Shown: positions 1-64,000, counted from the first letter of the stretch. The stretch: DNA of 64,000 nucleotides from Allosphingosinicella sp. (GCF_036402135.1 NZ_DASWTN010000002.1:22279-86278), one strand, 5' to 3'. The notes: a model not told the origin generated them from the letters alone. Translations and numbers: made by a program.

Positions 1-1464
1 CACAAGGCGCACCGCGATCCGCAGGCGGACGGGGCGCGGGAGCGGCTCGCTTATGACGAGGTGTTCGCTAACCAGCTTGCCCTGATGCTCGTCCGCGCTT
101 CCTCGCGCCGCAGAAAAGGCGTGCCACTGAAGGGAGACGGGCGGCTCAGGGATGCGCTGAAGCTGCCCTATGCGCCGACCGGTGCACAGGCGCACGCCAT
201 CGCGGAAATCGAGGGCGACATGCAGCAGGAGGTGCCGATGCTCCGCCTGCTGCAGGGCGATGTCGGCTCCGGCAAGACCCTGGTCGCGCTGAAGGCGCTG
301 CTGATCGCGGTCGAGGCCGGTGCGCAGGGGGCGATGCTTGCCCCGACCGAGATCCTCGCCCGCCAGCATTTCGACACGCTGACGCGGCAGCTTGCCGGGC
401 TGCCGATCAACGTCGCCATCCTCACCGGCCGCGAGAAGGGAAGGGCGCGGGAGTCGACGCTGATGGGCCTCGCCGACGGCTCCATAGACATTCTCGTTGG
501 CACCCACGCCATCTTTCAGGAGGCGGTAGCCTATAAGCGGCTCGGCCTCGCGGTGGTGGACGAACAGCATCGCTTCGGCGTCGCTCAGCGCATGATGCTC
601 GCCGCGAAGGCCGAGCGCCCGCCACACCTCCTCGTCATGACGGCAACGCCGATCCCGCGCACGCTGACGCTCGCCCAATATGGCGAGATGGACGTGAGCC
701 GCCTCGACGAGATGCCGCCCGGCCGCCAGCCGATCGAGACGCGGGTCCTCTCCTGCGACAGACTTGAGGAGGTGGCGGACGCGCTCGGGCGCCATATCGA
801 ACGGGGCGGGCAGGCTTATTGGGTCTGCCCCTTGGTCGAGGAGAGCGAAGCCTCCGATCAAGCGGCCGCCGAGGAACGTGCGCGGACGCTGCAGCAGCGT
901 TTCGGCGGCAAGGTGGGGCTCATCCACGGCCGCATGAAGGGGCCCGAGAAGGATGCCGTCATGGACGCCTTCTCTCGCGGCGAAATCGCGGTGCTCGTCG
1001 CCACGACCGTCATCGAAGTTGGCGTGGACGTGCCGAACGCCACCCTGATGATCATCGAAGGCGCCGACCGCTTCGGCCTTGCCCAGCTTCATCAGCTGCG
1101 CGGCAGGGTAGGGCGCGGCGATCAGCACAGCGTCTGCCTGCTTCTGCGGGGGAACACTTTGTCCGAAACCGCCCGCGCTCGGCTTGCTCTGATGCGGGAG
1201 ACGAATGACGGCTTCCGCATCGCCGAGGAGGATCTACGCCTTCGTGGCGGCGGCGAGATCCTCGGCACCAAACAATCCGGGGAAGCGCAGTTCCGCCTCG
1301 CCAGTCCCGAACAGATCGGCGAACTCATCCAGATCGCTACCGACGATGCGCGCCTCCTCGTCGACCGGGACGGAGGACTCACTGGCCCGCGTGGCCAGGC
1401 TGCGCGCACCTTGCTCTATCTCATGGAGCGGGATGCGGCGGTCGGTCTCCTTCGCTCCGGCTAG
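1..1464 (+). CDS. recG: ATP-dependent DNA helicase RecG, C-terminal part (5' end lies outside the window)
   Basis: Frame 1 is open from nt 1. Motifs: Walker A GDVGSGKTLVA, DEQH box VVDEQHRFGV, TATPIPRTL, QLHQLRGRVGRG. Confidence 0.93.
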   Translation, partial: HKAHRDPQADGARERLAYDEVFANQLALMLVRASSRRRKGVPLKGDGRLRDALKLPYAPTGAQAHAIAEIEGDMQQEVPMLRLLQGDVGSGKTLVALKALLIAVEAGAQGAMLAPTEILARQHFDTLTRQLAGLPINVAILTGREKGRARESTLMGLADGSIDILVGTHAIFQEAVAYKRLGLAVVDEQHRFGVAQRMMLAAKAERPPHLLVMTATPIPRTLTLAQYGEMDVSRLDEMPPGRQPIETRVLSCDRLEEVADALGRHIERGGQAYWVCPLVEESEASDQAAAEERARTLQQRFGGKVGLIHGRMKGPEKDAVMDAFSRGEIAVLVATTVIEVGVDVPNATLMIIEGADRFGLAQLHQLRGRVGRGDQHSVCLLLRGNTLSETARARLALMRETNDGFRIAEEDLRLRGGGEILGTKQSGEAQFRLASPEQIGELIQIATDDARLLVDRDGGLTGPRGQAARTLLYLMERDAAVGLLRSG

Positions 1465-1468
1465 GCAA

Positions 1469-2068
1469 ATGCTTCAATTCACGCGGAAATCGGCTAAAGA
1501 GCGACTCGTCTGTAGGAGGCATGACGTGTTCCGCCGTTTCTCTGTTGCGTTCAGTTTCATCCTGTTCTTCATCGCCGGGCCGCTTCAGGCGGCGGTCACG
1601 CTCACCTTCTATTCGAAGGAGCTCGGCGCGACTTTCCCGCATGCCTTCATCGCCCTCGACGGCACCACTGGGCCGGACAATGCACTGGTCAAGGCCACAT
1701 ACGGCTTCACCGCCAAGCGGATCAGCCCCGCCATCCTGATGGGCGATGTCGAGGGGATCCTGGAGCCGGTTACCGAAAGCTACCGGAAGGCGAGCGACGC
1801 GCATTTCTCCATCGAGCTGACGGACGCGCAATATGCCGCCGTTCTCGCCACGGTCGAGAAGTGGAAGAACATGCCCGGCAAGTCCTACAGCCTCAATAAG
1901 CGCAACTGCGTCTTCTTCGTGGGGGACGTTGCTCGCGCGGTGGGCCTCACCGTCGTCGAAGATCCGAAGCTGATGAAGAAGCCGCGTTCCTTCACGCAGA
2001 GCATCATGAAGCTTAATCCGCAGCTTTCCGCGCCCGTCCAACAGGCCGCGGCAGCAGCCACGGACTAG
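1469..2068 (+). CDS. hypothetical secreted protein with N-terminal signal-like helix; possible permuted papain-like (His...NC) motif
   Basis: In-frame ATG at 1469, alternative GTG at 1526. Hydrophobic leader [20 protein letters not shown]. Motifs FPHAFIAL and [14 protein letters not shown]. Convergent stop overlap with tyrS. Confidence 0.6.
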
Positions 2069-3285
2069 GCGGCCGTCAGCAGTCCGTGCTTCTTCTTGCC
2101 GGCGGAAATCCGGACGCCGTTCGCAACCTTGATCGTCACGTCCTCGCCGGTCTTTTCGCCATCGACGCGTGCGCCGCCGCCGGCGATCAGCCGCCGCGCC
2201 TCGCCTTTCGATGCGACAAGGCCCAAGCCGACGAGCGCATCCACGAGGCTGATCTCGCCGAGCACCGGCAGGGTCGGTAGCGCTTCCCCGGCGGCGCCCT
2301 CCTCGAACGTCTTGCGCGCCGTCTCGGCGGCTTCGGCGGCGGCCTCAGGGCCGTGGGCCATCGTTGTTGCCTCGTCAGCGAGGATCTTCTTCGCCTCATT
2401 GATCTCGCTTCCCTGAAGCGCCTCCAGCCGCGCGATCTCGTCCAGCGGCAGGTCAGTGAAGAGGCGCAGGAACTTGCCGACATCGGCATCCTGCGTGTTC
2501 CGCCAGAACTGCCAATAATCGTAGGGGCTGAGCTGATCCGCGTTCAGCCAGACCGCGCCCTTTTCCGTCTTCCCCATCTTGCCGCCGTCCGCGGTGGTGA
2601 TGAGGGGCGTCGTGACGCCGTAAACCTGCGTTCCATCGACGCGCCGGCAAAGCTCGATGCCGTTGACGATGTTGCCCCATTGGTCCGAGCCGCCGAGCTG
2701 CAGGCGGCACTCCGCACGTCGCGCCAGTTCAAGGAAATCATAGCCCTGCAGGATCATGTAGTTGAATTCGAGGAAAGAGAGCGACTGCTCCCGATCCATT
2801 CGGAGCTTCACGCTGTCGAAGCTGAGCATCCGATTGACGGAGAAATGCTGGCCGATCTCGCGCAAGAACGGGATATATTCAAGCTTGTCGAGCCAGTCAG
2901 CATTGTCGACCATCACGGCGTCGGTGCGGCCGTCGCCGAAGGTCAGGAACCGGTCGAACACGCGCTTGATAGAGGCGATGTTCGCATTGATCGTCTCAGC
3001 ATCGATCAGTTTCCGCGCCTCGTCTTTGAAGCTTGGATCGCCGATCTTCGATGTGCCGCCGCCCATGAGCACGATCGGCTTGTGCCCCGCCTGCTGGAGC
3101 CGCCGGAGCATCATGATCTGAACCAGGCTTCCGACGTGAAGCGAGGGCGCCGTCGCGTCGAAGCCGATATAGCCGGGCACGACCTCCTTCGTCGCAAGCG
3201 CGTCTAACCCCTCCGCATCGGTAAGCTGGTGGATGTACCCGCGGCTGTCGAGAAGGCGTAGAAGGTCAGATTTGTATTCGCTCAT
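2065..3285 (-). CDS. tyrS: tyrosine--tRNA ligase
   Basis: Starts MSEYKSDLL (ATG at 3285). The 593-aa track ORF is an upstream read-through. HIGH-like [13 protein letters not shown]-like KMGKT, C-terminal S4-like domain. Confidence 0.93.
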
Positions 3286-3348
3286 CGCGCGGCGGCTTAG
3301 CACAAAAACGGATGGCGTCGGCAAGCGAGTTCGGGCAGTTCCAAGGCG

Positions 3349-3885
3349 ATGCTGCGCCAGCCCCTGATCCCGCACCCGGATGCGCCGCATCCCGATATTG
3401 GACTGACGGCTGAGATTGCCCGCACCGGACCACGCGCTCTTCGGGTGCAGTTTCAGGTCACCGGCGCGGTCCAGCAGATCGAATATCCGCAGCCTGCCAA
3501 GCAGGAGCGGATGGACGAACTGTGGCGGCATACCTGCTTCGAGCTGTTCCTCGCATTCGGCGAGAGCGATTATCGCGAGTTCAACTTCTCGCCTTCGAAG
3601 CAGTGGGCGGCTTATGCCTTCAGCGGCTACCGAAGCGGCATGGCACGGCTCGATATTCCGGAGCCGCGTATTGAGCTCAGCCGCGACCTTCGGCCGGAAG
3701 GGCTGGCCGCATGGGTGACGCTTGATCCGGCGGTGCCAACGGACGTTCCGTGGCACATCGGCCTTTCGGCGGTAATCGAGGATCGCCGCGGCCGCACCTC
3801 CTATTGGGCGCTGGCGCACCCGCCGGGCAAACCCGATTTCCATCATCGCGATTGCTTTACGCTCGAACTCGCGGCAGCAGGCTAA
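3349..3885 (+). CDS. DOMON-like domain protein (hypothetical)
   Basis: 178-aa ORF with coding-like composition, 3 nt upstream of the DUF1343 gene. Recalled family resemblance only. Confidence 0.55.
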
Positions 3886-3888
3886 GCC

Positions 3889-5088
3889 ATGAAATTCGGT
3901 ATCGACCGCCTTCTCGCCGAACCGGCGCTCCGCGAGCCGCTTGAGGGGAAGCGCGTTGCGCTCCTAGCGCATCCCGCTTCGGTGACGGAAGACCTCACCC
4001 ACTCGCTGGACGCGCTCATCGCCTCCGGCCTTAACGTCAGCGCCGCGTTCGGCCCGCAGCACGGCCTCCGCGGCGACAAGCAGGACAATATGGTGGAGTC
4101 GGAGGATTTCACCGACCCTGTCCACGGCATCCCGATCTTCAGCCTCTACGGCGAGGTGCGCCGCCCGACCGGACAATCCATGGGCACCTTCGACGTCATC
4201 CTGGTCGACCTTCAGGACCTCGGCTGCCGCATCTACACCTTCATCACCACGCTTCTCTACATCCTCGAAGCCGCGGCTAAGCATGGCAAGGAAGTGTGGG
4301 TGCTCGATCGGCCCAATCCCGCGGGAAGGCCGGTCGAAGGGCTGACCCTACTTACCGGCTGGGAAAGTTTCGTTGGCGCCGGGCCGATGCCGATGCGCCA
4401 CGGCCTGACACTGGGCGAGCTCGGCCTTTGGTTCATCGACAAGATGAAGCTCGACGTGGAGTACCGCATCATCGAGATGGAGGGGTATCAGCCCGACGCC
4501 GCTCCCGGCTTCGGCTGGCCGGTAGACAGCCGTATCTGGATCAACCCCAGCCCTAATGCCGCCAATCTCAACATGGCGCGCGCTTATGCAGGCACGGTGA
4601 TGCTGGAGGGTACGACGCTGTCGGAGGGAAGGGGCACCACGCGCCCGCTGGAGCTGTTCGGCGCGCCGGACATCGACGCCCCCGCAGTCATCGGCGAAAT
4701 GCGCCGTTTGGCTCCGGATTGGCTCGCCGGCTGCGCCCTCCGCGAAATCTGGTTCGAGCCCACCTTCCACAAGCATGTGGACAAGCTCTGCAACGGCGTC
4801 CACATTCATGCCGAGGGCTGCTTCTACGATCATCAAGCCTTTAAGCCCTGGCGCCTTCAGTCGCTCGGCTTCAAGGCAATTCGCCGCCTCTACCCTGACT
4901 ACGGCCTGTGGCGCGATTTCCCGTACGAATACGAGTTCGGGAAGCTCGCTATCGACGTCATCAATGGGGGCGAAGGTCTGAGGCAGTGGGTGGATGATGC
5001 CGAAGCCGCACCCCAAGACTTGGACGCACTCACCAGCCCCGACGAGCAGGCTTGGGAGGAAGAGCGGCGGCCCTATCTCCGTTACTGA
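3889..5088 (+). CDS. DUF1343 family protein (NamZ/YbbC-like exo-beta-N-acetylmuramidase)
   Basis: 399 aa. N-terminus [22 protein letters not shown] and overall pattern typical of DUF1343. Confidence 0.8.
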
Positions 5089-5100
5089 TCGCGCCGCGGT

Positions 5101-6252
5101 TTAGACGTCGATATCCCAACCAAGCGCCACCCGTCCTGTGAAGTCGAGCTGCGGCTTCTCCTGAAGCGGGTGGAAGCGGGCGCCCTGAACGTCGCGGAAT
5201 GCGCGTTCCAGCTCCATCGTCCGGTAGAATGCGCCGCCACCGGCGACCTCCATCGCCTGCTCCACCGTCCTGATCGCAGCCCGTCCGACCAATGTGCGGC
5301 AGGTCATCGTGCGGCTCGTCGTCTCCGGTCCAGGCGTGCCGGTTTCGGCAAGCGCGATCATCCGCTCCCATGCCATTTCCGCTTCGGCAAAGGCATTCTC
5401 CATCTCGCCGACGAGGTAGGGCAGGTGCCTATCCTCGGGCTTGCGGCGCGCAGCCGCCAAGGCTTTGGCACGTGCCCCTTCCGCCACGCCGACATAGGCC
5501 GAATAGATGAGCGGGAAGGCGATCATGCTGATGATGTGGAACAGCATGTGCCACTTGCTCTGCGGACGCCTTCCCGAGACTGCGGCGTCGGGGACGAATA
5601 CTTCGTTGAGCTCAATGTCGTTTGAGCCCGTGCCGCGCATTCCGAGCACCTTCCAGGTGTCGAGCATCTTCACGCCATCCGCCTTTAGAGGCACGGCGAA
5701 ATGAAGGACGGTCGGCTCTTCCTCCGGATCCTGATAGACGGCGCTGGTGACGAGCAGGTCGCCCGCGGGGCTGCCGCTGGAGAAGGGCTTGCGTGCCGTC
5801 ACCCGGAACCCGCCCTCCGCCTTCACCGCGACGCCGCCGCTCGGAAGCCAGTCCGAGCCCCCGCTCGATACGAGCACCAGATCCTCGCCCGCGACGCGCT
5901 TCAGCAGGCCTTCTGTGGGCGCCCCCTGATTGCGCCAGCGCCAGGCCGCAGCCGCTACAAGATGGCTGTGCATCGCGAAGGCAAGGGCAGTCGAGCCGCA
6001 GGCCGCGCCCAGTCGGCGGATGCTGCGACACATGTCCGTCACGGCCGCCCCGCCGCCGCCGAACTCCTCCGGCACCAACGCTTTGAAGAAGCCGTCCGCC
6101 TTCAGCAGCGCGTATGCCTCGCCGACGAAGCTGTCATTTGCGTCGTGCTCCGCGGCCTTTTCCGCAATCTTCGCTGCAATCTCGTCCGCTAGGGAAAGCC
6201 AATCCGTCCCGGGCTGCTGCGTCTTTGCCAACATGTCTTCTCGCTCCTTCAA
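5101..6252 (-). CDS. acyl-CoA dehydrogenase family protein
   Basis: 383 aa with ACAD-like N-terminal, middle and C-terminal layout. Alternative start at 6234 (MLAKTQQ). Confidence 0.8.
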   Translation of the reverse strand: MKEREDMLAKTQQPGTDWLSLADEIAAKIAEKAAEHDANDSFVGEAYALLKADGFFKALVPEEFGGGGAAVTDMCRSIRRLGAACGSTALAFAMHSHLVAAAAWRWRNQGAPTEGLLKRVAGEDLVLVSSGGSDWLPSGGVAVKAEGGFRVTARKPFSSGSPAGDLLVTSAVYQDPEEEPTVLHFAVPLKADGVKMLDTWKVLGMRGTGSNDIELNEVFVPDAAVSGRRPQSKWHMLFHIISMIAFPLIYSAYVGVAEGARAKALAAARRKPEDRHLPYLVGEMENAFAEAEMAWERMIALAETGTPGPETTSRTMTCRTLVGRAAIRTVEQAMEVAGGGAFYRTMELERAFRDVQGARFHPLQEKPQLDFTGRVALGWDIDV

Positions 6253-6400
6253 TGCCTGCGCGGCTCGGGGCCCGCTTCAAGGGCAGGCGAATAGACGCCG
6301 TGAGCGGCAGCCACTAGTTCAGCAACTGAATCGACCCGGTACAGGAACTGAACTGGCGCCTTTCTCCCGAAGAGAGTAATCTCTTTTCGGAGGACAGGCG

Positions 6401-7099
6401 ATGCCCGACCGAAGCTACAAGCAATTCTGCCCCGTCGCGATGGCTGCGGAAATTTTGTGTACACGCTGGACTGTAGTCCTGCTCCGCGAGCTGGTTGCGG
6501 GCTCGAGCCGCTTTAACGAATTGAGGCGTGGCATGCCGCGCATGTCTCCAGCCCTGCTTTCGCAGCGCCTGAAGGAGCTGGAAGCCGCCGGGATCGTCCG
6601 CCGCACCCCGTCCGCGACGGAGCCTGGAGTGTCCGAATATGGCCTCACCGATGCTGGCAAGGAGCTTGAGCCGCTAATCGAGGCGTTCGGCCGCTGGGGC
6701 CAGCGCTGGGTGACGACCGAGCTTTCGCTGGAGCATCTCGAAGCCTCGCTCCTGATGTGGGATATGCGCCGGAACCTCATCACCGATCCAATGCCGCGGC
6801 ATCGGAACGTCATCCACTTCCGCTATCCCGAGCAGGCAGCGGTCGACCGTTCCTGGTGGCTGATCGTCGAGCCCGATATGCCGGTCGATCTCTGCTCGGT
6901 CGATCCCGGTTTCGATGTCGATCTCTACGTCTCCACCGGCCTCCGGACGATGACGGCGATCTGGATGGGCCTCGACACCGTCCGCGCCGCGCTCGCCAGC
7001 CAGCGGATGCACCTTACGGGCGACGAGACGCTGGCAAAGGACATGCAGGCGTGGCTCGGTCTCAGCCCCTTTGCCGCCGTCCAGAAGCTGGTGGCCTAA
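6401..7099 (+). CDS. HxlR-family winged-helix regulator with extra C-terminal domain
   Basis: FCPVAMAAEILCTRWTVVLLRELVAGSSRFNELRR..SPALLSQRLKELEAAGIV is a classic HxlR signature. SD GGAGGA lies upstream of the ATG. Confidence 0.85.
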   Translation: MPDRSYKQFCPVAMAAEILCTRWTVVLLRELVAGSSRFNELRRGMPRMSPALLSQRLKELEAAGIVRRTPSATEPGVSEYGLTDAGKELEPLIEAFGRWGQRWVTTELSLEHLEASLLMWDMRRNLITDPMPRHRNVIHFRYPEQAAVDRSWWLIVEPDMPVDLCSVDPGFDVDLYVSTGLRTMTAIWMGLDTVRAALASQRMHLTGDETLAKDMQAWLGLSPFAAVQKLVA

Positions 7100-8274
7100 G
7101 CCTTGCGGCTCAGCGTCCGCATCGCTTCGTCCAGGCCTTCCAGCGTCAGCGGGTACATGCGGTCCTGCATCAGCCGGCGGATGAGCAGGATGGACTGGCT
7201 GTAACCCCAATACTCATCGCGCATCGGGTTCAGCCACACGGCTGAGGGATAAGTATTGGTGAGGCGCTGCATCCAGACCGCGCCCGCTTCGTCGTTGAAA
7301 TGCTCGACCGAGCCGCCGGGGTGGGTGATCTCATAGGGACTCATCGATGCGTCGCCGACGAAGATCAGCTTGTAATCGTGCCCATATTTGTGGAGCACGT
7401 CCCAAGTCGGCGTCCGTTCGGTGAACCGGCGGCGATTGTCCTTCCACACGCCTTCGTAGACGCAATTGTGGAAGTAGAAGAATTCCATGTTCTTGAATTC
7501 GGACGTGGCGGCGGAGAACAGCTCCTCGCAGACGCGGATATGCGGGTCCATTGAGCCGCCAACGTCGAGGAAGAGGAGAAGCTTCACGGCATTATGCCGC
7601 TCGGGTCGCATCTGGATGTCGAGCCAGCCTTTCCGCGCGGTGCCGTTGATCGTGCCGTCTATGTCGAGCTCATCCGCCGCGCCTTCGCGGGCAAAGCGGC
7701 GGAGGCGCCGGAGCGCGACCTTGATGTTGCGAGTGCCGAGCTCCTTCGAGCTGTCGAGGTTACGGAATTCGCGCTTGTCCCAGACTTTGATTGCGCTTCG
7801 CTGGCCGCCTTCGCCGCCGATACGTACGCCTTCCGGATTGTAGCCTGAATTGCCGAAGGGGGAGGTGCCGCCGGTGCCGATCCACTTATTGCCGCCCTGG
7901 TGCCGCTCCTTCTGCTCCTCGAGCCGCTTCTTCAGCGTCTCCATTATCTCTTCCCAGGAACCCAGCGATTTGATCTCGGCCATCTGCTCCGGCGTGAGGT
8001 AGAGTTCGGCCACCTTCTTCAGCCACTCCTCTGGTATTGGAACGGCTTCGGTTCCGTAGTCGATCTCGATCCCTTTGAAGACCTTCCCGAACACCTGATC
8101 GAAGCGGTCGAGGAGCGCCTCGTCCTTCACGAAGGTGGCGCGGGCGAGATAGTAGAACTCCTCCGGGCTGGCCGCGATGATGTCCGCGTCTAGCGCTTGC
8201 AGCAACGTGAGATGCTCCTTCAGCGAGGCCGGGATGCCCGCCGCGCGAAGCTCGTCGACAAAGGAGAAGAACAT
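7096..8274 (-). CDS. VWA domain protein, CoxE-like (MoxR partner type)
   Basis: 392 aa. C-terminal VWA/MIDAS-like LFLDVGGSMD. N-terminus MFFSFVDELRAAGIP is typical of CoxE-like proteins. Confidence 0.8.
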   Translation of the reverse strand: MFFSFVDELRAAGIPASLKEHLTLLQALDADIIAASPEEFYYLARATFVKDEALLDRFDQVFGKVFKGIEIDYGTEAVPIPEEWLKKVAELYLTPEQMAEIKSLGSWEEIMETLKKRLEEQKERHQGGNKWIGTGGTSPFGNSGYNPEGVRIGGEGGQRSAIKVWDKREFRNLDSSKELGTRNIKVALRRLRRFAREGAADELDIDGTINGTARKGWLDIQMRPERHNAVKLLLFLDVGGSMDPHIRVCEELFSAATSEFKNMEFFYFHNCVYEGVWKDNRRRFTERTPTWDVLHKYGHDYKLIFVGDASMSPYEITHPGGSVEHFNDEAGAVWMQRLTNTYPSAVWLNPMRDEYWGYSQSILLIRRLMQDRMYPLTLEGLDEAMRTLSRKA

Positions 8275-8340
8275 GGGCCGCTCTTACGCCGGCTTGCAGC
8301 GCCTTGCCAGCGGCTCGCTGGTTAACGGCCTTTCAACCAA

Positions 8341-8355
8341 TGGCACTTAATCAGC
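8341..8355 (+). promoter_or_regulatory. candidate sigma-54 (-24/-12) promoter TGGCACttaatcAGC
   Basis: GG and GC dinucleotides are spaced exactly as in the TGGCAC-N5-TTGC consensus. The site lies about 32 nt upstream of the MCP GTG start. Confidence 0.3.
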
Positions 8356-8386
8356 CTCCCACAACAAGATTGAAGATGGGGCAGGC

Positions 8387-9793
8387 GTGGCAAGCTCAGC
8401 GATTGAACAGACGGATGGCAACGCGATCAACACGGTGGCACGCAATTGCGGCTCGCTGGCGATCGAATGCAGCGACGTTTCCGGCTACGTCGCCGGCGTT
8501 TCCGACCGCATTTCCTCCAACTTGAAGACGCTCGACGCGCTCGAGGAGATCACCAGTCGCCTTCTGGCCGATCAGGCGCGGGTCGCCGATTCCACCGACG
8601 AAGCCCGGGTGCTTGCCGAACAGGCACGCGAGAAGCTGGGGCAGGGCCGCTCCGCCATCGAAGACACGATAAAGATCTTCAGCGGCCTGACCGATCTCGT
8701 CGTCCAGCTTGGCGACCGGATGGCCGGGTTCGCCGAGGCCATGGGTCAGGTCCAGAACGTCTCCTCGACGATCGAGACGATTGCTAACAAGACGAACATG
8801 CTGGCGCTCAACGCTACGATCGAAGCTGCGCGAGCCGGTGAGGCGGGACGGAGCTTCGCCGTCGTCGCGGCCGAGGTGAAGAAGCTCGCGCACGACACGC
8901 GCTCGGCCACCAGCCAGATCGCGTCCACTGTCAATTCGCTTACCCGTGAGGCGGAGGCAGTGACTTCCGAAATCAAGGCGGGTGTCGACAAGAGCCGTAT
9001 CGCCCAGTCGAGCTTCAGCGCGATCAACGACACCGTTCGCGACGTCGCCGACATCGTGGCAATGGTGGACCGTCAGACAGACGGCATCGCCCAGTCCACC
9101 GCACTCATTCAGCAGAGCGTCGACAGCGTGAAGGGCGGCCTCTCCAATTTCGCGTCAGACGCCCGGGCCAATGGCGGCGAGCTTCTGAAGACGCAGGAGC
9201 GGCTCGCGAAGCTCGAGCTGATGTCCAACGACATGCTGGACAAGCTTGCCAGCTGCGGCGTCCGCATCGATGACACGACCTTTATTGAGCGCGCCCAGCA
9301 GTTCAATCGCGAACTCGTCCGTCTCGTCGAAAAGGCCATCGAACGGGGCCAGATCAGCGAGGAGGCGGTGTTCGACACACATTACGTGCCGATGCCGGGT
9401 ACCAACCCTACCCAATATTCGACGCGCTTCTGCGACTTTGCCGACGAACATGTCCGGCCCGTGCTCGATCGGCTGATGACGAGTGACGGCCGCCACATCG
9501 GCTGTGTCATGAGCGACATCAACGGCTATCTGCCGACGCACATAACTGAACGCTCGCAGCCGCAGGGGCCGGATCCCAAGTGGAATGCCGAACATTGCCG
9601 CAACCGTCGCAACTTCATCGACGACGCGACGCGCCGCGCCATTGACAGCGAGAATGACGCAATGCTGGTAACCTACCGCATGAATCTCGGCGAGGGCCGC
9701 TACCTGCCAGTCAAGAACGTGTTCGTGCCGATGTACATTGCCGGTCGCCGCTGGGGCAATTTCGAGCTCGCCTACCGCGACGAGGCGCGCTGA
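8387..9793 (+). CDS. soluble methyl-accepting chemotaxis protein; signalling domain N-terminal, uncharacterised C-terminal domain
   Basis: MCP hairpin-tip motif [32 protein letters not shown]. No hydrophobic TM stretch seen. GTG start. Confidence 0.85.
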
Positions 9794-9796
9794 TCG

Positions 9797-27604: not shown

Positions 27605-30058
27605 ATGACAATTCGCAAGCTTCTCCTCCTCGGCTTTCTCGGGAGTGCCGTGCCGGCGCCGCTGTGGGCGCAGACCGCGCCCGCTGAGGATGCGGCGGAG
27701 GCGCCGCCGCCGACGGACGAGGAGCTTGAGGACGAAGAGGACCTTGAAGGAGAGGAGATCGTCGTCACCGGCCAGCGGGAGCGGGGCGCGGTGCTGGGGG
27801 ATGTCGAGCCCGAGATCCAGCTCGATCGGCGCGACATCCGTGCCTACGGCGCCGGGAGCATAGCCGAGCTGCTCGACGCGCTTGCGCCGCAGACGCGGAG
27901 CGGCCGCGGGAGGGGCGAGGGGCGGCCGGTGGTGCTTGTGAACGGCCGCCGCATTTCCGGTTTTTCCGAGATACGCGATCCGCCGCCCGAAGCCATCGAC
28001 CGGGTCGATATCCTGCCCGAGGAAGTGGCGCTCACCTACGGTTATCGCGCCGATCAGCGGGTGGTGAACTTCGTGCTTCGGCGGCGGTTCCGTGCGATCA
28101 CGGCCGAAGTGGAAGGCGGCGCTCCTACGGCGGGTGGACGCGGGACGGGAGAGTTCGATCTCAACATCCTCCGCCTCAACCGCAACGGACGCTGGAGCGT
28201 CGATGCCGAATATCAGAGGAGCACGATGCTTCTCGAAAGCGAGCGCGATCTCCTCGGCAACACGCTTGGCGAATATCGCTCATTGCTGCCGCAGAGCGAC
28301 CAGCTTTCGCTCGCAGGCACGATCAACCGGACCATCCTGAACGACGTGAGCGCGACAGCCAATGCCCGCTATGAAGAGAGCGGCAGCGAAAGCCGCCTCG
28401 GCCTGTCATCGGACGCGGAGAACATTCTGCTCCGTGAGGGGAAGAGCCGCACCGGCCATCTTGGCGTGGCAATGAACGGGGACATATTGCCGTGGCGCTG
28501 GTCTTTCACCGGCAATTACGATCGCACGCACGCACTGACTCTGACGGACCGGGAGCGCGATCTTGCCGCCCCCACCATCGATCACGACCGGGCGCGGACC
28601 CGGACTGAAACGGCCAATGCCGAGATGGTGTTGAACGGCACCCTGTTCGACATGCCCGCGGGCGATGTTCGGAGCAGCTTCCGTGCGGGTGTGGAGCGGC
28701 TCGGCCTCGCCGGAGAATCCCTTCGGGCCGGTGTGGAGCAGGACCGTGAGCTTTCGCGCGGCCGCGGCAACCTTCAGGCCAATATCGATGTGCCGATATC
28801 GAGCCGGCGCCGCGACGTGCTTGGCGGGATCGGAGACCTTTCCATCAACGCTAATGCGGAGGTGGAGCGGCTTTCGGATTTCGGCACGCTTCGAACCCTC
28901 GGAGGCGGGATCAGGTGGGAGCCGATCGAGGAGGTGAACATCATCGCCTCGATCACCGACGAGGATGGCGCGCCGAGTGTCGGGCAATTGGGAGACCCCA
29001 CAGTTTCGACGCCGAATGTTCGGGTGTTCGACTTCGTCCGGAACGAGACGGTGGACATCACTAGGATCGAGGGCGGCAATCCGAACCTGCTGGCTGACAA
29101 TAGGCGGGTGATGAAGCTCGGCTTGACGGTGCGGCCGCTGGAGGAAGACGATCTTTCCGTCACCGCCAACTATATCAGCAGCCGGACGCGTAATCCGATC
29201 TCCTCCTTTCCCACAGCGACGCCCGAGATTGAGGCGGCCTTTCCGGAGCGGTTCGAGCGCGATCCGGACGGACGGCTGCTCAGGATCGACAATCGGCCAG
29301 TCAATTTCGCGCGCGCGGACCGGCAGGAGCTTCGCTGGGGCATCAATTTCTCCAAACCGATCAAATCCAATCCGCCTCCCGGAGCGCAGCGTTGGCGCGA
29401 GCGTATGCAGGCGGCAGGCAGTGCTCCGGGTGGGGCTCCAGGCGCGCAACCCGGGGAAGGCGGCGCGGCCCGAGGCGAGAGGCCGCGGGGCGGCGGCGAG
29501 GGCGGGAGACGCGGAGCGGGTGGCTTCGGCGGCGGCTTCGGGCGCGGCGGCGGAGGGCAGGGCGGCCGCCTGCAGCTCTCGCTCTACCACACCTGGCACC
29601 TGCAGAATGAGATTCTGATCCGCGAGGGCGTGCCGGAGCTCGACCTGCTGAACGGCTCCGCGACCGGCAGCCGCGGCGGCCAGCCGGAGCATGAGGTCGA
29701 ATTTCAGGCGGGCCTGTTCAAGAACGGCTTCGGCGGACGGCTCAATGCCAACTGGCAGAGCGGCACGTTCGTGCGCGGCGGCCCCGCCGGCTTCGGCGGT
29801 GAGCGCAGCGACCTTCGCTTCTCGCCCTTCTTCACAGTCAATGCGCGGCTGTTCGCCGACTTGGGGCAGCAGCGCTCGCTGGTGGAGAAATATCCGTTCC
29901 TGCGGCGCACCCGCGTCAGCCTTGTCGTCGACAACATCTTTGACAGCCGCCTTCGGGTAAGGGACGAAGCGGGTGTGACGCCGGTCAGTTATCAGCCGGA
30001 CCTGATCGATCCGCTCGGCCGCTCGATCCGGATTAGCATTCGAAAGCAGTTTTTCTGA
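27605..30058 (+). CDS. TonB-dependent receptor-like outer membrane protein
   Basis: Signal peptide (LLLLGFLGSAVPAPLWAQ). Plug-like IVVTGQR...VDILPEEVALTYG. Terminal aromatic residues ...RKQFF. Confidence 0.8.
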   Translation: MTIRKLLLLGFLGSAVPAPLWAQTAPAEDAAEAPPPTDEELEDEEDLEGEEIVVTGQRERGAVLGDVEPEIQLDRRDIRAYGAGSIAELLDALAPQTRSGRGRGEGRPVVLVNGRRISGFSEIRDPPPEAIDRVDILPEEVALTYGYRADQRVVNFVLRRRFRAITAEVEGGAPTAGGRGTGEFDLNILRLNRNGRWSVDAEYQRSTMLLESERDLLGNTLGEYRSLLPQSDQLSLAGTINRTILNDVSATANARYEESGSESRLGLSSDAENILLREGKSRTGHLGVAMNGDILPWRWSFTGNYDRTHALTLTDRERDLAAPTIDHDRARTRTETANAEMVLNGTLFDMPAGDVRSSFRAGVERLGLAGESLRAGVEQDRELSRGRGNLQANIDVPISSRRRDVLGGIGDLSINANAEVERLSDFGTLRTLGGGIRWEPIEEVNIIASITDEDGAPSVGQLGDPTVSTPNVRVFDFVRNETVDITRIEGGNPNLLADNRRVMKLGLTVRPLEEDDLSVTANYISSRTRNPISSFPTATPEIEAAFPERFERDPDGRLLRIDNRPVNFARADRQELRWGINFSKPIKSNPPPGAQRWRERMQAAGSAPGGAPGAQPGEGGAARGERPRGGGEGGRRGAGGFGGGFGRGGGGQGGRLQLSLYHTWHLQNEILIREGVPELDLLNGSATGSRGGQPEHEVEFQAGLFKNGFGGRLNANWQSGTFVRGGPAGFGGERSDLRFSPFFTVNARLFADLGQQRSLVEKYPFLRRTRVSLVVDNIFDSRLRVRDEAGVTPVSYQPDLIDPLGRSIRISIRKQFF

Positions 30059-30060
30059 GC

Positions 30061-31104
30061 CTAGCTCAGCTCAGCCTCTCTGGCGGAGGTGGGCAGGATT
30101 TCGACAATGCAGTCTCCCGGCAGCAGCGACTGCGCTTCGGGCTCCCAGAAACCGTAGGGCTTGCCAGCCCGATAGACGCGGACGCCGAGACCCTTTGCGA
30201 GGGCAGACAGGGGCTTTCCACATTCCTCATCGGTGATGGTGCGCTCAGACAGGCGGACGCGGCCGCTGGAGGAGGCGAGGTCGGCAATATAGTCGGCAAT
30301 ATGCTCACCGTGCGTGGAGCCGGCGAGAAGCAGGCCGGCGAAGCTCACCGGATTGATGACGGTGGTGGCGCCGGCCTGACGTGCCAGCAGCTCGTTATCT
30401 TCGTTGCGCACAGCGACGCTGATGGTGAGGTTCGGCACCAGATGCCGCGCGGTAAGCGTGATGAGGATCGAGGTGTCGTCGCTTCCGGCCGAGACTACTA
30501 AAGCGCGGGCGCGCTCGATGCCGACCGCCTGCAGCGCTTTATCGCGCGTTGCGTCACCCTCCATGACCGCACAGCCCAGCGCCTTCGCCTGTTCCAGCAC
30601 CTGCGTGTCGCAATCGATGACGACGATATTGCCGGGCTTGGCGCCACGCGCGATCAGTTCCTCGACAGCTTCCGAGCCTGTCGTTCCGAAGCCGGCGATG
30701 ACGATGTGATCGTGAAGGTTTCGCTGGATGTAAGCCATACGCCATCTGTCCCATGTGCGCCTGAAGACGAAAGAATAAGCGGTGCCGAGGAAAACGAGCA
30801 CTGCGAAAACGCGGATCGGAGTCACCACGATCGCGTCGAACAACCGCGCCCGCTCGCTCACCGGGACGATATCGCCATAGCCGGTGGTGGTGATGCTGAT
30901 CATCGTGAAATAGACGACGTCCACGAAACTGATCTGCCCGTCGGCGCTGTCCTTGAGGCCGTCCCGCTCCAGCCAGTGGACCGCGATCGCTAGGCCGATC
31001 AGACCAACCACGAAAAGCGCCCGCCAGCTGATCGAAACCCAGACGGGCCAGCGGCCCTTGCGCTGCAGGGTGGTGAAATCCGGTCCTCTGTGCCGGTCCC
31101 GCAT
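30061..31104 (-). CDS. potassium channel protein with RCK (TrkA-N/TrkA-C) domains
   Basis: Selectivity filter TTTGYGD. Rossmann-like IVIAGFGTTG. The start overlaps the surE stop (TGATG). Confidence 0.85.
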   Translation of the reverse strand: MRDRHRGPDFTTLQRKGRWPVWVSISWRALFVVGLIGLAIAVHWLERDGLKDSADGQISFVDVVYFTMISITTTGYGDIVPVSERARLFDAIVVTPIRVFAVLVFLGTAYSFVFRRTWDRWRMAYIQRNLHDHIVIAGFGTTGSEAVEELIARGAKPGNIVVIDCDTQVLEQAKALGCAVMEGDATRDKALQAVGIERARALVVSAGSDDTSILITLTARHLVPNLTISVAVRNEDNELLARQAGATTVINPVSFAGLLLAGSTHGEHIADYIADLASSSGRVRLSERTITDEECGKPLSALAKGLGVRVYRAGKPYGFWEPEAQSLLPGDCIVEILPTSAREAELS

Positions 31105-31868
31105 CAGGGATAGAGCTCCGCCAGCCTTCCGAGCGAAGGGCCGTGCGTCAGGTCGAGGTGGAGCGGCGTGACCGAGACATAGCCGTCCGATACCGCCTCT
31201 AGGTCAGTGGAATGGCTCGGGGTTTCGAGCATCGGCCCAAGGCCGAACCAGAAATATTGGTAGCCGCGCGGATCGGTGCGCTCGACGATGCGAAGGCGGC
31301 CATAGTCGCGAAGGCCCTGCTGGGTGACGCGGATGCCCTTCACCTGATCGGCGGGAAGGGCCGGGAAGTTGATGTTGACGAGGGTGCGGGGCTCCATCGG
31401 CGTCTCAACGACGGGACGCAGAACCTGCTCCGCCCAGGCCTCCGCGGCGGCGAAGGGAACGGTGTCGCCCATGCCTTCGCGCGCATAGCTCTGGCTAAGC
31501 GCGACCGAGGGAATACCAGCAAGCGCGCCTTCCATCGCCGCGGAAACAGTACCCGAATAGGTGACATCCTCGCCGAGATTGGCGCCGCGATTGACGCCGG
31601 AGAGGACGAGGTCGGGCGGATTGTCCTTCATGATGTGCGCGATCGCCATCATCACGCTGTCGGTCGGCGTTCCGGTGACGCAGAAGCGGCGTTCGCCGAG
31701 CTTCCGGAGGCGGACCGGCTGGGTGAGGGTCAGCGAATGGCCGGCGCCCGATTGCTCCTCGGTCGGCGCCACGATCCAGACGTTGTCGGAAAAGGCCCTC
31801 GCGATCTTCTCCAGCACCTTGAGGCCGGTGGCGTTCACACCATCGTCGTTGGTGAGGAGGATCCGCAT
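31104..31868 (-). CDS. surE: 5'/3'-nucleotidase SurE
   Basis: MRILLTNDDGVNATG N-terminal signature. Confidence 0.92.
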   Translation of the reverse strand: MRILLTNDDGVNATGLKVLEKIARAFSDNVWIVAPTEEQSGAGHSLTLTQPVRLRKLGERRFCVTGTPTDSVMMAIAHIMKDNPPDLVLSGVNRGANLGEDVTYSGTVSAAMEGALAGIPSVALSQSYAREGMGDTVPFAAAEAWAEQVLRPVVETPMEPRTLVNINFPALPADQVKGIRVTQQGLRDYGRLRIVERTDPRGYQYFWFGLGPMLETPSHSTDLEAVSDGYVSVTPLHLDLTHGPSLGRLAELYP

Positions 31869-31960
31869 CGGCGAAGGCTATGGCGGGGCAGGGGAGCGGA
31901 GGCAAGCAGCAACCAGCGCGGTGCTTCTTCGTTAGTCGGTCAAAGCAAAAGGAGAGACTG

Positions 31961-32404
31961 ATGCAGGTTCCGCACAGAACGTTCGTTGTGGTCGCAGACG
32001 GTGAGAAGATGCTGTTCTTCCGCAACGAAGGTGACGGGGAATTCCCCCAGCTGCAGGTTGAACGGAAGCGGGTTCAGGACAATCCCCCGACGCGCGATCA
32101 GAAGACGGACGAGGCCGGCCGCACCTTCGACGCATCGGGCGGTGCCGGGCGGAGCGCCTATGAGGAAACCGATTTTCACCAGCTGGAAGAGCAGCGCTTC
32201 GCCGCTGAGACGGCCGAGCTCCTGAAGAAGCGGGCGCTGAAGAATGATTTCGAGAGCCTGATCATCGTCGCGCCGCCGCGTACACTCGGCGAGCTTCGCA
32301 AGCATTATCATAAGGAAGTCGAGAAGCGGCTTGTCGGCGAGATCGCCAAGGACCTCACCGGCCATCCGGTCGAGCAGATCGAGAAGATCCTTCTGGCTGA
32401 ATAA
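31961..32404 (+). CDS. host-attachment protein family (baeRF-like) protein
   Basis: ATG at 31961 preceded by AAGGAGAG. MQVPHRTFVVVADGEKMLFFRN... is typical of the family. Confidence 0.7.
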   Translation: MQVPHRTFVVVADGEKMLFFRNEGDGEFPQLQVERKRVQDNPPTRDQKTDEAGRTFDASGGAGRSAYEETDFHQLEEQRFAAETAELLKKRALKNDFESLIIVAPPRTLGELRKHYHKEVEKRLVGEIAKDLTGHPVEQIEKILLAE

Positions 32405-32432
32405 GCCGCACGCTCAACAGCTTGAGCAAGGA

Positions 32433-32465
32433 AGGCCGCGCCTGCCCGGGCACGGCCTTTTCCGT
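32433..32465 (+). terminator. rho-independent terminator
   Basis: GC-rich imperfect hairpin GGCCGCGCCTGCC/CGGGCACGGCC followed by TTTTCC. Confidence 0.5.
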
Positions 32466-32679
32466 TCGGCGCGTGTTTAACGCGGCTGAAATGTTACCAA
32501 TCCACAACAAAAGCCTGTGGATAATTTATTTGCCATTTGAGTGACTTGTGAAGGCCTGAGCGCATGCGTATAGGCCCGTCTGGGGCAGGATGCCGATTCT
32601 CCGAAAAGAAGGGAACGGCTTCCCACAAGGGTTTGGCAGACCGGCTTGGGGTCCGGGATGTGAAGCGAGTGGAGGGGTT

Positions 32680-33132
32680 ATGGCTACGGCGTTAAGCGAA
32701 GTTTACCCGCAACCTACCGGTCCGATATTGCCGACAGGCTATCGGCCCAGTGCCAACGAAGAATTCATGAACCCGCTGCATCTGCTTTATTTCAAGCAGA
32801 AGCTGCTCGACTGGAAGGAAGCGATCGTTCGCGAATCCCGCGAGACGATGAGCTCCCTCAAAAGCGGGCCGATCCGCGAGGCGGACCTTACCGACCGGGC
32901 ATCGAGCGAGACCGACTGGTCGATCGAACTCCGCACACGGGACAGGCAACGTAAGCTCATTTCGAAGATCGACGCCGCGCTCCGCCGCATCGAGGAAGGC
33001 GAATATGGCTTTTGCGAAGTGACGGGCGAGCCAATTTCGCTCGCGCGCCTCGAGGCAAGGCCGATCGCGACCATGACCGTCGAGGCGCAGGAGCGCCACG
33101 AAAAGAACGAGCGCGTTTCGCGCGACGACTGA
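32680..33132 (+). CDS. dksA: RNA polymerase-binding transcription factor DksA (single-Cys variant)
   Basis: ATG at 32680 after GGAGGGG. Coiled-coil DxxDxA-type tip region (ADLTDRAS). C-terminal FCEVTGEPISLARLEARP retains only one Cys. Confidence 0.88.
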   Translation: MATALSEVYPQPTGPILPTGYRPSANEEFMNPLHLLYFKQKLLDWKEAIVRESRETMSSLKSGPIREADLTDRASSETDWSIELRTRDRQRKLISKIDAALRRIEEGEYGFCEVTGEPISLARLEARPIATMTVEAQERHEKNERVSRDD

Positions 33133-33135
33133 TAA

Positions 33136-33165
33136 GAAAAAGCCCCGCCAATGGCGGGGCTTTTC
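33136..33165. terminator. bidirectional terminator
   Basis: AAAAAGCCCCGCC-AATG-GGCGGGGCTTTT, a perfect 9-bp stem flanked by A and T tracts, between convergent dksA and the DUF465 gene. Confidence 0.65.
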
Positions 33166-33168
33166 ACG

Positions 33169-33327
33169 TCAGGAGAGGCCGAGCATCTCTTCCTTGATGC
33201 GGAGCTTTTCTTTCTTGAGGCGGGAGAGCGTGGCCATGTCCGGCATAGGTCGCTGCACTTCCTCGCTGATACGAGCATCGAGGCCAGCGTGCCTGGTCTG
33301 CAGTGCCGAGATATGCGCCTGTTGCAT
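33169..33327 (-). CDS. DUF465 (YdcH-like) small protein, not in the ORF track
   Basis: Translation MQQAHISALQTRHAGLDARISEEVQRPMPDMATLSRLKKEKLRIKEEMLGLS. SD AGGAG lies 6 nt upstream. Alternative ATG at 33333. Confidence 0.65.
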   Translation of the reverse strand: MQQAHISALQTRHAGLDARISEEVQRPMPDMATLSRLKKEKLRIKEEMLGLS

Positions 33328-33480
33328 TCCCATCTCCTTCTTCTGCTGTGATGTAGATCAATCTAGGTGATCGAAGCCGGACGTGTCTCCCGCTGATCGG
33401 CCATCGCTTCGAAATGCGCGACGACTCGTGACGATCATCGACTATAGCCGAAACGAGCCTGCTCCAGTAGATGCCGGCCC

Positions 33481-33687
33481 ATGAACGACGCGCCCGATCA
33501 GGACTGGTCCGGAAAACTCAATCAATTGAAGATGGAGCATCGCGACCTTGATGCCGCAATCGAGGCTCTGCGCGCTACGCCCATGCCCGACCAGCTTCAG
33601 ATCGCGCGGCTGAAGAAGAGGAAGCTTCGGCTTCGGGACGAGATCGCTCTGGTCGAGGATCACCTCATCCCGGACATAATCGCCTGA
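33481..33687 (+). CDS. DUF465 (YdcH-like) small protein
   Basis: LKMEHRDLDAAIEAL...PDQLQIARLKKRKLRLRDEI matches the DUF465 pattern. Confidence 0.7.
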   Translation: MNDAPDQDWSGKLNQLKMEHRDLDAAIEALRATPMPDQLQIARLKKRKLRLRDEIALVEDHLIPDIIA

Positions 33688-33713
33688 AAGCCGTGGATTA
33701 ACCATATTTCGCA

Positions 33714-34208
33714 ATGGCGGCTCCACCGCCGCTGTGGCAGTTTGAAGCCATGGACGACACGCGCGCCGCAATGACGCCGAAGCTGATCGACTCGCTTTAT
33801 ACCGAGGCGATGCTGCTTGCGGACGAGGCGCGATCCTATTTCGATAAGGTCGGGCGGGAGGAGCGGATGGCGCTCGATCCGCTGGTGCGGGTCGGCTTTT
33901 CCTGCGAGTCGCTGAAGGTGACGACGCGGCTGATGCATATCATCGCCTGGCTGTTGACGCAGCGGGCGGTGAATGCGGGCGAGCTGACGCCGGCGCAGGC
34001 AAACAGCCGCGACCGCCGCCTGGGCGAGCCGGTGGACAGCGATCCCGAAGTGCTGGAGCAGCTTCCCGAGAGCGCGTTGTCGCTGATCCGGTCGAGCAGC
34101 GACCTGTACGAACGCGTGCGGCGGCTTGCCGAAGGCGGTCCGCCGTCCGACGAAGCGCCGCAAAGCCCGGCGCGAAGCCTGCTGAGCCGTCTGGAGCGCT
34201 CGCTTTAG
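33714..34208 (+). CDS. DUF1465 family protein (RcdA-like regulator of CtrA degradation)
   Basis: LIDSLYTEAMLLADEARSYF... is typical of DUF1465. Alternative start at 33771. Confidence 0.72.
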   Translation: MAAPPPLWQFEAMDDTRAAMTPKLIDSLYTEAMLLADEARSYFDKVGREERMALDPLVRVGFSCESLKVTTRLMHIIAWLLTQRAVNAGELTPAQANSRDRRLGEPVDSDPEVLEQLPESALSLIRSSSDLYERVRRLAEGGPPSDEAPQSPARSLLSRLERSL

Positions 34209-34234
34209 TCTGCCGAGCTGCTAGTTTGGCGGCG

Positions 34235-35371
34235 ATGAACTTCCAATTTTCCTACGGCCCGCGCCTCATCTCAGGGGCGGGCGCGGCGGCTCGGCTTGGC
34301 GAGCTGCTTCCCGCCGGGCGCTGCCTGTTCGTGACGGACGCGCAGGTGCGGGCGCTCGGCCTTGCCGACGCGGCGCTGGCGGGGCTTGCGGGCGCGGGGA
34401 TAGACACCGTGATCTTCGACGCCGTGGAGGCCGATCCGTCGCAGGCGACCTTGCTTGCGGCGGTCGAGGCGGGGAGGGGCTGCGCCTCCCTTGTCGGCTT
34501 TGGCGGCGGCAGCCCGATGGATGTGGCGAAGCTCGCTGCTTATCTGCTCGGCAGCGGCGACGACCTCGAACAGATTTGGGGCCTCAACAAAGCCATAGGG
34601 GAAGGCCTGCCGCTGACGCTTGTCCCCACCACTGCGGGCACCGGCTCGGAGGCGACGGCGGTGGCGGTGATCACCACGGGGGGCACCACCAAGAATGCGG
34701 TGAACAGCCCGGCGCTCACCGCCGATTGGGCGATCCTCGATGCGGAGCTGACGCTCGGCCTGCCGCGGCACGTGACCGCCGCCACCGGCATCGACGCGAT
34801 GGTGCATGCGATCGAGGCCTATACCTCGGCGCACCGCAAGAACCCGATGTCGGACGTGCTGGCGCGCGAGGCGCTGCGGCTCATCGCGGAGAACCTAATT
34901 CGCGTCTGTGAGGCCCCGGATGATCGGGAGGCGAGGGGGCGGATGCTGCTCGCCGCGCATCTGGCGGGCGTCGCCTTCGCGAATGCGCCGGTCGCCGGGG
35001 TCCATGCCCTCGCCTATCCGCTTGGCGGACATTTTCATGTGCCGCACGGCCTCTCGAACGCGCTGATGCTGCCGCACGTGCTCGGCCACAATATGCATGC
35101 CGCGATGCCGCTTTATGCCGAACTTGGCTGTGTCATCGATCCTTCGCTCGAACGGGTAGGCACCCAGGCACAAGCCCAAGCCTTTGTTGAGCAGCTGGTG
35201 GACCTATCGGTGAAGTCGGGCTTGCCGCAGCGCCTGTCCGATGTCGGTGTCTCGTCCGAACATCTCGATCTGCTCGCAAGCGATGCGATGAAGCAGGAGC
35301 GGCTGCTGGTGAACAATCCCTGCCCGATTACCGAGGCCGATGCGCGGCGGCTCTACGAGGCCGCGCTGTGA
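34235..35371 (+). CDS. iron-containing alcohol dehydrogenase
   Basis: GGGSPMDVAK motif and His-rich metal site HAIEAY...HALAYPLGGHFHVPHG. Alternative TTG start at 34226. Confidence 0.85.
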   Translation: MNFQFSYGPRLISGAGAAARLGELLPAGRCLFVTDAQVRALGLADAALAGLAGAGIDTVIFDAVEADPSQATLLAAVEAGRGCASLVGFGGGSPMDVAKLAAYLLGSGDDLEQIWGLNKAIGEGLPLTLVPTTAGTGSEATAVAVITTGGTTKNAVNSPALTADWAILDAELTLGLPRHVTAATGIDAMVHAIEAYTSAHRKNPMSDVLAREALRLIAENLIRVCEAPDDREARGRMLLAAHLAGVAFANAPVAGVHALAYPLGGHFHVPHGLSNALMLPHVLGHNMHAAMPLYAELGCVIDPSLERVGTQAQAQAFVEQLVDLSVKSGLPQRLSDVGVSSEHLDLLASDAMKQERLLVNNPCPITEADARRLYEAAL

Positions 35372-35802
35372 GCCGCGAGCCGTTCGCCGGACGCGAAGCC
35401 TATAAGGTGTGGCGGGAGATCGGCACGCGCTGGGCCGACAATGACGCCTACGGCCACGTCAACAACACCGTCTATTATCAATGGTTCGACACGGCGGTGA
35501 ACGCGTGGCTGATCGAGGCTGGATTGCTCGACATCCAGAACGGCAACCCCATCGGGCTCGTGGTGGAGACCGGGTGCCGCTATGCGCGCCCGCTCTCCTA
35601 TCCGCAGCCGGTGGAGGTGGGGCTTGCCGTAACGCAGGTAGGAACGAGCAGCGTCCGCTATCGCCTCGGCATCTTCGCGAAGGGGTGGGCGGAAGCGGCG
35701 GCGGAGGGTCATTTCGTCCACGTCTATGTCGACCGGCAGACAAGGCGCCCAGTGCCGCTGCCGGAGGCATGGCGGCAGGCGTTCGAAAGCATATCCGGCT
35801 GA
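35368..35802 (+). CDS. acyl-CoA thioesterase (4HBT/YbgC-like hot-dog fold)
   Basis: RWADNDAYGHVNNTVYYQWFD signature. The start overlaps the ADH stop by 4 nt. Confidence 0.8.
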   Translation: MSREPFAGREAYKVWREIGTRWADNDAYGHVNNTVYYQWFDTAVNAWLIEAGLLDIQNGNPIGLVVETGCRYARPLSYPQPVEVGLAVTQVGTSSVRYRLGIFAKGWAEAAAEGHFVHVYVDRQTRRPVPLPEAWRQAFESISG

Positions 35803-35975
35803 TGCAGAAGCGGCAGATGGAATGGTGGCTGAGCGTGCTGTCGCTGATCAGCGCCGTCGTTGCCCTGCTGCTCGGCGCGTGGGCATATCCCGACGATCAG
35901 CGCTTCCCGATGCTTGCCGCCGCCTTCACGGGCTTCGCCTTATGGATGGTGATCGGGCTCAGGCCTAGGTCCTGA
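35802..35975 (+). CDS. possible 57-aa two-helix membrane protein
   Basis: The ATG overlaps the thioesterase stop (TGATG). Translation MQKRQMEWWLSVLSLISAVVALLLGAWAYPDDQRFPMLAAAFTGFALWMVIGL. Confidence 0.35.
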   Translation: MQKRQMEWWLSVLSLISAVVALLLGAWAYPDDQRFPMLAAAFTGFALWMVIGLRPRS

Positions 35976-36930
35976 GCCGAAGCGCCGCCTTGGCTGCTTC
36001 ATATTGGGCGGCAAGCTCTTCCACATAAGCGGCGGCGGGCTGAACCTTCCCGATCGCGCCGATGCCTTGGCCCGAGCCCCAGATGTCGCGCCACGCCTTG
36101 GCCTTCGAGCCGTCGCCGGTGCCGAAATCCATCGTCTTCAAATCGCCTTCGGGCAAATTGTTCGGGTCCATGCCCGCGGCTTCGATCGACTGGCGGAGAT
36201 AATTGCCGTGAACGCCGGTGAAGAGGTTCGAATAGACGATGTCGCTGGCGCGCCCCTCGACGATGCCCTGCTTATAGGCGTCGGCCGCATTCGCTTCCGC
36301 AGTCGCGATGAAGGGCGAGCCGATATAGGCAAGGTCCGCGCCCATCGCCTGGGCGGCCAGAATCGCGCTGCCGTTGGCGATCGCGCCCGACAGAGCGAGG
36401 GGGCCGTCGAACCACTGCCGTATCTCCTGCACCACTGCGAAGGGGGAGAGGGTGCCGGCATGGCCGCCCGCGCCCGCAGCGACGGCGATCAGGCCGTCGG
36501 CGCCTTTTTCCACTGCCTTCCGGGCGAAGCGGTCATTGATGATGTCGTGGAGCGTAATGCCGCCCCAGCCATGTACCGCATCGTTCAGCTCCGGCACCGC
36601 GCCCAATGAGGTGATGACGATCGGCACCTTCCATTTCGCACAGGTGGCAAGGTCGTCCTGTAAACGCGCGTTGGAGCGATGGACGATCTGGTTGACGGCG
36701 AAGGGCGCGGCGGGACGATCCGGATTGTCCCTGTCCCAGGCGGCAAGCTCTTCCGTGATCCGGTGCAGCCATTCGTCGAGCAGCGACTGCGGCCGCGCAT
36801 TCAGCGCTGGAAAGGATCCGACGATCCCCGCCTTGCACTGGGCGATCACCAGATCAGGATTGGAAATGATGAACAGCGGGGCGCCGATTACCGGTATGCG
36901 GAGGCGGCTGAAGAGGGGGGGAAGGCTCAT
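35965..36930 (-). CDS. nitronate monooxygenase (NMO/2-nitropropane dioxygenase family)
   Basis: Starts MSLPPLFSRLRIPVIGAPL. FMN-binding GGHAG and IATAEANA-type motifs. Confidence 0.85.
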   Translation of the reverse strand: MSLPPLFSRLRIPVIGAPLFIISNPDLVIAQCKAGIVGSFPALNARPQSLLDEWLHRITEELAAWDRDNPDRPAAPFAVNQIVHRSNARLQDDLATCAKWKVPIVITSLGAVPELNDAVHGWGGITLHDIINDRFARKAVEKGADGLIAVAAGAGGHAGTLSPFAVVQEIRQWFDGPLALSGAIANGSAILAAQAMGADLAYIGSPFIATAEANAADAYKQGIVEGRASDIVYSNLFTGVHGNYLRQSIEAAGMDPNNLPEGDLKTMDFGTGDGSKAKAWRDIWGSGQGIGAIGKVQPAAAYVEELAAQYEAAKAALRLRT

Positions 36931-36961
36931 TTGCTTTCCCTTAACGTAAAGCAGTCGTGCG

Positions 36962-37435
36962 TCAACGCGGGGCGCTATTCTCAAGATAAGGGCGGACAGC
37001 GTTCAGCCAGCGGACGGCGCGAGGCGACATCTTGGGCGGGAGCCTGTCGAGCTCCGCTTCGGTGACGCTTTCGATCTCCAGCGACCATCGCGGCCGATAT
37101 TCCACATCGCGGACGATCAGCAACGCGGCAGTGTCCCGCTTGAAGTCGGGCCTTTCTTCAAGCTCGCAGGCAAGCTGCACAGAGCCATGGCGGATCATGC
37201 CGATCTCCTCACGCAGCTCGCGGAGTACAGCTTCCCGCGGATCTTCGCTTTCCTTCCTGCCGCCGCCCGGAAGCCGCCAGCCGCGCGCATAGCGAAGCTT
37301 CACCAGCACGATCCTCCCCTCCGGCGTCAACGCCACCGCATGTGCCCCGAATGTGCGGGGCCGCCGAACAAACCAGAAGGCCCGCAGCAGCCGGTGCGCG
37401 CCGCCTACAGCGACCCGAAGGAATTTATCGATCAT
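36962..37435 (-). CDS. NUDIX hydrolase
   Basis: Nudix box GGGRKESEDPREAVLRELREEIG. Confidence 0.85.
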   Translation of the reverse strand: MIDKFLRVAVGGAHRLLRAFWFVRRPRTFGAHAVALTPEGRIVLVKLRYARGWRLPGGGRKESEDPREAVLRELREEIGMIRHGSVQLACELEERPDFKRDTAALLIVRDVEYRPRWSLEIESVTEAELDRLPPKMSPRAVRWLNAVRPYLENSAPR

Positions 37436-37445
37436 CGAAGGAGGA

Positions 37446-37521
<76 letters not shown>

Positions 37522-37604
37522 ATTCCGGAAGTGGCGTGTTGCCGCGGAAGGCGTGCCCGCTAGCATGGGCTAACCGGGGATGCAACCGGCTGAAATCAAG
37601 CCGG

Positions 37605-38720
37605 TCACAAGGAGCGGCGGCGGTCGCGGCGATTGTTGCGATCGATCGACATCAGGATGCCGAGGCAGATCATCACTGTTAGCATCGCCGAGCCGCCATA
37701 AGAGAAGAGCGGAAGCGGGATGCCGACGACGGGCGCAAGGCCCATCACCATCAGCAGATTGATAGCGAAATAGAAGAAGATGGTCATGCTGAGCCCGCCC
37801 GCCGTGAGGCGGCCGAACCGGTCCTTCGTATCGAGCGCCACCTTGGTCGACCAGCGAAGCATCAGGGCGAAGAGCAGGATGAGGAAGAGGCCCGCGAACA
37901 TCCCCCATTCCTCGACCATGGCCGGGAAGATGAAGTCGGTATGCTGTTCGGGAAGATATTGAAGCTGGCTCTGAGTGCCTTCGAGGAAGCCCTTGCCGAA
38001 CAGACCGCCCGAGCCGATCGCGATCTTCGACTGGGTAATGTGGTAGCCGGCGCCGAGCGGGTCTTCCTCAGGATAGAGGAAGATCAAAAGCCGCTCCTTC
38101 TGGTGCGGGAGCAGGAAGCTGTAGGCGATCGGAGCGAGCGCCGCGAGCACTGCCCCGGCGCCGAGGAACAGGCGGAGCGGCAGGCCGGCGAGGAACATCA
38201 CCATGATGCCGCCGAGCAGGAGAAGCGAAGAGGTGCCGAGGTCCGGCTGAATGAGGATGATGAAGAACGGGATGATGATGATCAGCCCCGCCGGCCAGAT
38301 CGCGCTGAATTTCCTGATCTCCGCCGCCGGAAGATTGGCGTAGAAGCTCGCCAGGCAGAGGATCACGATCGGCTTCATCAGCTCGGACGGTTGAATGCGG
38401 ATGAAACCGAACTCCAGCCAGCTTCGCGCGCCGCCGCCGATCGCGCCGTAAAGCATTACCGCGATCAGCAGGAAGAAGACGAAGCCGTAAGCCGGCCAGG
38501 CCCAGTCCCGGTAAGTCTGCGGGCGGACGTAGGACATCGTCACCGCCATGCCGAGAAAGGCGAAGAAGCGGATCGTGTGGTTGAGCGCCCATGGCTTAAG
38601 CGATCCCCCGGCCGCCGAGTAGAGGGCGAGCGCGCCGAACATGCCGATGGCGATGACGACGAAGATCAGCCGCCAGGGAAGATGCGCGATGGGTGCCGGG
38701 ACGAGCGACGTGGTGCTCAT
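37605..38720 (-). CDS. rodA: SEDS-family peptidoglycan polymerase RodA
   Basis: 371-aa polytopic FtsW/RodA pattern. 4-nt overlap with the mrdA stop. Confidence 0.9.
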   Translation of the reverse strand: MSTTSLVPAPIAHLPWRLIFVVIAIGMFGALALYSAAGGSLKPWALNHTIRFFAFLGMAVTMSYVRPQTYRDWAWPAYGFVFFLLIAVMLYGAIGGGARSWLEFGFIRIQPSELMKPIVILCLASFYANLPAAEIRKFSAIWPAGLIIIIPFFIILIQPDLGTSSLLLLGGIMVMFLAGLPLRLFLGAGAVLAALAPIAYSFLLPHQKERLLIFLYPEEDPLGAGYHITQSKIAIGSGGLFGKGFLEGTQSQLQYLPEQHTDFIFPAMVEEWGMFAGLFLILLFALMLRWSTKVALDTKDRFGRLTAGGLSMTIFFYFAINLLMVMGLAPVVGIPLPLFSYGGSAMLTVMICLGILMSIDRNNRRDRRRSL

Positions 38721-40777
38721 CGGGTGGCGTTGCCGGTGTTTGCGGTTGTCGCGGGTGTCGTGGGCGCGGGCTCGCTCGGCGCTGTGCCCGTGGCGCCGGC
38801 AGCCGGGGTCGCTGCAGTCCGGGCGGGCGGCGCTGCCGTTCGGTTCATAGAATCCGGAAGCGGCTTGCCCTTGCTCGCATAATATGCGCGGGCCTGCTTC
38901 TCCATTCGCTCGGCGATGGTGCCGCCCCAGGTCTCTTCGAGCTTCACCAGTTCCTGCATTGCCTTGTTGCGATCAAAGAGGAAGGTGAGCACGTCCTTGG
39001 CAACCGGCGCGGCGGCGCGGGAGCCGCCCATGCCGTGGTCGATGACGACGGAGCCGGCGTAGCGCGGATTTTCGGTCGGCGCGAAAAACACGAAGAGGCC
39101 GTGGTCCCGATATTTCCAGTCGCCGCCCTGGCCGCGCTGTCCGCCGGCGATCCGCCGCACCTGCGCCGTACCCGTCTTTCCCCCCATGGACACGCCTTCG
39201 AATGGAAGTTTGCTCCGCCCCGCGGTACCGTCGCCGTTGACGACCTCCCACATGGCCTTCCGCACCACCTCCATATGCTCGGGCGCGTAGGGCAAAGGCG
39301 GAGCGGGCGGATGCTTGCCGAGGAGGAGCCGGGGCTGCACGTCCTTACCCGAAGCGATACGCGCCGCCATCACCGCGAGCTGGAGCGGGTTCAGGATGAC
39401 GAAACCCTGTCCGATAGCGGCGTTCAGCGTATCCGATTCCGTCCAGTCGGGTCGCTCGATCAGGCGGGGGCTCTTCTCGTAACGCCGCTTCTTCCATGCG
39501 GTGTCCGGATAAGTGCCGTAGCTCTGCGACACCACCGGAAGGTCGAACTTGGCGCCAAGTCCGAGCTTTCGCGCCACGGCGGCGAGGGCATCGATACCGA
39601 TCTTCCGGCCCATGGCGTAGAAATAGGTGTTGCAGCTCTTGGCGATCGCCCGGTGCATGTTGACCGATCCATGGCGGCCAAGGCAGCGGAAGAAGCGGTT
39701 GCCGAGCTGGAAGCCGCCGCCGCAATGAACCGTTTCCTTCGGATCGATCCCTGCTTCCTGAAGCGCGATGGCCGCCATCGGCTTCAGCGTCGATCCCGGC
39801 GGATAGAGCGCGTTCAGCGTCTTGTTGTAGAGTGGGCGACGCTCGTCCGCGGACAGCATATCCCATTCCATCTTGCTGATGCCGTCCGAGAAATTGTTGG
39901 GATCGTAGGCCGGCATCGATGCCATGCAGAGGATGTCGCCGGTCTGGCAGTCCATGACGACGCAGGAGCCGGATTCATTGCCCATGCGCCGCGCCGCATA
40001 TTCCTGAAGGTCGGCATCGATGGTGAGCGGGAGCTGGCCGCCGCTGCGGTCCGGCATGGCCGAGAGCTCGCGGACGAGGCGGCCGCCCGCCGTCACCTCC
40101 AGGCGCTTGGCACCCGGAAGCCCGCGGAGGCGCTGCTCCATCGTCTGCTCAAGACCTTCCTTGCCGATCTTGAAGCCGGGCGTGACGAGCAGGCGGTTCT
40201 TGTTCTCCGCCTCATATTCTTCCTTGTTGGCCGTGCCCACATAGCCGATCAAGTGTCCGACCGCGGCGCCGTCCGGGTAGAAGCGGCTGAAGCCCCGCAG
40301 CGGCGCGACGCCCGGCATCTCGGGCAGGCGAACGGTGACCGCCGCATATTTGTCGAACGGGAGATTTTCGGCGACAGCGACAGGCTGATAGCCCGCGGCC
40401 ACCGCCAGCTCTTTCCGAATGCGGTCCGTCTCTTCCGGCGGCAGCTCCAGGATCTGCGCGAGCTGCGCGATCACCTGCTCGGCGTTTTCGAGCTGATCGG
40501 GAATGAGGTCGACGCGGTAATCGCTGCGGTTGACGGCGATGGGCTTACCGTCGCGGTCGACGATCCAGCCGCGGCGCGGCGGGACCAGCACCAGCTGGAA
40601 ACGGTTCTCTTCGGAGAGGAGCTGGTAGCGCTCGGTGTCGGAGAGCGAGAGATAGGCAAGCCGCCCGGCCATCAGGCCGGACAGGCCGAGCTGGAAGCCG
40701 CCCACGACCATCGCGCGGCGCGTGAAGGTGTAGGACTGGCTGTTCTCCGTAACGAGCGGAATCGCGCGCTTCCTCAT
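38717..40777 (-). CDS. mrdA: penicillin-binding protein 2
   Basis: SxxK STLKP, SxN SCN, KTG KTGTA. Start MRKRAIPLV overlaps the mreD stop (ATGA). Pro/Thr/Ala-rich C-terminal tail. Confidence 0.9.
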   Translation of the reverse strand: MRKRAIPLVTENSQSYTFTRRAMVVGGFQLGLSGLMAGRLAYLSLSDTERYQLLSEENRFQLVLVPPRRGWIVDRDGKPIAVNRSDYRVDLIPDQLENAEQVIAQLAQILELPPEETDRIRKELAVAAGYQPVAVAENLPFDKYAAVTVRLPEMPGVAPLRGFSRFYPDGAAVGHLIGYVGTANKEEYEAENKNRLLVTPGFKIGKEGLEQTMEQRLRGLPGAKRLEVTAGGRLVRELSAMPDRSGGQLPLTIDADLQEYAARRMGNESGSCVVMDCQTGDILCMASMPAYDPNNFSDGISKMEWDMLSADERRPLYNKTLNALYPPGSTLKPMAAIALQEAGIDPKETVHCGGGFQLGNRFFRCLGRHGSVNMHRAIAKSCNTYFYAMGRKIGIDALAAVARKLGLGAKFDLPVVSQSYGTYPDTAWKKRRYEKSPRLIERPDWTESDTLNAAIGQGFVILNPLQLAVMAARIASGKDVQPRLLLGKHPPAPPLPYAPEHMEVVRKAMWEVVNGDGTAGRSKLPFEGVSMGGKTGTAQVRRIAGGQRGQGGDWKYRDHGLFVFFAPTENPRYAGSVVIDHGMGGSRAAAPVAKDVLTFLFDRNKAMQELVKLEETWGGTIAERMEKQARAYYASKGKPLPDSMNRTAAPPARTAATPAAGATGTAPSEPAPTTPATTANTGNATR

Positions 40778-41289
40778 CGGGCAAGCCGCCATCGGTCGAG
40801 GGAGAGGACGAGGCGGGCGACGATCGGAAAGGCGAGGATCGAGGCGGCGAGCTGCGGCAGCATCACGGAAAAGCCTGCCGTGTTGCCGAGCAGAGTGCCG
40901 ATATACCAGTCGGCATAGACATAGCCGGTGATGGCGACCGCGGCGATCAGCCAGTCCATCCAATAGTCGCGGAAGAGGACGCGGCTATCCATGATGTCGA
41001 AGACGATGAACAGCAAAGTCCAGATCGCCATCGATTGTCCGATCGGATGCCCCGCAACGAGATCGTTGAACAGGCCGAGCGGCAGCGCCACTGCGGGCGC
41101 CCACATTTCGGGCCGAAGGAGTCGCCAGGCGATCAGCATCAGGAATCCGAAATCGGGGATCATGGGTGAACTGACGATGATTGGCAGCAGCGAAAGCATG
41201 CAGGCGAGGATGGTCGAGACGATCGGCACATATTCGCGCCGGAGATGCTTGCGTCGAACGGCGGCGCTGTTGAACGCGATCCGACTCAT
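40774..41289 (-). CDS. mreD: rod shape-determining protein MreD
   Basis: 171-aa polytopic membrane protein positioned between mreC and mrdA, with 4-nt overlaps on both sides. Confidence 0.8.
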   Translation of the reverse strand: MSRIAFNSAAVRRKHLRREYVPIVSTILACMLSLLPIIVSSPMIPDFGFLMLIAWRLLRPEMWAPAVALPLGLFNDLVAGHPIGQSMAIWTLLFIVFDIMDSRVLFRDYWMDWLIAAVAITGYVYADWYIGTLLGNTAGFSVMLPQLAASILAFPIVARLVLSLDRWRLAR

Positions 41290-42233
41290 CGCTTGGGCGC
41301 GGCCTGATTGCCGGTGCCAGGCGGCGGCGGAGGTGGCGCCTGGAGCGCGTCCGAGGGCGGCGTCGCCCCGCCTTCGAGCGGCGCGTCGGCCTCCGCCATG
41401 TAGATGTTCTGGACGATGGCGAAGTCGGCCCGCGCCGGGTTGGCGAGCGGCCGGGCAAGAGTTTCCTCGCGCGTTACGCGGACAACGATGGCGGCGGGGA
41501 TATTCGGCCCGAAGATGCCGCCGATGCCGGACGTGACGAAGATGTCGCCCTGACGGAACGGGTTCTGTCCAACCTCGAGCGGCTTGATGTCGAGCGTTCC
41601 GTCGCCGCGGCCCGTTGCCATGGCCGGGATGCCGTTCCTAACCGCTCGCACCGGCACATTGCTTGCGCCATCGGTGATGAGGAGCACCCGGGAGGCGAAG
41701 CGTCCGACCTCGATGATGCGCCCGATCAAGCCTTCCGGCGCGCGGACGGGCTGGCCGGTGCGGACGCCGTCGGAGCTTCCGGCGGTGATGGTGGCAAGGC
41801 GGCGGCTCGAATCGAAGCTGGAATTAACGATGCGGGCCGTGGTGACTTCGTCATTGAGTTCGCCGGTCAGCTTCAGGAGCCGTTTCAGCCGCATATTCTC
41901 GTAGCGGATAGCGCGCGCCTCGATCAGCTCCTGCTCGGCGCCTTCGAGGCGGCGGTTCAGCTCCGCATTGCGGGAGGCGGCCATGAAATAGTTGGAGATG
42001 GCGTCGCCGCTTCCCGTCACGCCCCGCACCACGCTGCGCCCGCCGGCGCTGATCGGCGTCGTCATGTCGAGCGCGAGGCCGCGAAGCGCTGCAAAGCCCT
42101 GCGGATCGAAGATGCGGACAGCGAGCAGCAGCAAGGCCAGCATGACGCCGCCGACCGCCACCACATAGCCGATGAACAGTCCGTATTGCGCCCTGCGGGA
42201 GAAACCGGGGCGCCGGGTTTTTGGCGGCGCCAT
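41286..42233 (-). CDS. mreC: rod shape-determining protein MreC
   Basis: N-terminal TM, coiled coil, beta domains. Proline-rich C-terminal tail. Confidence 0.88.
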   Translation of the reverse strand: MAPPKTRRPGFSRRAQYGLFIGYVVAVGGVMLALLLLAVRIFDPQGFAALRGLALDMTTPISAGGRSVVRGVTGSGDAISNYFMAASRNAELNRRLEGAEQELIEARAIRYENMRLKRLLKLTGELNDEVTTARIVNSSFDSSRRLATITAGSSDGVRTGQPVRAPEGLIGRIIEVGRFASRVLLITDGASNVPVRAVRNGIPAMATGRGDGTLDIKPLEVGQNPFRQGDIFVTSGIGGIFGPNIPAAIVVRVTREETLARPLANPARADFAIVQNIYMAEADAPLEGGATPPSDALQAPPPPPPGTGNQAAPKR

Positions 42234-42253
42234 TGGCTACAGCGCTCCGATCT

Positions 42254-43312
<1,059 letters not shown>

Positions 43313-43443
43313 CTATGCCTCGCGCACGGAGACAAATCCCCATGCCGCCTTCAGTAATTCTCTATAGGGTGCCCCCACGGCCCCAGTCCACGCTATAGTT
43401 AACGGCTCGCGGGACAGGATCGCTTCGGCTAGAGAGTCGATCG

Positions 43444-45210
43444 ATGTCAATACGCCGCCTCCCTGAACATCTCGTAAACCGTATCGCTGCCGGTGAAGTG
43501 GTGGAAAGACCGGCCAGCGCGTTGAAGGAACTGGTCGAGAACGCCATCGACGCAGGTGCGTTCCGCATCGACATCCGTCTGTCCGGCGGAGGCGTGGACG
43601 GCATCGAAGTGATCGACGACGGCTGCGGCATGACGCCCGCCGACATGGCGCTGGCGCTGGAGCGGCACGCCACTTCGAAATTGCCGGACGATGCCATCGA
43701 ACAGGTCGCGACTTTGGGCTTTCGCGGCGAGGCCTTGCCTTCGATCGCCAGCGTTGCGCGGCTGACCGTGGAAAGCCGGGTGCGGGGCGCGGACGGATGG
43801 TCTCGCATCGTCGACAATGGGAGCATTGAGGGGGAGGGGCCTGCGGCGCTTCCGCCCGGCACGCGGATCAAGGTTGAGCAGCTTTTCGGGCGCGTACCGG
43901 CGCGGCGGAAGTTCCTGCGTTCGGCCCGGTCTGAATATGCCGCCTGCCTCGACGTGGTGAAGCGGCTCGCAATGGCGCGGCCCGATATCGGCTTCACGCT
44001 GGAGCATGACGGACGACGGGCGCTCTCTGTCCAAACGGGCGAGGAGAGGCCGTCGCGGGTCGCGGCGCTCACCGACCGGGAGCTTCAGGAAAACAGTGTC
44101 GCCATTGACTATGAGCGCGGCGGCGCGCGCCTCGGCGGGGTTGCGGGTCTGCCGACCTTCAACCGCGGCGTTGCCGACCATCAATATCTGTTCGTGAACG
44201 GACGGCCTGTGAAGGACCGGCTGCTGATCGGCGCGGTGCGGGGCGCCTACCAGGACCTCCTCGCCCGCGACCGGCATCCGGTGGTGGCGCTTTTCGTCGA
44301 TCTTCCCGGCGAAGAGGTGGATGTCAACGTTCATCCCGCCAAGACGGAGGTGAGGTTCCGCGATCCCGGCCTTATCCGTGGCGTCATCGTCGGCGGCCTT
44401 CGCGACGCGCTCGACCGCGCCGGGCACCGGAGCGCGCAGAGGCCTAGCGTCGAGGCGCTCGGAAGCTGGCAGGTGGAGCCGTTCCGCCCGCAGCCGGTCC
44501 CGATGCGGAGCCCGAGCTTCTCGATCCCCGCCCCGGGACAGGCGAGCGTCTGGGACCGGCATCAGGATTATGTGCCTGCACCCCAGGCGCGCGCCGAGGC
44601 CGCCGAGGCCGCGCCGCCGGAGGCCAAGACCTACCCGCTCGGCGTCGCCCGCGGACAGGTCGCCGCCACCGATATTGTCGCCGACGCCGAGGACGGGCTG
44701 GTGCTGGTCGACCAGCATGCGGCGCACGAGCGACTGGTGCTCGAACGGATGCGGGCCTCCATGGCTAATGGCGGCGTCCAGCGGCAGGCGCTCCTCCTCC
44801 CAGAGGTGGTCGAGCTCGACGAGCCCGCCTGCGACCGGCTCGAGGCGCGGGCCGCGGAGCTGGCCGAGATGGGGCTGGAACTGGAGCGGTTCGGCGCCCG
44901 CGCCATGCTGGTCCGCGCCACCCCGGCTCTGCTCGGCAATGGCGACATCAAGGGGCTGGTGACGGACCTCGCCGACGAGCTTGCCGCTTTCGACGAGGCG
45001 CTCAGCCTCAAGGAAAAGCTCGACCATGTCGCTGCAACCATGGCCTGCCACGGCTCCGTCCGCGCCGGCCGCATCCTCTCAGTCGCCGAGATGAACGCGC
45101 TGCTTCGCGAAATGGAGGTCACGCCCCACAGCGGCCAGTGCAATCACGGCCGCCCAACCTGGGTGAAGCTCGGCCACAGCGACATCGAGAAATTGTTCGG
45201 CCGGAAGTGA
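43444..45210 (+). CDS. mutL: DNA mismatch repair protein MutL
   Basis: GHKL ATPase IAAGEVVERPASALKELVENAIDAG. C-terminal endonuclease-type domain. Confidence 0.93.
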   Translation: MSIRRLPEHLVNRIAAGEVVERPASALKELVENAIDAGAFRIDIRLSGGGVDGIEVIDDGCGMTPADMALALERHATSKLPDDAIEQVATLGFRGEALPSIASVARLTVESRVRGADGWSRIVDNGSIEGEGPAALPPGTRIKVEQLFGRVPARRKFLRSARSEYAACLDVVKRLAMARPDIGFTLEHDGRRALSVQTGEERPSRVAALTDRELQENSVAIDYERGGARLGGVAGLPTFNRGVADHQYLFVNGRPVKDRLLIGAVRGAYQDLLARDRHPVVALFVDLPGEEVDVNVHPAKTEVRFRDPGLIRGVIVGGLRDALDRAGHRSAQRPSVEALGSWQVEPFRPQPVPMRSPSFSIPAPGQASVWDRHQDYVPAPQARAEAAEAAPPEAKTYPLGVARGQVAATDIVADAEDGLVLVDQHAAHERLVLERMRASMANGGVQRQALLLPEVVELDEPACDRLEARAAELAEMGLELERFGARAMLVRATPALLGNGDIKGLVTDLADELAAFDEALSLKEKLDHVAATMACHGSVRAGRILSVAEMNALLREMEVTPHSGQCNHGRPTWVKLGHSDIEKLFGRK

Positions 45211-45221
45211 AAGCTGCCCTT

Positions 45222-45434
45222 TTAAGGTAGCCGCCGCCCGTAGCGCCCGAGCGCTTCCTCGAGCAGCAGTAGAGTTGCGATTGGAAAGACCGGCAAACCC
45301 TGCTTGACCGGTTCCCGGAACGCCCAGAGAACCGCCTCTGCCGCCTCCACCAATGCTCGCTCGCGTACCACGTGGGCGTGCTTTTTCTCCGCCGGCTCGA
45401 CGGGATGAATTTGCGCGACATTATCGGACTGCAT
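45222..45434 (-). CDS. possible small protein divergent from the XRE regulator
   Basis: 70-72 codons. Most third positions are G/C by my codon-by-codon reading. Shares an AT-richer 80-nt control region with the XRE gene. Confidence 0.3.
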   Translation of the reverse strand: MQSDNVAQIHPVEPAEKKHAHVVRERALVEAAEAVLWAFREPVKQGLPVFPIATLLLLEEALGRYGRRLP

Positions 45435-45514
45435 GTGCAATGCACTCCAGAAGAAGATTCGTGTTCAGATTCATCGGTTTGCGCTGAATAGTCAATAGGG
45501 ATTTTTCGAAAGCG

Positions 45515-45895
45515 ATGAATTTCGGCGCCAGACTTGCGGAAGAGCGTAAGCGGCTCGGGCTGAGGCAGGCCGAATTCGCCGAGCGGGTTGGAACCGACGT
45601 TCCGAAGCAAAGCCTTTACGAAACCGGTAAGCGCGAATTGAGAGCCGAGTATCTCGCCAAGCTGGTGGAAGCGGACGTGGACGTGGTCTACGTCCTTACC
45701 GGCCGGCGTTCCGAAGGGAGTTGGGCGGGCGAGGAGGCCAGCGCCTTGCTTTCGGCCTATCTCCGCCTGCCGCACGAAATGCAGCGGGCACTGCTCGACC
45801 TGGTCGAGACGATGCGCGCGCAATTTGCGCCACCAGCGGGCTCTACGCTTCATTCTGGCCGTTTGGGCTACAGGGCGGACGATACGCCGCGCTAG
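45515..45895 (+). CDS. XRE-family helix-turn-helix regulator
   Basis: FGARLAEERKRLGLRQAEFAERVG..QSLYETGKR is a Cro/C1-type HTH. Confidence 0.8.
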   Translation: MNFGARLAEERKRLGLRQAEFAERVGTDVPKQSLYETGKRELRAEYLAKLVEADVDVVYVLTGRRSEGSWAGEEASALLSAYLRLPHEMQRALLDLVETMRAQFAPPAGSTLHSGRLGYRADDTPR

Positions 45896-45903
45896 CGTGC
45901 CGC

Positions 45904-46629
45904 TTAGCGGCAGCCGCGCCAGCCCATCTCGCCGCGCGCGGCTTGGTCGAGATGGAGATGGTCGCGGTGCGCCGCATTGTAGTCGGGTGAGAGGACGGTC
46001 GCGAACAGGTCGCAGGCGCCATCCCTAACCTCGTGGAGGAAGGCGGCCTTGTCATCCTCCTTGCTCCAGTCGCCGAGCACAGAGATGCGGGTGCCGTCCT
46101 CCAGCCTGAAGGAGGCGATATCGACCGCATTGGCGCGCGAATGCTCGCTCCACGTGCCTTCGGAGCGGCCGTAGATCCGGCGGCAGCTATAGCTTCCATA
46201 ATGCTGGATCGTTTCCACGCGCGATCCGAAATGGCGGAGCGCGGCAGGCTGAACCACATGCCATTCCCATAAGGCGAGCGCCGCGGCGACCGGGCAGCTC
46301 GTGCCGAGGTCCTCTGGCCGATAGCTGATGTTCAGCGCGCCGCCGGACGCAAAGCGCACCGCATCCTCATAGCCGCACTGGCCGTCTTCCCGCGGTGGAA
46401 GAGCCGTGTACCGAACCCCAGCCCGGGCAAGGAGGGCGCGGCATTGCAGGCCTTCGCCGGCGAGCCCCGCAAGCTTCCGCCCAGTAAAGGCGCCGACCGG
46501 CCGCGTGAGGTCGAGCTCTGTCCAAGGCAGATCCTCGGGATGGTTGCGGGCATAGCCGTAGAGCAGCATCCCGCCGAAGCCGGCCAAGGCGAGGAGGACT
46601 AGCGCCTTCAGGATGCGCGGGAGCCGCAT
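45904..46629 (-). CDS. extensin-like C-terminal domain protein (secreted or membrane-anchored)
   Basis: Start MRLPRILKALVLLALAGFGG. C-terminal SEHSRANAVDIASF...AAHRDHLHLD is typical of the family. Confidence 0.72.
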   Translation of the reverse strand: MRLPRILKALVLLALAGFGGMLLYGYARNHPEDLPWTELDLTRPVGAFTGRKLAGLAGEGLQCRALLARAGVRYTALPPREDGQCGYEDAVRFASGGALNISYRPEDLGTSCPVAAALALWEWHVVQPAALRHFGSRVETIQHYGSYSCRRIYGRSEGTWSEHSRANAVDIASFRLEDGTRISVLGDWSKEDDKAAFLHEVRDGACDLFATVLSPDYNAAHRDHLHLDQAARGEMGWRGCR

Positions 46630-46634
46630 TCGGC

Positions 46635-47186
46635 CTAGCGCCGCTCCCGCCATTCGCTGGCGAGGAGGGCGTAATATTCGTCGTCGATCCACTCGCCGTT
46701 GCAGAGGAAGCTCTGCCGAAAATGCCCCTCCTTGCGGAAGTCCAGCGAGCGGAGAAGGGTGGTCGAGGCGACATTCTCGGCGGCCGCGACGCCGACGAAG
46801 CGGTGAATATTATGGCTTTCGATCAGCCAGCTAATAGCCGCCGCGACGGCTTCCCGGCCATAGCCCCGCCGCTGATGGTCGGGGTGGATGCGGTAGCCGA
46901 GCTCCACCTGCCGATCGCCTGGGACGCCGAAGCCAAGGCCGAGATCGCCGACCACCGCGCCGTCTCCCCGCCGCTCGATGGTCACCTGGTACCAGGGCTG
47001 CGGCTCGGTATCGCCCGGCTGCTTCGACTGCATCTCTTCAAGCAGGGCGGTGATGAAGCGCTCGATGTCGGGCCGTATGCCGGTATAACGGGTCATCATC
47101 GGATCCGCCCAGCTGCGGAGGTAGGCCTGCAAATCCTCAGGCCGCGGGCGGCGAAGGATCAGCCGCTCCGTCTCGGCAAATTTCAT
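46635..47186 (-). CDS. GNAT N-acetyltransferase (RimJ/RimL-like)
   Basis: ETERLILRRPRPEDL N-terminus. Motif A HQRRGYGREA. Confidence 0.8.
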   Translation of the reverse strand: MKFAETERLILRRPRPEDLQAYLRSWADPMMTRYTGIRPDIERFITALLEEMQSKQPGDTEPQPWYQVTIERRGDGAVVGDLGLGFGVPGDRQVELGYRIHPDHQRRGYGREAVAAAISWLIESHNIHRFVGVAAAENVASTTLLRSLDFRKEGHFRQSFLCNGEWIDDEYYALLASEWRERR

Positions 47187-48160
47187 GGCGTCAGCTTGCG
47201 CAGGCGCTCGCCGACCGCCTCGATCGGATGCGCCGCCGCCTTGGCCCGGCTTGCCCTGAGGCGCGGATAGCCGGCCTCGGCATCCTTCATCAGATCCTGA
47301 ACGAAGGCGCCGCTCCTGACTTCGCGAAGGATGCGGCGCATTTCGGTGCGCGCATCGGCGTTGATGATGCGCGTGCCGCCCTGAAGTGCACCGAATTCCG
47401 CCGTGTTCGAGATCGCTTCGCGCATGGCGGCGAGGCCGCGTTCGTGGATGAGATCGGCGATTAGCTTTACTTCGCTAACGCATTCGAAATAGGCGACTTC
47501 GGGGGAGAAGCCGGCTTCGGTCAGCGTCTCGTAGCCGGCGAGGATCAGTTCCGGGATGGCGCCCCAGAGCACGGCCTGCTCGTTGAAAAGGTCGGCCTCG
47601 CATTCTTCGGCGAAGGTCGTGCGGATGATGCCGGCGCGGCCGCTGCCCAAGGCCACGGCGTAGGAGAGGGCGATTGCCTCCGCCGAGCCGCTCGCATCCT
47701 GCTCGATGGCGAAGAGCGAGACCATGCCCTTGCTGTCAAGATAGAGCTGACGGAGCGCGGTGCCCGGACCCTTGGGCGCGACGAGGATGACGTCAATATC
47801 TTCTTTAGGTTCAATGAGTTTGAAGCGTATATTGAGCCCATGCGCGAAGAGGAGCGCGCTGCCGCTGCGGAGGTTCGACGCCAGCTCCTCGCCGTAGATA
47901 CGGCCCTGATCCTCGTCGGGCGCGAGCATGACGATGATGTCGGCCCATGCGGCGGCTTCGGATGGCGTCATGACGCCGAACCCGTCAGCGGCGGCGCGGT
48001 CGGCGCTGGCGCCGGGACGCGCAGCGACGATGAGGTCGCGGAGGCCGCTGTCGCGAAGGTTCAGCGCCTGCGGCCGTCCCTGATTGCCGTAGCCGAGGAC
48101 GGCCACCTTCTTCTCCTGAACGAGGGAAAGATCGGCATCGGCGTCGAAATAAACCTGCAT
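47183..48160 (-). CDS. ketol-acid reductoisomerase-like protein (divergent class I KARI paralogue)
   Basis: GYGNQG Rossmann motif, FAHGLN, APKGPG, EADLFNEQAVL, YFECVSEVKLIADL, ISNTAEFG. Deviates from canonical GYGSQGHAHA and GHTVR. Confidence 0.8.
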   Translation of the reverse strand: MQVYFDADADLSLVQEKKVAVLGYGNQGRPQALNLRDSGLRDLIVAARPGASADRAAADGFGVMTPSEAAAWADIIVMLAPDEDQGRIYGEELASNLRSGSALLFAHGLNIRFKLIEPKEDIDVILVAPKGPGTALRQLYLDSKGMVSLFAIEQDASGSAEAIALSYAVALGSGRAGIIRTTFAEECEADLFNEQAVLWGAIPELILAGYETLTEAGFSPEVAYFECVSEVKLIADLIHERGLAAMREAISNTAEFGALQGGTRIINADARTEMRRILREVRSGAFVQDLMKDAEAGYPRLRASRAKAAAHPIEAVGERLRKLTP

Positions 48161-48169
48161 AGGCGTTGG

Positions 48170-49120
48170 CTAGGCGATTTGCTGCGCGGCTCCAAGCCGC
48201 ATCAGCGCGGCCTCCATGGCCGTGTCGCTGTCCAGTGCCTCCGTGAAGCGCGGCCAGTCGGCAGGCGGTTGGCGGCTGAACCACGTATATTGGCGTTTGG
48301 CATATTGGCGCGTGGCGGTTTGGCCGGCCGCAAGCGCCTCTTCTGGCGTCAATTCGCCTCGCAGCAGCGCTGCAAGCTGCGGCACGCCGATCGCGCGCAT
48401 GACGGGCAGGGCGGGATCGAGGCGGCGCTCCAGAAGGTGCCGCACCTCCTCCAGTCCCTCCGGGGACATCATTTCCGCGAAGCGCGCGTCGCAGCGGGCG
48501 TAGAGCCACTCGCGCGGCGACAGGAGGATGAGCGGCTGAAGCGCCACTTCCGCCGCAATCCCGCCGGTCCGCTCCTGCTGCCATTCGGTGATGCTCCGCC
48601 CGGTCGAGCGGACCACCTCCAGCGCGCGCGCCACGCGGGTCGTGTCGCTGGGGCGGAGCCGGTGCGCCGCATGCGGATCTTCGCGGGCAAGCGTGGCGAA
48701 AGCTTTCTCGACGGGTAGGGCGCGCACTTCCGCGCGGATAACCTCGCCGATCGGCGGCACCGGCGCGATTCCGTCGAGCAGAGTGCGGATATAAAGGCCC
48801 GTGCCGCCGACGAGGATCGGAAGCTGTCCAGCTTCGTGGGCATCGGCGATGGCACGACGCGCATCGGCCGCCCAGTCGGCTGCCGAAAAGGCCAGGGCGC
48901 CGTCGCGATATCCGTAGAGGCGGTGCGGCGCCCGAGCTTCCTCTTCCTGCCCCGGCCGCGCGGAGAGGATGCGAAGGTCCCTGTACACTTGCGCGCTGTC
49001 GGCGTTGATGATGACGCCATTCTGTCTTTCCGCCAGCCGGAGCGCGAGCGCCGACTTGCCGCTCGCGGTCGCGCCCGCGATAAGCGCGAGCCGCGGCAAC
49101 GAAGAGGAATCCATGTTCAT
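48170..49120 (-). CDS. miaA: tRNA dimethylallyltransferase MiaA
   Basis: P-loop [11 protein letters not shown], then [12 protein letters not shown]. The track ORF to 49393 is an upstream extension. Confidence 0.9.
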
Positions 49121-49994
49121 TGCGACCCTGATAGCAAAGGAGCGGCTGACGAGCGGCGATATTTCTGTCGCAGAGGGCGCGCTTCGTTCAGCATGGGTCG
49201 AACCGCAGGGGCGGAGCTGGATCGAGGAAGATATCGCCTGCGATCTCCTGTTCCCGACCCTGCCAAAGGCGGCGCGCGAGGCGCTGGAGGGGCTGATCCC
49301 CGGCTGTGACGTCATCGTCCAGGCGGAGGCGGGGCGGCGAAAGAAGCTTCTCGTCGCCGATATGGATTCGACCATGATCACCGTCGAGTGCATCGACGAG
49401 CTGGCCGATTATGCGGGGCTTAAGGAGGAGGTGAGCCGGGTCACCGACCGTGCCATGCGCGGCGAACTGGATTTCGAGGCGGCGCTGACCGAACGCGTGG
49501 CGCTTCTGAAGGATCTCGACGAATCTGTCATCGGCCGCTGCCTCGAGGAGCGGGTGGGGATAACGCCCGGCGCCATTCCGCTCGTCCGGACGATGAAGCG
49601 GGAGGGTGCACGTTCAGTGCTCGTCTCGGGCGGCTTCACCGCCTTTGCGAACGAGGTTGCCGAGACGATCGGCTTCGACCGCGCCATTTCGAACGAGCTT
49701 CAGGTCGAGAATGGCAGAATCACGGGCGAGGTGGGGCGGCCGATCGTCGGCGCCTATGCCAAGAGGGACGCCTTGTTCGATGCGGCGGCACTGGCCGGCG
49801 TCACCGTCGAGGAGGCGCTGGTGGTGGGCGACGGCGCTAACGACATTCCGATGATCGAAGCAGCGGGCCTCGGCGTCGCCTATCATGCCAAGCCCGCCAC
49901 GGCCGCAGCGGCAGCGGCGCGCATCGAGCATAACGACCTCGGCGCGCTCCTCTACGCGCAGGGCTATGCCAGGCGGGAGTGGGAGGAGGCCTAA
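49113..49994 (+). CDS. serB: phosphoserine phosphatase SerB
   Basis: HAD motif I DMDSTMI and motif [11 protein letters not shown]. Start at ATG 49113. Confidence 0.88.
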
Positions 49995-50308
49995 GCCTCC
50001 GGGCGGCTCATATCGGCGGTGATCGCCGCCAGCGCGAAGGCCACCGACCTTTCCGAACAATCAAGTGATAGGGCGATCCCGTCTGGCGCATGTGCGCGGA
50101 CGGTGCCGGAGATGGTGCCTGCCTCGGGATGGCGAAGCTCGACGTAAGACCCTAGCTGCGGCCGTGCATTGGTCTCAAGGAATGCCTCGGCACCCGAAAT
50201 CGTGCGGAGCGCGGCGGGCACGGGAAGCTCGGCCACAAGGATGCACATGCGGCGCTGCCGCCAGGGCGATGCCATCGCCGCATCCGTGAACTTCCATTGC
50301 AGACCCAT
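49991..50308 (-). CDS. PilZ-like small protein (tentative)
   Basis: RQRR...LRTISGAEAFLET loosely fits the RxxxR ... D/NxSxxG pattern of PilZ. ATG at 50308 preceded by AAGGGGG. Confidence 0.45.
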   Translation of the reverse strand: MGLQWKFTDAAMASPWRQRRMCILVAELPVPAALRTISGAEAFLETNARPQLGSYVELRHPEAGTISGTVRAHAPDGIALSLDCSERSVAFALAAITADMSRPEA

Positions 50309-50401
50309 GTGCACCCCCTTGCACGCGAACAAGGTGGCGCAAGTAAACGGAACAGGGCAAAAATTTCGTTAAGCAGCAGAAACGAGCGACGCCGCCACGT
50401 T

Positions 50402-50422
50402 CATGACGTCAATGGCGTCATG
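50402..50422 (+). promoter_or_regulatory. inverted repeat CATGACG-N7-CGTCATG in the ParA-like operon leader
   Basis: Perfect 7-bp arms. AAGGTGGCG direct repeats at 50332 and 50425 flank it. Confidence 0.35.
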
Positions 50423-50500
50423 CAAAGGTGGCGTTAACCTGATTTTAGCAGCCGCCAGTGCATCTCCCTGCCCAAGAATATGGAGCCTTAAGGGGAAAAC

Positions 50501-51229
50501 ATGCGCGTTCTTGCTCTTTCGTCGCAAAAAGGTGGTTCCGGCAAGACCACTCTGTCCGGCCACCTGGCCGTCCAGGCGCAGCTTGCGGGCGCTGGGCCCG
50601 TCTGCCTTATCGACATCGATCCGCAGGGGTCGCTCGCCGACTGGTGGAACGAGCGCGAGGACGACATGCCTGCCTTCGCGCAGACGACGGTGGCCCGTCT
50701 CAGCGCCGACCTTGAAGTGCTCCGCCAGCAGGGCTTCCGCCTTGCCGTCATCGATACGCCGCCTGCCATCACCATGGCGATCCAGAGCGTGATCCAGGTG
50801 GCCGAGCTGGTCGTCATCCCGACCCGCCCGAGCCCGCACGACCTTCGCGCCGTCGGCGCCACGGTCGACCTCTGCGAACGCGCGGGCAAGCCGCTCATCT
50901 TCGTCGTCAATGCCGCGACGCCGAAGGCCAAGATCACCTCGGAAGCTGCCGTCGCCCTTTCCCAGCACGGCACCGTCGCTCCCGTCACCATCCATCACCG
51001 CACCGATTTCGCCGCCTCGATGATCGACGGCCGCACGGTCATGGAAGTGGATCCGGGCGGCAAGTCCGCGAACGAAGTGCGCGAGCTTTGGGACTATATT
51101 TCGGACCGGCTCGAAAAGACCTTCCGCCGCAGCGTCTTCACCGCGCCCGGCGCGCCTGCGGCCGCCGCGCACAGCATGGCTGCACCCCGCCCGATCGGTG
51201 GCTTCGGCCGCCGCGTCGTCGGCCAGTAA
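50501..51229 (+). CDS. ParA/MinD-family ATPase (small, type Ib-like, no N-terminal HTH)
   Basis: Deviant Walker A SQKGGSGKTT, then IDIDPQGS, then Walker B-like LAVIDTPP. Confidence 0.88.
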   Translation: MRVLALSSQKGGSGKTTLSGHLAVQAQLAGAGPVCLIDIDPQGSLADWWNEREDDMPAFAQTTVARLSADLEVLRQQGFRLAVIDTPPAITMAIQSVIQVAELVVIPTRPSPHDLRAVGATVDLCERAGKPLIFVVNAATPKAKITSEAAVALSQHGTVAPVTIHHRTDFAASMIDGRTVMEVDPGGKSANEVRELWDYISDRLEKTFRRSVFTAPGAPAAAAHSMAAPRPIGGFGRRVVGQ

Positions 51230-51250
51230 GGCGAGGGAGGTGTGCGTACG

Positions 51251-51991
51251 ATGACCGAACCCAAACCTTTCGCGTCCCTGTCTTCGGGCCTGCTTGCCCG
51301 GAAAGGCATGGCGAAGCCGGCGATGCGCCCGCAAAGCTACGGCGGCGGATCGCTCGACGATCTCGGCTGGAACGACATGGGCCATGCCCGTCCCGTTCCG
51401 CAAATGCCCTCTCCCTACGAGGCGCCGCACGACGAGCATGTGCCGAGCCCGATCTCCGCGCTGACGCCGATGAACGGCGACTACCGCGTCGAGGATGAAG
51501 AGGATTTCGAAACGCCGCAGGTGGTCGAGCAGCAGCGCGCCATAGAGGCGACCTTCGGCACCGAACCTGAAAGCCCGCTTTCCGTGAAGGTGAAGAAGCC
51601 GGCCCTTCCGGAGCCGGAGCCCGAAGTCGAGGCGGCGGCCGAGGAAGAACTGGTGCTGGACCCGCCGATCGAAGCCGAAGCCGAAGTCGAGGCGGCGCCT
51701 GAACCGCTTCAGCAGGAAGAACAGAGTTTCGAGCCCATCAGGCTCGAGGCGCCGGCGCCGGTCGCGAAGCTTCCGAAGAAGCCCCGCGGCATCGTGTCGA
51801 AGGCCAAGGAAAAGGCCGCCTTCACGCTTCGTCTGGACGGCAACCGTCACCTGAAGCTCCGGCTCGCCTGCGCGGTGAGCGGCCGTTCGGCCCAGCAGCT
51901 GGTAACGGAAGCTTTAGATGAGCTGCTGCAGTCTCTGCCCGAAGTCGAGGCCCTTGCCGAGCAATTGCCCGCCAAGAAGGCCCGGAATTAA
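51251..51991 (+). CDS. ribbon-helix-helix protein with long acidic/proline-rich N-terminal region (ParG-like adaptor candidate)
   Basis: C-terminal KAAFTLRLDGNRHLKLRLACAVSGRSAQQLVTEALDELL is a textbook RHH. ATG at 51251 lies 10 nt after GGAGG. Alternative GTG at 51242. Confidence 0.65.
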   Translation: MTEPKPFASLSSGLLARKGMAKPAMRPQSYGGGSLDDLGWNDMGHARPVPQMPSPYEAPHDEHVPSPISALTPMNGDYRVEDEEDFETPQVVEQQRAIEATFGTEPESPLSVKVKKPALPEPEPEVEAAAEEELVLDPPIEAEAEVEAAPEPLQQEEQSFEPIRLEAPAPVAKLPKKPRGIVSKAKEKAAFTLRLDGNRHLKLRLACAVSGRSAQQLVTEALDELLQSLPEVEALAEQLPAKKARN

Positions 51992-52009
51992 ACGTCTGGA
52001 GTTAAGACG

Positions 52010-53302
52010 ATGAGGAAGAGTTCGCTGTTCAAGATGGCCGCTTCGCCGCTGGTGCTCGGCATCACGATGGTCGGCTGCACCACCGCCCAGACGACGGCGT
52101 TCCGCCCTGCGGCCTCAACGCCGAAAGAGGCGAGCGCGGCCGAACGGGCGGCGAAGTTCGCCGATCAGGCGATGCTTGCAGCGCAAAAGGGCGATCTCGC
52201 CCAGGCGCTTACCCATGCCGAACAGGCGGTCGAGGTGTCTCCGCGCGATGTCGGCTACCGGATGATCCTCGGCGACCTCTACCTCAAGAACGGCCGCTTC
52301 CTCTCGGCCAAGACCACCTTCAACGACGTGCTGACGCTCCATGAGGAGAATACGCGCGCCCGCTTCAACCTCGCGCTGTCGCAGATCGCGCTTGGCGAGC
52401 GGCATTCGGCGATGGTCCAGCTCGACCGGCTGTTGGAGACGCAATCGCCGGCCGATCTCGGCCTTGCCTATGCGCTGGCCGGTGCGCCTGAGCGCGCCAT
52501 CGAAATGCTTGAGCAGGCCGCGCGTACGCCGGAGGCCAATGCCCGCGTACGCCAGAACCTAGCGCTTGCCTATGCGATCGCTGGCGACTGGAAGCGCGCG
52601 CGCAACACTGCCTCGCAGGATCTTTCGCCTGCCGACCTTCCCGCCCGCATGGAGGAATGGGCGGCGTTCGTGACGCCAAAGGCGAATTACGATCAGGTCG
52701 CGAGCCTCCTCGGCGTCACGCCGGCGGACGATCAGGGTCAGCCGACCCGCCTCGCGCTTGCGCCAGAGCCGGCTCAGCCGGTGCAGATGGCTGCAGTGGA
52801 GCAGCCCGCGGCTCCTGTTATCGAACCGCAGCCTGTCGCCGAAGCGCCGGTCGTGGAGCCGGCCGCCGCGCCGGAGCCTGCCAGGGTCGAGTATGCTTCG
52901 GCGGCCAAGTCGCTGATCGCGCCGCAGCCGGCCGTGCAGAAGGCCGCGCTTCCGGCTTCCGCTCCGGTAGCCGCGTTCAAGCCGGCCGCCGCGAAGCAGA
53001 GCCTTGAGCCAAAGAAGACCGGCACCAGCCGCTACGTCGTCCAGCTCGGCGCCTACAAGTCGCCCGCGCTCGCCGCGGCCGCCTGGACCTCGGTCGCCAA
53101 GCGCTACGGCCTCAATGCCTATTCGCCGATGCGGGCGACGGTGCAGCTGCCCGGCAAGGGCACGTTCCACCGCCTGTCGGCCTCGGGCTTTGCAAGCCAG
53201 GCCGAAGCGCTTCGCGCCTGCCAGAATGTGAAGGCCAAGGGCGGCGCCTGCTTCGTCCGCAATGCCGCCGGCGACTCGCCGATCCGGCTCGCTTCGCGCT
53301 AA
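52010..53302 (+). CDS. TPR-repeat lipoprotein with C-terminal SPOR domain
   Basis: Lipobox LGITMVGC, TPR-like helices, Pro/Ala linker. SPOR-like YVVQLGAYKSPALAAAAW...FHRLSASGFASQAEALRAC. Confidence 0.8.
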   Translation: MRKSSLFKMAASPLVLGITMVGCTTAQTTAFRPAASTPKEASAAERAAKFADQAMLAAQKGDLAQALTHAEQAVEVSPRDVGYRMILGDLYLKNGRFLSAKTTFNDVLTLHEENTRARFNLALSQIALGERHSAMVQLDRLLETQSPADLGLAYALAGAPERAIEMLEQAARTPEANARVRQNLALAYAIAGDWKRARNTASQDLSPADLPARMEEWAAFVTPKANYDQVASLLGVTPADDQGQPTRLALAPEPAQPVQMAAVEQPAAPVIEPQPVAEAPVVEPAAAPEPARVEYASAAKSLIAPQPAVQKAALPASAPVAAFKPAAAKQSLEPKKTGTSRYVVQLGAYKSPALAAAAWTSVAKRYGLNAYSPMRATVQLPGKGTFHRLSASGFASQAEALRACQNVKAKGGACFVRNAAGDSPIRLASR

Positions 53303-53323
53303 GCTATAGTTTCGCGGGGAACG

Positions 53324-53359
53324 GGCGGTGTCGGAGCGATCCGGTGCCGCCTTTTCTTT
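53324..53359 (+). terminator. rho-independent terminator closing the ParA-like operon
   Basis: 12-bp stem GGCGGTGTCGGA/TCCGGTGCCGCC (three G-U pairs), GCGA loop, then TTTTCTTT. Confidence 0.5.
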
Positions 53360-54287
53360 AGCGACGGTCCCGCGTCAGCACGTCAAGGCAGGCCATGCGA
53401 AGGGCGACGCCGTTTTCGACCTGCTCAGTGATGGCGGAGCGCTCCGGATCGTCGGCGACACTGCTTTCGATCTCGACGCCGCGGTTCATCGGGCCGGGGT
53501 GCATCACCAAAGCGTCGGGCGCGGCATGGCGCAGGCGCTCCCAGGTGAGGCCGTAGAGCGCATGGAAATCGCCGAGCGAGCCCGCCACCGCTTCCTCCAT
53601 CCGCTCGCGCTGGATGCGGAGCATCATCACTACGTCGGCTCCCGCGATGCCCTCGTTGAAATCGGTGAAGGCGGGGATGCCGTCGAGGCGCCCGTCCTTC
53701 GGCAGCAGCATCTCCGGGCCGACCACGCGCACTTCCGCGCCGAGCATCGGCAGCAGCTTCAGGTTCGACCTAGCCACGCGGCTGTTAAGGATGTCGCCGC
53801 AGATCGCGACCTTCAGTCCCTCGATCCGCCCCTTGCGGCGCCGCATGGTGAGGGCGTCGAGCAAGGCCTGGGTCGGGTGCTCGCCACGCCCATCGCCCGC
53901 ATTGATGACAGGGCAGTCCATCACCGCCGCCACATCCCGCGCGGCGCCGTCCTGCTCGTGGCGGATGACGAGGATGTCCGGCCGCATCGCGTTCAGCGTC
54001 AGCGCTGTGTCGATGAGACTCTCGCCCTTCTTCACGCTGGAGGCGGCGACATGGAAGTTCGCCACCTGTGCGCCGAGCCTTTTGCCCGCAATCTCGAAGG
54101 AGAAGAGCGTCCGCGTTGAATTTTCGAAGAAGGCGTTGACCTGCGTCAGGCCCGCCAGCCGGTCGTCCTGCTTTCGCCGCCCCCTGTTGAAGGCGATCCA
54201 TTGCTCCGCCTCGTCGAGGAGAAAACGGATATCGTCTGCTGAAAGACCCTCGATGCCGAGGAGGTGGCGGTGCGGAAAGGCCGTCAT
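53358..54287 (-). CDS. pyrB: aspartate carbamoyltransferase catalytic subunit
   Basis: STRT motif ([11 protein letters not shown]) and HPGP ([10 protein letters not shown]). Confidence 0.92.
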
Positions 54288-54330
54288 CGAAGCCGGGGTC
54301 TAGCCCCGGCTCCGGCAATGCTCAAGGCCG

Positions 54331-54747
54331 CTAGCGGCGGAGGCGCTTCGTCTTGAATTTGGAGATGCTGCCGTCCGGCCGCGCGATGCAATCATAGGAG
54401 CGGCGCTGATAGGCCCGGTCGTAGCGAGAACCCCATTGGCCATATTGCGCCACCGGCTCGATATAGCCGCGGACCCGGAGGTTGCGGCGGCCCTTCGGCC
54501 TGACGTCCACAACGCTTGCGCTGCCGTAGCGGGCGGCCTGGATGCGACAGGCGCCGACCCCCAGGCTTTCGCGGGTGCCGCGAAGCATCTGGGACACCGC
54601 CGTCACCGCCTCGGCGGCAGCCGCGGCGCCACGTTCAATGTCTCCGGCGACGCCGCCCTGAGGCGGATAATATTGGCCCTGGGCCGGAGCGGAGACGATC
54701 AGTGCTCCGACCGCAGCGGCGAGAAAGGGTAAGGATCTCTTATGCAT
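54331..54747 (-). CDS. hypothetical secreted protein
   Basis: ATG at 54747. Signal peptide MHKRSLPFLAAAVGALIVSAPAQG. The 359-aa track ORF is an upstream extension. Confidence 0.6.
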   Translation of the reverse strand: MHKRSLPFLAAAVGALIVSAPAQGQYYPPQGGVAGDIERGAAAAAEAVTAVSQMLRGTRESLGVGACRIQAARYGSASVVDVRPKGRRNLRVRGYIEPVAQYGQWGSRYDRAYQRRSYDCIARPDGSISKFKTKRLRR

Positions 54748-54821
54748 GGCGAATTCCTCTTGGAGAAGAAAGCTTCGCCGCCGATCCTGTTCCGCTTCCG
54801 TTTTACCAGCGCTGAATGCCT

Positions 54822-55283
54822 CTAGCCCATGGTGAGGGCGTCGATCGCGCCCTGCAGGATGTAGGCGGCGGCCATCTTGTCGACCAGCTCGGCGCGGCGG
54901 GCACGGCTCGCGTCGGCGTCTAGGAGAGTGCGGGTGACGGCCTGTGTCGACCAGCGTTCGTCCCAAAGGAGGATCGGGAGGCCAATTTGCTCCAGATTGC
55001 GTGCGAAGGCGCGGGTGGATTGGGTGCGCGGGCTCTCGCTGCCGTCGAGGTTCAGCGGCAGGCCGATGACGAAGCCCGCCGCCCGCTGCGCCTCGGCAAG
55101 CTGCCTGATCTTCGCCAGATCCACCGTGAACTTGGCGCGGTGGATGAGCTCGGCCGGGGTGGCGATGGTCCAGCCCGCATCGCAGAGCGCGACGCCAATC
55201 GTTTTGGTGCCGACATCCAGCCCCATCAGCCGCCCGCCGTTCGGCAGCGCGTCGCGAAAGGCGGGGGCGCTGGCGGTGATCAC
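54822..55283 (-). CDS. ruvX: Holliday junction resolvase-like RuvX (YqgF)
   Basis: [15 protein letters not shown] and [13 protein letters not shown] motifs. Confidence 0.88.
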
Positions 55284-56392
55284 TGCTTGATGAAGCTCGC
55301 GAGGCGCCTTTCGGCGTCGGCCCGGACGTTCCGCCAGAACAGGGCGTAGTCGTAGACGTGATAGTTGTTGCCGGGGAGCACATAGGGGCCGAGGTCCGGT
55401 GCATCCTCACCGATGAGCAGGAAGCCGCGAATGTCGCATCGGGCGGGGACGCCGGGCGCCTTCAGCTCTGCGTCGGTCAGCTCCGCATTGGGTACCAAAG
55501 TGCCGAGATTGGACGTAGCGGGCGCTTCGCCGCCGGACGTGCCGGTCAACGGATTGACGCAAACCATCGGCGATCCGGCGCGGGAAATGCCGGTGGGGCC
55601 GCTGGAAGCGTCGTAAACCTCCGTCACCATCTGCGGGTCGGCGGGCTCGGCGAAGCTCTGCCAGCTTAAAATGCAGCCCGCCTGCTCCGCCGTCTCGCAG
55701 GCCGGGAGACCGAGTCCCGGCAAGTCCGCAGTCTTCGAGATCGGCCAACCCACCACATAGGCCGCGGCCACCCGCTTCGCTTCGGGCGACTTGCCGATCC
55801 TTTCCTGGATCAGGCGGAGGAGGTGGAGGCTGCCCTGGCTGTGCGCGGCAAGGATGATCGGGTGGTCCTTCGGCGCTTGGCCCAGGAAGGCGTCATAGGC
55901 CGCGACCACGTCGCGATAGGCGAAATCGAGCGCCTTCTGCGCGTCCGCCTTGGTGGTGAGGAAGGCGCCCATCGTCGCCTGCCGATATTTGGGCGCCCAG
56001 ATCTCGCCGACATTGTTGAAGGCGCTCGCCTGATTCCGCACGAACAGGCGCGCCCGCTGCTGCGATTCCTCATCGGTGACGGGTGCGTTCCACCGGCCGC
56101 GTTCGAGGAAGGAGGTCGGATGGATGAAGAAAACGGAGGCTTTCGGCTCAGCGCCGCGCTCGATGCCCTGCGGCACCCACAAGGCCGGATTGTCGGCGAT
56201 ATCGGGCCGGGCGATCCACATCGACGCGTCGGCATAAGTGGCGCCTTCCGGCTGCGGCACTTCCTCGAATACTGCGGTCGGCACGAGCGCGGTCTTCATC
56301 AGCTCGTTGCCGAACAGGCGGTAGACGAGCGCGCCTGCAAGCACGAGCACGATCAAGCCCGCAATGATCCACAAGAAACGCCGTGCCAGCAT
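55280..56392 (-). CDS. DUF3089 family alpha/beta-hydrolase-like protein
   Basis: Start [20 protein letters not shown] (TM anchor). VFFIHPTSF and AAHSQGS nucleophile-elbow-like motifs. Confidence 0.75.
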
Positions 56393-56493
56393 CCGCTGCT
56401 CCCAAAGGTCGAGGGGCCCTACATCAGCATCCTTGCGGTTTGCGCAACCCTCCGCCTTGAAGGAGAGAGGGGCGGATGCTAGCGGGCCCTCCC

Positions 56494-56781
56494 ATGTCCG
56501 TAGACGCAGCAACAGTCCGCCACGTCGCCAAGCTCGCCCGCATCGCCGTCAGCGATGGCGAGGTGGAGGCGCTCGTTCCCGAGCTTAACAACATCCTCGG
56601 CTGGATCGAGCAATTGCAGGAAGTGGACGTGGCCGGCGTCGAGCCGATGACCGCGGTCATCCCCAACACGCTCCGCCTCCGCGCCGATGAGGTGACCGAC
56701 GGTGGCAAGCGCGACGAGGTGCTGAAGAACGCGCCCGTCGCCGAACATGGCTTCTTCGCCGTTCCGAAGGTGATCGAATAG
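56494..56781 (+). CDS. gatC: Asp/Glu-tRNA amidotransferase subunit C
   Basis: [19 protein letters not shown]... The stop overlaps the gatA start. Confidence 0.88.
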
Positions 56782-58262
56782 TGACGGCCCTTACCGATCT
56801 CGGCGTCGCTGCGATCCGCGACGGCGTCCGCAATGGCGATTTCTCGGCGCGCGAAGTGGCCGAGGCGTTCAACGCCAATGTCGCGAAGGCGAAGACGCTG
56901 AATGCCTTCGTAATCGACACGCCCGAACATGCGCTAGCCGCGGCCGAGCAGGCGGACAACGATCGCGCCTCCGGCAGCCTGAAGCCGCTGTCCGGCGTGC
57001 CGCTCGGCATTAAGGACCTGTTCGCCACAAAGGGCTACCAGACCACCGCCGGCTCCAACATGCTCGGCGGCTTCGAGCCGACCTACGAATCCACCGTCAG
57101 TGGGAAATTGTTCGAGGCGGGCGCGGGCATGCTCGGCAAGCTCAACATGGACGAGTTCGCCATGGGCTCGTCGAACGAGACCAGCGCCTATGGCAACGTC
57201 ATCTCGCCCTGGCGGCGGAGCGACGGCGGCAATGCGGCGCTAACCCCGGGCGGCTCCTCGGGCGGGTCGGCCGCCGCGGTGGCCGCGCGGCTAGCGCCGG
57301 GCGTCACCGGCACCGATACGGGCGGCTCGATCCGCCAGCCCGCCGCCTTCGTCGGCATCACCGGCATGAAGCCCACCTACGGCCGCTGCTCCCGCTACGG
57401 CATGGTCGCTTTCGCCTCCTCGCTTGACCAGGCGGGGCCGATGGCGCGGGACGTCCGCGACTGCGCGATCATGCTCGAAGCGATGAGCGGCTTTGACCCG
57501 AAGGATTCCACTTCGCTCGACTTGCCGGTGCCGCAGTGGGAGGCGAACCTCTCCAGCGACATTCGCGGCAAGCGCATCGGCATCCCGAAGGAATATCGCA
57601 TTGAGGGCGTGCCGGAGGAGATCGACGCCGTCTGGGAGCAGGGCATCCAGTGGATGAAGGATGCGGGGGCGGAGATTGTCGAGGTCTCGCTGCCGCATAC
57701 CAGATATGCGCTTCCCACCTACTACATCATCGCGCCCGCCGAGGCGTCGTCGAACCTCGCCCGCTATGACGGTGTTCGCTATGGCCTTCGTCAGAACCCC
57801 GACAGCGGCGGCCTCGCCGAAATGTATCAGGCGACCCGCGCCGCCGGCTTTGGCGCCGAGGTGAAGCGCCGGATCATGATCGGCACCTATGTGCTCTCGG
57901 CAGGCTTTTACGACGCTTATTTCAACCAGGCGCAGAAGGTGAGGGCGCTGATCGCCCGCGACTTCGAAAGGGTGTGGGGCGAATGTGACCTCCTGCTGAC
58001 GCCAACCGCCCCGTCCGCTGCCTTCGCGCTCGGCGAGAAATCGAACGATCCGATCGCCATGTATCTGAACGACGTCTTCGCCGTGCCGGCGAGCCTCGCC
58101 GGCCTTCCAGCCATCTCCGTGCCCGCCGGCCTCGACAAGCAGGGCTTGCCCCTGGGCCTCCAGATCGTCGGCAAGGCCCTCGACGAGCAGGGGGTTATGA
58201 ACGCCGGCCTCGCCTTCGAGGAACGCGCCGGCTTCACGCACCGCGCGGAGGCATGGTGGTAA
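56781..58262 (+). CDS. gatA: Asp/Glu-tRNA amidotransferase subunit A
   Basis: Amidase signature [13 protein letters not shown]. Confidence 0.95.
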
Positions 58263-58373
58263 ATCTTCTGATCGATTTTGTCGGTTGGTTTTTCGTCGAG
58301 CTGCTTTTCGGCAGCAACAAAGAAGATAGAGACACAAAGCCGGAGCCTCTTCCGGCAGTGAAGCAGGTTGAAG

Positions 58374-59861
58374 ATGACCGACAGTAGCTACCGCATCCAG
58401 GGCGCGACGGGCGAATGGGAGGTCGTGATCGGCCTCGAGGTCCATGCGCAGGTGACGTCGAAGGCGAAGCTCTTCTCGGGCGCCGCGACCGAGTTCGGCG
58501 CGGAGCCGAACACGCAGGTGAGCCTCGTCGACGCGGCGCTTCCCGGCATGCTGCCCGTCCTCAACGGCGAGTGCATCCGGCAGGCGGTGCGGACCGGCAT
58601 GGCGCTTGAGGCGAAGATCAATCGCTGGTCGCGCTTCGACCGGAAGAATTATTTCTACGCCGATCTTCCGCAGGGCTATCAGATCTCGCAGCTCTACCAT
58701 CCTCTGGTGGGCGAGGGCGAAATCCGCATCCTCCTCGACGAGAAGGACGAGAATAGCGCCAAAACCGTCGGCATCGAGCGCATCCATGTCGAGCAGGATG
58801 CGGGCAAGCTGATGCATGACCAGCACCCGAGCTTCTCCTATGTCGATCTCAACCGGTCCGGCGTTGCACTGATGGAGATCGTGTCGAAGCCGGACATGCG
58901 TTCTCCTGAAGAAGCAGGCGCTTACGTCCGGAAGCTGAGATCAATCCTTCGCTATGTCGGCAGCTGCGACGGCAATATGGAGCAGGGGTCGATGCGTGCC
59001 GACGTCAACGTGTCGGTCCGGAAACCCGGCGAGGAATTCGGCACCCGCACCGAAACGAAGAACGTCAACTCCGTTCGCTTCATCATGCAGGCGATTGAAT
59101 ATGAGGCCCGCCGTCAGGTGGACCTCATCGAGGATGGCGGAACGGTGGTTCAGGAAACCCGCCTGTTCGATCCCGACAAGGGCGAAACACGGAGCCTACG
59201 TTCCAAGGAAGACGCGCACGATTATCGCTATTTCCCGGACCCGGACCTGTTGCCGCTGGAATTGAGCGACGACTTCCTCGAGGAATGCCGCGCCAGCCTG
59301 CCCGAGCTGCCCGACGCCAAGCGCCGCCGCTACGAGCAGGAGCTTGGCCTTTCGGCGTACAATGCGTCGGTGCTCACCGCCGAGGTAGAAACCGCCCGCT
59401 GGTTCGAGGAACTGCTCGCCGCCACCGGCAAGGCGGGGCCGGAGATCGGCAAGGCGGCGTCCAATTGGGTCATCTCCGACCTGTTCGGCGCCTTGAACCG
59501 GCTCGGCAAGAGCATTGAGGAAAGCCCGGTCAGCCCCGCCCAGGGCGCGGAGCTCTTAAGCCTCGTCGCCGACGGCACGCTCTCCGGCACGCTCGCCAAG
59601 CAGGTGTTCGAGATCATGCTCGAAACAGGCGACGATCCGGCGAAGATCGTCGAGGAGCGCGGCCTCAAGCAGACCAGCGACACGGGCGAGATTGAGAAGG
59701 TGATTGCCGGCGTGCTTGAAGCCAATGCCGACAAGGTCGCGGAATATCGCAGCGGTAAGGACAAGCTGTTCGGCTTCTTCGTCGGCCAGACGATGAAGGC
59801 CATGGGCGGCAAGGCGAATCCCGGCGTCGTTAACGACCTTCTGAAAAAAGCCCTGAGTTAA
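58374..59861 (+). CDS. gatB: Asp/Glu-tRNA amidotransferase subunit B
   Basis: [14 protein letters not shown]-terminal signature. ATG at 58374. Confidence 0.95.
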
Positions 59862-59985
59862 AACACTTAGGCGAAATTCTGTTCAGCCACGGTTAGGAAC
59901 GCAGCCGTTAGGGATGCGTTTCCCACCCACGCCTAAACTGTGCCTACCGTTCCCGAACGAGCGGGGGCCGTGACAGGAGGATGCC

Positions 59986-60756
59986 ATGCGCAGGCGTGCC
60001 TTGATTCTGCTTACCGCCGGCGCGATGGCGCTCGGCGGCTGCGTCCAGACCCGGCAGTTCGCCGATGTCCAGTTCCAGCCGCCGCAGGGCGACTACGATC
60101 TTCTTCTGATGCGGCCCGATGTCAGTGTCGGTGAAGTCACCGCGGGCGGGCTCGTTCAGCCGCGCGCCGACTGGACCGAAACCGCGCGCGCCCATCTCCT
60201 GCAGGCGCTCCGGGCGCAGCAGACCGCGCGGGGCGGCCGCACCCTCGTCGCCGAGACGCGTGAATCGATCCCCGGCGTCAATCCGCAGACGGTCGCCGAT
60301 CTCGAGCGGCTCCACTCTGCGGTCGGCAATTCGATCGCGCTTCACAAATATATGGGCGCCGACTTGGCTACGAAGCGCGGCCGGAGCCTCGACTGGACGT
60401 TGGGGCAGGAGGCGGTGCGCCTCGGCCAGGCGACCGGCATGGATTACGCGCTGTTCCTCTACGCGCAGGACAGCGTCGCCTCGTCCGAGCGTGTGGCCCT
60501 CCAGGTGCTCGGCATCGCCGGCTGCTTCATCGGCTTCTGCGCGCCTCAGGGCGGCGGCGGCCAGATGGCCTATGCTTCGCTCGTCGATTTGAAGACCGGC
60601 GATGTCGTCTGGTTCAACGTGCTCCAGACCGGAAGCCAGCTTCCCGGCGTCGCGTTCGGCGACATCCGCACGCCGCAGGGCGCCGCGCAGATGGTGGATC
60701 GCCTGATCGGCCGCATGAAGGCCGGCAAGGAAGTGCGGAGGGCGCAGGCGCGATGA
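59986..60756 (+). CDS. hypothetical lipoprotein
   Basis: Lipobox AMALGGC. SD AGGAGG. The stop overlaps the M48 start (ATGA). Confidence 0.65.
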   Translation: MRRRALILLTAGAMALGGCVQTRQFADVQFQPPQGDYDLLLMRPDVSVGEVTAGGLVQPRADWTETARAHLLQALRAQQTARGGRTLVAETRESIPGVNPQTVADLERLHSAVGNSIALHKYMGADLATKRGRSLDWTLGQEAVRLGQATGMDYALFLYAQDSVASSERVALQVLGIAGCFIGFCAPQGGGGQMAYASLVDLKTGDVVWFNVLQTGSQLPGVAFGDIRTPQGAAQMVDRLIGRMKAGKEVRRAQAR

Positions 60757-61976
60757 ACGAGATGAATCTTACCCGCCGCTCCATCCTCGGCGGCTTCGGC
60801 TGCGCCTGCTGCATGGGAATGGTCGGTGCCGCGCAGGCGCGCGTGACGCCAGCCGAAGTCGATCCGATGATCGGACCCGGCCACCGGCCGACCGACAAGG
60901 ACGAGCAAGGCATGTGGCAGCTCTACGAGCGGGCCGAGCGCGACATTGCGGATTCCAACCTGCTCATCAAGGATCCGGGCCTCACCCGCTACCTCGGCGG
61001 CCTTGCCGAGAAGGTCGGCGGCCCGACCGCGAAGGACATGCGCGTCTACCTGGCGCACATCCCCGAATTCAACGCATTCATGGCGCCCACCGGCTTCATG
61101 GTGGTCTTCACCGGCCTTCTCACCCGCATGCGGGACGAGGCGCAGCTTGCCGGTGTGATCGGGCACGAGGCTGGCCACTTCCTCCGCCGCCACCATATCC
61201 GCGGCTGGCGCGACACGAAGCGGAAGAGCGATATCCTTACCGTTCTGTCGATGGGTGCCGGTTTGGGCGGCGCCGCGACCGGTGCTTATCTCGGTGACTG
61301 GGTCCGGCTTGCGGGCATGGGGACCATCTTCTCGCTCGCCGCCTACAGCCGCCACATGGAGGCGGAAGCCGACGCGCTCGGATTGAAGCAGATCGCCCGC
61401 GCCGGCTACGATCCCAATGCCATGCCTGAAACCTGGGAGCAGCTGATCGGCGAGATGCGCGCCACCGCGCGTATGCGGCGGAAGCTGCCGCGCCGCGAAG
61501 GCTCGCTCCTCGCGACGCACCCGGCGCCGCAATCGCGCATGACCGACCTTCGCATCTCCGCGCAGGAGGTGAGGGGGCTCGGCACCGGCGCGGACCGCGG
61601 CAAGGACCGCTACATCCGAGCGCTCGGTGCGCACCGGAAGACGCTGCTCGAGGATCAGGTGAAGCTGAACGACCCGGGCGGCAGCCTCTACATCCTGAAT
61701 AGCCTCGCCGCCGACGGCTGGAACGGCCTTCTCCGCTTCTATGAGGGCGAGGTTTGGCGGCTTCGCGGCGAGAAAGGCGATAATCAGCGCGCTGCCGAAG
61801 CCTACGCCGCCGCGATCGCCTATCCCGATGCGCCGCCGGATGCGTGGCGCTCGCATGGTTATGCCCTCATCAAGATGGGCAGGGGCGATGAGGGGCGCCG
61901 CGCGCTTCAGCGTTATCTCGCTATGGCGCCGAATGCGCCTGACGCGCCGATGGTCCGGCAGACGGTTGGACTCTAA
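60753..61976 (+). CDS. M48 family metalloprotease with Tat-type signal and C-terminal TPR-like region (BepA-like)
   Basis: TRRSILGG twin-arginine leader, HEAGHFLRRH zinc motif, ATHPAPQSR. Confidence 0.85.
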   Translation: MNEMNLTRRSILGGFGCACCMGMVGAAQARVTPAEVDPMIGPGHRPTDKDEQGMWQLYERAERDIADSNLLIKDPGLTRYLGGLAEKVGGPTAKDMRVYLAHIPEFNAFMAPTGFMVVFTGLLTRMRDEAQLAGVIGHEAGHFLRRHHIRGWRDTKRKSDILTVLSMGAGLGGAATGAYLGDWVRLAGMGTIFSLAAYSRHMEAEADALGLKQIARAGYDPNAMPETWEQLIGEMRATARMRRKLPRREGSLLATHPAPQSRMTDLRISAQEVRGLGTGADRGKDRYIRALGAHRKTLLEDQVKLNDPGGSLYILNSLAADGWNGLLRFYEGEVWRLRGEKGDNQRAAEAYAAAIAYPDAPPDAWRSHGYALIKMGRGDEGRRALQRYLAMAPNAPDAPMVRQTVGL

Positions 61977-61988
61977 GGGAGGACAAAT

Positions 61989-62612
61989 ATGCGGAAACTA
62001 CTCGCTTCATTCGTCGCCCTCTCGTTGCTCGCCGGCTGCTCAAGCGGCGTTGGTAGCGGCCTCGGCGGCATCGGCACCTATTATCGCCTCATCAAGCCGC
62101 AGCCGCGCACCGTCGCACGCGGCACGATGATCGTTCAGCCGACCATTGCCTGGAACCAGATCCCGCGGGGTCCCTACGACATCTCGCGGGAAGAGAATTG
62201 GACCCTCAACGGGCCTTATCTCGACGGCCTCTCATTCATCGGCGGCCTCGGCAATAACGAGCGGATCGTCTACCAGCGCCGGAAGGCGGACCGGAAGGTG
62301 CCGAATTTCTATTCGAACATGACCCCGCAGGACATCGCGGACATGATCGAAAGCTTCTACATGATTCGCGCAGGCTCGGTGCGGTTCGACGTGACCGCGC
62401 TCCAGCCGCGGGCGTTCCTCGGCCAATCGGGCTTCCAGTTCGACTATAACCACCTCGGCGGCGACGAGGTCGAGCGGCAGGGAAGGGCGGTCGGCGCCAT
62501 CATCAACGGCCGCCTCTATCTCGCGCTCTTCGACGCGACGAAGCTTCATTATTACGGAGCGGGCATCGGCGAGTTCGAACGGATCGTTCAGTCGGCGCGC
62601 CTCCGCCGCTGA
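61989..62612 (+). CDS. hypothetical lipoprotein
   Basis: Lipobox LLAGCSSG. Lies 12 nt downstream of the M48 stop. Confidence 0.65.
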   Translation: MRKLLASFVALSLLAGCSSGVGSGLGGIGTYYRLIKPQPRTVARGTMIVQPTIAWNQIPRGPYDISREENWTLNGPYLDGLSFIGGLGNNERIVYQRRKADRKVPNFYSNMTPQDIADMIESFYMIRAGSVRFDVTALQPRAFLGQSGFQFDYNHLGGDEVERQGRAVGAIINGRLYLALFDATKLHYYGAGIGEFERIVQSARLRR

Positions 62613-62671
62613 ACCTTCTCTCCTTGCCCTTGCGGAAGAGGCTGTTATAGGAGCCGCCGACCGGCGGCCCG

Positions 62672-62756
62672 GCGGGCGTGGCGGAACTGGTAGACGCGCT
62701 GGATTTAGGTTCCAGTATCGAAAGATGTGGGGGTTCGAGTCCCTTCGCCCGCACCA
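62672..62756 (+). tRNA. tRNA-Leu (anticodon UAG)
   Basis: 85 nt. Acceptor GCGGGCG/CGCCCGC, anticodon arm CTGGA-TTTAGGT-TCCAG, long variable arm, T-loop TTCGAGT, encoded CCA. Confidence 0.9.
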
Positions 62757-62801
62757 GCCGCCAAGACTCAAGGCCGTCCAGTGGACGGCCTTGGCTGGCG
62801 G
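62757..62801 (+). other. extended GC-rich hairpin immediately 3' of tRNA-Leu
   Basis: GCCGCCA...CAAGGCCGTCC-AGT-GGACGGCCTTG...TGGCGGC, an 11-bp perfect inner stem plus a 7-bp outer stem. No T tract follows. Confidence 0.5.
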
Positions 62802-62876
62802 CTCCCCGAGCGCAAGCGAGAGGGCGACCCGAAGTTCCGCTAGAGAAATCCTTGAAGTGAAGGTTTGAGCATCGAA

Positions 62877-64000
62877 ATGCAGACTGTCGAGACGTTGAAC
62901 GAGGGCCTGAAGCGCGCCTACAAGATCACCATTCCGGCCAAGGACATCGACGCCAAGGTCGATGGCGAGCTGAAGAAGATCGCGCCGCAGATCCGTATGC
63001 CCGGCTTCCGCCCCGGCAAGGTGCCCGCCAATCTCGTCCGCAAGATGCACGGCGAAGCGCTGCAGCAGCAGGCGCTCGAAACTGCGGTCCAGGAAGGCGT
63101 CCAGAAGCTGATGACGGAGAAGAAGCTCCGTCCGGCGATGCAGCCTGCCGTGAACCTCGAGGAAAGCGGCGACGGCAAGGATGCGGTCGTTACCGTCGAG
63201 CTTGAGACCCTCCCCGACGTTCCGGCACCGAAGATTGACGGCCTGAAGCTCGAGCGGCTGAGTGTCGAACCCGGCGAAGATGCCGTCAACGATGCGCTGA
63301 ACCAGATCGTTCAGGGCCAGAAGAGCTTCGATCCCGCCCCCGCCAAGCACAAGGCGCAGAAGGGCGACCTCGTGATCATGGACTTCGTCGGCAAGGTCGA
63401 TGGCGAGGCGTTCGAAGGCGGCACGGGCGAAGGCATGTCGGTCGAGATCGGCTCCGGCCGCCTCATTCCCGGCTTCGAGGATCAACTGATCGGCGTGAAG
63501 GCGAACGAGCAGCGCACGCTGAACGTCACCTTCCCGGAAGATTACAACGTCGACCACCTGAAGGGTAAGCCGGCGACGTTCGATGTCACCGTGAACGAGG
63601 TGCAGACGCCGCGCGAGACCAAGGCGGACGATGAATTCGCCAAGGCCATGGGCCTCGAAGGCATCGACCAGCTCCGCGAACTCATCAAGGGTCAGCTTTC
63701 CCAGGAGCTGAACGGCCTTACCCGCACCCACATGAAGCGGAAGCTGCTCGACCAGCTCGCCGCGGACCACGACTTCCCTGTGCCGCCGTCGATGGTCGAT
63801 GCCGAATTCAACCAGATCTGGGCGCAGCTCGAACATGAAGCGAGCCACGAGGCCGATCCGGAAGCCGCCCGCAAGGAAATGGAAGCCGAGCGCGAAGATT
63901 ATCGCGCCATCGCCGAGCGCCGCGTGCGCCTCGGCCTGCTCCTCTCCGAAATCGGCCAGCAGAACGGCGTTGAAGTCTCCCAGCAGGAGATGAACCAGCT
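62877..64000 (+). CDS. tig: trigger factor, N-terminal about 374 codons (3' end outside the window)
   Basis: MQTVETLNEGLKRAYKITIPA...IRMPGFRPGKVP signature. The frame stays open to the window end. Confidence 0.9.
   Translation, partial: MQTVETLNEGLKRAYKITIPAKDIDAKVDGELKKIAPQIRMPGFRPGKVPANLVRKMHGEALQQQALETAVQEGVQKLMTEKKLRPAMQPAVNLEESGDGKDAVVTVELETLPDVPAPKIDGLKLERLSVEPGEDAVNDALNQIVQGQKSFDPAPAKHKAQKGDLVIMDFVGKVDGEAFEGGTGEGMSVEIGSGRLIPGFEDQLIGVKANEQRTLNVTFPEDYNVDHLKGKPATFDVTVNEVQTPRETKADDEFAKAMGLEGIDQLRELIKGQLSQELNGLTRTHMKRKLLDQLAADHDFPVPPSMVDAEFNQIWAQLEHEASHEADPEAARKEMEAEREDYRAIAERRVRLGLLLSEIGQQNGVEVSQQEMNQ

Follow-up and report, generated by a model that had tools for sequence, protein, structure and literature searches.

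A plasmid-type ParA-adaptor operon joined to a SPOR lipoprotein gene in Sphingomonadales points to a possible positioning system tied to cell division

A three-gene operon in the 64,000-nt stretch of Allosphingosinicella sp. DNA that we analysed (hereafter the window) encodes a small ParA ATPase, a largely disordered adaptor and a lipoprotein with a SPOR domain, and this combination points to a positioning system tied to cell division. In our preferred reading, a type Ib plasmid cassette of the ParA/ParG kind became a core chromosomal operon of the Sphingomonadales and was then elaborated, with an output that serves division; we regard this reading as about an even call. A search of the literature found no paper describing a ParA-adaptor-SPOR module.

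The three open reading frames lie on the plus strand (gene 1, 50501..51229; gene 2, 51251..51991; gene 3, 52010..53302) with gaps of 21 and 18 nt, and across loci the gaps between the trio genes span 10-40 nt. The operon is closed by an intrinsic terminator on the plus strand (53323..53359), common to the convergent pyrB, in which a 13-pair stem (53323..53352) is followed by TTTCTTT (folding energy -31 kcal/mol, z -3.4). We thus reproduced the coordinates of a preliminary description of this DNA, which had reported three closely spaced co-directional genes and a closing terminator. The same description had seen no mobile-element genes around the cluster, and indeed none occurs among the genes flanking the trio in the window, which are housekeeping genes (mutL, ilvC, miaA, serB, pyrB, ruvX and gatCAB). 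PADLOC defence families gave zero matches, and the GC skew in the window carries no ori or ter signal. The housekeeping context, which is order-wide, supports a chromosomal, vertically inherited cassette.

Gene 1 encodes a 242-aa ParA ATPase of the type Ib layout, as assigned by profile, PDB match and identity. It has the deviant Walker A motif KGGSGKT at residue 10, the Walker A' residues D38 and D40, and the Walker B residue D85, with all catalytic motifs intact. The N-terminal HTH is missing, and the alignment to ParF begins at residue 1, in agreement with the preliminary description of a small, HTH-less ParA. The best PDB matches are ParF/TP228 ParA, and gene 1 is 57-65% identical to 1699 plasmid ParAs. 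The NCBIfam family ParA_partition (NF041546) aligns over its full model length at 166.8 bits, which does not reach the curated cutoff of 180; by profile score it is the nearest family by a wide margin, with gene 1 outside its formal membership. We also looked for membership in families with an assigned cargo and found gene 1 below every cutoff, namely those of BcsQ (54 vs 158), MinD (23 vs 213), the CpaE homologue family, which is CpaE/TadZ-like (19 vs 154), and VirC1 (28 vs 313). The match to Pfam MipZ (PF09140) covers the P-loop only (aa 3-53 against positions 2-52 of 262), as does a weak match to McdA (E 1e-4).

Beyond the ATPase fold, alignment and charge calculation delimit a C-terminal extension of gene 1 (aa 206-242; 51116..51226, plus strand) that has a net charge of +6 and zero acidic residues. 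It contains the conserved motifs NFRR(T/S)VF and GGFGRRV, neither of which is present in the aligned plasmid ParAs. The median identity of gene 1 over 64 orthologous loci is 87.6%, above GatA, PyrB and MutL, compared with 57-81% for the neighbouring housekeeping proteins, and this makes the ParA the best-conserved protein of its neighbourhood.

Gene 2, the 246-aa adaptor, belongs to a family of 1698 50%-identity clusters (E<=1e-3), and its relatives are all annotated as hypothetical. From a basic N-terminal peptide it runs through an acidic disordered linker into a probable C-terminal ribbon-helix-helix (RHH) domain, and the AF2 model is disordered everywhere but at aa 90-102 and 197-238. The N-terminal peptide (aa 1-30; 51251..51340, plus strand) has an invariant core, FASLSSGLLARKGxAKPAMR, in two alignments. 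The same motif opens the partner proteins of two plasmid parA genes (L008:3656-4000 and L009:3651-3905), and when hhalign pairs the gene-2 motif with a plasmid partner, identity reaches 61% across 18 columns. By analogy with ParG, whose N-terminal tail is stated to stimulate the ATPase in the work of Barilla 2007, as cited in PMC9178275, we presume that this peptide contacts gene 1 and stimulates its ATPase.

Over aa 45-180, the linker has a net charge of -20 and is 49% Pro, Glu and Ala, so that its acidic, P/E/A-rich composition and the basic N-terminus are as first described. The linker also carries the motif DLGWNDMG (aa 37-44; 51359..51382, plus strand), with invariant columns D37, L38, G39, W40 and D42; it is missing from the plasmid partners, and we consider it a candidate docking motif for a further partner. 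Two other motifs, EHVPSxIxALTP and a VVEQQRAIE helix, are invariant in the gene-2 linker.

The C-terminus of gene 2 is probably an RHH (aa 186-232; 51806..51946, plus strand), composed of an AAFTLRL strand, an RHLKLRLACAV helix, a G-R-S turn and a AQQLVTEALDELL helix. Pfam RHH_10 (E 0.012) and Antitox_RHH match at E about 0.01, below cutoff, and SvtR, itself an RHH protein, is the top PDB match (E 0.02), while hhalign aligns the domain with the RHH of a plasmid partner at 86% probability (E 5e-6) and AF2 places two confident helices in 197-238 (pLDDT about 90). A Xanthomonas plasmid-type partner exceeds the RHH_10 cutoff. Residues F191, T192, L193, R194, R199 and H200 are invariant, as is the G-x-S turn, and T192 and R194 would be expected to face the DNA. 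The domain proposed in the preliminary description as a textbook RHH is therefore a probable RHH, sub-threshold in Pfam and hence not textbook. Foldseek found nothing significant in the PDB for the gene-2 model, because most of it is disordered.

Gene 3 encodes a 430-aa lipoprotein with a lipobox at Cys23 (MRKSSLFKMAASPLVLGITMVG-C23, read directly from the sequence; LAGC or LTNC in orthologues), TPR repeats (aa 45-205), a Pro/Ala linker and a C-terminal SPOR domain (aa 339-417). Pfam SPOR scores 50.1 bits against a cutoff of 21, several TPR families also match, and the architecture first proposed for this protein is borne out. The NCBIfam FtsN match is weak, lies in the C-terminus of Caulobacter-type FtsN and reaches 42 bits against a cutoff of 300. 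As a TPR and SPOR lipoprotein, gene 3 is expected to be periplasmic. A second SPOR protein, with Sel1 repeats, is encoded divergently upstream of the trio in most loci (41/41 counted; the window, L001 and L093 lack it). Each SPOR protein carries a signal peptide or lipobox and lacks any segment that would span the membrane or lie in the cytoplasm, whereas export signals are missing from the products of genes 1 and 2. With the pair predicted in the cytoplasm and the SPOR proteins in the periplasm, the ATPase could not carry the lipoprotein directly, and direct positioning is topologically unlikely; the link would then be indirect, through co-expression or a transmembrane partner, and the operon linkage may reflect co-regulation only.

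The trio is complete in all of roughly 90 related loci. ParA lies upstream of gene 2 in 74/74 loci and the SPOR gene downstream in 64/64, so that the trio is never broken among these Sphingomonadales loci and the link to SPOR proteins, counting the second gene that usually faces the operon, is stronger than could be seen from the window. The synteny argument is weakened in that the loci are of one order and the wider region is also collinear. This is mitigated by L010, L093 and the P0351 contig, where the flanks are rearranged and the trio is still whole. Among the matches listed, the named relatives of gene 2 are all Sphingomonadaceae or Erythrobacteraceae, and those of gene 1 are from the same families except for one that looks mislabelled; the taxonomic range is that of the best 120-150 matches per search, in which the named records are Sphingomonadales bar two that appear mislabelled. 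A contig search with a single gene-2 protein as query gave at least 7 loci, a small number because the patterns are too specific. With tblastn, no gene-2 homologue was found in PLSDB (72,556 plasmids).

The leader contains one conserved element. This is TTAACCTGATTTTAG (50434..50448, plus strand; TTAA-N7-TTAG, or TTAAC-N6-TTAG), and 56/57 leaders have the box TTAAC-N6-TTAG between -64 and -74 nt from the ATG (-89 at one locus), as a single copy or, in some loci, as two. It occurs 65 times in 593 kb, and 63 of these occurrences are in the trio leader; no similar box was seen upstream of the plasmid parA genes of L008 and L009. The CtrA consensus is a TTAA-N7-TTAAC box near the -35 region. Read on the minus strand (CTAA-N7-TTAAC), TTAACCTGATTTTAG matches this consensus, taken from general knowledge, at 8/9 positions. 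Similar boxes are enriched in the window (8 strand-hits vs 0.8 expected), with three other sites of the same motif class, one of them upstream of an MCP-like (chemoreceptor-like) gene. We infer from the match that CtrA may control the trio promoter. In Sphingomonas melonis, CtrA reportedly governs mainly motility and biofilm, as Francez-Charlot and colleagues are said to have found in 2015, and a CtrA box alone therefore does not imply division.

Other leader features fared differently. The palindrome CATGACGTCAaTGGCGTCATG (50402..50422, unstranded; 10-nt arms, 90% complementary) and the two AAGGTGGCG copies, for which an operator or centromere-like role had been proposed, are real in the window, but they are found in none of the orthologous leaders, and the palindrome sits inside a window-specific insertion. 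No conserved centromere-like repeat array was found beside the operon in the leaders. GTTAAC was considered as a palindromic RHH site and rejected because its leading G is not invariant (L010 reads CTTAAC), the conserved unit being TTAAC-N6-TTAG. The divergent ORF upstream (49991..50332, minus strand; 113 aa) had been called PilZ-like. PilZ is the top family in 6/10 orthologues at a sub-threshold 15-21 bits (cutoff 22.5), while Pfam PilZ does not match the window protein itself, so that a divergent PilZ domain is possible. The ORF is found in only 8/41 loci with at least 1700 nt of upstream flank and is a non-core neighbour of the trio.

In the mechanism that we propose, gene 1 would bind ATP, dimerise and coat the nucleoid, probably aided by its added basic tail, while gene 2 would dimerise through its RHH and sit on DNA. 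[quoted passage not shown] DLGWNDMG, EHVPSxIxALTP, the VVEQQRAIE helix and the gene-1 tail may dock a further partner. The linkage to the TPR-SPOR gene, the facing Sel1-SPOR gene and the CtrA-type box together lead us to infer that the output is timed with, and serves, division; it could be the marking of the division site or the coupling of a chromosome region to septation. A more specific version, which we consider possible but rather unlikely, holds that the plasmid-derived ParA/RHH machine serves Sphingomonadales as an order-specific system, reading the nucleoid and placing or licensing the septum, with the linker recruiting a divisome component and the SPOR pair acting in the periplasm.

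A second chromosome-segregation system, in which gene 2 binds one or more chromosomal centromere sites, gene 1 segregates them and the SPOR genes are neighbours that share cell-cycle timing, is a possible but rather unlikely alternative. Segregation is what the closest relatives do by default, with plasmid ParFG and archaeal SegAB as models, the latter showing that chromosomal ParA and RHH pairs exist; the invariant RHH residues are expected at DNA, and the cytoplasm/periplasm split fits as well. This alternative nevertheless lacks a conserved iteron or centromere array, the leaders having one box or a pair that resembles a global regulator consensus, and it leaves unexplained the invariant linker motifs and ParA tail, which plasmid systems lack, as well as the SPOR gene that is never parted from the pair (64/64). 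Still less probable is a purely regulatory pair, with gene 2 as RHH repressor of the divergent SPOR promoters, gene 1 as co-repressor and TTAAC-N6-TTAG as the operator of gene 2, not a CtrA site. The box in the shared promoter region has two 4-bp half-sites 11 bp apart, a two-half-site geometry that RHH tetramers such as Arc use, and its confinement to the trio leader (63/65) suits a dedicated operator. ParF enhancing ParG repression serves as a model, and type Ib centromere-binding proteins autoregulate their own operons (PMC9178275). Against it, the motif class recurs at three further sites in the window (8 vs 0.8 expected), which fits a global regulator, and both the 88% conservation of the ATPase surface and the extra linker motifs exceed what a simple repressor would need.

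We consider very unlikely the direct model of the preliminary description, in which the TPR-SPOR lipoprotein is itself the cargo that the ATPase and adaptor physically put in place. Strict operon linkage speaks for it, but a nucleoid-bound ATPase would reach a periplasmic lipoprotein only through a transmembrane bridge; of the proposed positioning system linked to septal peptidoglycan, the ParA/RHH pair and the SPOR linkage stand, and the direct link is opposed by topology. Least credible is the view of the operon as an inactive relic of plasmid integration or as a plasmid-incompatibility determinant; for the latter, ParI, an orphan ParA carried by an island, sets a precedent (PMC9178275). Plasmid ParAs are indeed the closest sequence relatives, yet this explanation is already contradicted by the order-wide conservation and the housekeeping context with no mobile-element genes nearby, and by a ParA that is the best-conserved protein of the region with intact catalytic motifs.

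The known cargos of ParA/MinD ATPases include plasmids, chromosomes, carboxysomes, chemoreceptor arrays and division sites, and new cargos are actively sought. Here, a whole bacterial order appears to have captured a plasmid partition cassette, the ATPase of which varies less than the subunits of tRNA amidotransferase; the captured cassette gained candidate docking motifs and became firmly tied, within one operon, to proteins that bind septal peptidoglycan. Should the cassette prove to govern division or the coordination of chromosome and septum, the cell-cycle organisation of an ecologically and biotechnologically important order would be explained, and we would have a clear case in which host cell biology has taken over a segregation machine from mobile elements; if it places or licenses the septum, Min, MipZ and PomXYZ would gain a new counterpart of independent evolutionary origin. 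The module is small, and tractable strains of Sphingomonas, Novosphingobium or Zymomonas allow its predictions to be tested directly.

Among known systems, the pair is most like type Ib partition (ParF-ParG, TP228). It shares a small HTH-less ParA with a deviant Walker A and 57-65% identity to plasmid ParAs, and a partner gene directly downstream whose product has a flexible N-terminal tail with a common motif and, probably, a C-terminal RHH. The earlier view that the cluster is not plasmid partition-like is wrong by sequence, since plasmid ParAs are the nearest relatives and both terminal modules of gene 2 are plasmid ParG-like. It differs from type Ib systems in that gene 2, at 246 aa, is two to three times the length of the plasmid partners (84-114 aa) because of the acidic disordered linker with its invariant motifs. 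The trio is, moreover, chromosomal, vertical and order-wide, a basic tail is added to the ParA, which falls under the NCBIfam equivalog cutoff (166.8 < 180), no iteron centromere is adjacent, and a SPOR lipoprotein gene has joined the operon.

PomXYZ of Myxococcus and MipZ of Caulobacter are nucleoid- or ParB-based ATPase systems that place the division site, and PomX activates its ATPase via an N-terminal peptide; they are conceptual analogues only, having no specific sequence relationship to the pair, whose partner is a probable RHH protein. McdA-McdB likewise combines a ParA-type ATPase with a mostly disordered, charged adaptor, but the McdA match is a weak P-loop match, carboxysome genes are lacking and our adaptor retains a probable DNA-binding RHH. 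In archaeal SegA-SegB and in MatP, the RHH organiser of E. coli Ter, a chromosomal RHH protein joins DNA to the segregation or division machinery, a likeness of description, while phylogenetic range and architecture differ. Gene 3 shares a bona fide C-terminal SPOR domain with FtsN, DedD, DamX and RlpA, and differs from FtsN in being a lipoprotein with N-terminal TPR repeats and not bitopic. By sequence, the ParA-adaptor pair is a domesticated plasmid-type cassette and not a relative of MipZ, PomZ, PpfA or McdA.

The three co-directional ORFs of the preliminary description were recovered at the same coordinates on the plus strand: gene 1, encoding a ParA ATPase, at 50501..51229, gene 2, encoding its putative adaptor, at 51251..51991, and gene 3, encoding a TPR/SPOR lipoprotein, at 52010..53302, with gaps of 21 and 18 nt. 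Since the gene-2 homologues start with M-x-E-P-K-P-F-A-S-L, the gene-2 start is the ATG at 51251, not the GTG at 51242. The hairpin and T tract said to end the cluster are likewise present, as a 13-pair hairpin followed by TTTCTTT (53323..53352; fold -31.1 kcal/mol, z -3.4) that adjoins the stop codon of the convergent pyrB. At every locus compared, the intergenic gaps within this trio are 10-40 nt, which fits an operon. The neighbours are housekeeping genes (mutL, ilvC, miaA and serB upstream; pyrB, ruvX, a DUF3089 gene and gatCAB downstream), and no flanking mobile-element genes were found among them, in agreement with the first reading. The mechanically called ORFs of miaA (48170..49393, minus strand) and serB (48969..49994, plus strand) overlap by ~425 nt; because orthologous MiaA proteins are 300-340 aa long, this overlap is probably an ORF-calling artefact, with the real miaA start near a 23-residue segment inside the mechanical ORF. 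Elsewhere, the stretch 12001-16000 is lower in G+C (0.588) than the window as a whole (0.641) and may have been acquired horizontally.

Gene 1 contains the deviant Walker A motif KGGSGKT (residue 10) and has no N-terminal HTH, as originally read. Among curated families it fits the plasmid 'ParA family partition ATPase' NF041546 best, matching the whole model at 166.8 bits, slightly below the cutoff of 180, and its closest solved structures are those of ParF/TP228 ParA. No cargo-specific ParA family, an assignment that the preliminary description regarded as damaging to its proposal, accounts for the protein: BcsQ, MinD, VirC1, RepA and the CpaE homologue reach 19-54 bits. We also rejected a MipZ identity, as the Pfam MipZ match is confined to the P-loop. 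Relatives of gene 1 were found by tblastn on 1699 plasmids, the top ones with 57-65% identity over residues 1-206, while the chromosomal protein has a C-terminal tail of ~35 residues that the plasmid ParAs lack. This tail has a net charge of +6 and the conserved motifs NFRR(T/S)VF and GGFGRRV. Gene-1 orthologues at 64 loci are, at the median, 87.6% identical to the protein in the window, compared with 81% for GatA, 76% for GatC, 67% for MutL, 66% for RuvX, 65% for PyrB, 59% for MiaA, 58% for SerB and 57% for IlvC; ParA is the most constrained protein of the region.

Alignments of 39 close and 51 diverse gene-2 homologues revealed five invariant modules, FASLSSGLLARKGxAKPAMR(P)Q, DLGWNDMG, EHVPSxIxALTP, PxVVEQQRAIE and KAAFTLRLDxxRHLKLRLACAVxxRSAQQLVTEALDxxL, between which the sequence is acidic and variable in length (aa 45-180 have a net charge of -20 and are 49% P/E/A). 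The ribbon-helix-helix (RHH) called textbook at the outset is consistent with the evidence, but every Pfam match is sub-threshold (RHH_10, E 0.012; Antitox_RHH, E 0.016). With the profile, the RHH protein SvtR is the sole credible PDB match (E 0.02), and a Foldseek match of the gene-2 model to the PutA RHH was not significant. AF2 confidence is restricted to two helices at 197-238 and a short helix at 90-102, the picture expected in such a model for an RHH monomer without its partner strand. The proteins encoded directly 3' of the plasmid ParAs, of 114 aa and 84 aa, both open with the gene-2 N-terminal motif (SLSAGLIAKKGQAVPA; DLSGLVATKGAAAPVM) and close with an RHH. By hhalign, the gene-2 RHH matches the Comamonas partner with 86% probability (E 5e-6) and the gene-2 N-terminus is 61% identical to the Xanthomonas partner over 18 columns; the latter protein exceeds the Pfam RHH_10 cutoff. 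This shared arrangement suggests that gene 2 is a ParG-like centromere-binding protein enlarged by a disordered linker that carries motifs of its own. Gene 2 itself had zero matches on plasmids in PLSDB.

At 50% identity, the gene-2 family falls into 1698 clusters (E<=1e-3), 540 of them at E<=1e-30. Among the matches listed, the named gene-2 relatives are all from Sphingomonadaceae or Erythrobacteraceae and all annotated 'hypothetical', and the named gene-1 relatives are from Sphingomonadales, bar one Enterovirga-labelled record. That record (P0124) is 91% identical to gene 1, and Enterovirga is a Rhizobiales genus; L006, titled 'MAG: Bordetella parapertussis', is collinear with Sphingomonas glacialis and encodes a ParA with 83% identity. 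Mislabelling or contamination seems to account for both.

The neighbourhood conservation that had been proposed as a check was examined in 7 genome loci, 80 metagenome loci and 6 loci found by exact look-up. Among those represented by nucleotide sequence, all 74 with sufficient flank have ParA directly 5' of gene 2, the TPR/SPOR gene lies directly 3' in 64/64, and the trio is intact despite rearranged flanks in L010, L093 and the P0351 contig. Gene 3 has all the parts first ascribed to it, a lipobox (Cys23), TPR repeats (aa 45-205), a Pro/Ala linker and a SPOR domain (aa 339-417, 50 bits), and its orthologues carry a lipobox or signal peptide, indicating a periplasmic protein. A divergent gene for a periplasmic Sel1+SPOR protein with a signal peptide lies 5' of parA in all 41 loci with 1700 nt or more of flank on that side, and is absent in the window, L001 and L093. 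The nearest relatives of the window have the order serB, orf113, Sel1-SPOR, parA, and here orf113 (a divergent 113-aa ORF) adjoins parA, which indicates loss of the Sel1-SPOR gene at this position; no second-site homologue was found within the 64-kb window. Comparison of 50333-50500 with L004, L016, L017, L019, L022-L024 and L026 placed the gene between orf113 and parA in the nearest relatives of the window and L001, which both lack it.

In the leader, the palindrome at 50402..50422 and the AAGGTGGCG repeats exist; as the operator or centromere suggested for them they fail, being absent from orthologous leaders. The palindrome is located in a window-specific insertion, which may be the scar of the Sel1-SPOR deletion. 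Leader comparison instead revealed a conserved box, TTAAC-N6-TTAG (50434..50448), located 64-74 nt 5' of the ATG (-89 at one locus) in 56/57 leaders, with a second copy further upstream in some lineages. TTAA-N7-TTA[AG] occurs 65 times in the 593 kb of related DNA scanned, and 63 of these occurrences are in the parA leader. On the opposite strand the box reads CTAA-N7-TTAAC, agreeing at 8/9 positions with the CtrA consensus, TTAA-N7-TTAAC. With at most one mismatch, this pattern occurs at four places in the window (8 strand-hits vs 0.8 expected; 0/100 shuffles reached 8). These hits, one of them ahead of a chemoreceptor-like gene, favour a candidate site of a global regulator, with CtrA the likeliest, rather than a gene-2-specific operator.

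The box before the chemoreceptor-like gene (8387..9793), TTAACGGCCTTTCAAC at 8321-8337 with 1 mismatch, lies ~50-65 nt 5' of it, a distance comparable to that in the parA leader, and separates it from a divergently oriented vWA-like gene (7096..8274). Several CtrA-like half-sites (TTAACCCTAATTATTTAGGTTAACAAGTTAGTAACCAT) occur in the AT-rich intergenic stretch 25100-25150, flanked by a rimO-like gene (23495..24850, minus strand) and a gene for a 775-aa membrane protein (25147..27474, minus strand) whose translation, by eye, has a probable C-terminal EAL-type domain. Another CtrA-type box, TTAAGCGAAGTTTACC at 32691-32707, is either in the 5' end of a DksA-like ORF (32590..33132) or just ahead of that gene, whose true start is probably downstream of the mechanical one. 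A perfect CtrA half-site octamer, GTTAACCAT, occurs at 12112 of the Erythrobacteraceae locus L010; the gene ~50 nt 3' of it, a few kb away from the trio, encodes a CHAP-domain protein of the peptidoglycan hydrolase type.

We infer with good confidence, from homology, a biochemical core in which an ATP-dependent ParA dimer would sit on the nucleoid and gene 2 would bind DNA via its RHH and fire the ATPase through its N-terminal tail. The invariant linker motifs, the basic ParA tail and the extreme ParA conservation indicate that the pair has probably acquired a new function in the host, one that involves further partners. Cell division, or envelope events late in the cell cycle, is suggested by the unbroken operon with a septal-glycan-binding lipoprotein, by the second SPOR gene present at most loci and by the CtrA-type promoter. 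We therefore favour, with middling confidence, a domesticated type Ib partition cassette joined to a new host function in such events. The core could also be a second chromosome-segregation system whose SPOR neighbours are merely co-regulated, a reading that we regard as possible and distinctly weaker.

Regulation of the SPOR genes by the RHH/ParA pair is unlikely; the conserved leader box favours a global regulator. That the ATPase positions or carries the SPOR lipoprotein directly would suit the operon and is very improbable, since gene 3 is periplasmic and neither gene 1 nor gene 2 encodes an export signal, making such transport topologically implausible. Slimmest is the chance of a plasmid remnant or incompatibility factor.

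No description of this module was found in the literature searched. It has no specific relationship to MipZ, BcsQ, MinD, CpaE or McdA, and differs from type Ib partition systems in scoring under the equivalog cutoff, lacking adjacent iterons, not being plasmid-borne and having an oversized partner. The domesticated cassette that we favour should matter to those who study bacterial cell biology: by homology it would work like ParF-ParG, and by analogy its role may resemble that of PomXYZ or MipZ.
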